Assembly: GCA_951406725.2 (NCBI GenBank)
Contig: OX597819.1
Coordinates: 121,272,001-121,336,000, forward strand
From: Octopus vulgaris
Lineage: Eukaryota
Direction of reading: 5' to 3'
DNA length: 64,000 nt
The notes below the pieces were generated by a model, which saw nothing but the letters and a program-made list of their open reading frames with translations, ran no database searches and was not told the origin of the DNA. The position numbers and the translations under genes are program-made. Within the stretch, counting starts at the first letter, position 1, and each line of letters begins with the position of its first letter. Shown in pieces: positions 1 through 64,000 of the stretch.

Positions 1-979
1 ATGACAGTCAGATGATCACAGCTGGAGCGTCTTTGATCAAAGGTACATTGCCGGATCCAGTCTGATCTGGAGTTAAACAACCGAAATAATAAAACCAATA
101 ACATTACAAGGCAACAATAACAACGTAAACTACAACAGCAGTAAAAACAAACATAAACCACAGCAGTAGTGATAAAGCAAAAAAAGAAATGAAAACTAGC
201 TACTGCAGCAGCACCGGTTGAAGCAACAGCAGGAGTAGCAACAGCAGCCACAGCAGCAGCAGTCGGTGCAATTAAGAATGTTAAGTGCATTAATGTGGAT
301 TGTAGGTGAAGTAAAGTGGAAAGATAACAGTCAAAGACTGTCTCTATCTGATTGCTAACATCACACCTGAATGTTGTTGTATCATTTCTATTGTCAGCGA
401 CTAAAACTATTAGATCGGCAGCTACCAGGAACACGACCGACTATTATTTCATTGTTAGCTTCACGGTAGATTTACTAGAGCAGTATAGGGGTCGGTAGTG
501 ATGGTCGTGTGTGGTGGTGATACTAGAGAAAGTGATGGTGGTGGTGCTGGTAATGGTGTGGCAATTGGGCAACAGTGGGGTTGTATTCTTGCTAACTGCT
601 AATTAGTCACCAGGTATAATTTAGATAACAGAGTCGCTACGGTCGACAAGACAGACAATTGATATCTGCGCACAAGTGATACATTGTGGTGGTCCTCGAC
701 AAGGGACTTCATTTAGTTTCGTTTATTCCACTTGGGAAACTTGCAGATGGAGACATCGATAGCATATCAGTCTTACAAGTCTAACGGTCTAAGGTTCGTA
801 TCCAGCGCCGTCAGCTCTAATCTCTATTCATGGCCAAGATCTATAACTGTTGCTGGTGCATTCCACTGAACCAGATATTTGCAGGATACACACTTGTACA
901 TTCTTTATTGAAACGAAGAAGTATTCAGACTTATTAGAGAATTTATCGATGATTGACATGTATAACAGATTCAGTTGAA

Positions 980-1250
980 TTTATGTCTCATCCATTTCGA
1001 TCTCTTGTGATTAGGACAAATGATGTGGGATATCTGAATCAGTGGCCTTCAGTCGAGGCCATATTGTCTCTGTTTAATCATTTTGTGTCGCGGCATTTTA
1101 AAAACATTTATTCACATTTGATTATGGAATACGAACATCATAAACGCCAGTTTCTTTTCCTTCAATAAACCTCTCTCGTTTACACGCGGCTCATATTTTG
1201 GTATTCTGTTTTATTCACAGATTTTAAAATTGATTATTTGCACAGAAATT
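980..1250 (-). mobile_element. Possible decayed Penelope-like element C-terminus
   Basis: Minus-strand reading gives YEPRVNERGLLKEKKLAF...FLKCRD, resembling the PLE GIY-YIG C-terminal pattern Y.P..C.LCL.EK...KCRH. A very degenerate CTGAAGG...GAAA motif lies downstream. Confidence 0.3.
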
Positions 1251-1416
1251 ATAAGCAGAATTGCAGTAAAACAGAAATGCGAAATTAATAAACAGAACTG
1301 CAGTTACCAAATTGCAATTGGTATGACGAATATTTTGACCCCAAATAATAAATATTTAAGGGAAGTTTACACTCTTCGTGTGTTTTTGAACAGTTGGTAT
1401 ATATATATCCTGTGAA

Positions 1417-1752
1417 GGCGCATGGCTTAGTGGTTAGAGCGTAGAGCTTACGACCGTGAGGTTGTGAGTTCGATTCCCGGACCGGGCTTCGTGTTGTGTT
1501 CTTGAACAAGACACTTTATTTCACGTTGCTCTGGTTAACTGAGCTGTAGAAATGAGTTGCGAAATCACTGGTGCCAAGCTGTATCGGCCCCTTTGCTTTT
1601 CCCTTGGATAACATCAGTGGTGTGGAGAGGGGAGGCTGGTATGCATGGGCGACTGCTGGTCTTCCATAAGCAAACCTTGCCCGGACTTCTGCATCGGAGG
1701 ATAACTTTCTAGGTGCAATCCCATGGTCATTCATGACCGAAGGTGAGGGTCT
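1417..1752 (+). mobile_element. tRNA-derived SINE, family A (full length)
   Basis: A box TGGCTTAGTGG, B box GAGTTCGATTCC and a CORE-like TGTTCTTGAACAAGACACTT segment. A second copy lies at 42060-42390. Confidence 0.9.
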
Positions 1753-2085
1753 CCTCCTCCCCCTCTTCCTCTCTTATATATCTTCTATGCTGTAATTGCT
1801 TTAGTTTCAACACTGAAGCTCAGATCGAAACACTTACCTGGCAAATACGCTTCTGAAATATATAAACTCATACCCATATATATTCAATAAGTTGAGAAAT
1901 AAGGTTTGAGGGACTAACTAGAGCGAATTTCCGGAGGTTGTAACAAGAAAACAACACGCAGGTTTCGTTGTTTTTACAACCCTTAAATATCTGATTATCC
2001 CTGTATCCCAAGCTGATGAGGTGTAGCAGATGTAGGACATTTATTAACAGATACACTAGATCGTGAATGGCCCCACCCTCGCTTA

Positions 2086-2736
2086 TACGAGGTGAAGTGA
2101 AAATATTATCCGCACTTCCGCTCTAACATATTTTTATTATTGTCACACTGCCTTCTGCGCATCCGTGCTTATAGTTGGTATTATCGTGGTCACGTGATCG
2201 AAGTTTGAACCAATCGCAGCAATTTTTTTCTTCTTGGCTTTCCAGTCTAAACATGGCCACTCCACTAGTAATCTTCGCAAAAGAAGAACAAAGAGCAGTG
2301 ATCCGATTTCTTTGGTCGGAAGGTGTGTCAGGTCCTGATATTCATCGGAGGCTTGTAGTACAATATGGAGACAGTGCACTATCACACAGAAGTGTATATG
2401 AGTGGACCGAGATGTTTAAAACTGGCCGGACAAGCGGGAGACACAAAGAGGGAGTAGGATGCCCGTCAACTTCCACCACTAACGAGAAGAAACAGCAGGG
2501 TCGAGAGATCCTTTCGGGGTCGATAAATTAAGTACCAGTTACGCACTGGGGTCGATGTAATCGACTTAATACCTATGTCTGTCCTTGTTTGTCCCCTCTA
2601 TGTTTAGCCCCTTGTGGGTAATAAAGAAATAGGTAATGGTGAACCGGTTAACTATTACGATCCCTCGTAACACTGTGTGACAATAATTAAGATATGCTTT
2701 GGCGAAAGTGCGGATTATTTTTGACTTCCCCTCGTA
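2086..2736 (+). mobile_element. Internally deleted mariner-like transposon with N-terminal transposase remnant
   Basis: Imperfect ~35-bp TIRs (TACGAGGTGAAGTGAAAATATTATCCGCAC / GTGCGGATTATTTTTGACTTCCCCTCGTA) with TA flanks. The ORF reads MATPLVIFAKEEQRAVIRFLWSEG...IHRRL..QYG....SVYEW...FK.GR, a mariner HTH region. Confidence 0.9.
2508..2635 (+). mobile_element. 5'-truncated Nin-domain SINE (family B) nested in the mariner
   Basis: CCTTTCGGGGTCGATAAATTAAGTACCAG...TAAAGAAATAGGTA interrupts the transposase frame (REM|VMVNR). Confidence 0.88.
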
Positions 2737-3339
2737 TAATGTACGTGATTGACAGTTAGGATTAAGGGTTAGAATTGGGTGATTCTGCTGTCGTAAATAA
2801 CAATTGAGAATCCCGCAACTTCTTGCTGACTAACCTTCGAAGTTGATTTGTTTATATTGATCAGAATGTTTGCGTTGTACATTAGTGCACGTCCACCATA
2901 AAATCTTTGAATACACTGGTGGCTGGGGTTAGAAAGTTTGGGTATTTTCGTCCAGATAGAAGCAAAATACTTAAGTCTGGTAGACGCGCAATGTAAGAGC
3001 ACACTTTTGATGCTGGTCTGAAGAAGTGCCAGTCTAACGTTTAAAAACGTAAATATTACGTACATTTTCGCTTGGAACTTTTGCGTCAACTGGAGTTGGA
3101 AAAAGTGTTGTTGCAGAAACAATTGTAAACAGTCATTTAAGATGTGTTAAAGTCTTTCTCTGCTTTCTTATTTGGATTATATATGTATAAATAAGGATAA
3201 GGTCGATATTTAAGTACCAATCTTATCAGGTGGCCAGCATGGGAATAAAAACCTTCAAAGGTAATAATTATTTAAAATTATAATTTAGGGTATGTAAGAG
3301 ATACCACCACACTGGGAATAGCAGTCAAAACTCGACTCT

Positions 3340-3470
3340 AAAACCACATAAACAAGGTGGAGAAAATAGTACTCGAATACCAGAGGTAGAGTGATATGCT
3401 TTGAACGGGGACGTGAAATGAGTAACAATTTGTGTGAGGTTTTTGCAGCTTTACAGTGCATACATATAAG
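3340..3470. repeat. Dispersed repeat, related to 28478-28606 but internally inverted
   Basis: AAACAAGGTGG..AGTACTC.AATA.CAGAGGTAGAGT is shared. The following block is in the opposite orientation relative to the 28.5 kb copy. Confidence 0.6.
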
Positions 3471-3998
3471 AGTTACAGAATGAAGTAGGAAAAATCTGGG
3501 CTACATATGATCTATGGCCAGTGGAACTATAGAAGTGGCAAAATCCAGGCGAGGTGTATACTGTTGGTTATTCTTCATGCCAAAGATATCTAGATTAGAT
3601 TGAAGGCTACTTTGTCGCAAGGAGGTACACGTTGACGTAAAGAGTGTGTGGTAGTGACTTCGAAGTTTCGATTCTGCCCTTCTCCACACACATATTCTTT
3701 TGTGCTTACGCAGGGCAAATGAGGCGGAAGTGGAATAAATAAAGTTAGAACGAGAGTGCTGAGGTGTGTGAGAGAAACTAAGAAACTGAATAAGAAGCAG
3801 GAGTGAGTGGACAAAGAACACGAGATGGAGAGAGGCCGAGAGAGAGAGGGGGAAAGAGAGGGGGAGAGAGAAGGGAGGAGAAGGGGAAGTGAGAAAGACA
3901 GAGAGACGAAGAGATAATCCGGGCAGAGAGAATGCATAAATGAATAATAACAAGAAAAATGAGACACAGCAAAACTACCAGAAGAAAATAAACTCTAC

Positions 3999-3999
3999 A

Positions 4000-4054
<55 letters not shown>

Positions 4055-4093
4055 GTAATGATAATAATAATAATAACAACAATAATAATAATA

Positions 4094-4132
<39 letters not shown>

Positions 4133-4200
4133 GTAATAATAATAATAATAATAATAGTAATAATTATAATGACAATAATAATAACAATAATAATAAAAAT

Positions 4201-4236
<36 letters not shown>

Positions 4237-4258
4237 TATAATAATAATTATAATGATG

Positions 4259-4324
<66 letters not shown>

Positions 4325-4329
4325 TAATA

Positions 4330-4408
<79 letters not shown>

Positions 4409-4430
4409 TAATAATAATGATAATAATAAT
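3999..4430. repeat. (AAT)n/(GAT)n microsatellite
   Basis: Direct reading. Confidence 0.98.
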
Positions 4431-5719
4431 GCAGAAAGAAAACCATTGCTGCGTCCGTCTAGATATTGTGTTAATGCTTAATGCTGTTAGCCTCATTGAT
4501 TTCATTAGAAGAGAACAGAAGAGAAGCCAGTGTCGCAGAGAACCACAAGTTCGATCTGTAATCCACACCGAACATTGTTGACGGCTGAATTGGCATGTAA
4601 AACGATATGACGACAACCATGTTGCATGCTAATGAAGGTGTTGATGGAGGAGGTGGTGTTGATGGTGGTATTGGTGGTGTTGGTGTTGGTGGTGGTAGTG
4701 GTGGTGGTGTTGTTGGTGGTGGTGTTGTTGGCGGTGGTGTTGGGAGTGATGCCTTGTCAGAGATGTTCTTACTCTATAATTAATAGCTCAACAAAAACAA
4801 AATTCTCCACGGATTATTGGCCTGTATTATATCCGATGTCATGGCTGTGTGTGTACGTGTGTATGTGTGTGTGTACATGTGTGTGTGTACATGTGTGTAT
4901 TGGGCTGGGATGGGGAGAGAACTCACACCTTTCTTCATCAATGGCAACAATATTAAATATGAATTGAGAGAGAAAAAAAATTTCCTAACGAACAAAAACA
5001 TGGATGCGTATGAAGGTTTGTGTCTGTTCTCGGTGTATGTTTTTCAGAAAGTATTTGTGTGCGTGTTTGCGTGCTTGTATGCTTGTGTGTGTGTGTGTGT
5101 GTGTGTGTGTAATGTGTGTGTGTGTATGTCTGAATGTGTGTGTATATGTATGTGCGTGTGTTTGTGACTTGAAATCCATGTGTATATATGTGCTTACTAG
5201 TCATGCGTATGTATGTATTTGCGTGTTTCAGAGAAAGTCAGAGTGACAGAGAGACAGAGAGAGAGAAAATGGCAGAGAGAGAGAGAGAAAGAGAAGAGAG
5301 AGATGGAGAGGATGGAGAAAGAGAGAGATAGTGGGAGAGAGAGAGAGAGAGAGAGGGAGACAGACAGACAGACAGATTGAATGACGTAGCGTGCCACTGT
5401 ATTTCTATATGAAGTTGTATGCTTGTATTTCTGGTTGAATGTGTGTGCAATTTTTGTATCAAGTTTTGTATGCATTTATGTATGTGTAAATGTGTACGTA
5501 CTGTTTATGAACACTCGTGTGTATTTGTGTGTGAATATATCTGTATTTATCTGTAAGGAAGAGAGGCAGACCGTTAAAACTGGAGTCTGTGGACAAAAAG
5601 AAGAGAGTGTAAAGTTGATATTGGTTAAAGCAATTCATTATACGGAAAGTGTGTATAACGGAGACAAGCATGTACGGATATCAATGCGGTGGGTGGGTGT
5701 TTGTGTGGAAGAGGTTTGA

Positions 5720-6030
5720 AGGGTGTGGCTGAAGGTTTATGAAGTTGAAGACAACCAGCAGGTCTTGGATTCGAACCTACTTTATAACATTATTTGCGAA
5801 TATATTTCGCGATAGCTTTGTGTCGAGTGACGCCAAACAAGCTTCGTGGAGGAAATTGGATCAATGGCATCGGTGCAGAAGCCCTTGGGAAGGATTCTTC
5901 TGTAAGTGAAAGGACTGGTCTTGTCACACACTGAGTCCTGCTGAGCCTACCTGATAATCATGTTATTCCAATTAGGTTGTTCAGTTGAGCGAATGGCTGA
6001 CTGCTCATATGTCATTATCGACGGCAGCGA
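5720..6030 (+). mobile_element. Old degenerate SINE
   Basis: GGATTCGAACC B-box-like motif, a weak match to the family C body, and GGTCTTGTCACAC resembling tail D. Confidence 0.45.
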
Positions 6031-6035
6031 CCATA

Positions 6036-6425
6036 GGCTGTGTGGTAAGTAGCTTGTTTACCAACCACATGGTTCCGGGTTCAGTCCCACTGCGTGGCAC
6101 CTTGGGCAAGTGTCTACTACTCTAGCCTCGGGCAGACCAAAGCCTTGTGAGTGGATTTGGTAGACGGAAACTGAAAGAAGCCCGTCGTATATATGTATAT
6201 ATATATGTATGTGCGTGTACGTTTGTGTGTCTGTGTTTGTCCCCCTAGCATTGCTTGACAACCGATGCTGGTGTGTTTATGTCCCCGTCACTTAGCGGTT
6301 CGGCAAAAGAGACCGATAGAATAAGTACTGGGCTTACAAGGAATAAGTCCCGGGGTCAAGTTGCTCGATTAAAGGCGGTGCACCAGCATGGCCGCAGTCA
6401 AAATGACTGAAACAAGTAAAAAGAG
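6036..6425 (+). mobile_element. tRNA-derived CORE-like SINE, family C (internal TA/TG microsatellite, CR1-like tail)
   Basis: GGCTGTGTGGTAAG...GGGTTCAGTCCC...GGCACCTTGGGCAAGTGTC...CAGCATGGCCGCAGTCAAAATGACTGAAAC; more than 10 related copies in the window. Confidence 0.92.
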
Positions 6426-6619
6426 AAAGAGATATATACGTGGTCTGATCAATCAGTATCTGGACTGTTGCCATAGTAACGAGGCTAAAGCACGCAGAAA
6501 AAAGCCGCTCGGCACAAATTGACCTCAAACTCTGTTGTGCATGCACACTAACTTTTAACGTTCTAGCTCACTTTCGCCATTTGCAGCAGTCCTTGGAAGG
6601 AATGTGTGTAGCGTGTGAT

Positions 6620-7261
6620 AATCATATTGTTAAATGGTTAAGAACATTAGAAATCTCTAGAGCATTAGTAGTCTCTATTCTCCCTACCCCACTAGCTTCA
6701 GTCTACTAACTTTAGCTAAAAGACATTGAAATATGCCAAAGTTAAATTCTTCATAATGGAGTTGGATTTATGGCTTTGACATTTGTACTACCTCTTCCTC
6801 TAGCTATAAATAGAAAAAAAATCTTCTTTGTCTCCATTGAACTAAATAAGAAACCCCCTCCCCATTGAAATCTAAATAACAAAGTGAACTCAGTAATAGA
6901 AAATCTACACATGGAGAATGACCTTCTACTACCATGTTCTAAATGATAAAATTAACCTCTCTGTCTATATATCTACCCTTTTTGTAATGTTGGCAAATGG
7001 ACTAAGTATAAAAATTTTCATTGTCTATTTAATTTAAAATATTCTATATGTGGCTGAGGATTGCTCTACATTTTAAAACTGATGTAATAGTTGCATTGTT
7101 TAATAAAATGAAGTAGCATGAAACGATTGTACTACACTACCTTGGATATCCTTGTTGCTTATTTTGATTATAATCACCCCATTTGATTTATACGGATAAT
7201 ACCATAGCAAATTCTGGTGCCTTTAAATTAAGTTCCATATTCATCTGAATCTAAATTTTGC

Positions 7262-7262
<1 letters not shown>
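6620..7262 (+). mobile_element. Penelope-like element 3' end (decayed GIY-YIG C-terminus plus tail)
   Basis: Frameshifted YK*KKNLLCLH...LNNK/SEL...LH pattern, followed by a hammerhead. The tail is shared with 14296-14406 and 51285-51510. Confidence 0.6.
7049..7136 (+). ncRNA. Type I hammerhead ribozyme motif
   Basis: TGTGG-CTGAGGA-T[TGCT..CATTTTA....TAAAATG..AGCA]T-GAAA-CGATTG-TA-CTACA. Stem I is TGTGG/CTACA and the predicted cleavage is after GTA (7131). Confidence 0.75.
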
Positions 7263-7359
<97 letters not shown>

Positions 7360-7840
7360 TTGAATATATGTATATGTATGTATGTATGGATGGATGGATG
7401 GATGGATGTATAGCCTTGTGCCAAAATCAGATGTCAGTAATATTCGGGGAAAAGATGCAGACAGCCATTCGCGAAGCACGAATCAAACATCTAACTTTTC
7501 CCCAACGATCAGGATGCCATTGCATCCGTTCAAATTCGACCTCTCAGTCTAACTGTCAAGGGAGAAAGATTGTCGTGTATTTTGATCGTGATTTAGAAGC
7601 ATCGAGAAATATGAAAACAACCCCTTTTTTTTTTTACAAAGATAGTCAAATGAAATGTAGTTCTATATAAGAGCTGACTATGTTAGGTAAACATGAAAAC
7701 TTTGGACGGAAAAGAAAGCGAAGAGCAACACATCCCCTGGGTTGATCTGACTGGTGGAGAATCATGTACGTTTGTATGTCGTGGGTCATGTGATTGTAAA
7801 ATTGTGTCATTGTATGTCTTTTATTGACTGAGTGTGTGAG

Positions 7841-8600
7841 GGTGGTGAGCTGGAAGAATCGTTTGCACGCCGAGTAAAATGCTTAGCAGCATTTCGTCCT
7901 TTTTTACTTCCTGACTTCAGATTCCGCTGAGGTCGACTTTGCCTTTTATCCTTTCGGGGTCGATAAATTAAGTACCAGTTGCGTACTAGAGTCGATCTAA
8001 TCGACTGGCCCCCTTCCCCAAAATTTCGGGCCTTGTGTCTAGAGTAGAACAGAATCGTTAGCACGCCGGGCGAAATGCTTAGCAGTATTTCGTCTGCCGG
8101 TATTTCGTTCTGGGTTCAAATTGCACCGAATTCGACTTTGCCTTTCATCCTTTCGGGGTCGATTAAATAAGTACCAATTACGCACTGGGGTCCCTTCTCT
8201 GTTTAGACCCTTGTGGGTAGTAAAGAAGTAGGTATTTCGTCTGACGCTACGTTCTGAGTTCAAGTTCCACCGAGGTCGACTTTGCCTTTCATCCTTTCAG
8301 GGTCGATTAAATAAGTACCAGTTACGCACTGGAGTCGATGTAATCGACTTAATCCGTTTGTCTGTCCTTGTTGGTCCTCTCTGTGTTTAGCCCCTTGTGG
8401 GTAGTAAAGAAATAGGCATTTCGTCTGCCGGTATTTCGTTCTGGGTTCAAATTCCTCCGAGGTCGACTTTGCCTTTCATTCTTCCAGGTTCGATTAAATA
8501 AGTACCAGTTACGTACTTATGTCGATGTAATCAACTTAATCCCTTTGTTTGTCCTACTTCCTCCCCTCTATGTTTAGCCTCCTTGTGGGTAATAAAGAAT
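7841..8600 (+). mobile_element. Head-to-tail array of four Nin-domain SINE (family B) units
   Basis: Four copies of GACTTTGCCTTTCATCCTTTCGGGGTCGAT.AA.TAAGTACCAG, a Deu/Nin-like core, each preceded by a GTTCAAAT B-box-like motif. Confidence 0.9.
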
Positions 8601-10030
8601 GTATGTCTTTTTGTGGGTTTTTTTTGTAGTGTTATGTTGTTTCGTAGTATTACTTTTTTCTAAATGTATTAATGAGTGGAATTCTTGAAATGTGTGTCAG
8701 CAGTGATGTGTGATGGAAATGTTGAGCGTCTGTAGTTCTATACCCAGAGTTTTGTATCTGGAGTGTCTCTAGATCTGTGTGTCTGAAAAGCTGTTAGATG
8801 ACAGATCTGTGTGTGTGTTTATAGTGCTGGGAGTCAATGGCGCAATATCTGTAGTGCTGGGTGTTTTTAGTGTTGTATGATTCGTTGTGTTGTGAATCTG
8901 TATATAACATTGTGTGCCAGTGATGTGTGTCTATACTGTTGTGTGTTTATAGTGTTGTGTGTCTGTAATGCTCTGTCTGTAATGCGTAATCATCCTGTTG
9001 CTGTATCTAGCGCTGTACCATTATGGTATTCAGTGTAATGCCGTATATGTGTAGCGTTGTGTGTTTGCTGCGCTATTGCTTGTAATGTTCTCTCTACTGC
9101 ATTACTGCACATTTGTGCTGCTGTGTGTTTCAAGAAAAAAATCACAAACAAGAAAGAGAGAGAGAGAACAGAAGACTCTTTATGTGTGTATGTGTGTGTT
9201 TCGTGTAGTGTTCAAACAATTTTAAGCATGTTTTGTGCTCCCTCTTGCACTACACTACCTCGCTCTCCTCTCCTTCTCCTTCTCCTATCAACCTGTTATG
9301 TTCTGTTCTACTCCGGCTGTTCTCCTGCCGCCATTATGCATTTGTGTCTGCTACGCTATTATTACTTTGTTTTCTATGGCGAAATCTAATGGATGGCGTC
9401 GTTCTGTGTTGGATTTCAGAGTGTCGTTGCTATCTGTTCCAAACCAACGCACATCTGTGTGACATGCGATTTCATGAGCTCAGGCTAGATAGTTTTCGCG
9501 CCTTTCAAGGTCTAGGACTTCATGTGAAAAGTTGACGAATAAATCGAGAGAAAGTTAGACAGCTTTCTTCAATTGAATATGAAATATGATTCGTGAACAG
9601 TTGATTACAGTGTGAGCTATGAATGCTATTTATTTACGTTTCAGTCGGCATTGTCAACTTAATAGCCTCATAAAATGCTCAAAGGTGAGAGCAATGAAAC
9701 CGGGTTCGCGTTAAACGTTGCTATAAACAACGAGAAGAAACGGTTAAGAAAATGAGTGAAGACGGCGAATTATTCTCAGCTTTCTCGCTGTTATTACGTG
9801 TTTCTCTATTAATCTCCCCTTCCTCCTTCCGTTATCCACGTTCCTTTTACTCGTTGCTGGATTTCTTTCTCTCTCTCCTCTTTCTATCTCTTCCATCTCC
9901 CCCTCCATCTCTCACTTTCCCTCTCTACTCTTTCGCTATGTAATTATAGCAAAGGAAAACAGGTTTTGTTGCGCCATTTTGTGTTAGGTTTTTCGTTGTT
10001 TATTGAAGGGTATTTTTTAATTGTATGATT

Positions 10031-10058
10031 TTGTTGTTGCTGCTGCTACTGCTGCTGA

Positions 10059-10107
<49 letters not shown>

Positions 10108-10480
10108 GCTGCTGCTGTTGTTGTTGTTGTTGTTGTTGTTGTAATTTGACATGTTATATTTGAAGTGTTATATTTGTTGGAAAATATGTGCATGTGAGAG
10201 AGAAAGAAAGAAAGAAAGAAAGAAAGAACAAGGTGATGAGAACAAGAGAGAGAGAGAGAGAGTAAGAGAGAGATCAAGAAAGATAGCAAGAAAGAGCAAG
10301 AGAGGCTAAGAAAGAGAGAGAGAGAAGGATCAAGGGAGAGAGAGAGAGTGAGGACAAGAAAGAGAGAGAGAGAGTGAGAACAAGAGAGAGAGAGAGAGAG
10401 TGAGAACAAGAAAGAGAGAGAGAGAGTGAGAACAAAAGAGAGAGAGAGTGAGAACAAGAAAGAGAGGGAACAAGAGAGTG
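10031..10480. repeat. (GTT/GCT)n microsatellite followed by a GA-rich low-complexity tract
   Basis: Direct reading. Confidence 0.95.
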
Positions 10481-10786
10481 AGAGAGTATTTAGTGTGTGT
10501 CTGAGTGTGTGAGAGAACGGCTGTGATAGTATTGTTTATGAGACATAGAAAGTGCGCATGTCAGAGTCAATGTATATATGTAACTGGGAAATAATGAAAA
10601 GGGGAGCGCATATTTATGTATGTGTGTATGTAGGCGCATGGATGTGTATTTGTCCGCGAGCAAGAATACACGAATGGATCAGTCTTTCCATGCTGTAATA
10701 AGAGATAAAAACTATCACTGAACTGATCCTCCGTACCGGTTTCGAGTTTTGCATGCGACAAACTTACGTCACGTCCAACAATTACT

Positions 10787-10995
10787 ACGGCACTCCGTCG
10801 GTTACAACGACGAAGGTTCCAGTTGATCTAATCAACGGAACGGACTACTCGTGAAATTAACGTGCAAGTGGCTGAGCACTCCACAGACACGTGTAACCTT
10901 AACGTAGTTCTCGGGGAGATTTAGCGTGACACAGAGTGTGACAAGGCTGGCCCTTTGAAATGCAGGTACAACAGAAACAGAAAGAGTGATAGAAC
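10787..10995 (-). mobile_element. SINE 3' portion (tail D with E-type linker)
   Basis: Reverse complement matches 27040-27197 (TTTCAAAGGGCCAGCCTTGTCACA...CACGTTAATTTCA.GAG...TTCCGTTGAT). Confidence 0.8.
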
Positions 10996-10999
10996 AAAT

Positions 11000-12253
11000 T
11001 TACTGCATTTTTTTTAACACTTATACTTTCGCCATTTTCATTTGGTCACGAAATGTCACATTACACACAGTTTCACCAACAAAATACATCCTTTTATCCG
11101 TAACACCGTGTGCTACTTTTATAGATTTACGTAATTTCGGTTTATCGATATGGTTCCAAGTTTCTTCATTCGTAATGATAATATCACTTCCAGGGTCTAA
11201 CTGCATTTTTACTCTTACACTTTTAATTTTCACATTTACCAATTTCCTCTTTTTCACATTACCATCTTCTTTCAACGACATCTTGTTTATTCTTGTTTTT
11301 TTCTTTATTCCAACGTTTTGTCATCTTGGTTTTACAGAGCGCTTTTACGTGTCCTATTTTTCCACAACGGAAAGGTTCCATTTGCTTAGATGGGCAATTT
11401 TTTTCTCGGGTGTAGACCTCCACTTGAAAAACATGGGTTTGTTTTCTGATTTCTGTCCTGTTTGTATTGTATTTTACTACACGCTTGATTTCTGTTCTGC
11501 CTGTTTTGCATTTCCCGACGCATTTATTTCACCTGGGAACAATCTTTATGTTCAATTTTCTCTGTGTCGTGTCTTAGATTTACTATTCTTTCACCTTTTT
11601 CACACTTGTAAGATTATAGCTTGGTTTTGTTCCACTTTAGCGAGAATTCGTGATCTTACTTCTGCGTCTTTTTCTGCAGTTAGTCCTTGAGTAACTATCA
11701 GGCACTTGAACATATCTGGCGTTAATTCGTCTAATTTGAATTTTTCACATTCTCTATTAACTCTACCAGCATATGTGATGTAGTCCTCCACGTTGTTCTT
11801 CTCTTGGTTGAAACATTTCCAGAATGTATTGAATAAAGAGTTTTTCTCACCAAACATTTTACACAGTTTGTCTATTGTATCTTTAAAGTTTATGTCAGAA
11901 GGATTTTTCAGGAATACGTAATTCCAGCACCGCTCATGTTTCCCTGCTGCCAGTTTTCTCAAGATTAGACATGTTTTCATATCTTCGTCCCAATCTTTGC
12001 ACTCTTTATTGAAGGTCTGTTCATATCTTCTATAGTACGCCTCGAAGATAACTCCTTCCTATGGCTCATACTTAAATACCGTTATTGAGTTTGCAACATA
12101 ATCTGGCGAGAACATCTTTTCAGCGTTTTTTCACGACTTGCTATTCATTAATTGCAGCATTTGTTGCTGTAATAGTAAATGTTGTTGTTGTTCTTTCAGT
12201 GGTTGTCGTTGCTGCTTTTGTAACCCGATCAAACCGGTCAACAATTCTTCCAT
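11000..12253 (-). pseudogene. Ty3/Gypsy LTR retrotransposon gag plus aspartic protease, decayed
   Basis: ATG at 12253 (MEELLTGLIGLQKQQ...); gag-like YAGRVNRECEKFKLDELTPDMFKCLIVTQGL; zinc knuckle F.CGKIGHVKALC; protease VKMQLDPGSDI (D-T-G degenerate). Stops and frameshifts are present. Confidence 0.88.
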
Positions 12254-12352
12254 GATTTTAAGATTTTCTATATAGTAAAATTCGCACGAAGAACCTTTGG
12301 TGAGTTTCGTAACTCCTTGTGAGTTTGTTTAATCCTCATGAGTTTGTTAATT

Positions 12353-12627
12353 CCTCGTCGCCGCTGTTGTAATCCTCTGTCCGAATGTTCTAACGTCCAT
12401 AATCCGGTATAGCAGTACAGTTAGTTAGACAAGTAAGACACATCTACTACCTCAGTCACACTATTTGTAATGAATAGCACATACCACTCGTGAAATGGGA
12501 GGGATGTTCCATTATTACTATTATCCGCTTAACACTTATAATAATTAATAATTATTTCTCTGCAGTTGATCTCGTATATCTTCCATATTGTTCCTGTATA
12601 TCATCCATATTATTCATATTGTAGCAA
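12353..12627 (-). mobile_element. Primer-binding site and 5' LTR of the Gypsy element
   Basis: Minus strand reads ...TACAACA-GCGGCGACGAGG, an LTR end followed by a TGGCGACGAG-type PBS. The distal LTR boundary is uncertain. Confidence 0.6.
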
Positions 12628-12789
12628 TATGCTTGAAACTGCCAGCAAGTGAGTCATGTTACCAAAACATAACGTTTATCTAGAAGGCGAGGAAAGCCAC
12701 ATACATCAATTTACTCTTCTTCACAACACTGCATATCACACCAATCACTATGTACAAACTTCTTTTCAGTATCTTTGCGAGGAATCCTT

Positions 12790-12879
12790 CTCCTGCTCCT
12801 CCTGCTCCTCCTCCTGCTCCTCCTGCTCCTGCTCCTGCTCCTCCTGCTCCTCCTCCTCCTCCTCCTCCTCCTCCTCCTC

Positions 12880-12930
<51 letters not shown>

Positions 12931-13062
12931 TTACTACTACTACTAATAATAATAATAGTAAGCGGCCACGACGACCACAACGACCACGATGATCTCCAAA
13001 ACAACCACCAATACCAGCGCCACTATCACCACCATCAACAACGGCGACTGTTACTACTACTC

Positions 13063-13101
<39 letters not shown>

Positions 13102-13158
13102 TTACTACTACTACTACTACTACTACTGCTGCTGCTGCTACTATTACTACTACTACAA
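12790..13158. repeat. (CCT)n/(CTA)n compound microsatellite
   Basis: Direct reading. Confidence 0.97.
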
Positions 13159-13339
13159 CCAGGTTGATGTGTAATTAAAACTTTTAGCGATGATATTTCC
13201 TTTTTATTCGCTTATCTTCTTAGCTTTTGCAATCTGCACAATTCTTAGCTTTTGCAATCTTCAACCTCAGACATGTCTTCTGCAGATCTTCGTTTTATGA
13301 TTAGCAAAAAGTAAAGCTATGCGTTTCCACCAATCGTTA

Positions 13340-13720
13340 TTCTGGAAATTATCTTGAGAATGTATAATATATTTGTTGTAATCTTTTGTGCCCATTATTT
13401 CAATGAGCTTGTTAAACTTTTTTATATTCTCAACATACTCTTGTCACCAAAGAATGTATATTTATATGGATTATAGTACTCTGTGTCAACCAATATTCTG
13501 TGCATGTTTGAATATACAGATACAATACCAATATCAATTCCTTCTGGAAACTATCTTAAGCATGTCCTTGAGAACGATTATTTATGTAGTAATCTTTTGT
13601 GCCCAATATTTTAAGGAACTTGTTGAACTTTTTTATGTCCTTAACATGTCCCTGTTACCAAAGACTGTATATATGTAATGTAGCAATTTGTAACAACCAA
13701 TAATTAACGCAACCAAACTT
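13340..13720. repeat. Diverged ~200-bp tandem duplication
   Basis: TTCTGGAAA.TATCTT...GTAATCTTTTGTGCCCA.TATTT...ACCAAAGA.TGTATAT occurs at 13340 and again at 13542. Confidence 0.85.
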
Positions 13721-14079
13721 CTACATGTTACTTTGACAATCTTTTTCTAAAGAGTGAAACCGGTAAAGTAAATAAACATCTTTTAAATTGCATTTTCAAA
13801 CCTTCTTTCGTATATAATTCCACTCGTGCGGTACCCCACAACTCCTCTTTGTTATATATATATATATATATATATATACGTTTAAATATTTGTTGTGCAA
13901 ATTACAAGAATGTATATAACCAGAAGATACAAATATTACAGGCATCCCCCCCACACACACACTAAATAAACATAGACGCACATAGAGATATAAGCATGCG
14001 CAAATGAAGACATACAATAGAAATACAAAATGGCTGACGGTTAGTAAGGAGAGACACAAGTAAGTGAGAAGAAAACAAA

Positions 14080-14125
14080 GGACCACTGATGCGGTCACAG
14101 GAGTGTGACGAAAGAACTTTGGCCG
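14080..14125 (+). ncRNA. Minimal hammerhead-like motif (core A9>C)
   Basis: CCA-CTGATGC-G-GTCAC(AGGAGT)GTGAC-GAAA-GAAC-TT-TGG. Confidence 0.55.
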
Positions 14126-14231
14126 AAATAAGATTAAGATTAATGTAAAAAATAAATATCACTGAAGCAAAATAACACCAAATATATAGTGCGTGTGTTT
14201 TTATTGGCTAAACTGGCAATATGACCATTCC

Positions 14232-14297
<66 letters not shown>

Positions 14298-14456
14298 ATA
14301 TCCTTGTTGCTTATTTTGATATTAATCACCTTACTTTGAAAATGTATGTATAATGCCGTACTAAATTCTTGTGCCATATTCATCTGAATCCAGATATTTG
14401 CTGAACTCATCTACCATACATATATATATATAAATGCATATATATATATATATAAA

Positions 14457-14602
14457 TGTGGTAAGAAGCTTCCTTCCCAACCACATGGTTCCGGGTTCAG
14501 TCCCACTGCGTGGAACCTTGGACAAGTATCTTCTGCTATAGCCTCGGGCCGACCAAAGCATTGTGAGTGGAGTTGGTAGACGGAAACTGAAAGAAGCTCG
14601 TC

Positions 14603-14606
<4 letters not shown>
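14457..14606 (+). mobile_element. SINE family C, 5' half
   Basis: Matches 6036-6190 and ends in (TA)n. Confidence 0.88.
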
Positions 14607-14690
<84 letters not shown>

Positions 14691-15454
14691 ATGTATGTAT
14701 ATGTATATGTTATTATATATATATATATATATATATAATAAGACCGGATCGCCATGTTTGGAACGAGTCCAAAACAAGCCCTTTAGTATTGAACGCTATG
14801 AAGGCGATGTTGGTCTTCAAGGCGCACCCAGACCATATAGAGCAGAAATATTTAAAAGTGTTGAGCTGGTGTAATACACGAGGAAAGGTATTCGTACCTT
14901 TGGATTAACGCTATTCGGAGGATTCGGAGTGATGAGCTGCCTAAGGTGAAAATCAGATTTGTATATTTATTCTTTCGAATAATAGTAATGGATGACATAG
15001 ACGGATGTGAACAATAATAGTGTCAGCAGAAAGAAAATGAATGCTTAAAGAGAAGTTTGTGCACGTATGTGTTTATATGTATGTATAAGAGAAGTATGTA
15101 TACGTATGTGTTTATATGTATGTATAAGAGAAGTATGTATACGTATGTGTTTATATGTATGTATGTGTGCGCGTGTTTGTCAGTATACGTTTATATTTGA
15201 AGATATCTGAGTTTGTGCTTGATTCCGGCTAAAGATTAAATTCAAGACAGGCTAGAGATTAAAGATTAAATATTGATTAAACTTATGCGTCTATATGTCA
15301 CGGAAATAGCAGACCAACGCATGGTGTTGGATGAAATAAATGCCAGAATGAACAAAATCACCCCCAGCTGAAGATGGCATTCCAGAATGACCGTAGATAA
15401 ATGTCTGAAAGCATTAAAGGAATAAACGAGTTAAACTACTTATATATTCGTTTC

Positions 15455-15912
15455 AAATTATGGCACAAGACCAGGAATTTTGGGGAAGGGGCTAAGTCTG
15501 TTAGATCGACCTCAGTGATCAGCTTGTACTTATTATATCGACCCCGAGAGGATAAAAGATAAAGTCGACCTCGGCGGAATTTGAACTCAGAACGTTAAAA
15601 TGGACGAAATGTTGCTAAGCATTTTACTTAGCGTTCAAGTACACCTACCAGGGCGCCGCCTTAAGATGCGTACGTATTCTTTTCTATTCTAGGCACATAG
15701 CCCGAAATTCTAGGCACATAGCCCGAAATTTTGGGAGAAGGGGCCAGTCTATTAGACACCCCCAGTTCGCAACTGGTACTTAATTTATCGATCCCGAAAG
15801 AATGAAAGGCAAAATCGACCTCGGCGGAATTTGAACTCAGAACGAAAAACCGGACGAAATACTGCCAAGCATTTTATTCGGCGTGCAAACAGACCTACCA
15901 GCACGCCGCTTT
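15455..15912 (-). mobile_element. Two tandem Nin-domain SINE (family B) copies
   Basis: Two copies of TCGACCTCGGCGGAATTTGAACTCAGAACG, plus a local 22-bp duplication at about 15687-15730. Confidence 0.88.
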
Positions 15913-16620
15913 AAGGTACTTATTTACATATTGCTACATCAGTGTAATGTGCTTGCATTTGATTTAGTTTCACCTTTCAGGCTCATTTATCCATTCTATA
16001 TCTCTTCCGCGCATTCTCTCTCTCTCTGTCTCTCTCTTTCACACAGTCTTCTTTCTATCCCCCACTCTCTCACTTACTTCCTCCCTTTCAGTATATATAT
16101 TCTATATATCGTTTCCCCTCCATGTGAGGTAAACCATAGATATAGTAAGGCTAAAATCCCTTGGTGGGAAATTATCAAAAAACAGAGCTATATTGATATC
16201 TACACGCTTATCTATTTATCTACGTGCGCGTGTGTCTGTGTGTGCATGTGTGCATTTGTGTGTGTGTGGGGGCCTGTAATTTTGTGTGCATGCATACACA
16301 TATAACTATGCGAGTATATAACTATATGGTCGTAAGTGTCTACTATATATACACATATACACAAGTATTAGTACGTTTAGGTGTGTATATGTGTATATAT
16401 ACACGTGTCTGTATGTGTGTGCGTGAGAGAGAGAGAGCGAGCGTGAGAGAATGTTAATATACGTGTATATATATATATATATATATATAGGTACTGTATA
16501 CATATATATATATAAACATATCTATTTATATATATATGTATATGTACATGCATACATATATACCAACATACATATATAAATAATATATACATAAATATAT
16601 ATATGTATGTATATATATAT

Positions 16621-16752
<132 letters not shown>

Positions 16753-17149
16753 TTGTGTGTGTGTGTGTGTATGTATATATGACAATTTACCATATTTGTT
16801 CGCACTGTAAACGGAATCGAATTAGCAGAAAAAAGCTCCAGAGATTCTTAGAACGATAGTACACCTGTCAGAGTATTACTACTCTTTCATATCTCGATGT
16901 TTGTTTATGTCAGGAACTAAAAGTCTTTCTCATTTCATCTTTATTTCCAGACACATCAGTACATGGCGATTCCTCAAGACGATTACCAGCCGATTAGCTT
17001 TAACTATTATAGGTGTGTGTTTTTGTATAATTAATTGATGCGGAGTGTCATGGTGTCCGACTGGAGAAGCGGGTGGAGTTTTCGTTGAATTGGAGTGATT
17101 TTGGTGACGGACTACGATGATGCCTTTTATAAAGTTCAGCGGATTTTTG

Positions 17150-17502
17150 TCATGCATCCATTTTCTCCACCCGCTATTTTGGTCGGGTCACCGGTTCTCC
17201 TTTGTTGGGTTCTATCAGAAGTACTAGTGATCCAAATTTCTGTCTGCATTACCAAACGCGACAAATTGAGAGTATGGACATTTTCCATCCTTTTTGCTAT
17301 TGATCTACCCCTAGGGATGCTGGCTGTTGGACCGATTTGAAGAATCCGTCTTGCGATTTCTTCCTGCGCCATTCTAACCACATATCCGTAATACCGGACC
17401 TGAGGCCGCTCAATACGGAGAAGTAGCTACTGGATCTGGAGAGATTCGCTAATCTCCCAGCTATGCACCCTGTCGGGTAAATTTATTACAGAGACCCTTC
17501 GG
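17150..17502 (-). mobile_element. RTE-clade LINE 3' end
   Basis: RRVSVINLPDRVHSWEISESLQIQ*LLLRIERPQVRYYGYVVRMAQEEIARRIL...PRGR resembles the RTE/Expander C-terminus. Confidence 0.82.
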
Positions 17503-17508
17503 ATTTTA

Positions 17509-17827
17509 AGGCAGCGAGCTGGCAGAAACGTTAGCACGCCGGGCGAAATTCGTAGCCGTATTTCGTCTGCCGTTACGTTCTGAGTTCAAATGCCGCCGAG
17601 GTCGACTTTGCCTTTCATCCTTTCGGGGTCGATAAATTAAGTACCAGTTACGCACTGGGGTCGATATAATCGACTTAATCCGTTTGTCTGTCCTTGTTTG
17701 TCCTCTCTGTGTGTAGCCCCTTGTGGGTAGTAAAGAAATAGGTATTTCGTTTGTCTTTATGTTCTGAGTTCGCTTGGCGTACTAACGTTTCTGCCAGCTC
17801 GCTGTCTCATCTGCCAGCTCGCCGCCC
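17509..17827 (+). mobile_element. Nin-domain SINE (family B) followed by inverted copies of its own 5' end
   Basis: GCAGCGAGCTGGCAGAAACGTTAG at 17511 reappears reverse-complemented at about 17772-17805 and, in part, again at 17810-17827. Confidence 0.88.
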
Positions 17828-17893
17828 TCGAGTATAATAACAACGAGTATAATAACATCGTGGGATAATTATATATCGAGCTGTATTCATATG

Positions 17894-17991
17894 CATAGGG
17901 TGGACCAGAAATTACGATATCTCACAGCGTATTGCGATCTCGGGGGCATAATCTGGTGGCTTCGGCTGTGACTTTTGGTCCACCTTTTGTA
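17894..17991. mobile_element. Small Tc1/mariner-type MITE
   Basis: Imperfect TIRs AGGGTGGACCAGAAATTAC / GTGACTTTTGGTCCACCTT. Confidence 0.6.
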
Positions 17992-18471
17992 TACGCTTAC
18001 TTTAACATTAATCTCGGAATTTTGATAAGGTGTGATAAGGTAATCACAATGAGCTATAATGAATTAAATTTGTTCTTTCGATTTCATCACAAGCTGCCGA
18101 GAATCTCGTTACGGATCTACTTAGCAAATTTAAATGTGTGTCAATATCTGTATAAGTTTATTTATTTATATCCTACATTGTATCGTTACTTTGGTGCCTT
18201 GTACCAATAATGGAAACGAATTGTGCCTCACACAGTTTTGTCTGAATAAATAAAATATCCGCCCTTTCTTCCCTATATCCTTTGGAGATGATTCTTTTAT
18301 CAAATTTTACCGCAATTTTTCGCGGATTGATCTCTCGCAAAAATGCATTCTACATGGATCCATCAATTCACCTTAAAATTATTGCTTTGTGATTAAACTG
18401 GAAGCGATTGCAACTATTCAGCCTCGTTGCTGGAATAACGACCCCACCTTCGTATGATATATCTTATGATG

Positions 18472-18837
18472 AACAAGAGCACTCAGACGGCGCAAACCTC
18501 CGCCCAGGCGACACCAACGTCCCCTCAACGATTAGGCAGAGATACTTTTTAAAATGAGAATATCTGAAACATAATCAACTGCTCTCACAAACGAGAATAC
18601 TAAAAATGAACCCAACCGCTCTCAATAAATTAAATAAAAAATTAAAACAAACAGGAAAAATAATCCAGAATCCTTGCCCGGTACTGGATCGATCGCAAAA
18701 TCTAATCAGTTCGTGCCAGTCACGAGGCCAAACATCTCTGAAAGTTTCAGCTAAATCCATCGCGCGGTTCTTGAGAAACAAGCAAACAAACACAACTGAA
18801 AACAATAACTCCGCCTTAGCGAAGGCAGATGTAATAA
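18472..18837. mobile_element. Non-autonomous Helentron-associated element (HINE/DINE-1-like)
   Basis: One end is AACAAGAGCACTCAGA..GCGCAAACCTCCGCC. The other has (AAAC)n and the hairpin CTCCGCCTTAGCGAAGGCAGATGTAATAA. Internal AAATCTAATCAGTTC and AAGTTTCAGCTAAATCC blocks are typical of HINEs. Confidence 0.72.
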
Positions 18838-18949
18838 ATTCATTATTACATTAGCTCTTTTGTATTTTATAAAAAGCATTGTCCTGGAAATCGACGTAGG
18901 TTAAGAATGTTGCCGTTTTAGTTTTAAACATCCATACATTCTGCTAGTA

Positions 18950-19475
18950 TCAGTTGTTGGACTACGGCCATGCTACAACCTTGAATGAATCGAAATTAGT
19001 AATTAGTTTTGTTGTCAACTGGTGGAGGAGACAAACAAAAAGACACACATATATGCAAGGCTTCTTTTAGTTTCCCGTTACTAAATCTACTATAGTAAAA
19101 GACACTTACCCAAGTTGCTACGCAAGTGCCACACAGGTTTCACGCGGCCAACTGGCAGAAGCGTTAGCACGCCGGGCGAAATGCTTTGCAGTATTTCGTC
19201 TGCCGCTACGTTGTGAGTTCAAATTCCGCCGAGGTCGACTTTGCTTTTCATCCTTTCGGGGTCTATAAATTAAGCACCAGTTACACACTAGGGTCGATGT
19301 AATCGACTTAATACCTATGTCTGTCCTTGTTTGTCCCCCCTATGTTTGGCCCCTTGTGGGCAATAAAGAAATAGGTTTCACGCAGGTGTCACGCAGGTGC
19401 CACGGAGGTGCCACGGAGGCTCCATGCAGCACGCAGTGTGACTGAATCCGGAGGTATGTGGTTGGGAAGAAAGCC
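18950..19475 (-). mobile_element. Degenerate SINE family C, interrupted by a family B SINE
   Basis: GGCCATGCT...GCTTCTTTTAGTTTCC...AAGACACTTACCCAAG...CACGCAGTGTGACTGAATCC...GTGGTTGG. Confidence 0.65.
19146..19372 (+). mobile_element. Nin-domain SINE (family B) with 11-bp TSD
   Basis: Flanked by AGGTTTCACGC at 19135-19145 and 19373-19383. Confidence 0.9.
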
Positions 19476-19649
19476 AGTGCCTGTATATTTTCGTTTTCTG
19501 TAAATATATATAAGTAAAGTGTCATTATTTAGTCTCGCGTTTGTTTTCAGCTTTTAAGTTCTTCTTCAAAACCGTTGCAGCTGTCTTTTTATAAAATTTA
19601 TCTTCTTTTTATTAAAAAAGACTTTTCTCGTCTATTTATTAAAATTTGA

Positions 19650-20041
19650 ATACATTGTATCAGGGTTCATCAAAGACTGGGACTACGGGTCATACGTCCC
19701 CTGAACAATTTAAAATCACAACATACAGGTACACTGCAACACAATTTCTTTTTCCTGAACAGGCCCTGCTCTGTTTAACATTGTCTCAAAACTGATCAAA
19801 GAGGAAAAGGATCCCATCACCTTTAAACGGAATTTGGACAAATTTCTTCAAGGAATACTAGATAAGCCACCTATACCTGGTTACAACGCACTCCACAAGA
19901 ACTCCCTTCTTGAATGGACCATGATACCACAAAACTTGACTTAAAAAGGATTTAGATAATACTATCAGGTGGTAGTATTAAGTTAGACATAGCCTGAAAT
20001 AATCTTTGGTCGAAATATATCTAAGTTTATCTAAGTTTAAG

Positions 20042-20045
<4 letters not shown>
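19650..20045 (+). mobile_element. CR1-like LINE 3' end
   Basis: TLQHNFFS*TGPALFNIVSKLIKEEKDPITFKRNLDKFLQGILDKPPIPGY...NSLLEW, ending in a short ATCTAAGTTT tandem tail. Confidence 0.75.
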
Positions 20046-20122
<77 letters not shown>

Positions 20123-20516
20123 GCACAACTTATAAGCAAGGGCAAAAGAAAATTTATTTCTATACCAATATGCTGAGAACAGACTTTAAATCGTCAATTT
20201 CCACATTTAATTTTACAATCACTATAAAAACACGTTCTGCTGAAATCGAGGAATGCTAGCTAACAGAATTTTTTTAAAAGTTCGTTATTTCTCGTATATT
20301 GAATCAATTTCGGGATGAATCCTATGGATTCATCCCTCTATAATAGTGTGTATACACACACACACACACACACATATATTTACCACTTTGAAATTGATGC
20401 TGATATTAAGCTCCTGCATCAGGTTAAAAGAATTCCGTTCACACACACCCGCACATAGCTGTGTGTGTATGTATGGACACGCATGGACGTACCCACAAAT
20501 GCAGATATATATACGT

Positions 20517-20552
<36 letters not shown>

Positions 20553-20906
20553 GTCCGTGTGTGAGTCTGTGTGGGTGCTGAGTGTATAATTGTGTGTGTG
20601 TGTGTGTATTTGTGCGTGTGCGTGTTTACGAACCTGTTTGCACTCCTTAAGATGACACCGCAAATAAAATTAACACCTTCAGACTGAAATAATTAAGAAA
20701 AAAATCATTAAATAATAGAAATTTGTTTTATGTACTTTCCTAATTGCATTCTTCCTCCCCCCTTTTAATTGTAAGAAATATCTTCTGTGAAACTTGCTGG
20801 TTTTGTTATCATCATAATCGTCATAATCCTGATCATGACAATCATCATCGTCACCACCATCATCGCTATGTACACCCTCCGCCTCCTCCTCCACTTCTTC
20901 TTCTTC

Positions 20907-20907
<1 letters not shown>

Positions 20908-20944
<37 letters not shown>

Positions 20945-20954
20945 GTTATTATTA

Positions 20955-21024
<70 letters not shown>

Positions 21025-21027
21025 TCC

Positions 21028-21069
<42 letters not shown>

Positions 21070-21124
21070 CGTCATCATCATCATCATCATCATCATTATT
21101 ATTATTATTATTATCATCATCATT

Positions 21125-21195
<71 letters not shown>
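20908..21195. repeat. (ATT)n/(CAT)n microsatellite
   Basis: Direct reading. Confidence 0.98.
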
Positions 21196-21580
21196 GTTGG
21201 CATTTTCTGTTTTTATACTAATGTTTATTTGTTTATTTTGCTTTTTGTAAGTTTCATTTCTTTTTTTTCAATTTGTAAATTTAATTTTCAAATTAGTTTT
21301 CTTCTTAAAGAAATTTTCCAGTTCTTATCTTATCGGCGTCTGTGTGTGTGTGTGTCTATGTATCAGTACATCTGTCCTTCTGCATGTATGCGTGTATATG
21401 ATTACATATTTGTGTGTATAGAGTCGTATATATGTGTGCAAATGCGTGCATCTAAATCTACTCCTTGTAGTTCTGTGTGCATTTGATGGGTTGGATGGGT
21501 ATGTTTACACATACAAATATATTAAGATGCTAATCGGTATATGTGTTTTTCATTCGCACACTTTATTTGTGAATACTCTT

Positions 21581-21636
<56 letters not shown>

Positions 21637-21670
21637 GCGTGCGTCCGTGTTTGTGTCTGTCATTTGTACG

Positions 21671-21770
21671 NNNNNNNNNNNNNNNNNNNNNNNNNNNNNN
21701 NNNNNNNNNNNNNNNNNNNNNNNNNNNNNNNNNNNNNNNNNNNNNNNNNNNNNNNNNNNNNNNNNNNNNN
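21671..21770. other. Assembly gap (100 N)
   Basis: Run of N. Confidence 1.
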
Positions 21771-22319
21771 CATGTACGGCTATGTATACGTGCATGCCGT
21801 GATTCAGTCATTATACCCTTAAGCTGTACAATCCTGAAGCAAGGTAGATCAGCCGCCAATCAGTCCAAGTTAAGATAACTGGATAACAATCAAGACAAAG
21901 TAACTGAACGCAATGATTTCGCCATATTTGTTATATTTATTTCCTCTTCCAAATATCTTAACAAATCTATTCGCCGTTCGAACGTCATTTTACGCGGCGG
22001 CCATTTTGTTTTATATTTTCTGATTCTGTTTTCAATCGTAGTTCACAATTCAAACATCTTTTTAATGTATTTTTTTTCCCAATATTTAATATTTTGCTTA
22101 TGTATTTTTAAATAAATATCTTTTATTTATTTAATAGTTTATGAGAGTAGTTTTCACCGTATTTTTTAATATCTAGAAATGTACTTATATATTATTTTAA
22201 AATATGTCTGTACTTGTTTATTTACTTAATGTACTATGTGTGTGTACGTTGGAATTTTTGGTTGTTTTCAGTTTTTGAGGGTTTTTTTCTTATGTTTTCG
22301 AGAGGTGAAGTGTGAAGTA

Positions 22320-22675
22320 TGAAGAGGAAATGATTTATAGAAAGAAGGAAAGTAAGGACTGAAAGAAAACGGAAGAAAGGAAGAGTGAATGAAATTAAGA
22401 GGACAAAAGAAAGGGAAGAACGAAATAAAAGAGAGAAATGGTGAAGAACGAAAATAAGAAAAGAAGCAAGTGAGAAAGGAAGAAAGAAAGAAAGAAAAAA
22501 GAAAAGCTGCAAAGAAAAATGGGAGGAAGGAAAGAAGAAAGGAAGGGAGAAAGAAAGAAATAAAATAAGGATAAAGGAAGAAAAGTGAAAAATGACTGAA
22601 GACTGCTAGAAATGAAAGAGAGAAGAAAGAAAGAAAGGAAGAAAGAAAGAGAGAAAGGAAGGAAGAAAGAAAGAT

Positions 22676-22710
<35 letters not shown>

Positions 22711-22783
22711 AGGAAAGGTAGAAAGAAAGAAAGAAAGAAAGAAGGAAAGAAGGAAAAGAAGAAAGACAGAAAGAAAGAAAGAT

Positions 22784-22834
<51 letters not shown>

Positions 22835-23100
22835 ACGAAGGAAAGATAGTGAATGAAAGAAAGAAACAAATAAACAAAGGATAAGATTGAGTTAGTGAAT
22901 GAAAGAAAGAAACAAACGAACAAAGGAAGACAGAAAATGAAAGTAAAAAGCCAACGAATGCAGAAGATAGAAAAGAGAACAAAAGAATAAGAGAATGAAA
23001 AAAATTAAGAGAATGAGTAAATAAATAACAAAAACAAACCAATGAACTGTAAACAAAAACGTAGAAGAAAATAGAATGAAATAGAAAGAGATTAACAACA
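22320..23100. repeat. (GAAA)n purine-rich low-complexity tract
   Basis: Direct reading. Confidence 0.95.
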
Positions 23101-23424
23101 AAAATAATTGAAGCAACGATACGCAAGAATGATTGCGATTACGAAATTTGTTTTGAAGCTTCGTGGTTTTGGGAACCGTGTCATTGCGCAGCACCTTCGG
23201 CAAATGTCTTCTATTATAGCCCTGGGCCAACTGGTGCCTTGTGAGGTGATTTCGGTTGACGGAAAAAGTGGAAGCTCATTGTATATAAGTACGTATGTAT
23301 GTACGAATGTATGCATGTATGTATGTATGTATGTATGTATGTATGTATGTATGTATGTATGTATGTATGTATGTATGTATGTATGTGTGTGTGTGTGTGT
23401 ATGTATGTATTATGTATGTATACT

Positions 23425-23613
23425 CTTTGCTCTTTTAATTGTTTCAGTCATTTGACTGTGGCCATGCTGGAGCACCGCCTTTAGTCGAGCAAATCGACCC
23501 CAGGACGTATTCTATCGGTTTCTTCTGCCGAACCGCTAAGTTACGGGGACGTAAACACACCAGCATCGGTTGTCAAGCGATGTTTCGGGGACAAACACAG
23601 ACACAGACACAGA

Positions 23614-23660
<47 letters not shown>

Positions 23661-23815
23661 TTATATATACATATATACGACGGGCTTCTTTCAGTTTCCG
23701 TCTACCAAATCTACTCTCAATGCTTTGGTCGGCCCGAGGCTATAGTAGAAGACACTTGCCCTAGGTGCCACGCAGTGGGACTGAACCCGAAACCATGTGG
23801 TTCGTAAGCAAGCTG
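23425..23815 (-). mobile_element. SINE family C, full length
   Basis: Reverse complement of 6036-6425. Older fragments lie at about 23140-23280 (+) and 24040-24220 (+). Confidence 0.92.
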
Positions 23816-24479
23816 TGTGAATGTATGTATGTGTATGAATGTATATGTCGTTGTGTGTGTGTATGTCGCCACCACAACCACCACTACTAGCACCACAACC
23901 AAAACTACCACTACTAACATCACAATTACCACCACTACTACTACAACCAACACCACCACTACCACCAGCACTACTCCTACCACCACTACTACTAATACCA
24001 CCAACAACCACCACCTTCACTATTGCCGCCACCACAACTTGACAGACTGGTATTGATTTGTTTATGTTCTGATATCATAGCAGTTCGACAATGAAGAGTG
24101 ATAGAATAAGAAACATCCTTTAGAAAAGATAATGAGTGCTGGAGTCGATTTGCTGGATTAAACGCTTGAACGAGATGCTCCAGCATGGCCACAATCCTAT
24201 AACTGAAACAAGTAAAATATAAAGAAAAATACGAAAAAAATATAGCAAAAATTGGAAATTGGAAGATTGGAAAATATACAGACACACAGACAGACAGAAA
24301 TTCGACAGTCAGGCAGACAGGCAGACGGGGACTAACAGAAAAGGGGAAGGTAAGGAGGAGGAGGAGGAGGAGGAGGAGAGAGAAAGGGAAAAAGTTAATC
24401 TGAGAGGGTAAGTGAAAAAGAAAATGATAAAGAGAAGGAGAGTGAGAAAGTGAGAGTGACCTGAAAGAAAAAGGGAAGA

Positions 24480-24662
24480 GAAAGGGAGCGAGTGATGAGA
24501 GAGAGGGAGAGTTAATCAGAGAGTTAGAGATAGTAACAGTGAAACGCAAAATGATAAAGAGGGAGATAGAGAGATAGAGAGAAAGAGAGAGAGAGAGAAA
24601 AAAGGAAGAAAGAGAGAGAGAGAGAGAAAGGGAAAGAGAGAGACGTGAGTGACGAGAGAGAG

Positions 24663-24693
<31 letters not shown>

Positions 24694-24960
24694 GGAGAAT
24701 TAATCAGAGAGTCAGAGAAGGTAACAGTGAAACGCAAGGTGATAGAGGGAGAGAGAGAAAGAAAGAGCGAGAGAAAGAGAGAGAGAGAGTTAGAAAGAGA
24801 GAGAGTAGAGAGAGGGAGAAAAGGAGAAGAAAGAGAGAGAGAGAGAAAGGGAAAGAGTGGGAGCTGAGTGACGAGAGAGAGAAATGGAAAAGAGAGAGAA
24901 ATAGAGATAAATAAAGAGAGAGAGAGAGAAAGAGAGTGAGTCACAAAGCGAAAAAGGAAA
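24480..24960. repeat. GA-rich tract with cryptic ~190-bp duplication
   Basis: TTAATCAGAGAGT.AGAGA..GTAACAGTGAAACGCAA occurs twice and GAGTGACGAGAGAGAGAAATGGAA occurs twice. Confidence 0.8.
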
Positions 24961-25560
24961 GAGAAAGGGAGAGAGTGATGGGAGAGGGAGAAAGGGAAAA
25001 GAATGAGAGAGAGAGTAAGGAAGGAGAGAGTGAACGACGCGCTGGTGGTTTATAGACAAAGACTAAACAGAAAAGAGAAGAAAAAAATCAAAGAGAATGG
25101 AAGAAGAGGGGTGAAAGTCATGCAAGGAAAGGAATAAGAAGAAAAGAGTGAGAGAGAGAGGGGGAGTGAGAGAGGGACAGAGAGACAGAGAGGGTGAAGG
25201 AAAGAAGGAGAAAGATAAGAAAATAGCAGCTAGACGAAATAAAAGAGTAAGAGCGTATGAAAGAAATGTGAGTGTGCCAGATAAGACATAAGACAGATAA
25301 GGATATTAGATAAATTATTCGCGTGCGTGTGTGTGTGTGTGTGTGTGTGATTATATATGGTGTGTGTGTGTGAGAGTGAGAGAGAGAGTGTGTGTGTGTG
25401 TGTGTCTGTTTGCGTGTGTGTTTGTGTGTGGCCCAATATGCAGATTGTCAGAGTTGTTATTGACAGTGAGATAAATTTACAAAGATAATCACAACGAGAA
25501 TTCGAACAAAATCTATTGATGGTTAAAGAGGCTGTGTGGAGGACAGGCAGTGTATTCTAT

Positions 25561-25647
<87 letters not shown>

Positions 25648-26004
25648 TTTGTTGTCGTTCCTGTGCTCATGTTAACTGTCGTTGGTGTCTAGCTCCCAGG
25701 TCAGCCATACTTAAATAGACCTATGCTATTAAAACAAAAAGGGCGTTCTGTCTGTGACCCTCCTGTTTATTTTCCCTTCAAGCTTATCCAGCATGGCCTC
25801 TCTTTCTCAACTCCTTTGTTCCTCTCCTTCTAACACGGTTTGAGAGTAATTGGTTATTTCGCCCAGATCGAAGAACAACTTAGACACTCTGCTGACAGTT
25901 TGAGCCTGATAAAACACAGTTCTATATTTAAGAGATGAGGAATTATGGACATTATTTACATTATTTACATTTGACGGATATTTGTCCTCATCTTGTTTGT
26001 TGTT

Positions 26005-26050
26005 AACACAACGTTTCGGCTGTTATACCCTCCAGCCTTCATCAGGTGTC
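26005..26050 (-). ncRNA. Minimal type I hammerhead ribozyme motif
   Basis: GACAC-CTGATGA-A-GGCTG(GAGGGTATAA)CAGCC-GAAA-CG-TT-GTGTT. Stem I is GACAC/GTGTT and stem III is the palindrome AACGTT. Confidence 0.8.
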
Positions 26051-26259
26051 TTGGGGAAATTTCGAACCTGAGTTCTCATTCCTAAGGTATTTTTTAATGT
26101 TGTTGTTGTTGTTGTTGTTGTTATTATTATCATTATTATTCAGGCCACTGCTTGGAATCGAACTCGTAATCTTGGAGTTAGTAGCCCGGTGCCATATGCC
26201 ATAATAATAACATCGAAAAATACCTTAGGAATGAGAATCCAGGTTCGAAATTTCCCCAA

Positions 26260-26305
26260 GGCACCTGATGAAGGCTGGAGGGTATATCAGCCGAAACTTT
26301 GAGTT
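26260..26305 (+). ncRNA. Minimal hammerhead motif, second (mutated) copy
   Basis: GGCAC-CTGATGA-A-GGCTG(GAGGGTATAT)CAGCC-GAAA-CTTT-GAGTT. Confidence 0.65.
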
Positions 26306-26580
26306 AACAACAAACGAGATGAGGACAAATATCCATCAAATGTAAATAATGTAAGCCTGATAAAGTTGCTTGTTTTAATGCGTCGTAGAGAGTGGAAAAT
26401 TCTAGCTATCACAGCAAGGTCCTTGTTAGTTGTACTCCTTATTTACTCTTCTCCCAGTCTATCGTCACCCGTATTGCGTTCATCTCTACACTTCACCCTA
26501 ACAACTACACTTAGTTCTTCACAAGGATGTTAGGTATCTAGAATTAATTTCCTGTTGAGACTAGATGTTCATTTTGCGAA

Positions 26581-26712
26581 GGCGCGTGGCTTAGTACTTT
26601 TCCAGTGGTGTTCTCTGTCTATTATTTTAACTTCATCCCACGGGAATATGGCGTAGTGGTTAAGAGTGCGGGCTACTAACCTCAAGATTCCGAGTTCGAT
26701 TCCAGGCAGTGA

Positions 26713-26793
<81 letters not shown>

Positions 26794-26845
26794 CAACATC
26801 GAAAAATGCCTTAGGAATGACAGACAGACAGACAGACAGACAGAC

Positions 26846-26914
<69 letters not shown>

Positions 26915-27197
26915 TACAGTTCGGCTGGCGATTGCATGGTCGTGAGTTCAATCTCGGCGCGGCGTGAGTTCAATAGCGTCCTTGAGCAAGACGCTTTATT
27001 TCACGTTCGTACAGTCTAGTCAGTCGGCAAAAATGAATTGTACCGGTATTTCAAAGGGCCAGCCTTGTCACATTCTGCGTCGCACTGAATCTCTCTTAAC
27101 TACATCATAGTTACACGGGTCTGTGAAGTGCACAGTCTCTTGCACGTTAATTTCATGAGCGGGTTGTTCCGTTGATCGGAACCAAATGGAACGCTCA
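26581..27197 (+). mobile_element. SINE with A-type head and tail D, split by the 26.6-26.9 kb insertion
   Basis: GGCGCGTGGCTTAGT at 26581; the element resumes at about 26915 with GAGTTCAATC, GTCCTTGAGCAAGACGCTTTATTTCACG and tail D. Confidence 0.72.
26641..26820 (+). mobile_element. 3'-truncated copy of the tRNA-headed hammerhead element
   Basis: A box TGGCGTAGTGG, anticodon-like loop CTACTAA, B box GAGTTCGATTCC, then (TAA)n and CATCGAAAAATGCCTTAGGAATGA, as at 26211. Confidence 0.85.
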
Positions 27198-27289
27198 ATG
27201 ATGTGCATTTTGAGCGCAACTCCAACTGGATGGTGCAGCTTGAGCCTGCACCATTCAGTTATGTTAATTTCCAATGATTGCCGTTGCAA

Positions 27290-27560
27290 TTGAACGTCTT
27301 CAAATTCAGCAAACGAGACAAAAAGTTCAAACCCTCTCCCATCGGAACTCAATGCCCCTACCCCAACCGGAAACTCTGAAAACGGGAAAATATCGTCATT
27401 AAGCCTACCAGCAAGAAAAACTCCATTATGGTATAACGAACCAATTTCTTTAAGCAAGAAGGACATCACAAACTGATCCATGCCATCAGTGAAACTGACA
27501 TAAATGAGGAAGTACAAACGAAGAAAGAAATACCTGGAAACGGGGAGAAGCAGACGAGGA
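27290..27560 (+). mobile_element. Penelope-like RT N-terminal (DKG-motif) fragment
   Basis: RENIVIKPTSKKNSIMV*RTNFFKQEGHHKL resembles the PLE motif NIVIKPADKG..IVV....Y..EG.RQL. Confidence 0.55.
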
Positions 27561-27839
27561 GACGATTGATTGACAAAAAGAAAAAAGAGAAAAAATACAA
27601 AGAATTCTGGTAAGGTTTTGAATTTCAGCATAAACTGAGGTGGTAAGTAAGGATCTTTTACCAACTGCCACAGAAACAAATAATAAATAAATTGAGATTT
27701 CAAATTGGATGGAACAGGATATTCAAGTTTGCATCAACATCATTTGAGAGTCCATTTTGAATCCCACAAGCAAAAATTGGCGATTGCTTTATAGTCAGAA
27801 CTCAATACTCAAATACAAGGCCTGAATTTTCGTTATACT

Positions 27840-28052
27840 AGTTTCAAAATTTGGCACAAGGCCAGCAAATTTGGACAAAGGAGTCAATCGATTACATCGA
27901 CCCCAGGGATCAACTGATACTTATTTTATCGAATCCGTAAGGATAAAAGTCAAAGTCGACCTCGGCAGATTTTGAAAAGACGTAAAGACGGACAAAATGC
28001 TTACCGGTATTTTGTCCGGTGCGCAAACGATTCTGTCCGCTCGCCGCCTTCA
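27840..28052 (-). mobile_element. Old Nin-domain SINE (family B)
   Basis: TTATTTTATCGA..CCG.AAGGAT.AAAG.CAAAGTCGACCTCGGC. Confidence 0.8.
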
Positions 28053-28323
28053 AGCCTCGTTATATCAATTTTGAAAGTGGAAATGAGATTGTTGAAAATT
28101 TTCGAAGATATTTCGTATTTTCATTCTCATTCTTTTTACCTGTTTCACATTAAAACATGTCGTGAAAGCTCAACACCACATATAGGACCGGGATGGTTGC
28201 TTTAGATATTTATTTATTCACTTGTATATTGAAAAAGTGTGTATTATATGTCAAATACCCAGAACTATGTGTTTGGGTAAGAAGCTTCTTACCATACAGC
28301 TATTACATCCACTCCTGCGCCTG

Positions 28324-28399
<76 letters not shown>

Positions 28400-28624
28400 T
28401 GTGTGTGTGTGTGCGTGTGTGTGTGCCTGTATGTATATGTATATATATATATGTATGTATATATATATGTATATATACCGGAGTAAGCACGTAAATGTGA
28501 AACAAGGTGGAAAAAAGAGTACTCAAATATCAGAGGTAGAGTAATAGGCTATATTTAAAAGCAGCAGAAATATAACAAAAACTGTTACACAGTGTTTCAC
28601 GTTCCTATGCTCTATCTATCTGTA

Positions 28625-28675
<51 letters not shown>

Positions 28676-28757
28676 AAATAGACAGACAGTCAGACAGACA
28701 GACAGCTAGATAGATAGATAGATACATACATACATAGAAAGAAATATAGATAAATAA

Positions 28758-28840
<83 letters not shown>

Positions 28841-29342
28841 TACCTGAATACACAGACAACCATGCAACAAACCACATATACACATACACATCTACACACA
28901 ATATATATATATACACACTTTAATACACACATACACTCACAAAGAAAGCACCTATATGTGTGTGTGTATAGATGCGTGTGCGCGTGTGCATGCGTGCGTA
29001 TCTACGTTTAATTATCTCTCCATTATGCCACTTGACCCAAATCTTAGCTTAGTTGTCTGTAAAATGGCGATCATTCAAGATTTATCTAACATTACAAATG
29101 TGATATTATCAACATCCTGAACACCTACTCATCTCGCTGCTGTATTCATATAGTAAAACCGTGCCGTCGCTGAGTTGACGTTCATACAATTACCCAGCAT
29201 GCATTGTTCAATGTCAAATCACACACCTCATATATAAAGTTAACCAACCAAGACATCTTACAATTATTTTGAGTGTTTGTTTTTTTTTGTTGTTTTTCCT
29301 CCCTAAGATTGTGGTATGTATTTACGTACGGGCGTATGTATC

Positions 29343-29925
29343 TATTCAGTTTTGTTTCAAGATTTCTTGCCAATAGAGAAAGAGCTGGTTTCTAACCTAG
29401 ATCCAAGCCTCCTTCATTGGAATTTCAACAACAGGGTATGTATGTATGTATGTATGTATGTATGTATGTATGTATGTATGTATGTATGTATGTATGTATG
29501 TATGTATGTATGTATGTATGTATTTATGGATGTATGTATGTATGTATGTATGCATGTATGTATGTATGTATGTATGCATGTATGTATGTATATATGTATG
29601 AATGTATATATGTATGTACGTACGTACGTACGTATGTATGTATGTACGTACGTATGTATGTACGTACGTATGTATGTATGTATGTATGTATGCATGTATG
29701 TATGTATGTATGTATGAATGTATATATGTATGTACGTGCGTACGTACGTATGTATGTATGTACGTACGTATGTATGTACGTACGTACGTATGTGTATGTG
29801 TATGTATGTATGTATGTATGTATGTATGCCATTGTTCAGTTTTGCTTCTAGATTTCTTGCCGATAGCGAAAGAGCTGGTTTCTAACCTAGATCCAAGCCT
29901 CCGTCATTGCAATTTCAACAACAGC
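29343..29925. repeat. ~90-bp direct repeats flanking a (TATG/TACG)n microsatellite
   Basis: TTCAGTTTTG...AGATTTCTTGCC.ATAG.GAAAGAGCTGGTTTCTAACCTAGATCCAAGCCTCC.TCATTG.AATTTCAACAACA at about 29345 and 29835. Confidence 0.9.
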
Positions 29926-30017
29926 AACAGAACATTTTTGCATGTATGAGTGTATATTTCCTGTATATGGAGTCAGGGCAAGTAGTCTATGTATATATGT
30001 ATATATGCATGTATGCG

Positions 30018-31005
30018 TGGAGGCGTGTTGCCTAGTGGTTAAGGTGTTGCACTCATGATCGGCAGATCGTAGGTTCGGTTCCCAAACTGGGTGGCAGGTT
30101 ATATTTGTAAGATCAGAAGGCTGCGTATTCAGATCACGTCGGGTCCCCTGTGTAAGCAATAGAATCACATGTGGTCGCATCGTGTAGGAAATACGATCGC
30201 ACGTGGTTCTACTCTTAACAAATTATTACAAGCCATAAATACATGCAGTAACAATAGAACATAAGTGAATTGACGACAAGTCTTGCTGTTGAGATATAAA
30301 TATTGTTTATTTTACAATCGTGTCAACGTTAGGAGTTTGTAAGCGTTCGCATGTCTTGTGTCTATGTGTTCGTGTGTGTGGCAGGACAATCAGGGTGAAT
30401 GCGGCTGGCATAGAAGGTACATGATGGTGGCGACGGGGAAGATAGTAGGCTTTCTATGATTGTGTACATTAGCGTAGCCGGTAGTAGCCGGAACAATCGT
30501 ATATCGCTTGGTTGAATAACGCTGTGGCCTAAAGTTAGTTCTTAGAAGAACTGGAACTAAAAGACGAAAACTGTCTGAAAACACTCCTTTATATACCGGT
30601 TGGTTGGCTCAAACGAGCCTCAAAAACGGAATCTTAACCAAAGGCCGTGATTGGTTATTTCGGGACAGTGGCGCGAAATAAGTAGAGACAAATCGCGTCA
30701 CGTGTCAACCAATCAGGTTAGTGTTTACAACAGGAACTAGTTGGCCAAAGATGGCTGTAACCTCAAACGAGATCATTTCTTGCCTTGCCTTTCAACAGTG
30801 ACGATATTAGAAATCGCTATAGTCATATTTCAAAATGGCTGAAACTGCCATGCTACATTTTCTTGAGCAAACCACTACATTTCACGTTGCACCTCCTCGC
30901 CATCCAGCCATTGTGGTGGTGTCATTCGAAGGCTAAAACAATGCGAAACACAGTGACCAGCGATTTGCAACAAGTGGTAGTCTGGTCGATCACGTGGTCA
31001 CGTAA
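30018..31005 (+). mobile_element. tRNA-derived SINE (A-type head), split by a ~770-bp insertion
   Basis: Head GGAGGCGTGTTGCCTAGTGG...GGTTCGGTTCC at 30018-30092; the CORE-like TTCTTGAGCAAACCACTACATTTCACGTTGC resumes at about 30860. Confidence 0.6.
30287..30797 (-). mobile_element. Probable solo LTR
   Basis: TGTTGA...TCAACA termini. In minus-strand order: CCAAT motifs, TATATAAA (30588-30595), then AATAAA about 20 nt from the end. No TSD is seen. Confidence 0.62.
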
Positions 31006-31444
31006 TGATGTATGTATATATGTACCTACGTATATGTGCATATGTTGTATCTGTGTATTTGTGCATTATATATATATATTATTTGTGTTTATTTATTGTT
31101 TTATTTATTATGGTAGTTTTGACATGAAGAGTCCCTCCTAGCGTGAGGCATTTATGTATAGTACTGCCCTTAATATATAAATGTATTTAAGAGGAACAAT
31201 TAATGGATTTTTCCCTTATGAGGTTTTTCACGCTAACTACTTGATAAATTCTTATAAAGATTTTATCGTATTTTTCAATTGCATATGTGTGTGTGTGTCT
31301 ATGTGTCTGTGTGTCCGTGTCTGTGTGAGTGTGTATGTGGGTGTGTAAATCCTTGGATGAATCCATGTACGTATTTATATCTATACATCTAAGTATGTAT
31401 ATATGTATTGATGGATGGATGTAGAAAGGTGTGCATGAATGTAT

Positions 31445-31560
31445 CAGGGCCGGATTAAGACCCACAGCGGCCCAAAACACTTAAAAGAATTTAGTGCCCC
31501 CGTATATATGTAATTCAAAATATAAACAATAATAAACAATAAAATTAATTTTATCTTTCA
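31445..31560. mobile_element. Possible hAT-like MITE end
   Basis: CAGGGCCGGATTAAGACC terminus-like motif; the partner end was not found. Confidence 0.4.
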
Positions 31561-31629
31561 AAATGAAAGAAAACGAACAGTAAGATTGAAAAAAAATATT
31601 TTTATAATTTGTATTTATTTATTTTATTC

Positions 31630-32023
31630 TTTTCTAGTCTAGGCACAAGGCCCGAAATTTGGGGGAGGGAGCCAGTCGATTATATCGACCCCAGTGCGCA
31701 ACTGGTACTTAATTTATTGATCCCGAAAGAATTAAACACAAAGTCGACCTCGGCGGAATTTGAACTCAGAACGTAAAGACAGTGGAAACACCTATTTATT
31801 TACAGCCCACAGGGGCTAAACACAGAGAGGACAAACAAGGATAGACAAACGGATTAAGTCGATTATATCGACCCCAGTGCGTAACTGGTACTTAATTTAT
31901 CGACCCCGAAAGGATGAAAGGCAAAGTCGACCTCGGCGGAATTTGAACTCAGAACGTAACGGCAGACGAAATACCGCCAAGCATTTCGCCCGGCGTGCTA
32001 GCGTTTCTGCCAGCTCACCGCTT
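31630..32023 (-). mobile_element. Dimeric Nin-domain SINE (family B)
   Basis: Head + Nin + tail 1, followed by a headless B-box + Nin + tail 2. Confidence 0.92.
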
Positions 32024-32396
32024 TATATATTTATTTTATCATGAATGCAAACTAGAGGAATGGACGTAAACTCAAATAACAAACCGCAATATGGTGAGGG
32101 ATTACTGTAGCTACTTCGAATGTTATATGATCAGTGACTGGTTGTCGCTTGGTTTTCTACATGAGCTTCTACCATCCGCATTTACGACCACAAAAAATAA
32201 AGAAATAAAGAAAAGATAAATAAACCGATTTTCGGACGTTGGGCAGTTGCGCGTACGATAACTATGGAAGCATCTGGAAACGCAGGACTCCTTCAGACCC
32301 GGGCATCCCACTGCCTACCTCTGTTTCTCACTCAGTCGCTTTTGTGTATCAGCTGCGTTTGAATGAAAATAGTGTTGAAAAATATACATCCGACAT

Positions 32397-32555
32397 ACCA
32401 CCACCACCACCACCACCACCATTACCAGCACCAGCACCAGCTCCATCACCAGCTCCATCACCAGCATCACCACCACCACCACCACCACCACCACCAGCTC
32501 CAGCACCAGCACCACCACCAGCACCAGCACCACCACCATCACCACCAGCACCATC

Positions 32556-32586
<31 letters not shown>

Positions 32587-32600
32587 GCACCACCAGCACC

Positions 32601-32631
<31 letters not shown>

Positions 32632-32759
32632 CCACCACCACCACCACCACCACCACCACCACCACCACCACCACCACCACCACCACCACCACCTGCTGGT
32701 GTTGGTAGTGGTGGTAGTGGTGGTGGTGCCGCTGCTGTTGCTGGTAGTGGTAATGGTGG

Positions 32760-32790
<31 letters not shown>

Positions 32791-33150
32791 GATGGAGCTG
32801 GTGGTGGTGCTGGTGATGGAGCTGGTGGTGGTGCTGGTAATGGTGGTGGTGGTGCTGGTTGTGGTGGTGGTGCTGGTGGTGGTGGTGCTGGTGGTGCTGG
32901 TGCTGGTGGTGCTGGTGGTGCTGGTGGTGGTGCTGGTGGTGCTGGTAGTGCTGGTGGTGCTGGTGGTGCTGGTGGTGCTGGTGCTGGTGGTGGTGCTGGT
33001 GATAGAGCTGGTGATGGAGCTGGTGATGGAGCTGGTGATGGAGGTGGTGGTGATGCTGGTGATGGAGCTGGTGATGGAGCTGGTGCTGGTGCTGGTAATG
33101 GTGGTGGTGGTGGTGGTGGTGGTGGTGGTGGTGGTGGTAGTGGTGGTGGT
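32397..33150. repeat. Fold-back (CCA)n/(TGG)n trinucleotide inverted repeat
   Basis: The CCA-type arm switches to TGG-type at about 32693, and the variant units at the outer ends mirror each other. Confidence 0.9.
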
Positions 33151-33488
33151 CGTGGCGATGATATTATTTATGTTGCGGTAGCGACGTCGTCGTTGTTATT
33201 GTTGTTGGTGCTGTTTATGATGGTAGTGGTGGTGGTGGTGGTGGTGGTAGTAGAGGTGACGGTGGCATTAGTAACAATAGTATGGAAGACGCTTGTTTGT
33301 TGCGACGACGACGACGATGATTTTGATGATGATGATGAGGAGGAGGAGGAGGAGGAGAAGGAGGAGGAGGAGGATGATACTGGTGGTGGTGCTCGTGGTG
33401 GAGCTGGTGGTGCTGCTGGTGGTGCTCGTGGTGAAGCTGGTGGTGGTGCTGGTATTGGTGGTGGTGCTGGTGGTGGTGGTGGTGGTGG

Positions 33489-33519
<31 letters not shown>

Positions 33520-33731
33520 GCTGGTGCTGGTGCTGGTGGTAATGGTGGTGGTAACCAGTGGTGGTTACACGTTGTTGTTGTTCATAGTGTTATTGTTAAA
33601 GCTGCTGCTACGGCTATTGCTACTGCTGCGGCTACTGCTGCTACTATTGTCCTTGTTATTGTAATTCTTATGAGTGTGTCTTTTTTTTTAAGATTAATGT
33701 TTATATTCATGTGTGTGTGTGTGTGTGTGAG

Positions 33732-33762
<31 letters not shown>

Positions 33763-33874
33763 AGTGTGTGTGTGTGTGTGTGTGTGTTACTGCAACCGTC
33801 ATCTTATCTTTATCGCACATGCATTACCATGCAAGGATGGGAACAAGCTGACAACAATTCCTGTCTGTCAACAA

Positions 33875-34023
33875 CACCATCATCATCATCATCATCATCG
33901 TAGTCATCACCATCATCACCACCACCACCATCATCATAGTCATTATCATCATTGTCGTCATCACCACCACCACAAACATCATTAGCCTTAACCTCATCAT
34001 CATCATCGTCATCACCATCATCG

Positions 34024-34059
<36 letters not shown>

Positions 34060-34178
34060 CCATCATCATCATCATTATCATCGTCATCGTCATCATCATC
34101 ATCGTCATCATCATCATCGTCATCATCATCATCGTCATCATCATCACCGTCATCATAATCATCGTCATCATCATCATC

Positions 34179-34230
<52 letters not shown>

Positions 34231-34350
34231 CCACCACCACTACTCTCATCAGCGTTGCCATCACCATCACCACATCACTACCTTCATTACCACCGCCATC
34301 GCCACCATCACCACCGCTACCATTATTACCGCCACTACCACCACCACTAA
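33875..34350. repeat. (CAT/CAC)n microsatellite
   Basis: Direct reading. Confidence 0.97.
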
Positions 34351-34552
34351 CGAGTGTCTTCTGCTGTAGCCTGGGCTGTCTAGACGGTTGCGTATGATGT
34401 TGTGGAAGAAAACTGAAAGAAGCCCATCGTATATGTTACTGTGTGTGTGTACGTGTGCGTGTGTATGTGTGTCTGTGTGTGTTGGTGTCTCCACCACACC
34501 TGCATGGCAACCAGTGCTGGTTTGTTTACGTCCCCCGTGCGTTCGTGGTTAG

Positions 34553-35115
34553 GCACTAGCCCAGAAGGAATATAAGAGACACCATGACAATATAGCCAGG
34601 CTTGTCCATTGGACACTCTGCAAGAAGTATGGACTTGACAGAGCAAAATATTGGTACGACCACAAACCTGAACGCATCGTCGAAAACAGAAATGCAAAGA
34701 TCCTATGGGATTTTATGATTCAGTGCGACCATGAAATAGAGAATAGGAAGCCGGACATAGTCTTAATTGAGAAAGAAAACAAACTTTGCTTGATCATAGA
34801 TATGGCATGCCCAGCTGACAGCAATGTATGCGATAAGGAAGAAAGAAAAGTTGAGAGATATGACAGGTTAGCTTAGGAAGTTAAGCAGTTGTGGTCGGTG
34901 AAAAAGGTAGCATTAGTACTAATAATTGTCAGAGCCCTGGGAACAGAGGGCAAAAATCTCGAGAAGTACGTGGAACAAATAGGGCCTGCAATAAGGGTGG
35001 AGCACTTGCAGAAAAACAGCACTACTAGGAACCGCTCGAATACTCCGGAAGGTGTTCGAAAAATAAGAGGTGTTACCATTGTTCACTGGTAATGAACAGC
35101 TGACACCGTAGTACA
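34553..35115 (+). mobile_element. R4/Dong-like non-LTR retrotransposon 3' end (restriction-like endonuclease domain)
   Basis: LAQKEYKRHHDNIARLVHWTLCKKYGL...KILWDFMIQCDHEIENRKPDIVLIEK...IIDMACPAD...KEERKVERY...ALLGTARILRKV, with one stop and one frameshift. Confidence 0.9.
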
Positions 35116-35130
35116 TCATTGTTATAGGCG

Positions 35131-35530
35131 TAGGAGTGGATGTGTTGTAAGTAGCTTGTTTACCAACCACGTGGCTCCGAGTTCTGTCACATTGCGTGGC
35201 ACCTTGGGCAAGTGTCTTCTACTATAGCCTCGGGCCGACCAAAGCCTTGTGAGTAGATTTGGTAGACGGAAACTGAAAGAATCCTGTCGTATATATGTAT
35301 ATATCTATATATGGATGTGTGTGTATATGTTTGTGCGTCTGTGTTTGTCCCCCCAACATCGCTTGACAATCGATGCTGGTGTGTTTACATCCCCGTGACT
35401 AAGCGGTTCGGCAAAAGAGACCGATAGACTAAGTACTAGGCTAACAAAGAACAAGTCCTGGGGTCGATTTGCTCGACTAAAGGCGGTGCTCCAGCATGGC
35501 CGCAGTCAAATGACTAAAACAAGTAAAAGA
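35131..35530 (+). mobile_element. SINE family C, full length
   Basis: Collinear with 6036-6425. An older fragment lies at 34353-34550. Confidence 0.92.
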
Positions 35531-35991
35531 TAAAAAAAAGTATACATAAATACGTACGTACGTATATACATACATGTGTATGTATGTGTAATGTCCTGAA
35601 GGAAAGAATCATTCGGCGATAAGAGACAGAGGTATGTGAAAGTAGCTCCTACATCTTCCTTCACCGGAAAATGTCGTCTCAAAAAGAAAGAATGCTTACT
35701 TTTTTTTCTGAAATTTTTCTAAAACAATTGACATTTATTTTTAAAGGAAGCTTCCCATCTGCAGCGGAAATATCTACAACAGACTCGAAGTAAATAAAAT
35801 ATAAACAGCTTACTATTTCAGTCAGACCATGCACAAAACATACATATCGAAATACATACATACATGCATACATAGATATATACATATATACATATATATC
35901 CATATATTTCCCTTCTTTCCTGAACGCCCAATAATACTTTATTTGTGCCACATCCTCGCGTTGTTGTCTTTTTGTTTTCTTGTTTGGATTA

Positions 35992-36057
<66 letters not shown>

Positions 36058-36084
36058 CGTGTTTGTGTATCGTTATGTGTATTT

Positions 36085-36630
36085 TATGTACAGAGAAGGT
36101 TCACAAAGAAGATCGTCCCTTTGCATCTGCTCAGCTACTGGGAAAGGCTGAAACAGCTAAGACTCTACTCTGCTCCCTGGAGAGAAGGCGGGAGAGTTAT
36201 GCAGTAATATACATCTGGAAGATCCTGGAAGGAATTGTGCCAAATTTTGGCATTGAAAGCTATAGCAATGCCAGAACGGCACGACACTGCATAGTGCCAA
36301 AGATCCCAACAATGCCATCACGCGTCAGGACCAGTTACTGCAACAGCCTGGGATTTCAAGGGCCCACACATTTTTAATATTCTCCCAAAGAGCCTGAGGA
36401 ACCTGCACAAAGTAGATGTAGGAGGTTTCAAATCAAAGCTGGACATCTTCCTGTCGAGAGTCCCAGATGAACCTACCTCACGGCAAGAGATGTAAATGTG
36501 GGTAGCTATATCAAACTCCATTCTTCACCAAGTGCCACATATTGGAGGAGGCTCTCAGTAATAACAGTGTAGCCAAACGGTGGTGCATCAGCATGGCCGC
36601 AGCTATGAGCTGAAACTACAGCAAAAAAAG
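36085..36630 (+). mobile_element. CR1-like LINE 3' end
   Basis: VQRRFTKKI...SYWERLKQLRLYS/LERRRESYAVIYIWKILEGIVPN...GP.IFNILPKSLRNL...FKSKLDIFLSRVPDEP, followed by a 3' UTR and an A-rich end. Confidence 0.88.
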
Positions 36631-37264
36631 TCTTGGTATAAAATAGTAAAACATTAATTGAAGGATTAGACAATCTACTTAAAGACAGTATATAGCCTAC
36701 ATTTGGCGAAGAAAAGGTTACTAACCTTTTCCTGATATATATATATATATATACGTATGTATTATCTCCCCCTTTTTTTACTTCTCTCTTCTTTTTTTCC
36801 TTTCTTTCTTCTCTCTTCCTATTTTTGATTTGACCTTACAAATACATTCCCGACTTTTAAATCATTTCAAAAAAACAATATATATATATAAACCCTTCAT
36901 CGAAAAACACCTTTTATAAGACTATGCTTGGAATGACCAATTATAAGCAACATTGGAACCCACACACAAGGTACAGGAAACTTATGTATACACCATTCTA
37001 CTCAAATAATGGAACTGCAGATACAATATCCTTACGTATCTCACGTCTGTTTTTCCTCCTCCACTTCACTCTGTATTTCATATCTTTTCTATAATAACTA
37101 TTGCTCAACCATTTAGGATTGCCAGCACGACCCATACGACTGACCAACAAGATCAGCAGGGTCACTTATTGTCCTCCAAGGTACCTCATGCACAAGCATG
37201 ATGAATTTTCTCCACATCTCCAGGTGTGAATCACGTGGCAGGTTTTCTAGATCGCTCATCGTCT

Positions 37265-37482
37265 TCCAGCTGGCGGAATCGTTAGCATTCCGGACAAAAT
37301 GCTTAGTGACATTTCGTCCGGCTTTACGTTCTGAGTTCAAATTCCGCCGAAGTCGATTTTACCATTCATTCTTTTGGACTCGATAAAATAAATAACAGCT
37401 GATCAATGGGGGTTGATGTAATCGACATGACCCAACCCACTTACCCCGAAATTGCTGGCCTTGTGCCAAAGGTTGAAACCAA
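37265..37482 (+). mobile_element. Old Nin-domain SINE (family B)
   Basis: AGCTGGCGGAATCGTTAGCA...TTCTGAGTTCAAATTCCGCCGA. Confidence 0.8.
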
Positions 37483-37831
37483 TATCACAGTGAGATATAA
37501 TTATTAGCAAATACGCCAACGACAGCGACAATGAGGAAAATAATATGGTCTATAACATCAATGGTGTATTGGAAGGAGTCCACGAGGCAGCCAAAAGCCC
37601 CTCAAATCCCACCCTACTGTTTTAAACAGTAAATGTGGCCCAGCATACACTGTTTCTGGGTCAAATGAATTGGATGAACATGGTTGGATTGCCTTTGACC
37701 ATCAGCCTGATGTATCATGGTCAACCCGGGGGTAGAAGTCTAAAGACAACAACGATGAAAAATAGCAGCAAAAAATTATCTGCAATGTGGCAGCAATGAT
37801 AGGAATATAAGAACAAGGTGCTTGGATGACT

Positions 37832-38410
37832 CTCTTTTACTTGTTTCAGTCAGTTGACTGCGGCCATGCTGGAGCATCGCCTTTAGTCGAGCAAATCGAC
37901 CCCAGGACTTATTCTTTGTAAGCCTAGTACTTATTCTAGCGGTCTCTTTTACCGAACTGCTAAGTTACAGAGACGTAAACACACCAGCATGGGGAGACAA
38001 GCACACACACACAAACATATTCACACACATGCATATACATATATACACTCACAAGGCTTTGGTTGGCCCGAGGCTATAGTAGAAGACACCTGCCCAAGGT
38101 GCCACGCAGTGGGACTGAACCCGGTATCATGTAGTCCGTAAGCAAGCTACTTACCACACAGCCACTCCTAGGACTTATTCTTTGTAAGCCTAGTACTTAT
38201 TCTATCGGTCTCTTTGGCCGAACCGTTAAGTTACGGAGACGTAAACACACCACCATCGGTTGTCAAGCGATGTTCGGAGGAAAACACAGACACACAGACA
38301 TACACACACACACACATATATATATACATATACATATATAGGACTTGTTTCTTTCAGCTTCCGTCTACCAAATCCATTCACAAGGCTATGGTCGGCCTGA
38401 GGCTATAGCA
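37832..38410 (-). mobile_element. Two abutting SINE family C copies
   Basis: GGACTTATTCTTTGTAAGCCTAGTACTTATTCTA occurs at about 37905 and 38172. Confidence 0.88.
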
Positions 38411-38904
38411 GACATTTACAAAACCATAACAACGGTATCCCATGGCAACAGGAACCATCATATGACAAGTATAACAACAATATCCACAACAGGGGTAATT
38501 ATAATCACAGGTGTTGTAAAAACAGTAACCCATAGCAATTGGAAACGTAACAACTGTAGCTATAGCAACAGTAATCTATGACAACGGTAGCTATAACAGC
38601 AGTGACCATGACACCTGTTGCCATAACAACAGTGTGTATAGCAACGTTAACAATAACAGGAAGCGTAGCAACAGTAATTATAACAGTAAACCATGACAAC
38701 AGTAACCATAGCAACAGCACGTATAACAAGAACGAGAGCAACAACAACAACCACAATAACAGCAGGTGTAACAGCAACAATGAAATTATGAAACAGTAGA
38801 AATGTTGCCATAGCAACCGTAGCCTGAACATTAACAGCAACAAAAACTACAACCACCGTTACTACCGCTACTACTACTACTACTATTACTACCACCACCA
38901 CCGT

Positions 38905-38951
<47 letters not shown>

Positions 38952-39559
38952 AGACTACTGCAGCTGCTGCTGCTACTACAGGATCTGCCAAAGATACAAT
39001 AGTAACAGGGACAGTGACAACCACCTCAACAACAAAGCTTACCACCACCACCACCACCACGACAAGCCAACAGGGTTTAATTGTAATTAAATACCGTGAG
39101 AGATAAGTTGCTGGGTTTTAGGACAAAAAAGAGGGCCTTATCGTGTAAACAATACAAGATAAAAAAAAACTCTAAGGTGGGAGTAGGAGTGGTGGAGGAG
39201 GAGGAGGAGGAGAAGGAGGAGATAAATGAAAGTATGTGAGTAGGAGGTAGATGTGGTAGGAGAGTCGGGGGTAGGAGGAGATTTAGAAGGAAGGAAGGTG
39301 GTGGCGTAATGTCGGAGATAGATTCCATGTACAAGATTGCGTGAGAAATATAATATAGTTAGGAGTGGCAGAGAGAGAGTAGAGGGGAGAGTGGTGGAAG
39401 GAGGAAGGGGTGAAGAAGAAGAAGTAGAAGGAAGGAAGGAGGGAGGGAAGGAAGGAAAGGACAGAAGGTGGAGGGCGGGCGGGTAGTTTGTTGCGGGGTG
39501 GAGGTTCTGGATGGGCGAAGAAATATCTTTGGAAATTTGAAAGATAAAGCAAAATAGAA

Positions 39560-39920
39560 AACGTGTGTTGGAGCTAAAACAAGAGAGGGTGCAGGAGGAG
39601 GTAGAAAAAGTGAAGGAGGTGCAGATAAAGGGAGGAGGAATGTTGTGGAGTAAGGGGGTGTAAGAGAACAACGTACAGGATGAAGGGAGAGGTGGTGAAA
39701 GTGAAAGAGTTGCAGATAAACGGTGGGAGAACGCAAGAGCATAAGGCAGAGGGGGAAGGGTGAGAAAGTAATAGTAAAGGAGGTGCAGATACAGATAAAG
39801 GGAAGAAGAAAGTTGTAGCGTGAGGAGTGTAACAGAACAAACGAGAGGGTGATAGGGAGGGAGTAAAAGTGAAGGAGACGCAGATAAAGGGAGGGGGAAA
39901 TGTGGTGTGAGAAATAGAAG
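39560..39920. repeat. Cryptic purine-rich minisatellite, about 4 units of ~90 bp
   Basis: GCAGATAAA/ACAGATAAA(GGG) and AGAACAA recur at regular spacing. Confidence 0.65.
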
Positions 39921-40234
39921 GGAACACGAGAGAGGATGGGGAGACGACGGAGGGAAAATATCTGTACAATGGCCGCCGTATCAATGTATTGGCAGTTATA
40001 AGGGCTCGCTAAGGTTTAGAGATTTTTAGACTTGTTTTTATATATTTTGTTATTGCCTTTTTAAATTTTTTTTTGTATGTGTTTTATTCTTTTAAGATAT
40101 CCTTAACTTCCCCAACCCCACCTCATCTAAACTCTTCGTTTCTATTATAGCCCGGCGTTTCCTTATCTCTCCTTTTTCCTCTCTCTTTCTAACATATATG
40201 TTTGTATGCGCACGTAATGTGTAATATATATGTG

Positions 40235-40300
<66 letters not shown>

Positions 40301-40347
40301 GTATATATGTACATTTGCATACATATACATATATATGGTTGCATATG

Positions 40348-40401
<54 letters not shown>

Positions 40402-40548
40402 TATACCTTCGGTTCTCTGTCTATGTCTCTTCCCTTCTCTCCCTTTCAGTATCCTTCCTTCTCTTCTTACTCTATCTTTCACTGAACTGAATGTGCGAGC
40501 CCTTTCTATGGTCCCCTCTGTCATTCACTTACTGTCCTTCTTTCTCTG

Positions 40549-40601
<53 letters not shown>

Positions 40602-41113
40602 CTCTAATTCTCGACAGATTTTAGAAACTCTGAAAAATAAGGCGAAGTCACGAAAGAAACAATGTATAGGCATAGAAGAAAATATATACACAAATAAATA
40701 AATAAATAAATAAATACAAAAACAAACCAATGAATGAATGCCGGAAAGAAAGAAAACAAGAAAGAAAGACGAAGAAAATAAGAAAAAAAACAAACAAAAA
40801 GGAAGAGAGAATGGTTGTTGAATCTAAAGAAAGTACGAGAGGACGCGTTGATGAAAGCGTGAAATGAAAGAGATAATAATTTTAAAATGGAGGAACAGAT
40901 AAACGTTAAAGAAATGTAATCGACAATGATTATATAACAAACTATACAGCGAAGGAATGGATTAAGTCCATAGAAGAATATGTGTGCGTGTACGCGTATA
41001 TGTGTGTGTATGTGTGTGTGTGTGTGTGGATACACGTATATATATATGTATCATCATCATCATCATATGTAAGTATATATATATAGACATATATATATAG
41101 ACATATATATATA

Positions 41114-41159
<46 letters not shown>

Positions 41160-41401
41160 TATTTATATATATATATATATTTATTCATATATTTATTGAA
41201 ATATATGTGCGTGTTTAAACATATATTTATTTATACATACATATATTCACATCTATGTATACATACATGTATGCGTATATACATATTTATACATGTGTGT
41301 GTGTGAGTGTGTGTGTTTGTATATATAAAGTCCATCGCACAAATGTGTTTCTGTGTGTATTTGCGTGTGTGTGCATATGTTTGTGTGTGTGTGCGTGCGT
41401 G

Positions 41402-41443
<42 letters not shown>

Positions 41444-41613
41444 CGCGAAACTTGCAGTGATGCAATTCTCAGTCAAGCTGTTGATGTAAACACGATACAA
41501 ATTCTACAAAATGCGTTGATGGCTCTTTTCGGTTGTAAATACATCTCTCCTCCACTCTGTCTACCTCTCTTTCTACCTCTCTGCTTGCATATATATATAT
41601 ATATATATATATA

Positions 41614-41832
41614 CTGTGTAACCCCTCTGTTCGGCATTCGCCATGATCGATCGCTAGCCACTAAACCTTTTCTATTTTCTCTCTCTCTCTGTTTATTTCT
41701 GTGTTCCTTTCTGTCGAAGAGCGTAGGCTCGAAACGTGAAAGACTTTCTCACTTCCCGAGCGTTAAACTAATACATCTGTTTATTATTTACTCACTTGTT
41801 TTCGTGTTTTTTTTTTGTAAATTCTCACTATA
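41614..41832 (+). mobile_element. TA-flanked dispersed repeat with degenerate hammerhead-like core
   Basis: CTTTCTGTCGAA-GAGC(GTAG)GCTC-GAAACGTGAAAG at about 41707-41743. An internally deleted reverse copy lies at about 57175-57273. Confidence 0.6.
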
Positions 41833-41889
41833 TATATATATGTATATATATATAGAGAGAGATACTATATCCTTCTCATTTTTGGTCTA

Positions 41890-42045
41890 CTCTTAGGTTT
41901 TTCCGCCGGTTAGCACGGCTCAAGAATCCATCTTGCAGTTCTTTCCTGTGTCATTTTAATCACGTGTTCATATTACTAGAATTGTGACGCCTCAATGCTG
42001 CACATTGGAGGGTTCCCATTTCGGATGCATGTATTCGTAATTACA
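41890..42045 (-). mobile_element. RTE LINE fragment (old)
   Basis: AAGAATCCATCTTGCAGTTCTTTCCTGTGTCATTTTAATCAC is similar to 17340-17385. Confidence 0.55.
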
Positions 42046-42059
42046 CTCTCTCGGTGAAG

Positions 42060-42390
42060 ACGCATACCTCAATAGTTAGAGCGTCGGGCTCACAATCATG
42101 AAGTAGTGAGTTCGATTCCCGAACCGAGCTGTGTGTTGTGTTCTTGAGCAAGACACATTTCACACTGCTCCAGTTCACTCAGCTGTAGAAATGAATTGCG
42201 ATGTCCCGATGTGACCGAATTGTATCGCCTTTGCCTTTTCCTTGGATAACAAAGGTGCCGTGGAGAGGGTAAGCTGGTATACATAGCCGACTGCTGATCT
42301 TCCTTAAACAACCTTACCCGGACTTGTGCCTGGAAGAGAACTTTCTAGGTGCAATCTCATGGTCATTCATGACTGAAGGGGGTCTTTACT
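42060..42390 (+). mobile_element. SINE family A
   Basis: Collinear with 1417-1752. Confidence 0.88.
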
Positions 42391-42479
42391 CATTTTACTC
42401 TTTCTGTGATTATCCAACATTCTTGACCATATATGAAGACAAGCCCGAAGACCACAATAAACATTTTTTTAATGAGTTG

Positions 42480-42765
42480 ACCCCTAAACTGTAAAATCAC
42501 AGCATCGATGATTACATCCACATGATATCACTTACCACATTGCAATTCAGCCGTGTTATTTCCTAAGATAATAATTTCCATTCTGTACTGGAATATTCTT
42601 CACCATTCCCAGAACCACCAATCTCTTCTTTGACATATTTGTATCTATCGATTCCATCAATCTTCACTTCCGTTCACTATACACCAACATACTCATTTCC
42701 ATCTCAATTCCCCTCCGCCACCTCCCACATACACACCTCATATTCCATGCAAATTATACCGAATC
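42480..42765 (+). mobile_element. Penelope-like RT thumb-region fragment
   Basis: LFFDIFVSI.../TSVHYTPT.S.....S...H resembles the PLE motif FLD......TSVHYKPT....YL...S.H. Confidence 0.5.
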
Positions 42766-43084
42766 TGTCGTCTTTTTCTCTTATTTATTTATTTGTTTGT
42801 TTGTTTGTTTTTTTATCTTTTAGCAGTTTTGCGGAATCCGCCATTCTCGCAACGAAGTTTCCGACTTTGACACTGTGTCTGATCAAATACTCTGCTTTCA
42901 TTTTCATTCGCACGTGATTACCCATTACCGGTGTTGGCGACTGTCCTCCATCGAACTCACACCATCGGCCAAACGTTCGCACTTCTACCACACACACAAA
43001 CGTGTACACGAGCAGAGAAAGAGAGAGAAAGAGTGTGTGTGTGTGAGTGAGTGATAGATTGATAGATAGATAGACAGACAGACT

Positions 43085-43175
<91 letters not shown>

Positions 43176-43392
43176 CGCAATGCTCAATTTGGAACCAGAA
43201 AAGTGGACAGAAGCCTGTCCTATAATACTTATCAATAAAAATAGATCGATGAATATTGGTTGATGACAAAATCTTTAATAGTAGTGCCCCAGCTTGACCA
43301 CAGTCCGGGAGGTTAATCCAGTAAAACTCACTGGAAATCCTAAAACTTACAAAACTCAATGCCTGGCAGAATTGCAAACCAAGTACTGAACA

Positions 43393-43748
43393 ACCATCCA
43401 TCCATTTTCTCCGTCCACTATTCCTGGAAAGATCGTTGGGTAGGACTCTCAGGCATCTCCTTAATAAGATTCCATAAGAAGCAACGTTTGGAAATCCTGG
43501 AGGATTCCTAAATACGACCAACTAAAACTATGTGGATGTCATCTAATCATCTCATTCTTAGTATATCATTTAGTGTCCTGCCAGTCGGCTCGGTGTGAAG
43601 AGTCCGTCTTACGATTCTTTCCTGTGCCATTCTAATACCGGACCTGTGACCCCTCAAATATGTAGAAAGTGGCAGCTCAGTCTGGAGAGATGTCCTGGTC
43701 CCCTAGGTACGCACCCTGTTGCGTAACATTACTCCAGTAATCCTTCGT
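43393..43748 (-). mobile_element. RTE LINE 3' end with (GGAT)n tail
   Basis: Collinear with 17150-17502; CCATCCATCCATTTTCTCC marks the tail. Confidence 0.7.
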
Positions 43749-44063
43749 GAATGTGATAGTTACAAGCCTTCATTGTATAAAATAATTTTGAACATCAATT
43801 CGTCGAATTTATTCAGGTTTTAAGGCGGGCTTTAATCTTTAATCCGTCGTTGGAAATACAAAATATTACGTAGGGGTCTTGTAACGATGAGAATGACCAC
43901 ACTAGTATTGTCGTATATTTTCGTATATAGATGTCCATATTTATCTTTACTCTTCGGATCATTTGGATTTACATATGTATAATAGTTACTTGAATACATC
44001 ATACAGCAGATTGTGAATGTGATAGTTACAAGCCTTCATTGTATAAAATAATTTTGAACATCA
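43747..44063. repeat. Circularly permuted fragment of the 48.4 kb LTR-like element with ~50-bp terminal direct repeats
   Basis: GTGAATGTGATAGTTACAAGCCTTCATTGTATAAAATAATTTTGAACATCA occurs at both ends, and the body is near-identical to 48405-48662. Confidence 0.9.
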
Positions 44064-44552
44064 AGAATCTAAACACATAATTACACGCCCCAACGTCTAG
44101 AAGCAAAAGAGGAAAAATCTCGTTATGATTGCTAGCAATAACAGTGAAATCACCCTCAAGTCGTACCTTTCCATCTTAAGACGGAAGGAAATATTAGATA
44201 ACGTGTTCCAAGACGTACTATCTTTTAAAATTATTTAGTATAACTATAGATGGAATATTTTTGATCATAGGTCTGCTTGATCAGGTCTATCTCGGGGTTA
44301 AACAACAGCTAAAAATACTACAAGTGTTATGCGTGAGTCGATGGGAAAACAGCTATGCGGTTGCTAGATATGCTAGAAATAGTAGCCAAATCACTGTTAT
44401 GTCATATCCAGCCAACACTTAGAATGTGATACGTCGAGTGATATAATACTTAACACATTTTAAAAGAGTGGATAATTGATCATAGCTGGATGGACTATAC
44501 TAGATCAATGGCCTGGTATATCAGCATTGACCCAGGGCTAAAACAGTGAAAT

Positions 44553-44613
<61 letters not shown>

Positions 44614-44656
44614 ACTACCACTACTACCACTACTACCACTACTACCACTACTGCCG

Positions 44657-44702
<46 letters not shown>

Positions 44703-44896
44703 AACCGCTGCTACTGCTGCTACTACTGCCACTACTACTACTACTACTACTTCAACCGCTGCTACTGCTGCTACTACTGCCACTACTACTACTACTACTT
44801 CTAACGCTGCTGCTGCTACTAGTAATACTAATACTACTTCAACCGCTGCCGCTACTACTACTACTACTTCTACCGCTGCCGCTGCTGCTGCTGCTG

Positions 44897-44965
<69 letters not shown>

Positions 44966-45000
44966 ATGCTACTACTACTGCTGCTACCAATACTACTAAT
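44553..45000. repeat. (CTA/CTG)n microsatellite
   Basis: Direct reading. Confidence 0.97.
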
Positions 45001-45403
45001 ACAGTTGCTAAAATTCTTACAAATTTCACTAATACTAAAAACTGCTGCTGTTTCTACGAGCAGTGCCTCTACCAAGTCTCGGGATCTGAAAGCTGGAATA
45101 AATCATCACAATTCTAAAGTCTAAGAAAAAGAAATCAAGCTGATATCACATCCCACGTGACACATCGTGATTCTTCACATCATTCCGACATTCTCAAGAC
45201 ACAGCTGCACAATTATTCCATTGTTATTGCACCAACAAATCATAGAAAGATGGCTCCAGACGATAGGCACTAAAAGTGTCTCAACCATCAATGCTATAAT
45301 CACTTATTCCTAAGACATACGTTACAAGAATAGGAATAAACATAGATTGTATAACCAGGAGACATACCCATAGCTATGTGCAATTCTATACATATCTGTA
45401 TAC

Positions 45404-45440
<37 letters not shown>

Positions 45441-45447
45441 GCTTGTG

Positions 45448-45525
45448 AGACAGACAGAGAGAGAGAGACAAATGAATATTAATTCATATTTGTGCGTATC
45501 TATGTGTATATGTGTATATACATAT

Positions 45526-45590
<65 letters not shown>

Positions 45591-45716
45591 TAGATAGATA
45601 GATAGATAGAAAAATAGATAGATAGATAAATAGATATATGTATATACACATATACACGTATATACACACAAATATGAATTAATATTCATCTCTATCTCTG
45701 TTTCTGTCTGTCTGTC
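45448..45716. repeat. Inverted repeat (~80-bp arms) around (TA)n(GATA)n
   Basis: ATGAATATTAATTCATATTTGTG versus CACAAATATGAATTAATATTCAT. Confidence 0.85.
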
Positions 45717-45745
45717 TTTCTTCCCCCTCTCTTTGTCTCTCTCCC

Positions 45746-45799
<54 letters not shown>

Positions 45800-46567
45800 T
45801 ATCTATAAATATACGCGAAATGTAAGATGATAGACAGACACACAGATAGGCAGGCAAGCAGACAGACTGGCAGATAGACAGACAGACAGACCGATTCATA
45901 GACAGATATTAGGCACACTCACATATATACGTAGAAATGAGAAATACTTTCACAGTGTTAGTAAAAGAGGAGATATATTTATGTAGTAAAAGGCAGGATA
46001 TCAGAATGTTAGCAGAGCTTTCTGTTGGCATCTAAGGCTTTTATCAAACAAATCACTGATTGAACAGGTTTTGAGGATCAGTTGAAATGAAAGGATGGTT
46101 TTTCGTCATCTTTATTTCGTTTCTTAGAATTCTGTATATTGCTTATCTCTTCAGGTTCTACAGCATCTGATTTTTATCGCAATCTACACACAGACTCTGA
46201 GATTTACTTTGAAATTAAACCCTTTGTGTTATACGACCTCTCATAGATATATGGGTGTGTGCGTATGTACATATATGTATATATGTATCTATACATGTAT
46301 ATGCATATATATATGTGTGTGTGTGTGTATGTACGTGTATATATAAATAGGTATACACACGTGTTTATGCATATATATATATGCATATATATATACTTAC
46401 TTATAGCATACACGCCCACAAACACACATATGCATGTATATATATTACATAGAATGTTAATATATAGAATAGACAGCTCATCTGTATACACAAAGCCAAT
46501 ACGAAGAGTGTCTTATTGTTCATGAGAGGCACACGTGCACATATTGACGAATAGACATCAGTGTGTG

Positions 46568-46658
<91 letters not shown>

Positions 46659-46794
46659 GAGTGCTCTCTGTCCAACACGCTACTTGAACAAAAACAGAAC
46701 AGAATGGAAACTCAAACACACTGAACGGCAGTGCTCCAGCATGGCTCCACACATTGGCTGAAACCACTTGTAATGTAAAAGAATATCAAGTATG

Positions 46795-46929
46795 GCTTGC
46801 TTCATAACCACATGGTTTCGGGTTCGGTCCCGCTGTGTGGAAACTTCTGCAAATGTCTGCTACTATAGACACGAGCCGACCAAAGACTTGTGAGTGGACT
46901 TGGTACACAGAAACTGAAAAAAGCCCGTC

Positions 46930-46935
<6 letters not shown>
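46795..46935 (+). mobile_element. SINE family C, 5' half
   Basis: AACCACATGGTTTCGGGTTCGGTCCC...GAAACTGAAAAAAGCCCGTCG. Confidence 0.8.
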
Positions 46936-46963
<28 letters not shown>

Positions 46964-47235
46964 GCAGTGCAGACAAAAAGAGCGCAGGTTTTTGTCGGCA
47001 TTGTTTTTATATGAATAATATATAGTATATTGATTAGTTTTCTACATAATAGGCCACTGGTAGTAAAAAATTTCTATCCTGATATTTATTTATTAATAAT
47101 TTTTTGAGGGAAGTCGGCGTTATTTTTATTTGCTGCCGAGAGAATACTGCGCTTGCGCGGTGGATTTGAAAAATTATAATATGTAAGCACGAAGCATGAA
47201 CTGTATTGCCTCGTATTTATATGTTAATCTTGGCG

Positions 47236-47308
47236 CTCCTGCTGATGAGAACTTCGCCTGGCAAATTACTTTATTTGCTAAACAGATTTTGAAACGATGT
47301 TTCAGGAG
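47236..47308 (+). ncRNA. Type I hammerhead-like motif
   Basis: CTCCTG-CTGATGA-GAA..TGGCAAAT(TACTTT)ATTTGCTA..TTTT-GAAA-CGATGTTT-CAGGAG. Stem I is a perfect 6 bp; stem III is imperfect. Confidence 0.6.
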
Positions 47309-47825
47309 GAAGATGGTAAATGTTTATATTTTTCATTCCATTCGAAATTACCCGTAATTGTGGTTTGGATTTTGACTACTACTTGAAGCGTGTTATATAC
47401 ATATACATGCATAACATATATACACTCATACATACATATATACACATGCCGCATCTTTTATGTCTATGTGATTAGAAATGTTATGGTTATATACGAACCT
47501 ATCTAGAATATGTGTTCATACGCGTCTTGGAGAGTCTAAAAATATTCTGAAAGTTTGGTCAACACGCAGTATTTTAAAGAAATGCGAAAATTATTTTCGT
47601 GCTAATTAGCGGATGATGCTATTTGAAAACGATGTTTAATTTCAAGCATTTGATTGAGTGAAAATGTAAGCGGAATGGGTTGAACTGAGTGAAGGTGAGA
47701 GGAGAAGTGGGTGCTTGAGGAAATTATGAATAAACGAAAGAATGAAATGATGGGAATTGATTAATTATAGAAAATGACAGTAATTGAACTTGTTAGAAGA
47801 AAGGTCCATAAGTTGCATATCGATA

Positions 47826-48105
47826 GGAGTGGCTGTGTGGTAAGTAGCTTGCTTACGAACCACATAGTTCCGGCCGTGGCACCTTGGGCAAGTGTCTTCT
47901 ACTATAGCCTCGAGCTGACCAAAGCCTTGTGAGTGGATTTGGTAGACGGAAACTGAAAGAAGCCCGTTGTATATATGTACGTTCTGATGTTTGCTAAATT
48001 TTTCTTGAGAACATTTCTTAGTGGTAAGACCATATCGGATCTACTTCTAGCATAAGGGTTGTCCACATAGTGGTCATCCCTCTCATTTGTATTTATATAT
48101 ATGTG

Positions 48106-48159
<54 letters not shown>

Positions 48160-48355
48160 TGTGTTTGTCCCCCCAACATCGCTTGACAACCGATGCTGGT
48201 GTGTTTACGTCCTGGTAACTTAGCGGTTCGGCAAAAGAGATCGATAGAATAAGTACTAGGCTTACAAAGAATAAGTCCTGGGGTCGATTTGTTCGACTAA
48301 AGGCGGTGCTCCAGCATGGCTACAGTCAAATGACTGAAACAGGTTAAAAAAAAGA
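47826..48355 (+). mobile_element. SINE family C with a ~105-bp unique insert in its internal microsatellite
   Basis: Collinear with the other copies except for about 47981-48087. Confidence 0.9.
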
Positions 48356-48376
48356 GAGTAAAGAGTGATATGGCGA

Positions 48377-48937
48377 TGTAGCTTAGTTCTCAGTCCTTTA
48401 TTGTATTCGTCGAATTTATTCAGGTTTTAAGGCGGGCTTTAATCTTTAATCCGTCGTTGGAAATACAAAATACTAGGCAGGGGTCTTGTAACGGTGAGAA
48501 TGACCACACTAGTTTTGTCGTATATTTTCGTATATAGGTGTCCATATTTATTTTTACTCTTCGGATCATTTGGATTTACATATGTACAATAGTTACTTGA
48601 ATACATCATACAACAGATTGTGAATGTGATAGTTACAAGCCTTCATTGTATAAAATAATTTTTCTTAAAAAAATTGTTCATGGCTGTTATTAAAGACAGA
48701 AAAAGTAGAAAAATGTGAGAAAAACCTTATCACAAAACTGACCAACCGAGGTTTATATAGCACTTGAGTTTGTTTTGCCTGGAAACTCATAATCCATGCT
48801 TTTATAACATTATACGGAATTTCTAGAAAACTTGACCGTAAATATTTCAGTTCACTTCGTTACACAAAGTTGATCTGATTGGTTAGTCTTATTAGCTTCG
48901 GCGATAATGCCTCTTAAGGCGACACAGTTATTTCCAC
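48377..48937 (-). mobile_element. Probable solo LTR-like element
   Basis: TGT...ACA ends (the right boundary is uncertain). Minus-strand CCAAT (~48878), TATATAAA (~48752) and AATAAA about 20 nt from the end. A partial copy lies at 43.8 kb. Confidence 0.5.
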
Positions 48938-48939
48938 AA

Positions 48940-50940
48940 ACTGGCCTTGCCTTTCATGACAAAGTGGTATGCCGTCATCTTGAGCGGAGAAACCGGAACG
49001 CCGCCGATTATAAAAGTTAAGTCAAGTCTTGTTGTTTGTAATGTTTTAGCAAATAATTTGCCTCATGCACAATAATATATTATTAGTATTCAGACTATTT
49101 TCATCTTGAACCAAAATAGCAAATTTCTTCCCTAAGTGAAGCTGGCATCTGTGGTTGGTTCCTGCGTTCCGTCGTCTATCGGTGGGTGCGCAATCAAGAC
49201 TGGTTTACGATATTTTAAACCTATTATTACTGTTTTAGTGAAGTCACTATATGTAGTTGGATAAGCTGATAGAAGATTACCTAATCAAATTGATTAATCA
49301 ATATCGACACCAATAGTACTTTGTCTTAAAGCTGTCTCTTATAAATCCGATGTTATATAATTTTGGCTTGAATTTATCGTTCAATGGAATTTGATACAGT
49401 ATACCAGCGCATAAGTGAAACAGTATCCGTTAAAAAGTTGGAAAGCTTCCTACAATCCATGCTTTGGGCAGATAAGGTGGTGTTACTACTGTTTAGAGGT
49501 TTTACATTTAATGCGCTGACCATATTTGCAATGTTCTTACACGCAATTCTTACACACAACAAAAGCAGGAAGTTTAGTAGCCTATTGAAGATTCTAAGTT
49601 ACCTATGGGTTCTTGGGAACTCTAAGTAAATGAAATCCAGGAATCTCATTAATATATGTACATTTATATCCAAGTTAAATGGTAGGTTATACCATGCTAT
49701 ATTTCATGGTCTGCATTTGCAGTCAAGAAGGTTTAACACATCTGTATACTTCAGTCTTGCTGAATGCCTTCTTGTTTCAAATGTCTCGTTGTAATAATTC
49801 GAATTGTTAAATTCTGTTTCATAGGAGGATAATGACGAAATTCGTGTACTGATCGCGAGGATCGTACCTCAAAAAATATTTGGCGAATGACTGGAATTCT
49901 CATAGGAATGGAATCATTTTCCAATTGTTTGTATCATACACGAAAAATTTAGCGCCTTTGAAATACTTCAATCGCCCAAATTGACGGATAATTTTAGATC
50001 ACTTCTAAAAAGCTAACTCTGAAAGATTACTATCTATTTTTAGGCCTAAGTACCAGAAGAACTTTCCTAACTTTGCCCATAAAATAGCCTTTCGTGTTTC
50101 TTTAAGGGAAGGTGCCATCATCTCAATATATGCCCTCTAAAATTTTCGGAGACCGTTTGTACATTTCATCATGAATATATAAAACAAAAGTTTTGCATGT
50201 TTCAGCTTTGTCATAAGAAACCATTAAACAGTTCTTCATCTAATTCTGTTATCAATGTAACATTTTCAAGAATAGCAGCGATATCATTGAGTGTAGAATG
50301 AAGCTTCCATCCGAATCAATAATAGGTGACATTTTACAAGAAAAATCCAGTGCCTTAGTCGCATTTCTTTCGTAATCCTTCTCATTTTATTTTGACTTGA
50401 CTTGACTTGAGACAGCATTCACCCGGGGTGGGTTGAGCTGGCTTCATTCATCCTCAATGCTGCATCTCTCACAAACGCCGACCAGGACTGGCGATTTGAG
50501 GCTAATGACCGCGTGATTTCCAACCACTCCTTATTCCAGGGGCGAACGCCGTAGAGATGGGAGCCTAGGTTGGGTTCCAGATCAGCCTTGACTGTCATCA
50601 GCCAGGTTTTACGTTGTCCACCACATCGCTTTCGCCAACCCTGAAGGTTTTGAGCAAAATGGTGTCTAAGTCCCAGGAAAATTATTGTTAACCAAACTTA
50701 ACAGAAAGTTCGAAAAGACTCTTATCCATTTACCTTAGATAGTAGCTGTTCCCTGAGCACTTCCCTATATATTCTGAATATCGGATCACATTTACCGGAC
50801 CTCATATCTAGTTTGAAGATCTGTAACGTTATAGTCTAATAACCAGATGTTACGCACGAGATTTTGCACTCATAAATAATATTCTGTTTTCCATTTCGAA
50901 TACCCTCTTACCCCTTTTGTCTCGCTGGGAAGAATAAAGC
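48940..50940 (-). pseudogene. Penelope-like element (Naiad-type motif pattern), RT plus GIY-YIG, heavily decayed
   Basis: MVSYDKAETCKTFVLYI (cf. MGSYDGAE.CELVGL); GIY*DDG (cf. GLYRDDG); ISSLSSYETEFN; NIAWYNLPFN...EFPRTHR*LRIFNR...KNIANMVSALN; HRCQLHLGKKFAIL...SLN. A degenerate hammerhead remnant lies at about 48944-48985. Confidence 0.82.
50390..50662 (-). mobile_element. RTE-clade LINE 3' end with (CAAGT)n tail, nested in the PLE
   Basis: GWRKRCGGQRKTWLMTVKADLEPNLGSHLYGVRPWNKEWLEITRSLASNRQSWSAFVRD...*, then CAAGTCAAGTCAAGTC. Confidence 0.85.
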
Positions 50941-51133
50941 TAAAATTCAAAGAGAAATTCGAAGGTTCGCTTTTGTCCAATGGTAGAACATCTGTCATGT
51001 TTGTCATGATGTGCATCATAATGTTTGTTATTATCTACTTTGAGTTCAAACCTAAAAAGAGCGCTATATACATACATACATGCATACAAGCATACATACA
51101 TTAATATATACACACACACACACAAACACACAA

Positions 51134-51164
<31 letters not shown>

Positions 51165-51213
51165 ATACATATATATATGTAAACATATATACATCCATAT
51201 ATATGCATATATA

Positions 51214-51285
<72 letters not shown>

Positions 51286-51318
51286 CTCAAAATAAGGAAC
51301 AAGAATATCTTCGGTAAT

Positions 51319-51404
51319 TTGGTACGATCGTTTCACGCTACATCGTTTTATTAAACATTGTAAGTATTACAACAGTTTTAAAATGTTGAGCAACCATCAG
51401 CCAT
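51319..51404 (-). ncRNA. Type I hammerhead motif, same family as 7049-7136
   Basis: TGG-CTGATGG-TTGCT...AGCGT-GAAA-CGATCG-TA-CCA, with palindromic stem III ACGATCGT and A9>G. Confidence 0.68.
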
Positions 51405-51509
51405 TTATAGAGGTTTTCCATTAATACATATTTATATGGATAACACCATACAAAATTCTGGTGCATCTAACTTAAGTACCATATTCATTTGAATCTTAAT
51501 TTTGCTGAA

Positions 51510-51578
<69 letters not shown>

Positions 51579-51893
51579 CAAAATTAGACAAGAAATCAAA
51601 ACATCCGGACAGTTAGGTGATACAAAAATGGGACAACAAAACATCCAGATAGACGATACAAAGAAAACAAGGACGGGTCATTCGAAGTTTTCTTTCGTCA
51701 GTTGAGTACCAGATTATCTTTGCAATATCGGCTGATTGTACTTGAGATTGCTCCAATATGGCCAGGAAGAACTAACCTAAGAGCATTATATTCCTTGGAA
51801 GAATGCAGCGAATGTGTATAAAAACAAGGACGGAAAAAATGGACAATACATATATATACATATATACATTTATATATATGTGATAGAAAGACC

Positions 51894-51973
<80 letters not shown>

Positions 51974-52083
51974 TTCTTGCATGACTGTATATATGCATAG
52001 TGTTTATGTATCTCTAAATGCATTCCTGCGAGCATATTTGTAAGTGTAGAATCATAATGGACAATCATATACATTCACACACG

Positions 52084-52115
<32 letters not shown>

Positions 52116-52659
52116 CACACTGAGATACATACACAGATAGACAGATACGTCGATAGATATCCACATACAGGCAGACATTTCTAAATCATGTATAGAACAT
52201 ATATATATATATATATACATTATGCACTTGTACTATTGATTACCGGTCCTTGTATATAGATCTATTATACAACCGTGTTTTAACAACAACAACAACAACA
52301 ACAACAGCAGCAACAACAAAAGCAACTGTGTGATATCACATGCGCCCGTGTGTGTCGGTATGAATGTGAGAATGGCGTGCATCTGTAGATATATCTCTGT
52401 GTGTGTTTGTGCCTGTAGAGAGCGTAAGTGCGTATGTCCAAGATAAAGTCTGCGGCTTTATCGAAGGTGATAGTCTAGATTAAGGCGTTAAGCGTGTATC
52501 TTTATTCCGTATCGATTGGACATTATAAGAATAGCGACCAATCAAAAGTTCTATTGGATTAGCGTGTTAGTTATCTGATACTGTTTGAAAGCTGTTTGTA
52601 ATTCACTGACAATTGTCCTACACAGATTTTCATTTGAATTATAGCTCCTAGGTATAAAC

Positions 52660-53032
52660 ATACACTTACATATATATATATACATATATATATATACATA
52701 TATATATATGTGTGTGTATGGGTGTGTGTATGTCTGCACTTATCTATATTCATGTATCTACTTCCATTCCTTTGTTTATATACGTGTATGCATATATATA
52801 TATACATATATATACACACACACACATATATATATATATACACACACATATATATACATGTATACATATATATATTTATATATACATATGTCAATATATA
52901 TATGTGTATATATATATGTATATACATATATATATATATAATATGATATATATATGATAAGCATATAAGTATATAACACAGATATATGGATTTATATGTG
53001 TGAGAATATAAGCACATATATACATGTATATA

Positions 53033-53070
<38 letters not shown>

Positions 53071-53113
53071 ATATGTATGTATGTATGTATGTATGTATAT
53101 ATGTATATGTATG

Positions 53114-53153
<40 letters not shown>

Positions 53154-53492
53154 AGCATACATAAATATATATGTGTGTGTGTGCCCATATATGCGTGTGC
53201 CTCATGGATAGATATATTTTATATGTGTACGTGTGTACTTATACGTGTTTGTAATATATCAGACCATTCTAGATCAAATATTACATCTGCCTTGCATATA
53301 TTTGGCCTCTGTACAATTTCCAATCTTTGTCTTTAACAAGTGGAATTAAGCAAAGTTAATCTTTATTGGAAACGTCGCATTCTACGATGTTACAGAGACG
53401 GCAATCTTCCAATCTCCTTGTGAATCAGAAAATCCGCCCTTCATAATAACATAATCTACACTAGACAATGCTATACTGTACATAGCTAAGGT

Positions 53493-53583
<91 letters not shown>

Positions 53584-53882
53584 TTACACACACACAGATG
53601 TATGTATATATATGTATATGTATGTATATGTATATATACACATATACATATATATGTACTTATATATATTTATAGACTTACATGAAAATATATACGTAAG
53701 TACACTTAAGTAAATAATACACACACACTCACATATATATATATATATAAATTTGTATGCATAAACACACACATATATACATATATACATATGTGTGTGT
53801 GTATATATATATATATAAGTGTGTGAATATATAAGCATGTATGTATATATGTATGATGTTTCAATAAATGATACATCTGTAG

Positions 53883-53918
<36 letters not shown>

Positions 53919-53965
53919 CATTATGTATGTATGTATGTATTTATGTGTATGTATGTAATATATTC

Positions 53966-54028
<63 letters not shown>

Positions 54029-54110
54029 GTGTATGTGTATACACACGCACACACATATATATACACATATGTTATGTATGTATAAACTATATATATATAT
54101 ATATATATAT

Positions 54111-54170
<60 letters not shown>
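52660..54170. repeat. Extended (TA)n/(CA)n/(TATG)n low-complexity region
   Basis: Direct reading; short unique islands are interspersed. Confidence 0.93.
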
Positions 54171-54172
<2 letters not shown>

Positions 54173-54525
54173 CCCGTTTGACTGCTACCTGTTGCTCAAA
54201 AGATCTAACAGAATCAGGATTAGATAGACGGTTTTTCTGAAATATGTTTAGATTAAACAGAAGACGTGGCTGAAGCTGACCAATATCAGCAGCAGCACCA
54301 CCAGCACCAGCATCACCACCAGCAGCAGCACCAGTATCCACAGCATCATCTCTGTCGTCTTTACTATGGCCATCATTCTCATAGTTATCTCTTTCCTTTT
54401 CTTCATCGTCATGATAAACGTACATGATCATCGCCACCATCATTATCATCACCACCATCATTATCATCACCACCATCATCGTCGTGATCGTCGTCATCAT
54501 CATCATTAGCGTCATCATCATCATA

Positions 54526-54705
54526 TCTCCGACTTCCTACGTAACCGCTGAGCCTGGATGCGCATTCAGCCAGCCATCGATGCTCTCGGTGTCGGTGGTT
54601 GACCTGCTTTCTCTTCTGCGGGTCTTACGAATAGCAAAAGGACCACGTTTCGGTCTTCTCCCATCTTGCGAGCTCTGGGACGAAAACCGTTCGCTCGCTC
54701 ATCAT
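54526..54705 (+). mobile_element. 5'-truncated retroposon tail E within (CAT)n
   Basis: Near-identical to 59682-59834 apart from a ~20-bp indel. Confidence 0.88.
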
Positions 54706-55173
54706 CATTAATACTACCATCAAAAACGACAATAACGTCCCCCCCCCCACAACATCGTCACCGTTGCCGTCCTCACCGCCATCGCATTCGATTTCTTCAT
54801 AGATGTTGTTGTCTTACAGTTCCCATTTCATGTCATCCTCTTTCTTCAACAACAGTGATTGCCCATTGATGGACACCAGTCATTCATATAGTATAGAATA
54901 TTTCTAAACATTTGTCAGACATGCGACAATGAATCTATATATACATAGATCTTAAACCTATCTGTATACATGAGCATCTTGATTTTCAGACAGAACAAAC
55001 CACGTGCCCTGAGTCCGAATATTCCTTGGCAACACAAGGCACGTTATAAAAATCCGCCGAACCCCGTGTCTCAATGGCAAGAAACTTTTAGCAGCTCTTA
55101 TACTAATACAGTGTGCATTAAATGATATTTATTTCTGACTAGATAGAATGCGTTTTTGTTGATCCTTAACGAC

Positions 55174-55242
<69 letters not shown>

Positions 55243-55245
<3 letters not shown>

Positions 55246-55656
55246 GAATAAAAAATGGAGTTAACGCAGGTGTAATCAAATATTTTTACTTTCGACACAT
55301 GTTTCGAAAATTCCACTGATACTATTCAAAAGAATAAATGGTATAAACAATGCAATCTTCTCCTCAGGAAAGTGAAAAAAACGAAACTCGTCAATAAGAC
55401 ATTTTAGCAAAAAATGATGGATTTGTATAGCGATAGACAGAACGCTATTAATATTGTTTAAAAAACCTTATATGATATAACGTCATAAGTACCTAACAGA
55501 AAGAGTAGGGATATTAATAGTGAATGTTAAATATAAAGGAAATTAAAGTTTAGATTATATATAATTCTTTTGAATAGTATCAGTGGAATTTTCGAAACAT
55601 GTGTCGAAAGTCAAAATATTTGATTACACCTGCGTTAACTCCATTTTTATTCATAT
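55243..55656. repeat. Inverted repeat (~92-bp arms, ~230-bp spacer), PLE-tail-like
   Basis: Arms at about 55243-55336 and 55564-55656 are near-perfect reverse complements. Confidence 0.93.
55283..55378 (-). ncRNA. Type I hammerhead ribozyme with canonical core
   Basis: ACTTTC-CTGAGGA-GAAGATT....AATTTTC-GAAA-CATGTG-TC-GAAAGT. All core nucleotides are intact, the cleavage triplet is GUC (cleavage after 55294) and stem I is 6 bp. Confidence 0.85.
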
Positions 55657-55799
55657 TATACAAAATATTCAAAGTAAACACGAAGTTTCTACCTTTATAA
55701 ACAAGGAGTTACAACACCTTTACTTGTGAGATTTTTGCTGCCTTGGTAACTATTTATTTATTTTTCCGTGTTAATTGTTAACAAGGTAAAAATACCCTC

Positions 55800-55861
<62 letters not shown>

Positions 55862-56203
55862 ATATATATGTATGTATATATATTTATATATATATATGCA
55901 TGTGTGTGTGTGTGTGTGTGTGTATCTATATACGATTATAAACTATTGAATATTCGTAGTGACTTTTCGTACCAAATGAAGAAATCATATTTCGCAATTA
56001 AAACTCTTTTGAAAAGACGCGATTTATTAAAGTTTCACGAACGTATTCCAGTATGACTTTCGGTTCTTTTCTTTCTGGGTTCAAATTCCACCTAGAACAA
56101 TTTTCCGTTTGTGTCTAAATCAGATGATTTTACGAGTAAAAGGAAGCCTTTTGACCGAATCTTTAAAACATCATAGAAATATACTTTGCGATATAAGTTC
56201 CGA

Positions 56204-56771
56204 AGTTTTACATTCTGACTTCAAATCCCTCACTGAGATCAATTTTGCCTTTCATGCTTCCTGACTCAACAAAATAAAGAAGTATCAGTCACGTACTGGA
56301 GTCATTTTAATTGACTACACTTGTCAATTAATGTTAATTGACTGGCCTTGTCTATAGATTAAAAGCAGTTATCAAATCGTTAGCAGAAGTTTTTTGCATG
56401 TTGAAAAATGTGTTAAGTACGTGTGAACGAAAGAGAGAGGTGTATGAGCCATTGATGGATAACATCGAATTAATGGACGTCATCTGTCAATCAAATTATT
56501 TCATAATCTGTAAGAGTTACTGGGATTAGAGCCTGACTACTTCCGGTGTATCAACGGCTGAATCACAGTCATCGGCATATTGATTTAGTACAATAAAAAG
56601 GTTTAGTCCTGAGTACGATGTTGTTCTTAAGATTTCTGGGATTGAAACTTTCCTGTCTCATCGACTCAGATACCCACCACATTTTTTTTTTTTTAATTTT
56701 TTATATTGATTCAGGAAGCATGACAGGCAAAATTGATCTCAGTGAGGGATTTGAACTCAGAATGTAAAACT
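56204..56771. repeat. Inverted duplication (~70 bp) of a degenerate Nin-SINE segment
   Basis: 56204-56272 and 56703-56771 share private mutations (CCCTCACTGAGATCAATT, ATGCTTCCTGA). Confidence 0.85.
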
Positions 56772-57337
56772 ATATATATATATATATCTACTTAGCATTG
56801 TGGCCATTCAAATAAAAACGATATTTAACACAGCAAAATTTAACATGCAGCCTTTTCTGAATATTGGTATAGTCAGCATGGTACACTCCAGGAAGTGTAT
56901 ACAGATTAGGGTAAGCATTTTGGTAAAGGCATTTACAGAACTACATCGTATGAAATGCCTGAAACTTCTATCAGCCTACTGACGACATCAGTCAAACAGT
57001 CTTGGCTGGTTGCACGAAACCTTTTGATCTTACTTTATATTCGTAGTTAATATACTAACACACAGATAGAGACAAACACACACACACACACACATACAAG
57101 AACATACATTCGTACACGTTTACAAACTTACACCCGCTCAAAGTAACTATACCCATGCATGCATATATTTCTATATATATTGGAATTTACAAAAAAAAGA
57201 AAAGAAACACAGAAAAGAACACAGAACTATACAGGGAGAGAAAATAGAAAAAGGTTTAGTGGCTAGCGATCAGTTATCAATTATATATGTAATACATAAA
57301 TATATATATACATAAATACATATACATGGATATATAA

Positions 57338-57426
<89 letters not shown>

Positions 57427-57864
57427 CATGCATACCTGTCTCAATATATAATATAAATACGGTTTTAAAGTATCTATATAGATCTCTAAGAAATGAGCAA
57501 AACTATATAGGAAAAACTTTGGAAAATTAAGATCGTTGTAATGGCGGGACATGTTCGGGCAGAAAGAAAGATATAATCACGGAAAATAATTAAAGATAGC
57601 AAAAATAAAAGAACTAAAGACAATAACAGTAAAAAGAAAAACAAAAGCCATATTATTATTTTTATATATATTTTATTAATTATATTTTGTTTTTATTCGA
57701 ATTCGTTTCAGTCAAATCTTTCCAGTTTTGTTTCTTGTTTTCTTTCATGTTGAGGGATTTCCCAGGGGATTTCCGAAGCTTCCCAAATATCATCTGCTAG
57801 AATGCCATTACTTCTTTTACAAACACACACACACACAAACACAACATACTTGCACACATACATT

Positions 57865-57917
<53 letters not shown>

Positions 57918-58364
57918 GTGTGTGTGTATTGAGTCAGACTGAAGCAAAATTACCTTAGCCTGCAAGCTTTCCTACTGGAGGAAAAGAAGTATAAATATAC
58001 AAAATATCAATAAAACACACTTAAAACAATGCGTACAAAAATATCAACAACAACAACAACAACGACAATAAGAATTCGTATTGGCCATCGCGGCGTTGGG
58101 ATAGAAACGAAAACGGTTTTACAAAGGAAGAAGGGGCGAAACATGGTAAGTACCAAGGTCGTGGGGTTTGGAAGTGCTACATAGTAAAATATATACAGAG
58201 ACAATATGAAAATGGACGCATGCACACACATATCCTCACATATATATACGCACATGCATACATGTATATATATATATATATATGTATCTATACAGATAGA
58301 TAAAACTATTCACACACACTCACACACATCTCCACTCATATATACACACATATATACATGCATA

Positions 58365-58438
<74 letters not shown>

Positions 58439-58586
58439 GATAGATAAAGATATTCACACACGCACATACATACGCCCACACACGCACAAACACACATTTC
58501 CACATATATAAACATGCATATATATGTATGTATATAGATAGATAAAGATATTTACACACACACACCTACGCGTGCGCACACACACA

Positions 58587-59435
58587 CAGTACTATGCAAA
58601 AGTCTTCGGCCACTTTAAACTATTGTAAATTTCTGCTAAATGTTAACTTATAAGTTGATACTTCGCATTGCGTTTTTCTACAGATGAAACATTGGCCCTG
58701 TTAGAATCATTTCCATAGCTAATCAATATATTTTGTAGTAGAGGTTCTGTGTGACAGGGAAAGATGCGAGACGACCACCAAAGATGGCCGTGCAAAAGAT
58801 TTTGGTCACCTCACATAAACCAATCAAGATAAAGTGTTTTAAAACAGAAAAATATCTAAAATGAAAATTTATTACATAATGTTCATTTCAAGAAGTTACT
58901 GTACATTGTTAATATTTCGTGTGGTTTCCCTTAGCTTCAATAATTGCTTCAATACCCCTAGAAAGAGATGCGTACAAATCCTTCACCATCTTCACAGGAA
59001 TGAGATGCCATTCTCTGTGGCTGAGCTCCCACAATTCTTCTGAACTGCAAGGATTCTACTGACGAACTCTTCTCTTTAGTTCTGTCCACATTTGCTTCAT
59101 AATATTTAAGTCAGGGTTCTGAGCTGGCCAATCTTTCAATACGGTAACATCTTCACCGGCCAGACTCTGTTGTGTTGCACGCGATGTGTGGCAAGAAGCT
59201 CCGTCATGCTGAAAAATCTCATCTTCATCCAAGTCTGATATCAAATTGTCCTCCAGCAACTGGAGGTATTTCGACACTATTCAAGTCACCGACAATTTTA
59301 ACCAACTTCCTTGAACCATCACTTTTTATGTATCTCCAAAGCATCAGAATCTTACCCCTAAACTTCACTGTTTTCGTCGTGTGACATGGGTCGTTTCACT
59401 TACTAATAAGCGAGAATTTGTCAGAAGGCCTCCAG
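58587..59435 (-). mobile_element. Tc1-like transposon 3' half (DDE domain remnant plus one TIR)
   Basis: KTVKFRGKILMLW...KYLQLLE...IFQHDGASCHTS...DWPAQNPDLNIMKQMWTELKRRV; terminus CAGTACTATGCAAAAGT. Confidence 0.9.
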
Positions 59436-59487
59436 GAAGGAGAGGTGGGGGTAAAAACAACAACAGCAAATCAGTAACAACAGCAGT

Positions 59488-59850
59488 GGAGGTGCAATGG
59501 CCCAATGGTTAGGGCAGCGGACTCGCGGTCGAAGGATCACGGTTTCGATTCCTAGACCGGGCGTTGTGTGTGTTTATTGAGCGAAAACACCTAAAGCTCC
59601 ACGAGGCTCCGGCAGGGGGGGGCGACCCCTGTTGTACTCTTTCGCTCCAACTTTCTCTCACTCTTTCTTCCTGTTTCTTGTCCCCGACTTCCTACGCAGC
59701 CGCTGAGCCTGGATGCGCATTCGTCCATCCGTCGATGCTCTCGGTGTCGGGGGTTGACCTGCTTTCTCTTCTGCGGGTCTTACGAATAGCAAAGGACCAC
59801 GTTTCGGACTTCTAGGACGAAGACCGCTTCGCTCAACAGCAACAGCAACA
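59488..59850 (+). mobile_element. tRNA(Arg-like)-derived SINE, family E
   Basis: A box TGGCCCAATGG, B box GTTTCGATTCC and an (AACAGC)n tail. CAACAGCAGT occurs on both sides as a possible TSD. Confidence 0.88.
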
Positions 59851-60367
59851 GCAGTAATAACAGCAAACCAAATTGAGAACTTTGGGGTGAAGATTCCGAT
59901 CAAATGTCGATACCAAATATTGTATTTAAGCAGAAGGTTGAGGACGTTCAAAATAGATATTCCATGATGCCTTTATTTTTAAATATTTTCATCTATTTTA
60001 TTTATTTGCACGAGATTTATAGATAGAAGGATAATAGAAAAAGAATTGAACGATATTTTTGTTTAATAATTACAATTGTTTCGACGTATTCTAAAACTTG
60101 TATATTTGTTGAGATGATAACATAACATTGAATTATCACGACCCTTCATTAAAGGTGTAAGATCCGCTTCTTCCGGTGATTACTCGAATCACGGCGGTGA
60201 AACGCACGTAGGAACAAATAATAACAAATGATATCAACCTATGTTTACCATAATTATACACACACACAAACGCACACACATACACATAATGAAATTAATA
60301 AAGATCAGAAGAACGAGATTTATACATCCAAATTTTATTTTGCAATTATTTGCAGCATTCTTGCCTT

Positions 60368-60454
60368 GGTCCTACGCACGTTTTGGCTGCATCCACTGCA
60401 CGCTATTATGTGTGCATCTTGGTGTTAATGGTCGGTGCAGCTTCTTCAGGGTCC
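60368..60454 (-). ncRNA. Degenerate type I hammerhead motif
   Basis: GGACC-CTGAAGA-A-GCTGCA....TGCAGC-CAAAA-CGTGCG-TA-GGACC, with G12 mutated. Confidence 0.55.
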
Positions 60455-61106
60455 GTTTTTTTTGCTGCCGTTCGAGGATCGTCTGAAGAAAACTATGGGA
60501 CTGACTGAATAAGATGAAATTTAAAAATTAAAATAAGATAAAAATGAAAATAAGCAAGATAGAAATAAGAAAGATAAAAATAAGACTAATACGAATTTAA
60601 GTATATTAATTTGTTCTCTAAAAAATAATTATAAAACATACACAATTAGCTGGAAATAATTTGTAGAGCTAAACCGTATTGTAGAGGACGCAAACACTGT
60701 GAAATAAGTAATGAGGAAATATACCAAAATTTTACCTCTAAACTTAATCTGATAAACCATAGGCAAGAGCGCGGTTCAGGTGCGTTCATGCGTCTAAAGA
60801 AATTTAAGTAAGCGCATTATACAAACTACTAGACTTAGAATAAGAATGAAGTAATTAAAAATCAAATAATGGATTTGAATTAAGTGAACACCTCTAAAAA
60901 TAAAAATAATTAAAAACTTTTAAAAGAGTCGAAGAGAAAGATTACAGTTGATAAAATTGAATATAAGCAGGATACTTAATTTAGTATAATATAACAAGAA
61001 AAAAATAAACCTATAGATTAATAATTATAAAAATAAATAATAAACCAGAAATGTAATTGAGTAACTCAAAAAGAAAAGAAGAATACTCTTCTAAATTATA
61101 TTTCTC

Positions 61107-61551
<445 letters not shown>

Positions 61552-61675
61552 GATATAATTAATTTGTTCAAAAGAAAAAAATTATTTTCGAATTCTTTTC
61601 TTTTATGAGGTTTTCACGCTAACTACCTGATAATTTCTTGTTAAGATCCCTTATTAAGAGGTTATCCTTAATTGT

Positions 61676-61727
<52 letters not shown>

Positions 61728-61843
61728 ACTATCTATCTGTTTATCTATCTATCTATCTGTCTAGGTAGCTATTTATCGATCTATCTGTCTACCTATCTAT
61801 TTATCTATCTGTTTATCTACCTAGCTGTGTATCTATCTATCTG

Positions 61844-61882
<39 letters not shown>

Positions 61883-61895
61883 GCCTGTCTATCTG

Positions 61896-61954
<59 letters not shown>

Positions 61955-62775
61955 GTATGTATGTCTGTCTGTATGTCTGTCTGTCAGTCTGTCTGTTTAA
62001 CTATCTATTTATCTACATATCTGTCTGTGTATCTATCTATCTATCTATCTTTCTATCGATCTATCTATCTTTTTATATATCTTTCTATCTGGCTGTCGGT
62101 CTCTCTACCTGTGTGTGTGTGTGTTGTAATAAAAATAAGTTTACATTAATCTGAGGATTGCTTCACTAGAGGAAACTTCGAAGTCACTATCAAAAATGTA
62201 CATGTAAATGTATATATGTGTGTGTGTGTTTACACACGGATATATATGCTGAAACACTCTGTGTACGTATTTATACATACACACATGCATTCATACATAC
62301 ATACATGCATACATGCATAGAGGATGCGTATGCGTATATACACATGTATGTATATACGTTTGTGCGTCTACGTGTGAGCGTGGATGGCGGTGCTACTGCA
62401 CTTGCATCAACATCTCGATGTTCAAGAGAGATGTGTACCAAACTTCACCGAAAAGAAATGATTCCATCGTGTTCTATCTTTTCTATTCTTAGAAAATGAG
62501 AAATTTTTTTTATGAATTGTCTCTAGAATAATTCTAAGATGATAACTTTTACGTTTTGCTTCTTTCCTTTATAATTGAAGAAATACGTCTGTACATAGAT
62601 ATGTATGCATGTATGTATGTTTGTATGTATATGTGTGTGTGAGTGTTCGCGTGTGTGTGTGTATGTGTTATATATAAAGATATATATATACACACGCGTT
62701 CACATGTATATATGGCTGGGTCTTTTTTCAATTAGGGAAGAAGGGAAACGTAAAAAATTTACCAATCCAGAATTT

Positions 62776-62816
<41 letters not shown>

Positions 62817-63629
62817 TTGCCGTGTGTATGTTCGGGGAGAGAGAAAGCGAGCGAGAGAGTAATTCATAGAAGAATGAGAAGCGAAAGTATATATATATAT
62901 ATATATATAAAGGATTGGGGGGAGGGGTAAACAAACCAACGAAAGAAAATGAAATATATACTAGTATGTGTGTATGTATGTATATATATATATATATATA
63001 TATATGCATGTATGTATGTATATATACATACACACACACACACACACTAGTATATATTTCAGGTTTTTTCGCTTGATTGTTTACCCCTACTCCCCATATC
63101 CTTTCTTAGCTTGATACCAATTTTCTTCGTTCTCATTTCCCGCCTATCTTTTCTTTCCTTTATTTATTTTTTCTTTATCTTTTCCTTTCTCCACTTCATT
63201 TTACAACATTTTAATGTCGCATAATTTCCTTTCGCAGCCCCAAGAATTTGCTGCAGATATAGCTTTCTTGAAATTATATATAGACAATAACAATTGCAAC
63301 AATAACAACAACAATAATAACAACAATGAAACGAATAAAACAACGACGTAATCTCCCCTGCACGCCAACCATAAATAACTACAGCGGCAACTTCGAGTTC
63401 TAATTAATGTCATAAGGTCAGACATTTGCGGTGGGTTGTGGTCGTTGTATTGACACATCTCCCTATATCCGTCCCACCCTTGAAAAAATATTTTAAAAAA
63501 TACCCTCGAAAGATATGAGTAAATCTGCGAACGTCGGAATTTAAAAACCGAGCATTACGATATGTATTATCATATTGGTTTCAATTTTTAGTGCAAGGCC
63601 AGAAATTTCGGGGGAAAATACAAGTTGAT

Positions 63630-63780
63630 TACCGGATTTGATGGCCTATAAGACGCACGAGTGTATAGGACGCACCCTAGTCAACACTTTTGTAAAATAA
63701 ATTACCACTAAAATAATGTTTTAATTTCTCCACTTACCTGTATAACTTTATGTCATTACCTGTAATTATAAGCAAAGTAT
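63630..63780 (+). mobile_element. pogo/Tigger-like transposon end
   Basis: TACCGGATTTGATGGCCTATAAGACGCACGAGTGTATAGGACGCACC resembles Tigger-type TIRs with a doubled TATAAGACGCAC. Confidence 0.6.
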
Positions 63781-63794
63781 CCTTGTCTACAATT

Positions 63795-64000
63795 ACCTAT
63801 TTCTTTACTACCCACAAGGGGCTAAACACAGAGAGGACAGACAAACGGATTAAGTCGATTACATCGACCCCAGTGCATAGCTGGTACTTAATTCATCGAC
63901 CCCGAAAGGATAAAAGGCAAAGTCGACCTCAGCGGAATTTGAACTTAGAACGTAACGGCAGACGAAATACGGCTACGCATTTCGCCCGGCGTGCTAACGA
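63795..64000 (-). mobile_element. Nin-domain SINE (family B), running off the window end
   Basis: Reverse complement of 17530-17745. Confidence 0.92.

Follow-up and report, generated by a model that had tools for sequence, protein, structure and literature searches.

We found that a hammerhead-bearing, tRNA-headed unit of about 300 nt in the Octopus vulgaris genome is the pseudo-LTR of a Penelope-like element (PLE) of the Penelope/Poseidon type, the clade being assigned by architecture. The head of the unit probably acts as an internal Pol III promoter of this PLE. Copies of the unit were first seen in a stretch of 64,000 nt (hereafter the window), where a first-pass annotation had described them as a non-autonomous SINE/retrozyme hybrid.

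The locus in the window

The features of the locus are given below in window coordinates.

25903..25913, +: left copy of the target-site duplication (TSD), 11 bp, exact, two occurrences in the window
25916..26200, −: left arm, a solo pseudo-LTR with a partly deleted head
25916..25950, −: 33-nt PLE 'tail', at the left-arm end only
26005..26050, −: minimal type I hammerhead, intact, predicted to cut after 26010
26077..26079, −: ATG, opening a frame that enters the RT ORF in full-length copies
26139..26200, −: tRNA-derived head of the left arm, B box kept, A box mostly deleted
26201..26353, +: right arm, a 5'-truncated copy with its ATG at 26231, tail absent
26260-26305, +: right-arm hammerhead, degenerate
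26354..26364, +: right copy of the TSD, 11 bp
26581..26595, +: 5' end of an interrupted host tRNA-headed repeat, by comparison with an intact relative in locus L131
26598..26644, −: antisense fragment of PLE GIY-YIG coding sequence, 97.9% over 47 nt to locus L205
26636..26718, +: intact tRNA-derived head of the third copy (tRNA position 1 = 26642)
26649-26659, +: A box of the third copy
26692-26703, +: B box of the third copy
26719..26820, +: (AAT)n leader and first ORF bases of the third copy (ATG 26817-26819)

The inverted pair and its exact 11-bp TSD, both reported in the first-pass annotation, were borne out. The two arms (25956-26107 and 26203-26354) are 92% complementary, and the 11-mer occurs in the 64-kb window only at 25903 and 26354 and is not extendable. 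The left arm comprises a head remnant, an (AAT/AAC)n run, the first 54 ORF codons, the intact hammerhead and the terminal tail. The right arm begins within the repeat run and ends ~35 nt early. One hammerhead had been claimed for each strand; the minus-strand one is intact, but in the plus-strand one the ACGU palindrome is gone and helix I is partly lost. Similarly, the head is complete in the third copy, which has the sole intact head in the window with A box, B box and (AAT)n placed as claimed, whereas a deletion of ~16 nt removes most of the A box from the left-arm head. As claimed, the third copy is inserted within another tRNA-headed repeat, the remainder of which lies at about 26920-27090; the copy ends at a tetranucleotide microsatellite. 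It is preceded by the antisense endonuclease piece at 26598-26644, which translates as WDEVKIIDREHHWK and is joined to the third-copy head via a CCCA microhomology.

Elsewhere in the window, there is an assembly gap (a run of N at about 21660-21760), and 2 kb of GC-rich trinucleotide repeats at 32200-34400 give long spurious frames. The frames at 2175-2531 (+), 11600-12058 (−), 34553-34876 (+) and 35805-36377 (−) resemble remnants of a Tc1/mariner transposase, a Ty3-like gag and two LINEs.

The unit belongs to a coding Penelope-like element

The lead to the parent element came from 7 of 55 head-intact arms, in which one sequence recurs upstream of the head. A pattern made from it has 882 exact matches, which continue into one conserved sequence, the 3' end of an ORF for a reverse transcriptase (RT) and a GIY-YIG endonuclease (EN), encoding the GIY-YIG C-terminus. 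Three near-full copies show the ORF, its stop codon, 33 nt and then the whole unit. The longest stop-free RT+EN frame found has 569 codons (locus L204). At L205, a pseudo-LTR tail, the ORF and a pseudo-LTR lie within an exact 12-bp TSD, and the upstream partial pseudo-LTR enters the ORF in frame. What had been called an 'AT-rich end' is actually protein-coding, and the 'tail' of the unit opens with an ATG and stays in frame for 54-55 codons, the start of the ORF. The left-arm peptide shares 52% identity with residues 18-59 of a full-length PLE protein of 847 aa from another source (pairwise E 7e-10), and the next 187 codons of L205 match this protein at E 5e-30. We identified 813 homologues with the RT domain PF00078. 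The element protein is 75% identical to a protein annotated from Octopus sinensis, and tblastn to Neptune matched the RT thumb (E 2e-11) and the EN (E 7e-4). Since the unit lies just downstream of the ORF stop and its 'tail' encodes the N-terminus of the PLE protein, it is a pseudo-LTR.

Other PLE hallmarks are present as well: an RT ORF with a C-terminal GIY-YIG domain, a pseudo-LTR with the ORF start and a hammerhead, and inverted one-tail copies. The CxxC zinc-finger-like linker between RT and EN is absent from the L204 and L205 translations, compared by eye with Neptune copies. This linker is reported to separate the Neptune/Nematis type from the Penelope/Poseidon type (PMC8557442). The Pfam GIY-YIG model has no match to the endonuclease of this element; the true partner was first missed because that model favours Neptune. 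Every ORF copy seen is decayed, and no intact full-length tandem source copy was found.

The unit also has the characters of a tRNA-SINE, namely an A/B-box head and dispersed, high-copy short insertions with TSDs. A composite SINE distinct from its partner except for the tail does not fit, the whole unit including the head being the pseudo-LTR of that partner. Neptune-type PLEs were rejected as the partner, since 30 + 10 + 20 loci from GIY-YIG searches do not contain the tail sequence of the unit. From the first-pass annotation, the tRNA-derived head, the PLE-type minimal hammerhead, the PLE machinery and the SINE-like short, high-copy form were retained, and the autonomous PLE with a matching terminal repeat that it proposed to look for exists as an RT + GIY-YIG ORF followed by the unit. 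The idea of a separate non-autonomous element with a borrowed PLE tail was not supported. The tRNA-like segment lies within the terminal repeat of an autonomous-type PLE, much as in the case that the annotation had named as speaking against it, but this PLE is not an ordinary one.

We also observed a young Neptune-type family (L121-L130, L131-L150) with intact 781-codon ORFs and copies that are 97-99% identical. This family has a U3-A8 hammerhead and inverted partial pseudo-LTRs, and at least five further Neptune-type families are present. Loci L201 and L202 hold one inverted PLE insertion with its flanks in two copies about 108 kb apart, and a 2.9-kb LINE-like RT piece lies at the inversion junction in L201.

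Copy number, spread and age of the family

A tail search of the 2.8-Gb genome gave 2850 candidates and a head search 1985. Thirty loci were taken from each, and the 59 distinct loci are best matches, not a random sample. Head and tail co-occur in 50 of the 59. Inversion is seen at 39 of the 59 loci, and TSDs of at least 10 nt (mode 11-12) at 26, versus 13 of 300 mismatched flank pairs. An exact 36-nt hammerhead stretch has 1827 matches in the genome (reversed control, 0) and is present in 5 of 54 arms unselected for it, which leads to an estimate of ~2x10^4 arms genome-wide. In 400 kb of unselected DNA (40 stretches), two short loci and no ORF pieces were found, in agreement with this estimate within a wide error. 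Short copies that lack the ORF exceed ORF-bearing ones about 5-10 to 1.

Unselected arms differ by 5.7% from the consensus; with the rate reported in PMC13282606, the family would be roughly 16 million years old. The exact 36-nt stretch occurs in sequencing runs of five organisms, and none of the listed runs with it is recorded as RNA. Beyond linked deletions and CpG decay, no subfamilies are seen in 63 unselected arms, a small sample, and the paired arms of one locus have 7 derived changes in common among 205 differences. Searches for another family with the same tail or hammerhead core gave 27 and 67 matches, all of which are truncations, point variants or the sister family described next; the same core pattern with the usual upstream base has 3536 matches. 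The older sister family (L156:2640-2711, L191-L200; 672 candidates) has a B box in its head and also occurs in a short inverted form. Its middle differs, and its hammerhead and 3' end are homologous, with the same open frame running through the hammerhead.

The hammerhead and the RNA data

The minus-strand hammerhead has a 5-bp helix I, a 5-bp helix II, an ACGU palindrome and a GUU triplet, and the motif lies at ORF position +70. On its own, the 46-nt hammerhead has a fold that is no better than those of shuffled sequences (z -1.0). The modelled dimer (-24.1, versus -30.8 for the minimum-energy dimer) is not better than two monomers. The hammerhead is of the usual PLE type and, by prediction, would need to dimerise or be helped by protein in order to cut. 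Genomic copies have changes at 17/660 core, 65/1146 stem and 267/5701 other positions, a pattern that base composition may explain. Both the core and ACGU are kept in 25 of 61 unselected arms.

Three RNA-seq runs of a related organism (organism B) yielded 6,089-8,271 reads each from ~6% of each run. The strands are equally represented, and starts and ends do not pile up in these ordinary fragmented cDNA libraries, which are ill suited to show it. Loose read ends point to a few host transcripts. Among the joints displayed, there is no go-back joint at the cleavage site, the libraries being unsuited to circles. At L034:1490-1780, A>G/T>C sites number 57-64 in the RNA runs versus 12 in the contig set, and C>T/G>A sites 48-50 versus 24. 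The A>G/T>C excess fits A-to-I editing of inverted pairs; different individuals and a few dominant expressed copies could also explain it.

A one-tail rule for inverted pairs

The tail-side ends of 98 hits are bimodal: 41 lie at positions 175-179 and 44 at 135-154, with five between and eight further in. The inner cluster is thus about 25-45 nt inside the extreme end. Thirty of 33 inverted pairs are tailed on exactly one end, three on none and no pair on both (p=6e-7 versus independence). These 33 are opposite-strand pairs within 1.3 kb, from 62 loci, and two widely spaced ones may be separate insertions. An inverted, 5'-truncated copy with a 30-40 bp tail on one end is described as a PLE structure in PMC8557442. 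The Poseidon protein PAc from Anolis is reported to nick and extend both strands, with two internal priming sites in the start of the ORF and no need for hammerhead cleavage (PMC11167929). The one-tail rule matches these two RT start sites and the two-strand extension. It is genomic evidence that the two PLE RT start sites known in vitro are used one per strand of the same insertion, which explains the inverted repeats of PLEs. This evidence stands independent of the Pol III question.

The tRNA-derived head and Pol III transcription

With numbering from its first G, the head consensus agrees with tRNA at 17 of 17 invariant positions tested. It scores 23.4 bits on a profile of 30 tRNA loci of this genome, and the third-copy head (26636..26718) scores 19.4 bits, while 1000 shuffles reach at most 4.6. 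Both the A box and the B box of the consensus are preserved, and its cloverleaf stems have decayed, as they have in SINE heads. By these sequence comparisons, the head is tRNA-derived. The best local scores for the isotype are those of Arg-TCG and Ala-TGC (62; shuffles up to 57), with 7-8 isotypes sampled. Rfam at the gathering threshold and ARAGORN found no match in the window, nor did RF00005 and the hammerhead families even at E<=10. Because the library searches were blank and the fold is no better than shuffles, the tRNA and hammerhead assignments rest on conserved positions.

The 5' boundary of the unit precedes the A box by 13 nt. There are 862 head-intact matches; of the first 100 listed, judged by eye, 10 extend upstream in sense and the rest stop within ~10 nt; pattern counts permit an extended share of up to about a fifth. 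Of the copies that match the conserved upstream sequence, about 8 in 10 run another 60 nt (by eye). The 5' break-offs are often palindromic, centred on TGCCC-NN-GGGCA. Pol III starts ~12-13 nt upstream of the A box, as in Alu.

The L205 sense strand contains no TTTT in 2634 nt, versus 5.6 expected by shuffling (p=0.02 with synonymous shuffling of the in-frame pieces). There is also none in L206 (1479 nt) or in five shorter pieces; the three in L204 are probably later mutations because they are absent from L205 and L206. The Phe codons of the ORF are TTC-biased, and Neptune ORFs of the same genome have 8-9 TTTT. Among related PLE ORF stretches in metagenome contigs, 4 of 46 lack TTTT (the 46 are the long matches among 78 loci, some redundant), and T5 is absent from 19 of the 36 non-redundant stretches. 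For this reason, the T-run argument carries modest weight, and it vanishes if the organism needs T5. Neither TATAAA nor CCAAT occurs between the stop and the hammerhead in two copies of the element, with only 33 nt from the stop to the hairpin. In both Neptune families, and in most of six further controls, one or both motifs are present.

Read jointly, these features make it probable that the head is the internal Pol III promoter of the PLE. We propose more tentatively, as a possibility that falls short of probable, an autonomous coding retrotransposon that is transcribed by Pol III end to end, has a terminator-purged ORF and sheds SINE-like solo pseudo-LTRs; a second, distantly related PLE on the metagenome contig L208 suggests recurrence. 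A 2.6-kb uncapped RNA would then have to be translated, which counts against Pol III. PMC10886601 argues that autonomous partners must use Pol II.

L208 (1-4513) carries a perfect 2791-bp tandem PLE unit with a 901-codon open frame, at 38% to the query. Its pseudo-LTR has an A-box/B-box-like stretch in the same position, AATAAT and a hammerhead, and is the sole scorer on the tRNA profile among 19 distinct control pseudo-LTR regions (6.4 bits; 2/2000 shuffles). L208 is one of the four TTTT-free related ORF stretches and has two T4 and no T5 in 2547 nt. It also has TATAAA, and an Rfam tRNA search of it gave no match.

Proposed mechanism and alternative explanations

Under Pol III transcription of the PLE, transcripts would start ~13 nt upstream of the A box. 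The RT/endonuclease would nick each strand of AT-rich DNA, with 11-12 bp between the nicks, and two cDNAs would be primed internally, at +164 from the ATG (the tail end) and at ~+131 (about 33 nt inside). When priming takes place on the 5'-proximal pseudo-LTR, the cDNA would run off the RNA 5' end after ~300 nt and often snap back on the built-in TGCCC-NN-GGGCA hairpin. Joined head to head, the two cDNAs would form an inverted pair of solo SINE-like pseudo-LTRs that has a single tail and is flanked by a TSD. ORF-bearing copies would arise when a more-than-unit transcript is primed on its 3' pseudo-LTR. Hammerhead cleavage need not be required for insertion.

Alternatively, the solo pseudo-LTRs might now be a true SINE with their own Pol III promoter and RT start sites, transcribed to the first flanking T-run and mobilised in trans, so that short copies beget short copies. 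We consider this rather unlikely. A solo copy does hold all cis parts, its sense strand has no T4, and a defined 3' end is unnecessary because priming is internal. Short copies also predominate (two short loci and no ORF pieces per 400 kb unselected), and the older sister family, whose middle differs, likewise occurs in a short and inverted form. However, the unit is collinear with the autonomous pseudo-LTR along its full length, and the lack of subfamilies in 63 arms, with 7/205 shared changes, indicates a star-like burst from one near-consensus source. Moreover, some short-looking copies, including the third copy in the window, are joined to antisense ORF pieces and hence came from long RNA. 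Long templates are also central to an unlikely scenario in which the tRNA segment is a passenger or a Pol II promoter, transcription is by Pol II or read-through, and the sharp 5' boundary results from hairpin snap-back. Such products do break at the hairpin (window 26598-26644 and at least two more), PLE pseudo-LTRs are reported normally to hold the promoter, and the RNA reads resemble host-gene read-through, a few flanks dominating the loose ends. Yet the boundary comes only once copying has passed through the entire hairpin, at the A-box distance that the usual geometry predicts for a Pol III start, and the consensus preserves the A and B boxes but not the cloverleaf stems. The absence of TATA/CCAAT, with only 33 nt from stop to hairpin, the T4 depletion and the TTC-biased Phe codons also speak for Pol III over this scenario.

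The hybrid proposed in the first-pass annotation raises the case of a retrozyme, in which tandem copies self-cleave, monomers circularise and rolling-circle reverse transcription follows. A type I hammerhead is present, and animal retrozymes are reported to derive from PLE pseudo-LTRs (bioRxiv 10.64898/2026.07.22.740005). The copies are dispersed or inverted, not tandem, however, with same-strand repeats at only 2-3 of 59 loci, and they end at head and tail, not at the cleavage site. An inverted-pair transcript is predicted to form a single long hairpin (-259 kcal/mol) in which the ribozyme would be buried, and only 25/61 unselected arms keep the core and ACGU. A retrozyme is thus highly improbable, and a PLE pseudo-LTR with a probable Pol III promoter is our preferred reading.

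Relation to known elements

The element shares several features with the Penelope/Poseidon PLEs described in PMC11167929 (PAc), PMC8557442 and PMC4209133: a single RT + C-terminal GIY-YIG ORF, a pseudo-LTR with the ORF start and a minimal hammerhead, AT-rich targets, and inverted 5'-truncated copies with a 30-40 bp tail on one end. PMC4209133 reports minimal hammerheads and opposite-strand hammerhead pairs 100-700 bp apart in Schistosoma. Unlike the elements in these accounts, the pseudo-LTR here starts with a tRNA-derived A/B-box cassette, without TATA/CCAAT, and the family consists predominantly of solo pseudo-LTRs that share one sharp 5' end.

The first-pass annotation knew of no described example, but a tRNA-SINE with a hammerhead has precedents in Sm-alpha and Sj-alpha of Schistosoma, for which a tRNA-related head, apparent Pol III transcription, a hammerhead and >10,000 copies are reported (PMC2770079, PMC6765202). 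A tRNA-related head followed by a hammerhead and a high copy number are common to both systems. As described there, Sm-alpha/Sj-alpha have a canonical hammerhead and a tandem/satellite organization, with no known autonomous element containing the unit, whereas here a coding PLE contains the unit, which is inserted in inverted pairs flanked by TSDs. The TRIMp3 elements Cassandra, Helenus and Ajax are described as having a small-RNA-derived Pol III promoter inside the terminal repeat, probably by SINE capture (PMC10886601). Such a promoter in the terminal repeat, with Pol III use being putative here, and solo repeats outnumbering full elements are shared features. TRIMp3 are non-autonomous LTR elements with PBS/PPT, in contrast to the protein-coding PLE found here, a kind of element that the same account deems unlikely for Pol III. 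TRIMp3 identity (two LTRs, 4-5 bp TSD) is contradicted by the mostly 10-12 bp TSDs and the PLE-type architecture.

Short sequences mobilised by PLE proteins are known both as animal non-LTR retrozymes, which bear hammerheads (PMC7761336; bioRxiv 10.64898/2026.07.22.740005), and as pseudo-LTR-related non-autonomous Chlamys such as MRC1 (PMC8557442), and the short copies here resemble both. Retrozymes are tandem, reported promoterless and circle-forming, and a tRNA head is not described in the accounts compared. A conventional non-LTR retrozyme exists in the same genome (L151:2100-4600), with tandem ~359-bp monomers, canonical type I hammerheads and an inverted block; L139 holds a relative of this array. 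A short non-coding family with a U3-A8 hammerhead variant (L188:7400-8400, L109:1-300, L167:9750-10000) forms tandem and inverted blocks adjoining (TA)n, and no tRNA head was seen in it.

No autonomous PLE with a tRNA-derived pseudo-LTR appeared in the literature searched, which took in few subscription journals and had Repbase, Dfam and SINEBase outside its scope. The supplement of a curated Octopus annotation (PMC13282606) does not mention hammerheads or ribozymes, and its separately deposited library may contain the family. A Pol III SINE with a hammerhead is already known from Schistosoma; unusual here is the tRNA-derived pseudo-LTR head on a coding PLE.

Implications

By the accepted division, transcription of autonomous retrotransposons falls to Pol II (or Pol I read-through), and only short non-coding passengers have Pol III promoters. 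If the Pol III reading is true, a coding PLE with a tRNA-derived promoter region would break this division. It would also raise the question of how an uncapped 2.6-kb RNA gets translated and whether the hammerhead at +70 matters. Solo pseudo-LTRs of this kind would represent a route to SINEs that does not involve the fusion of a separate head and tail. As ready-made hairpins, the inverted pairs may also feed A-to-I editing in this lineage.
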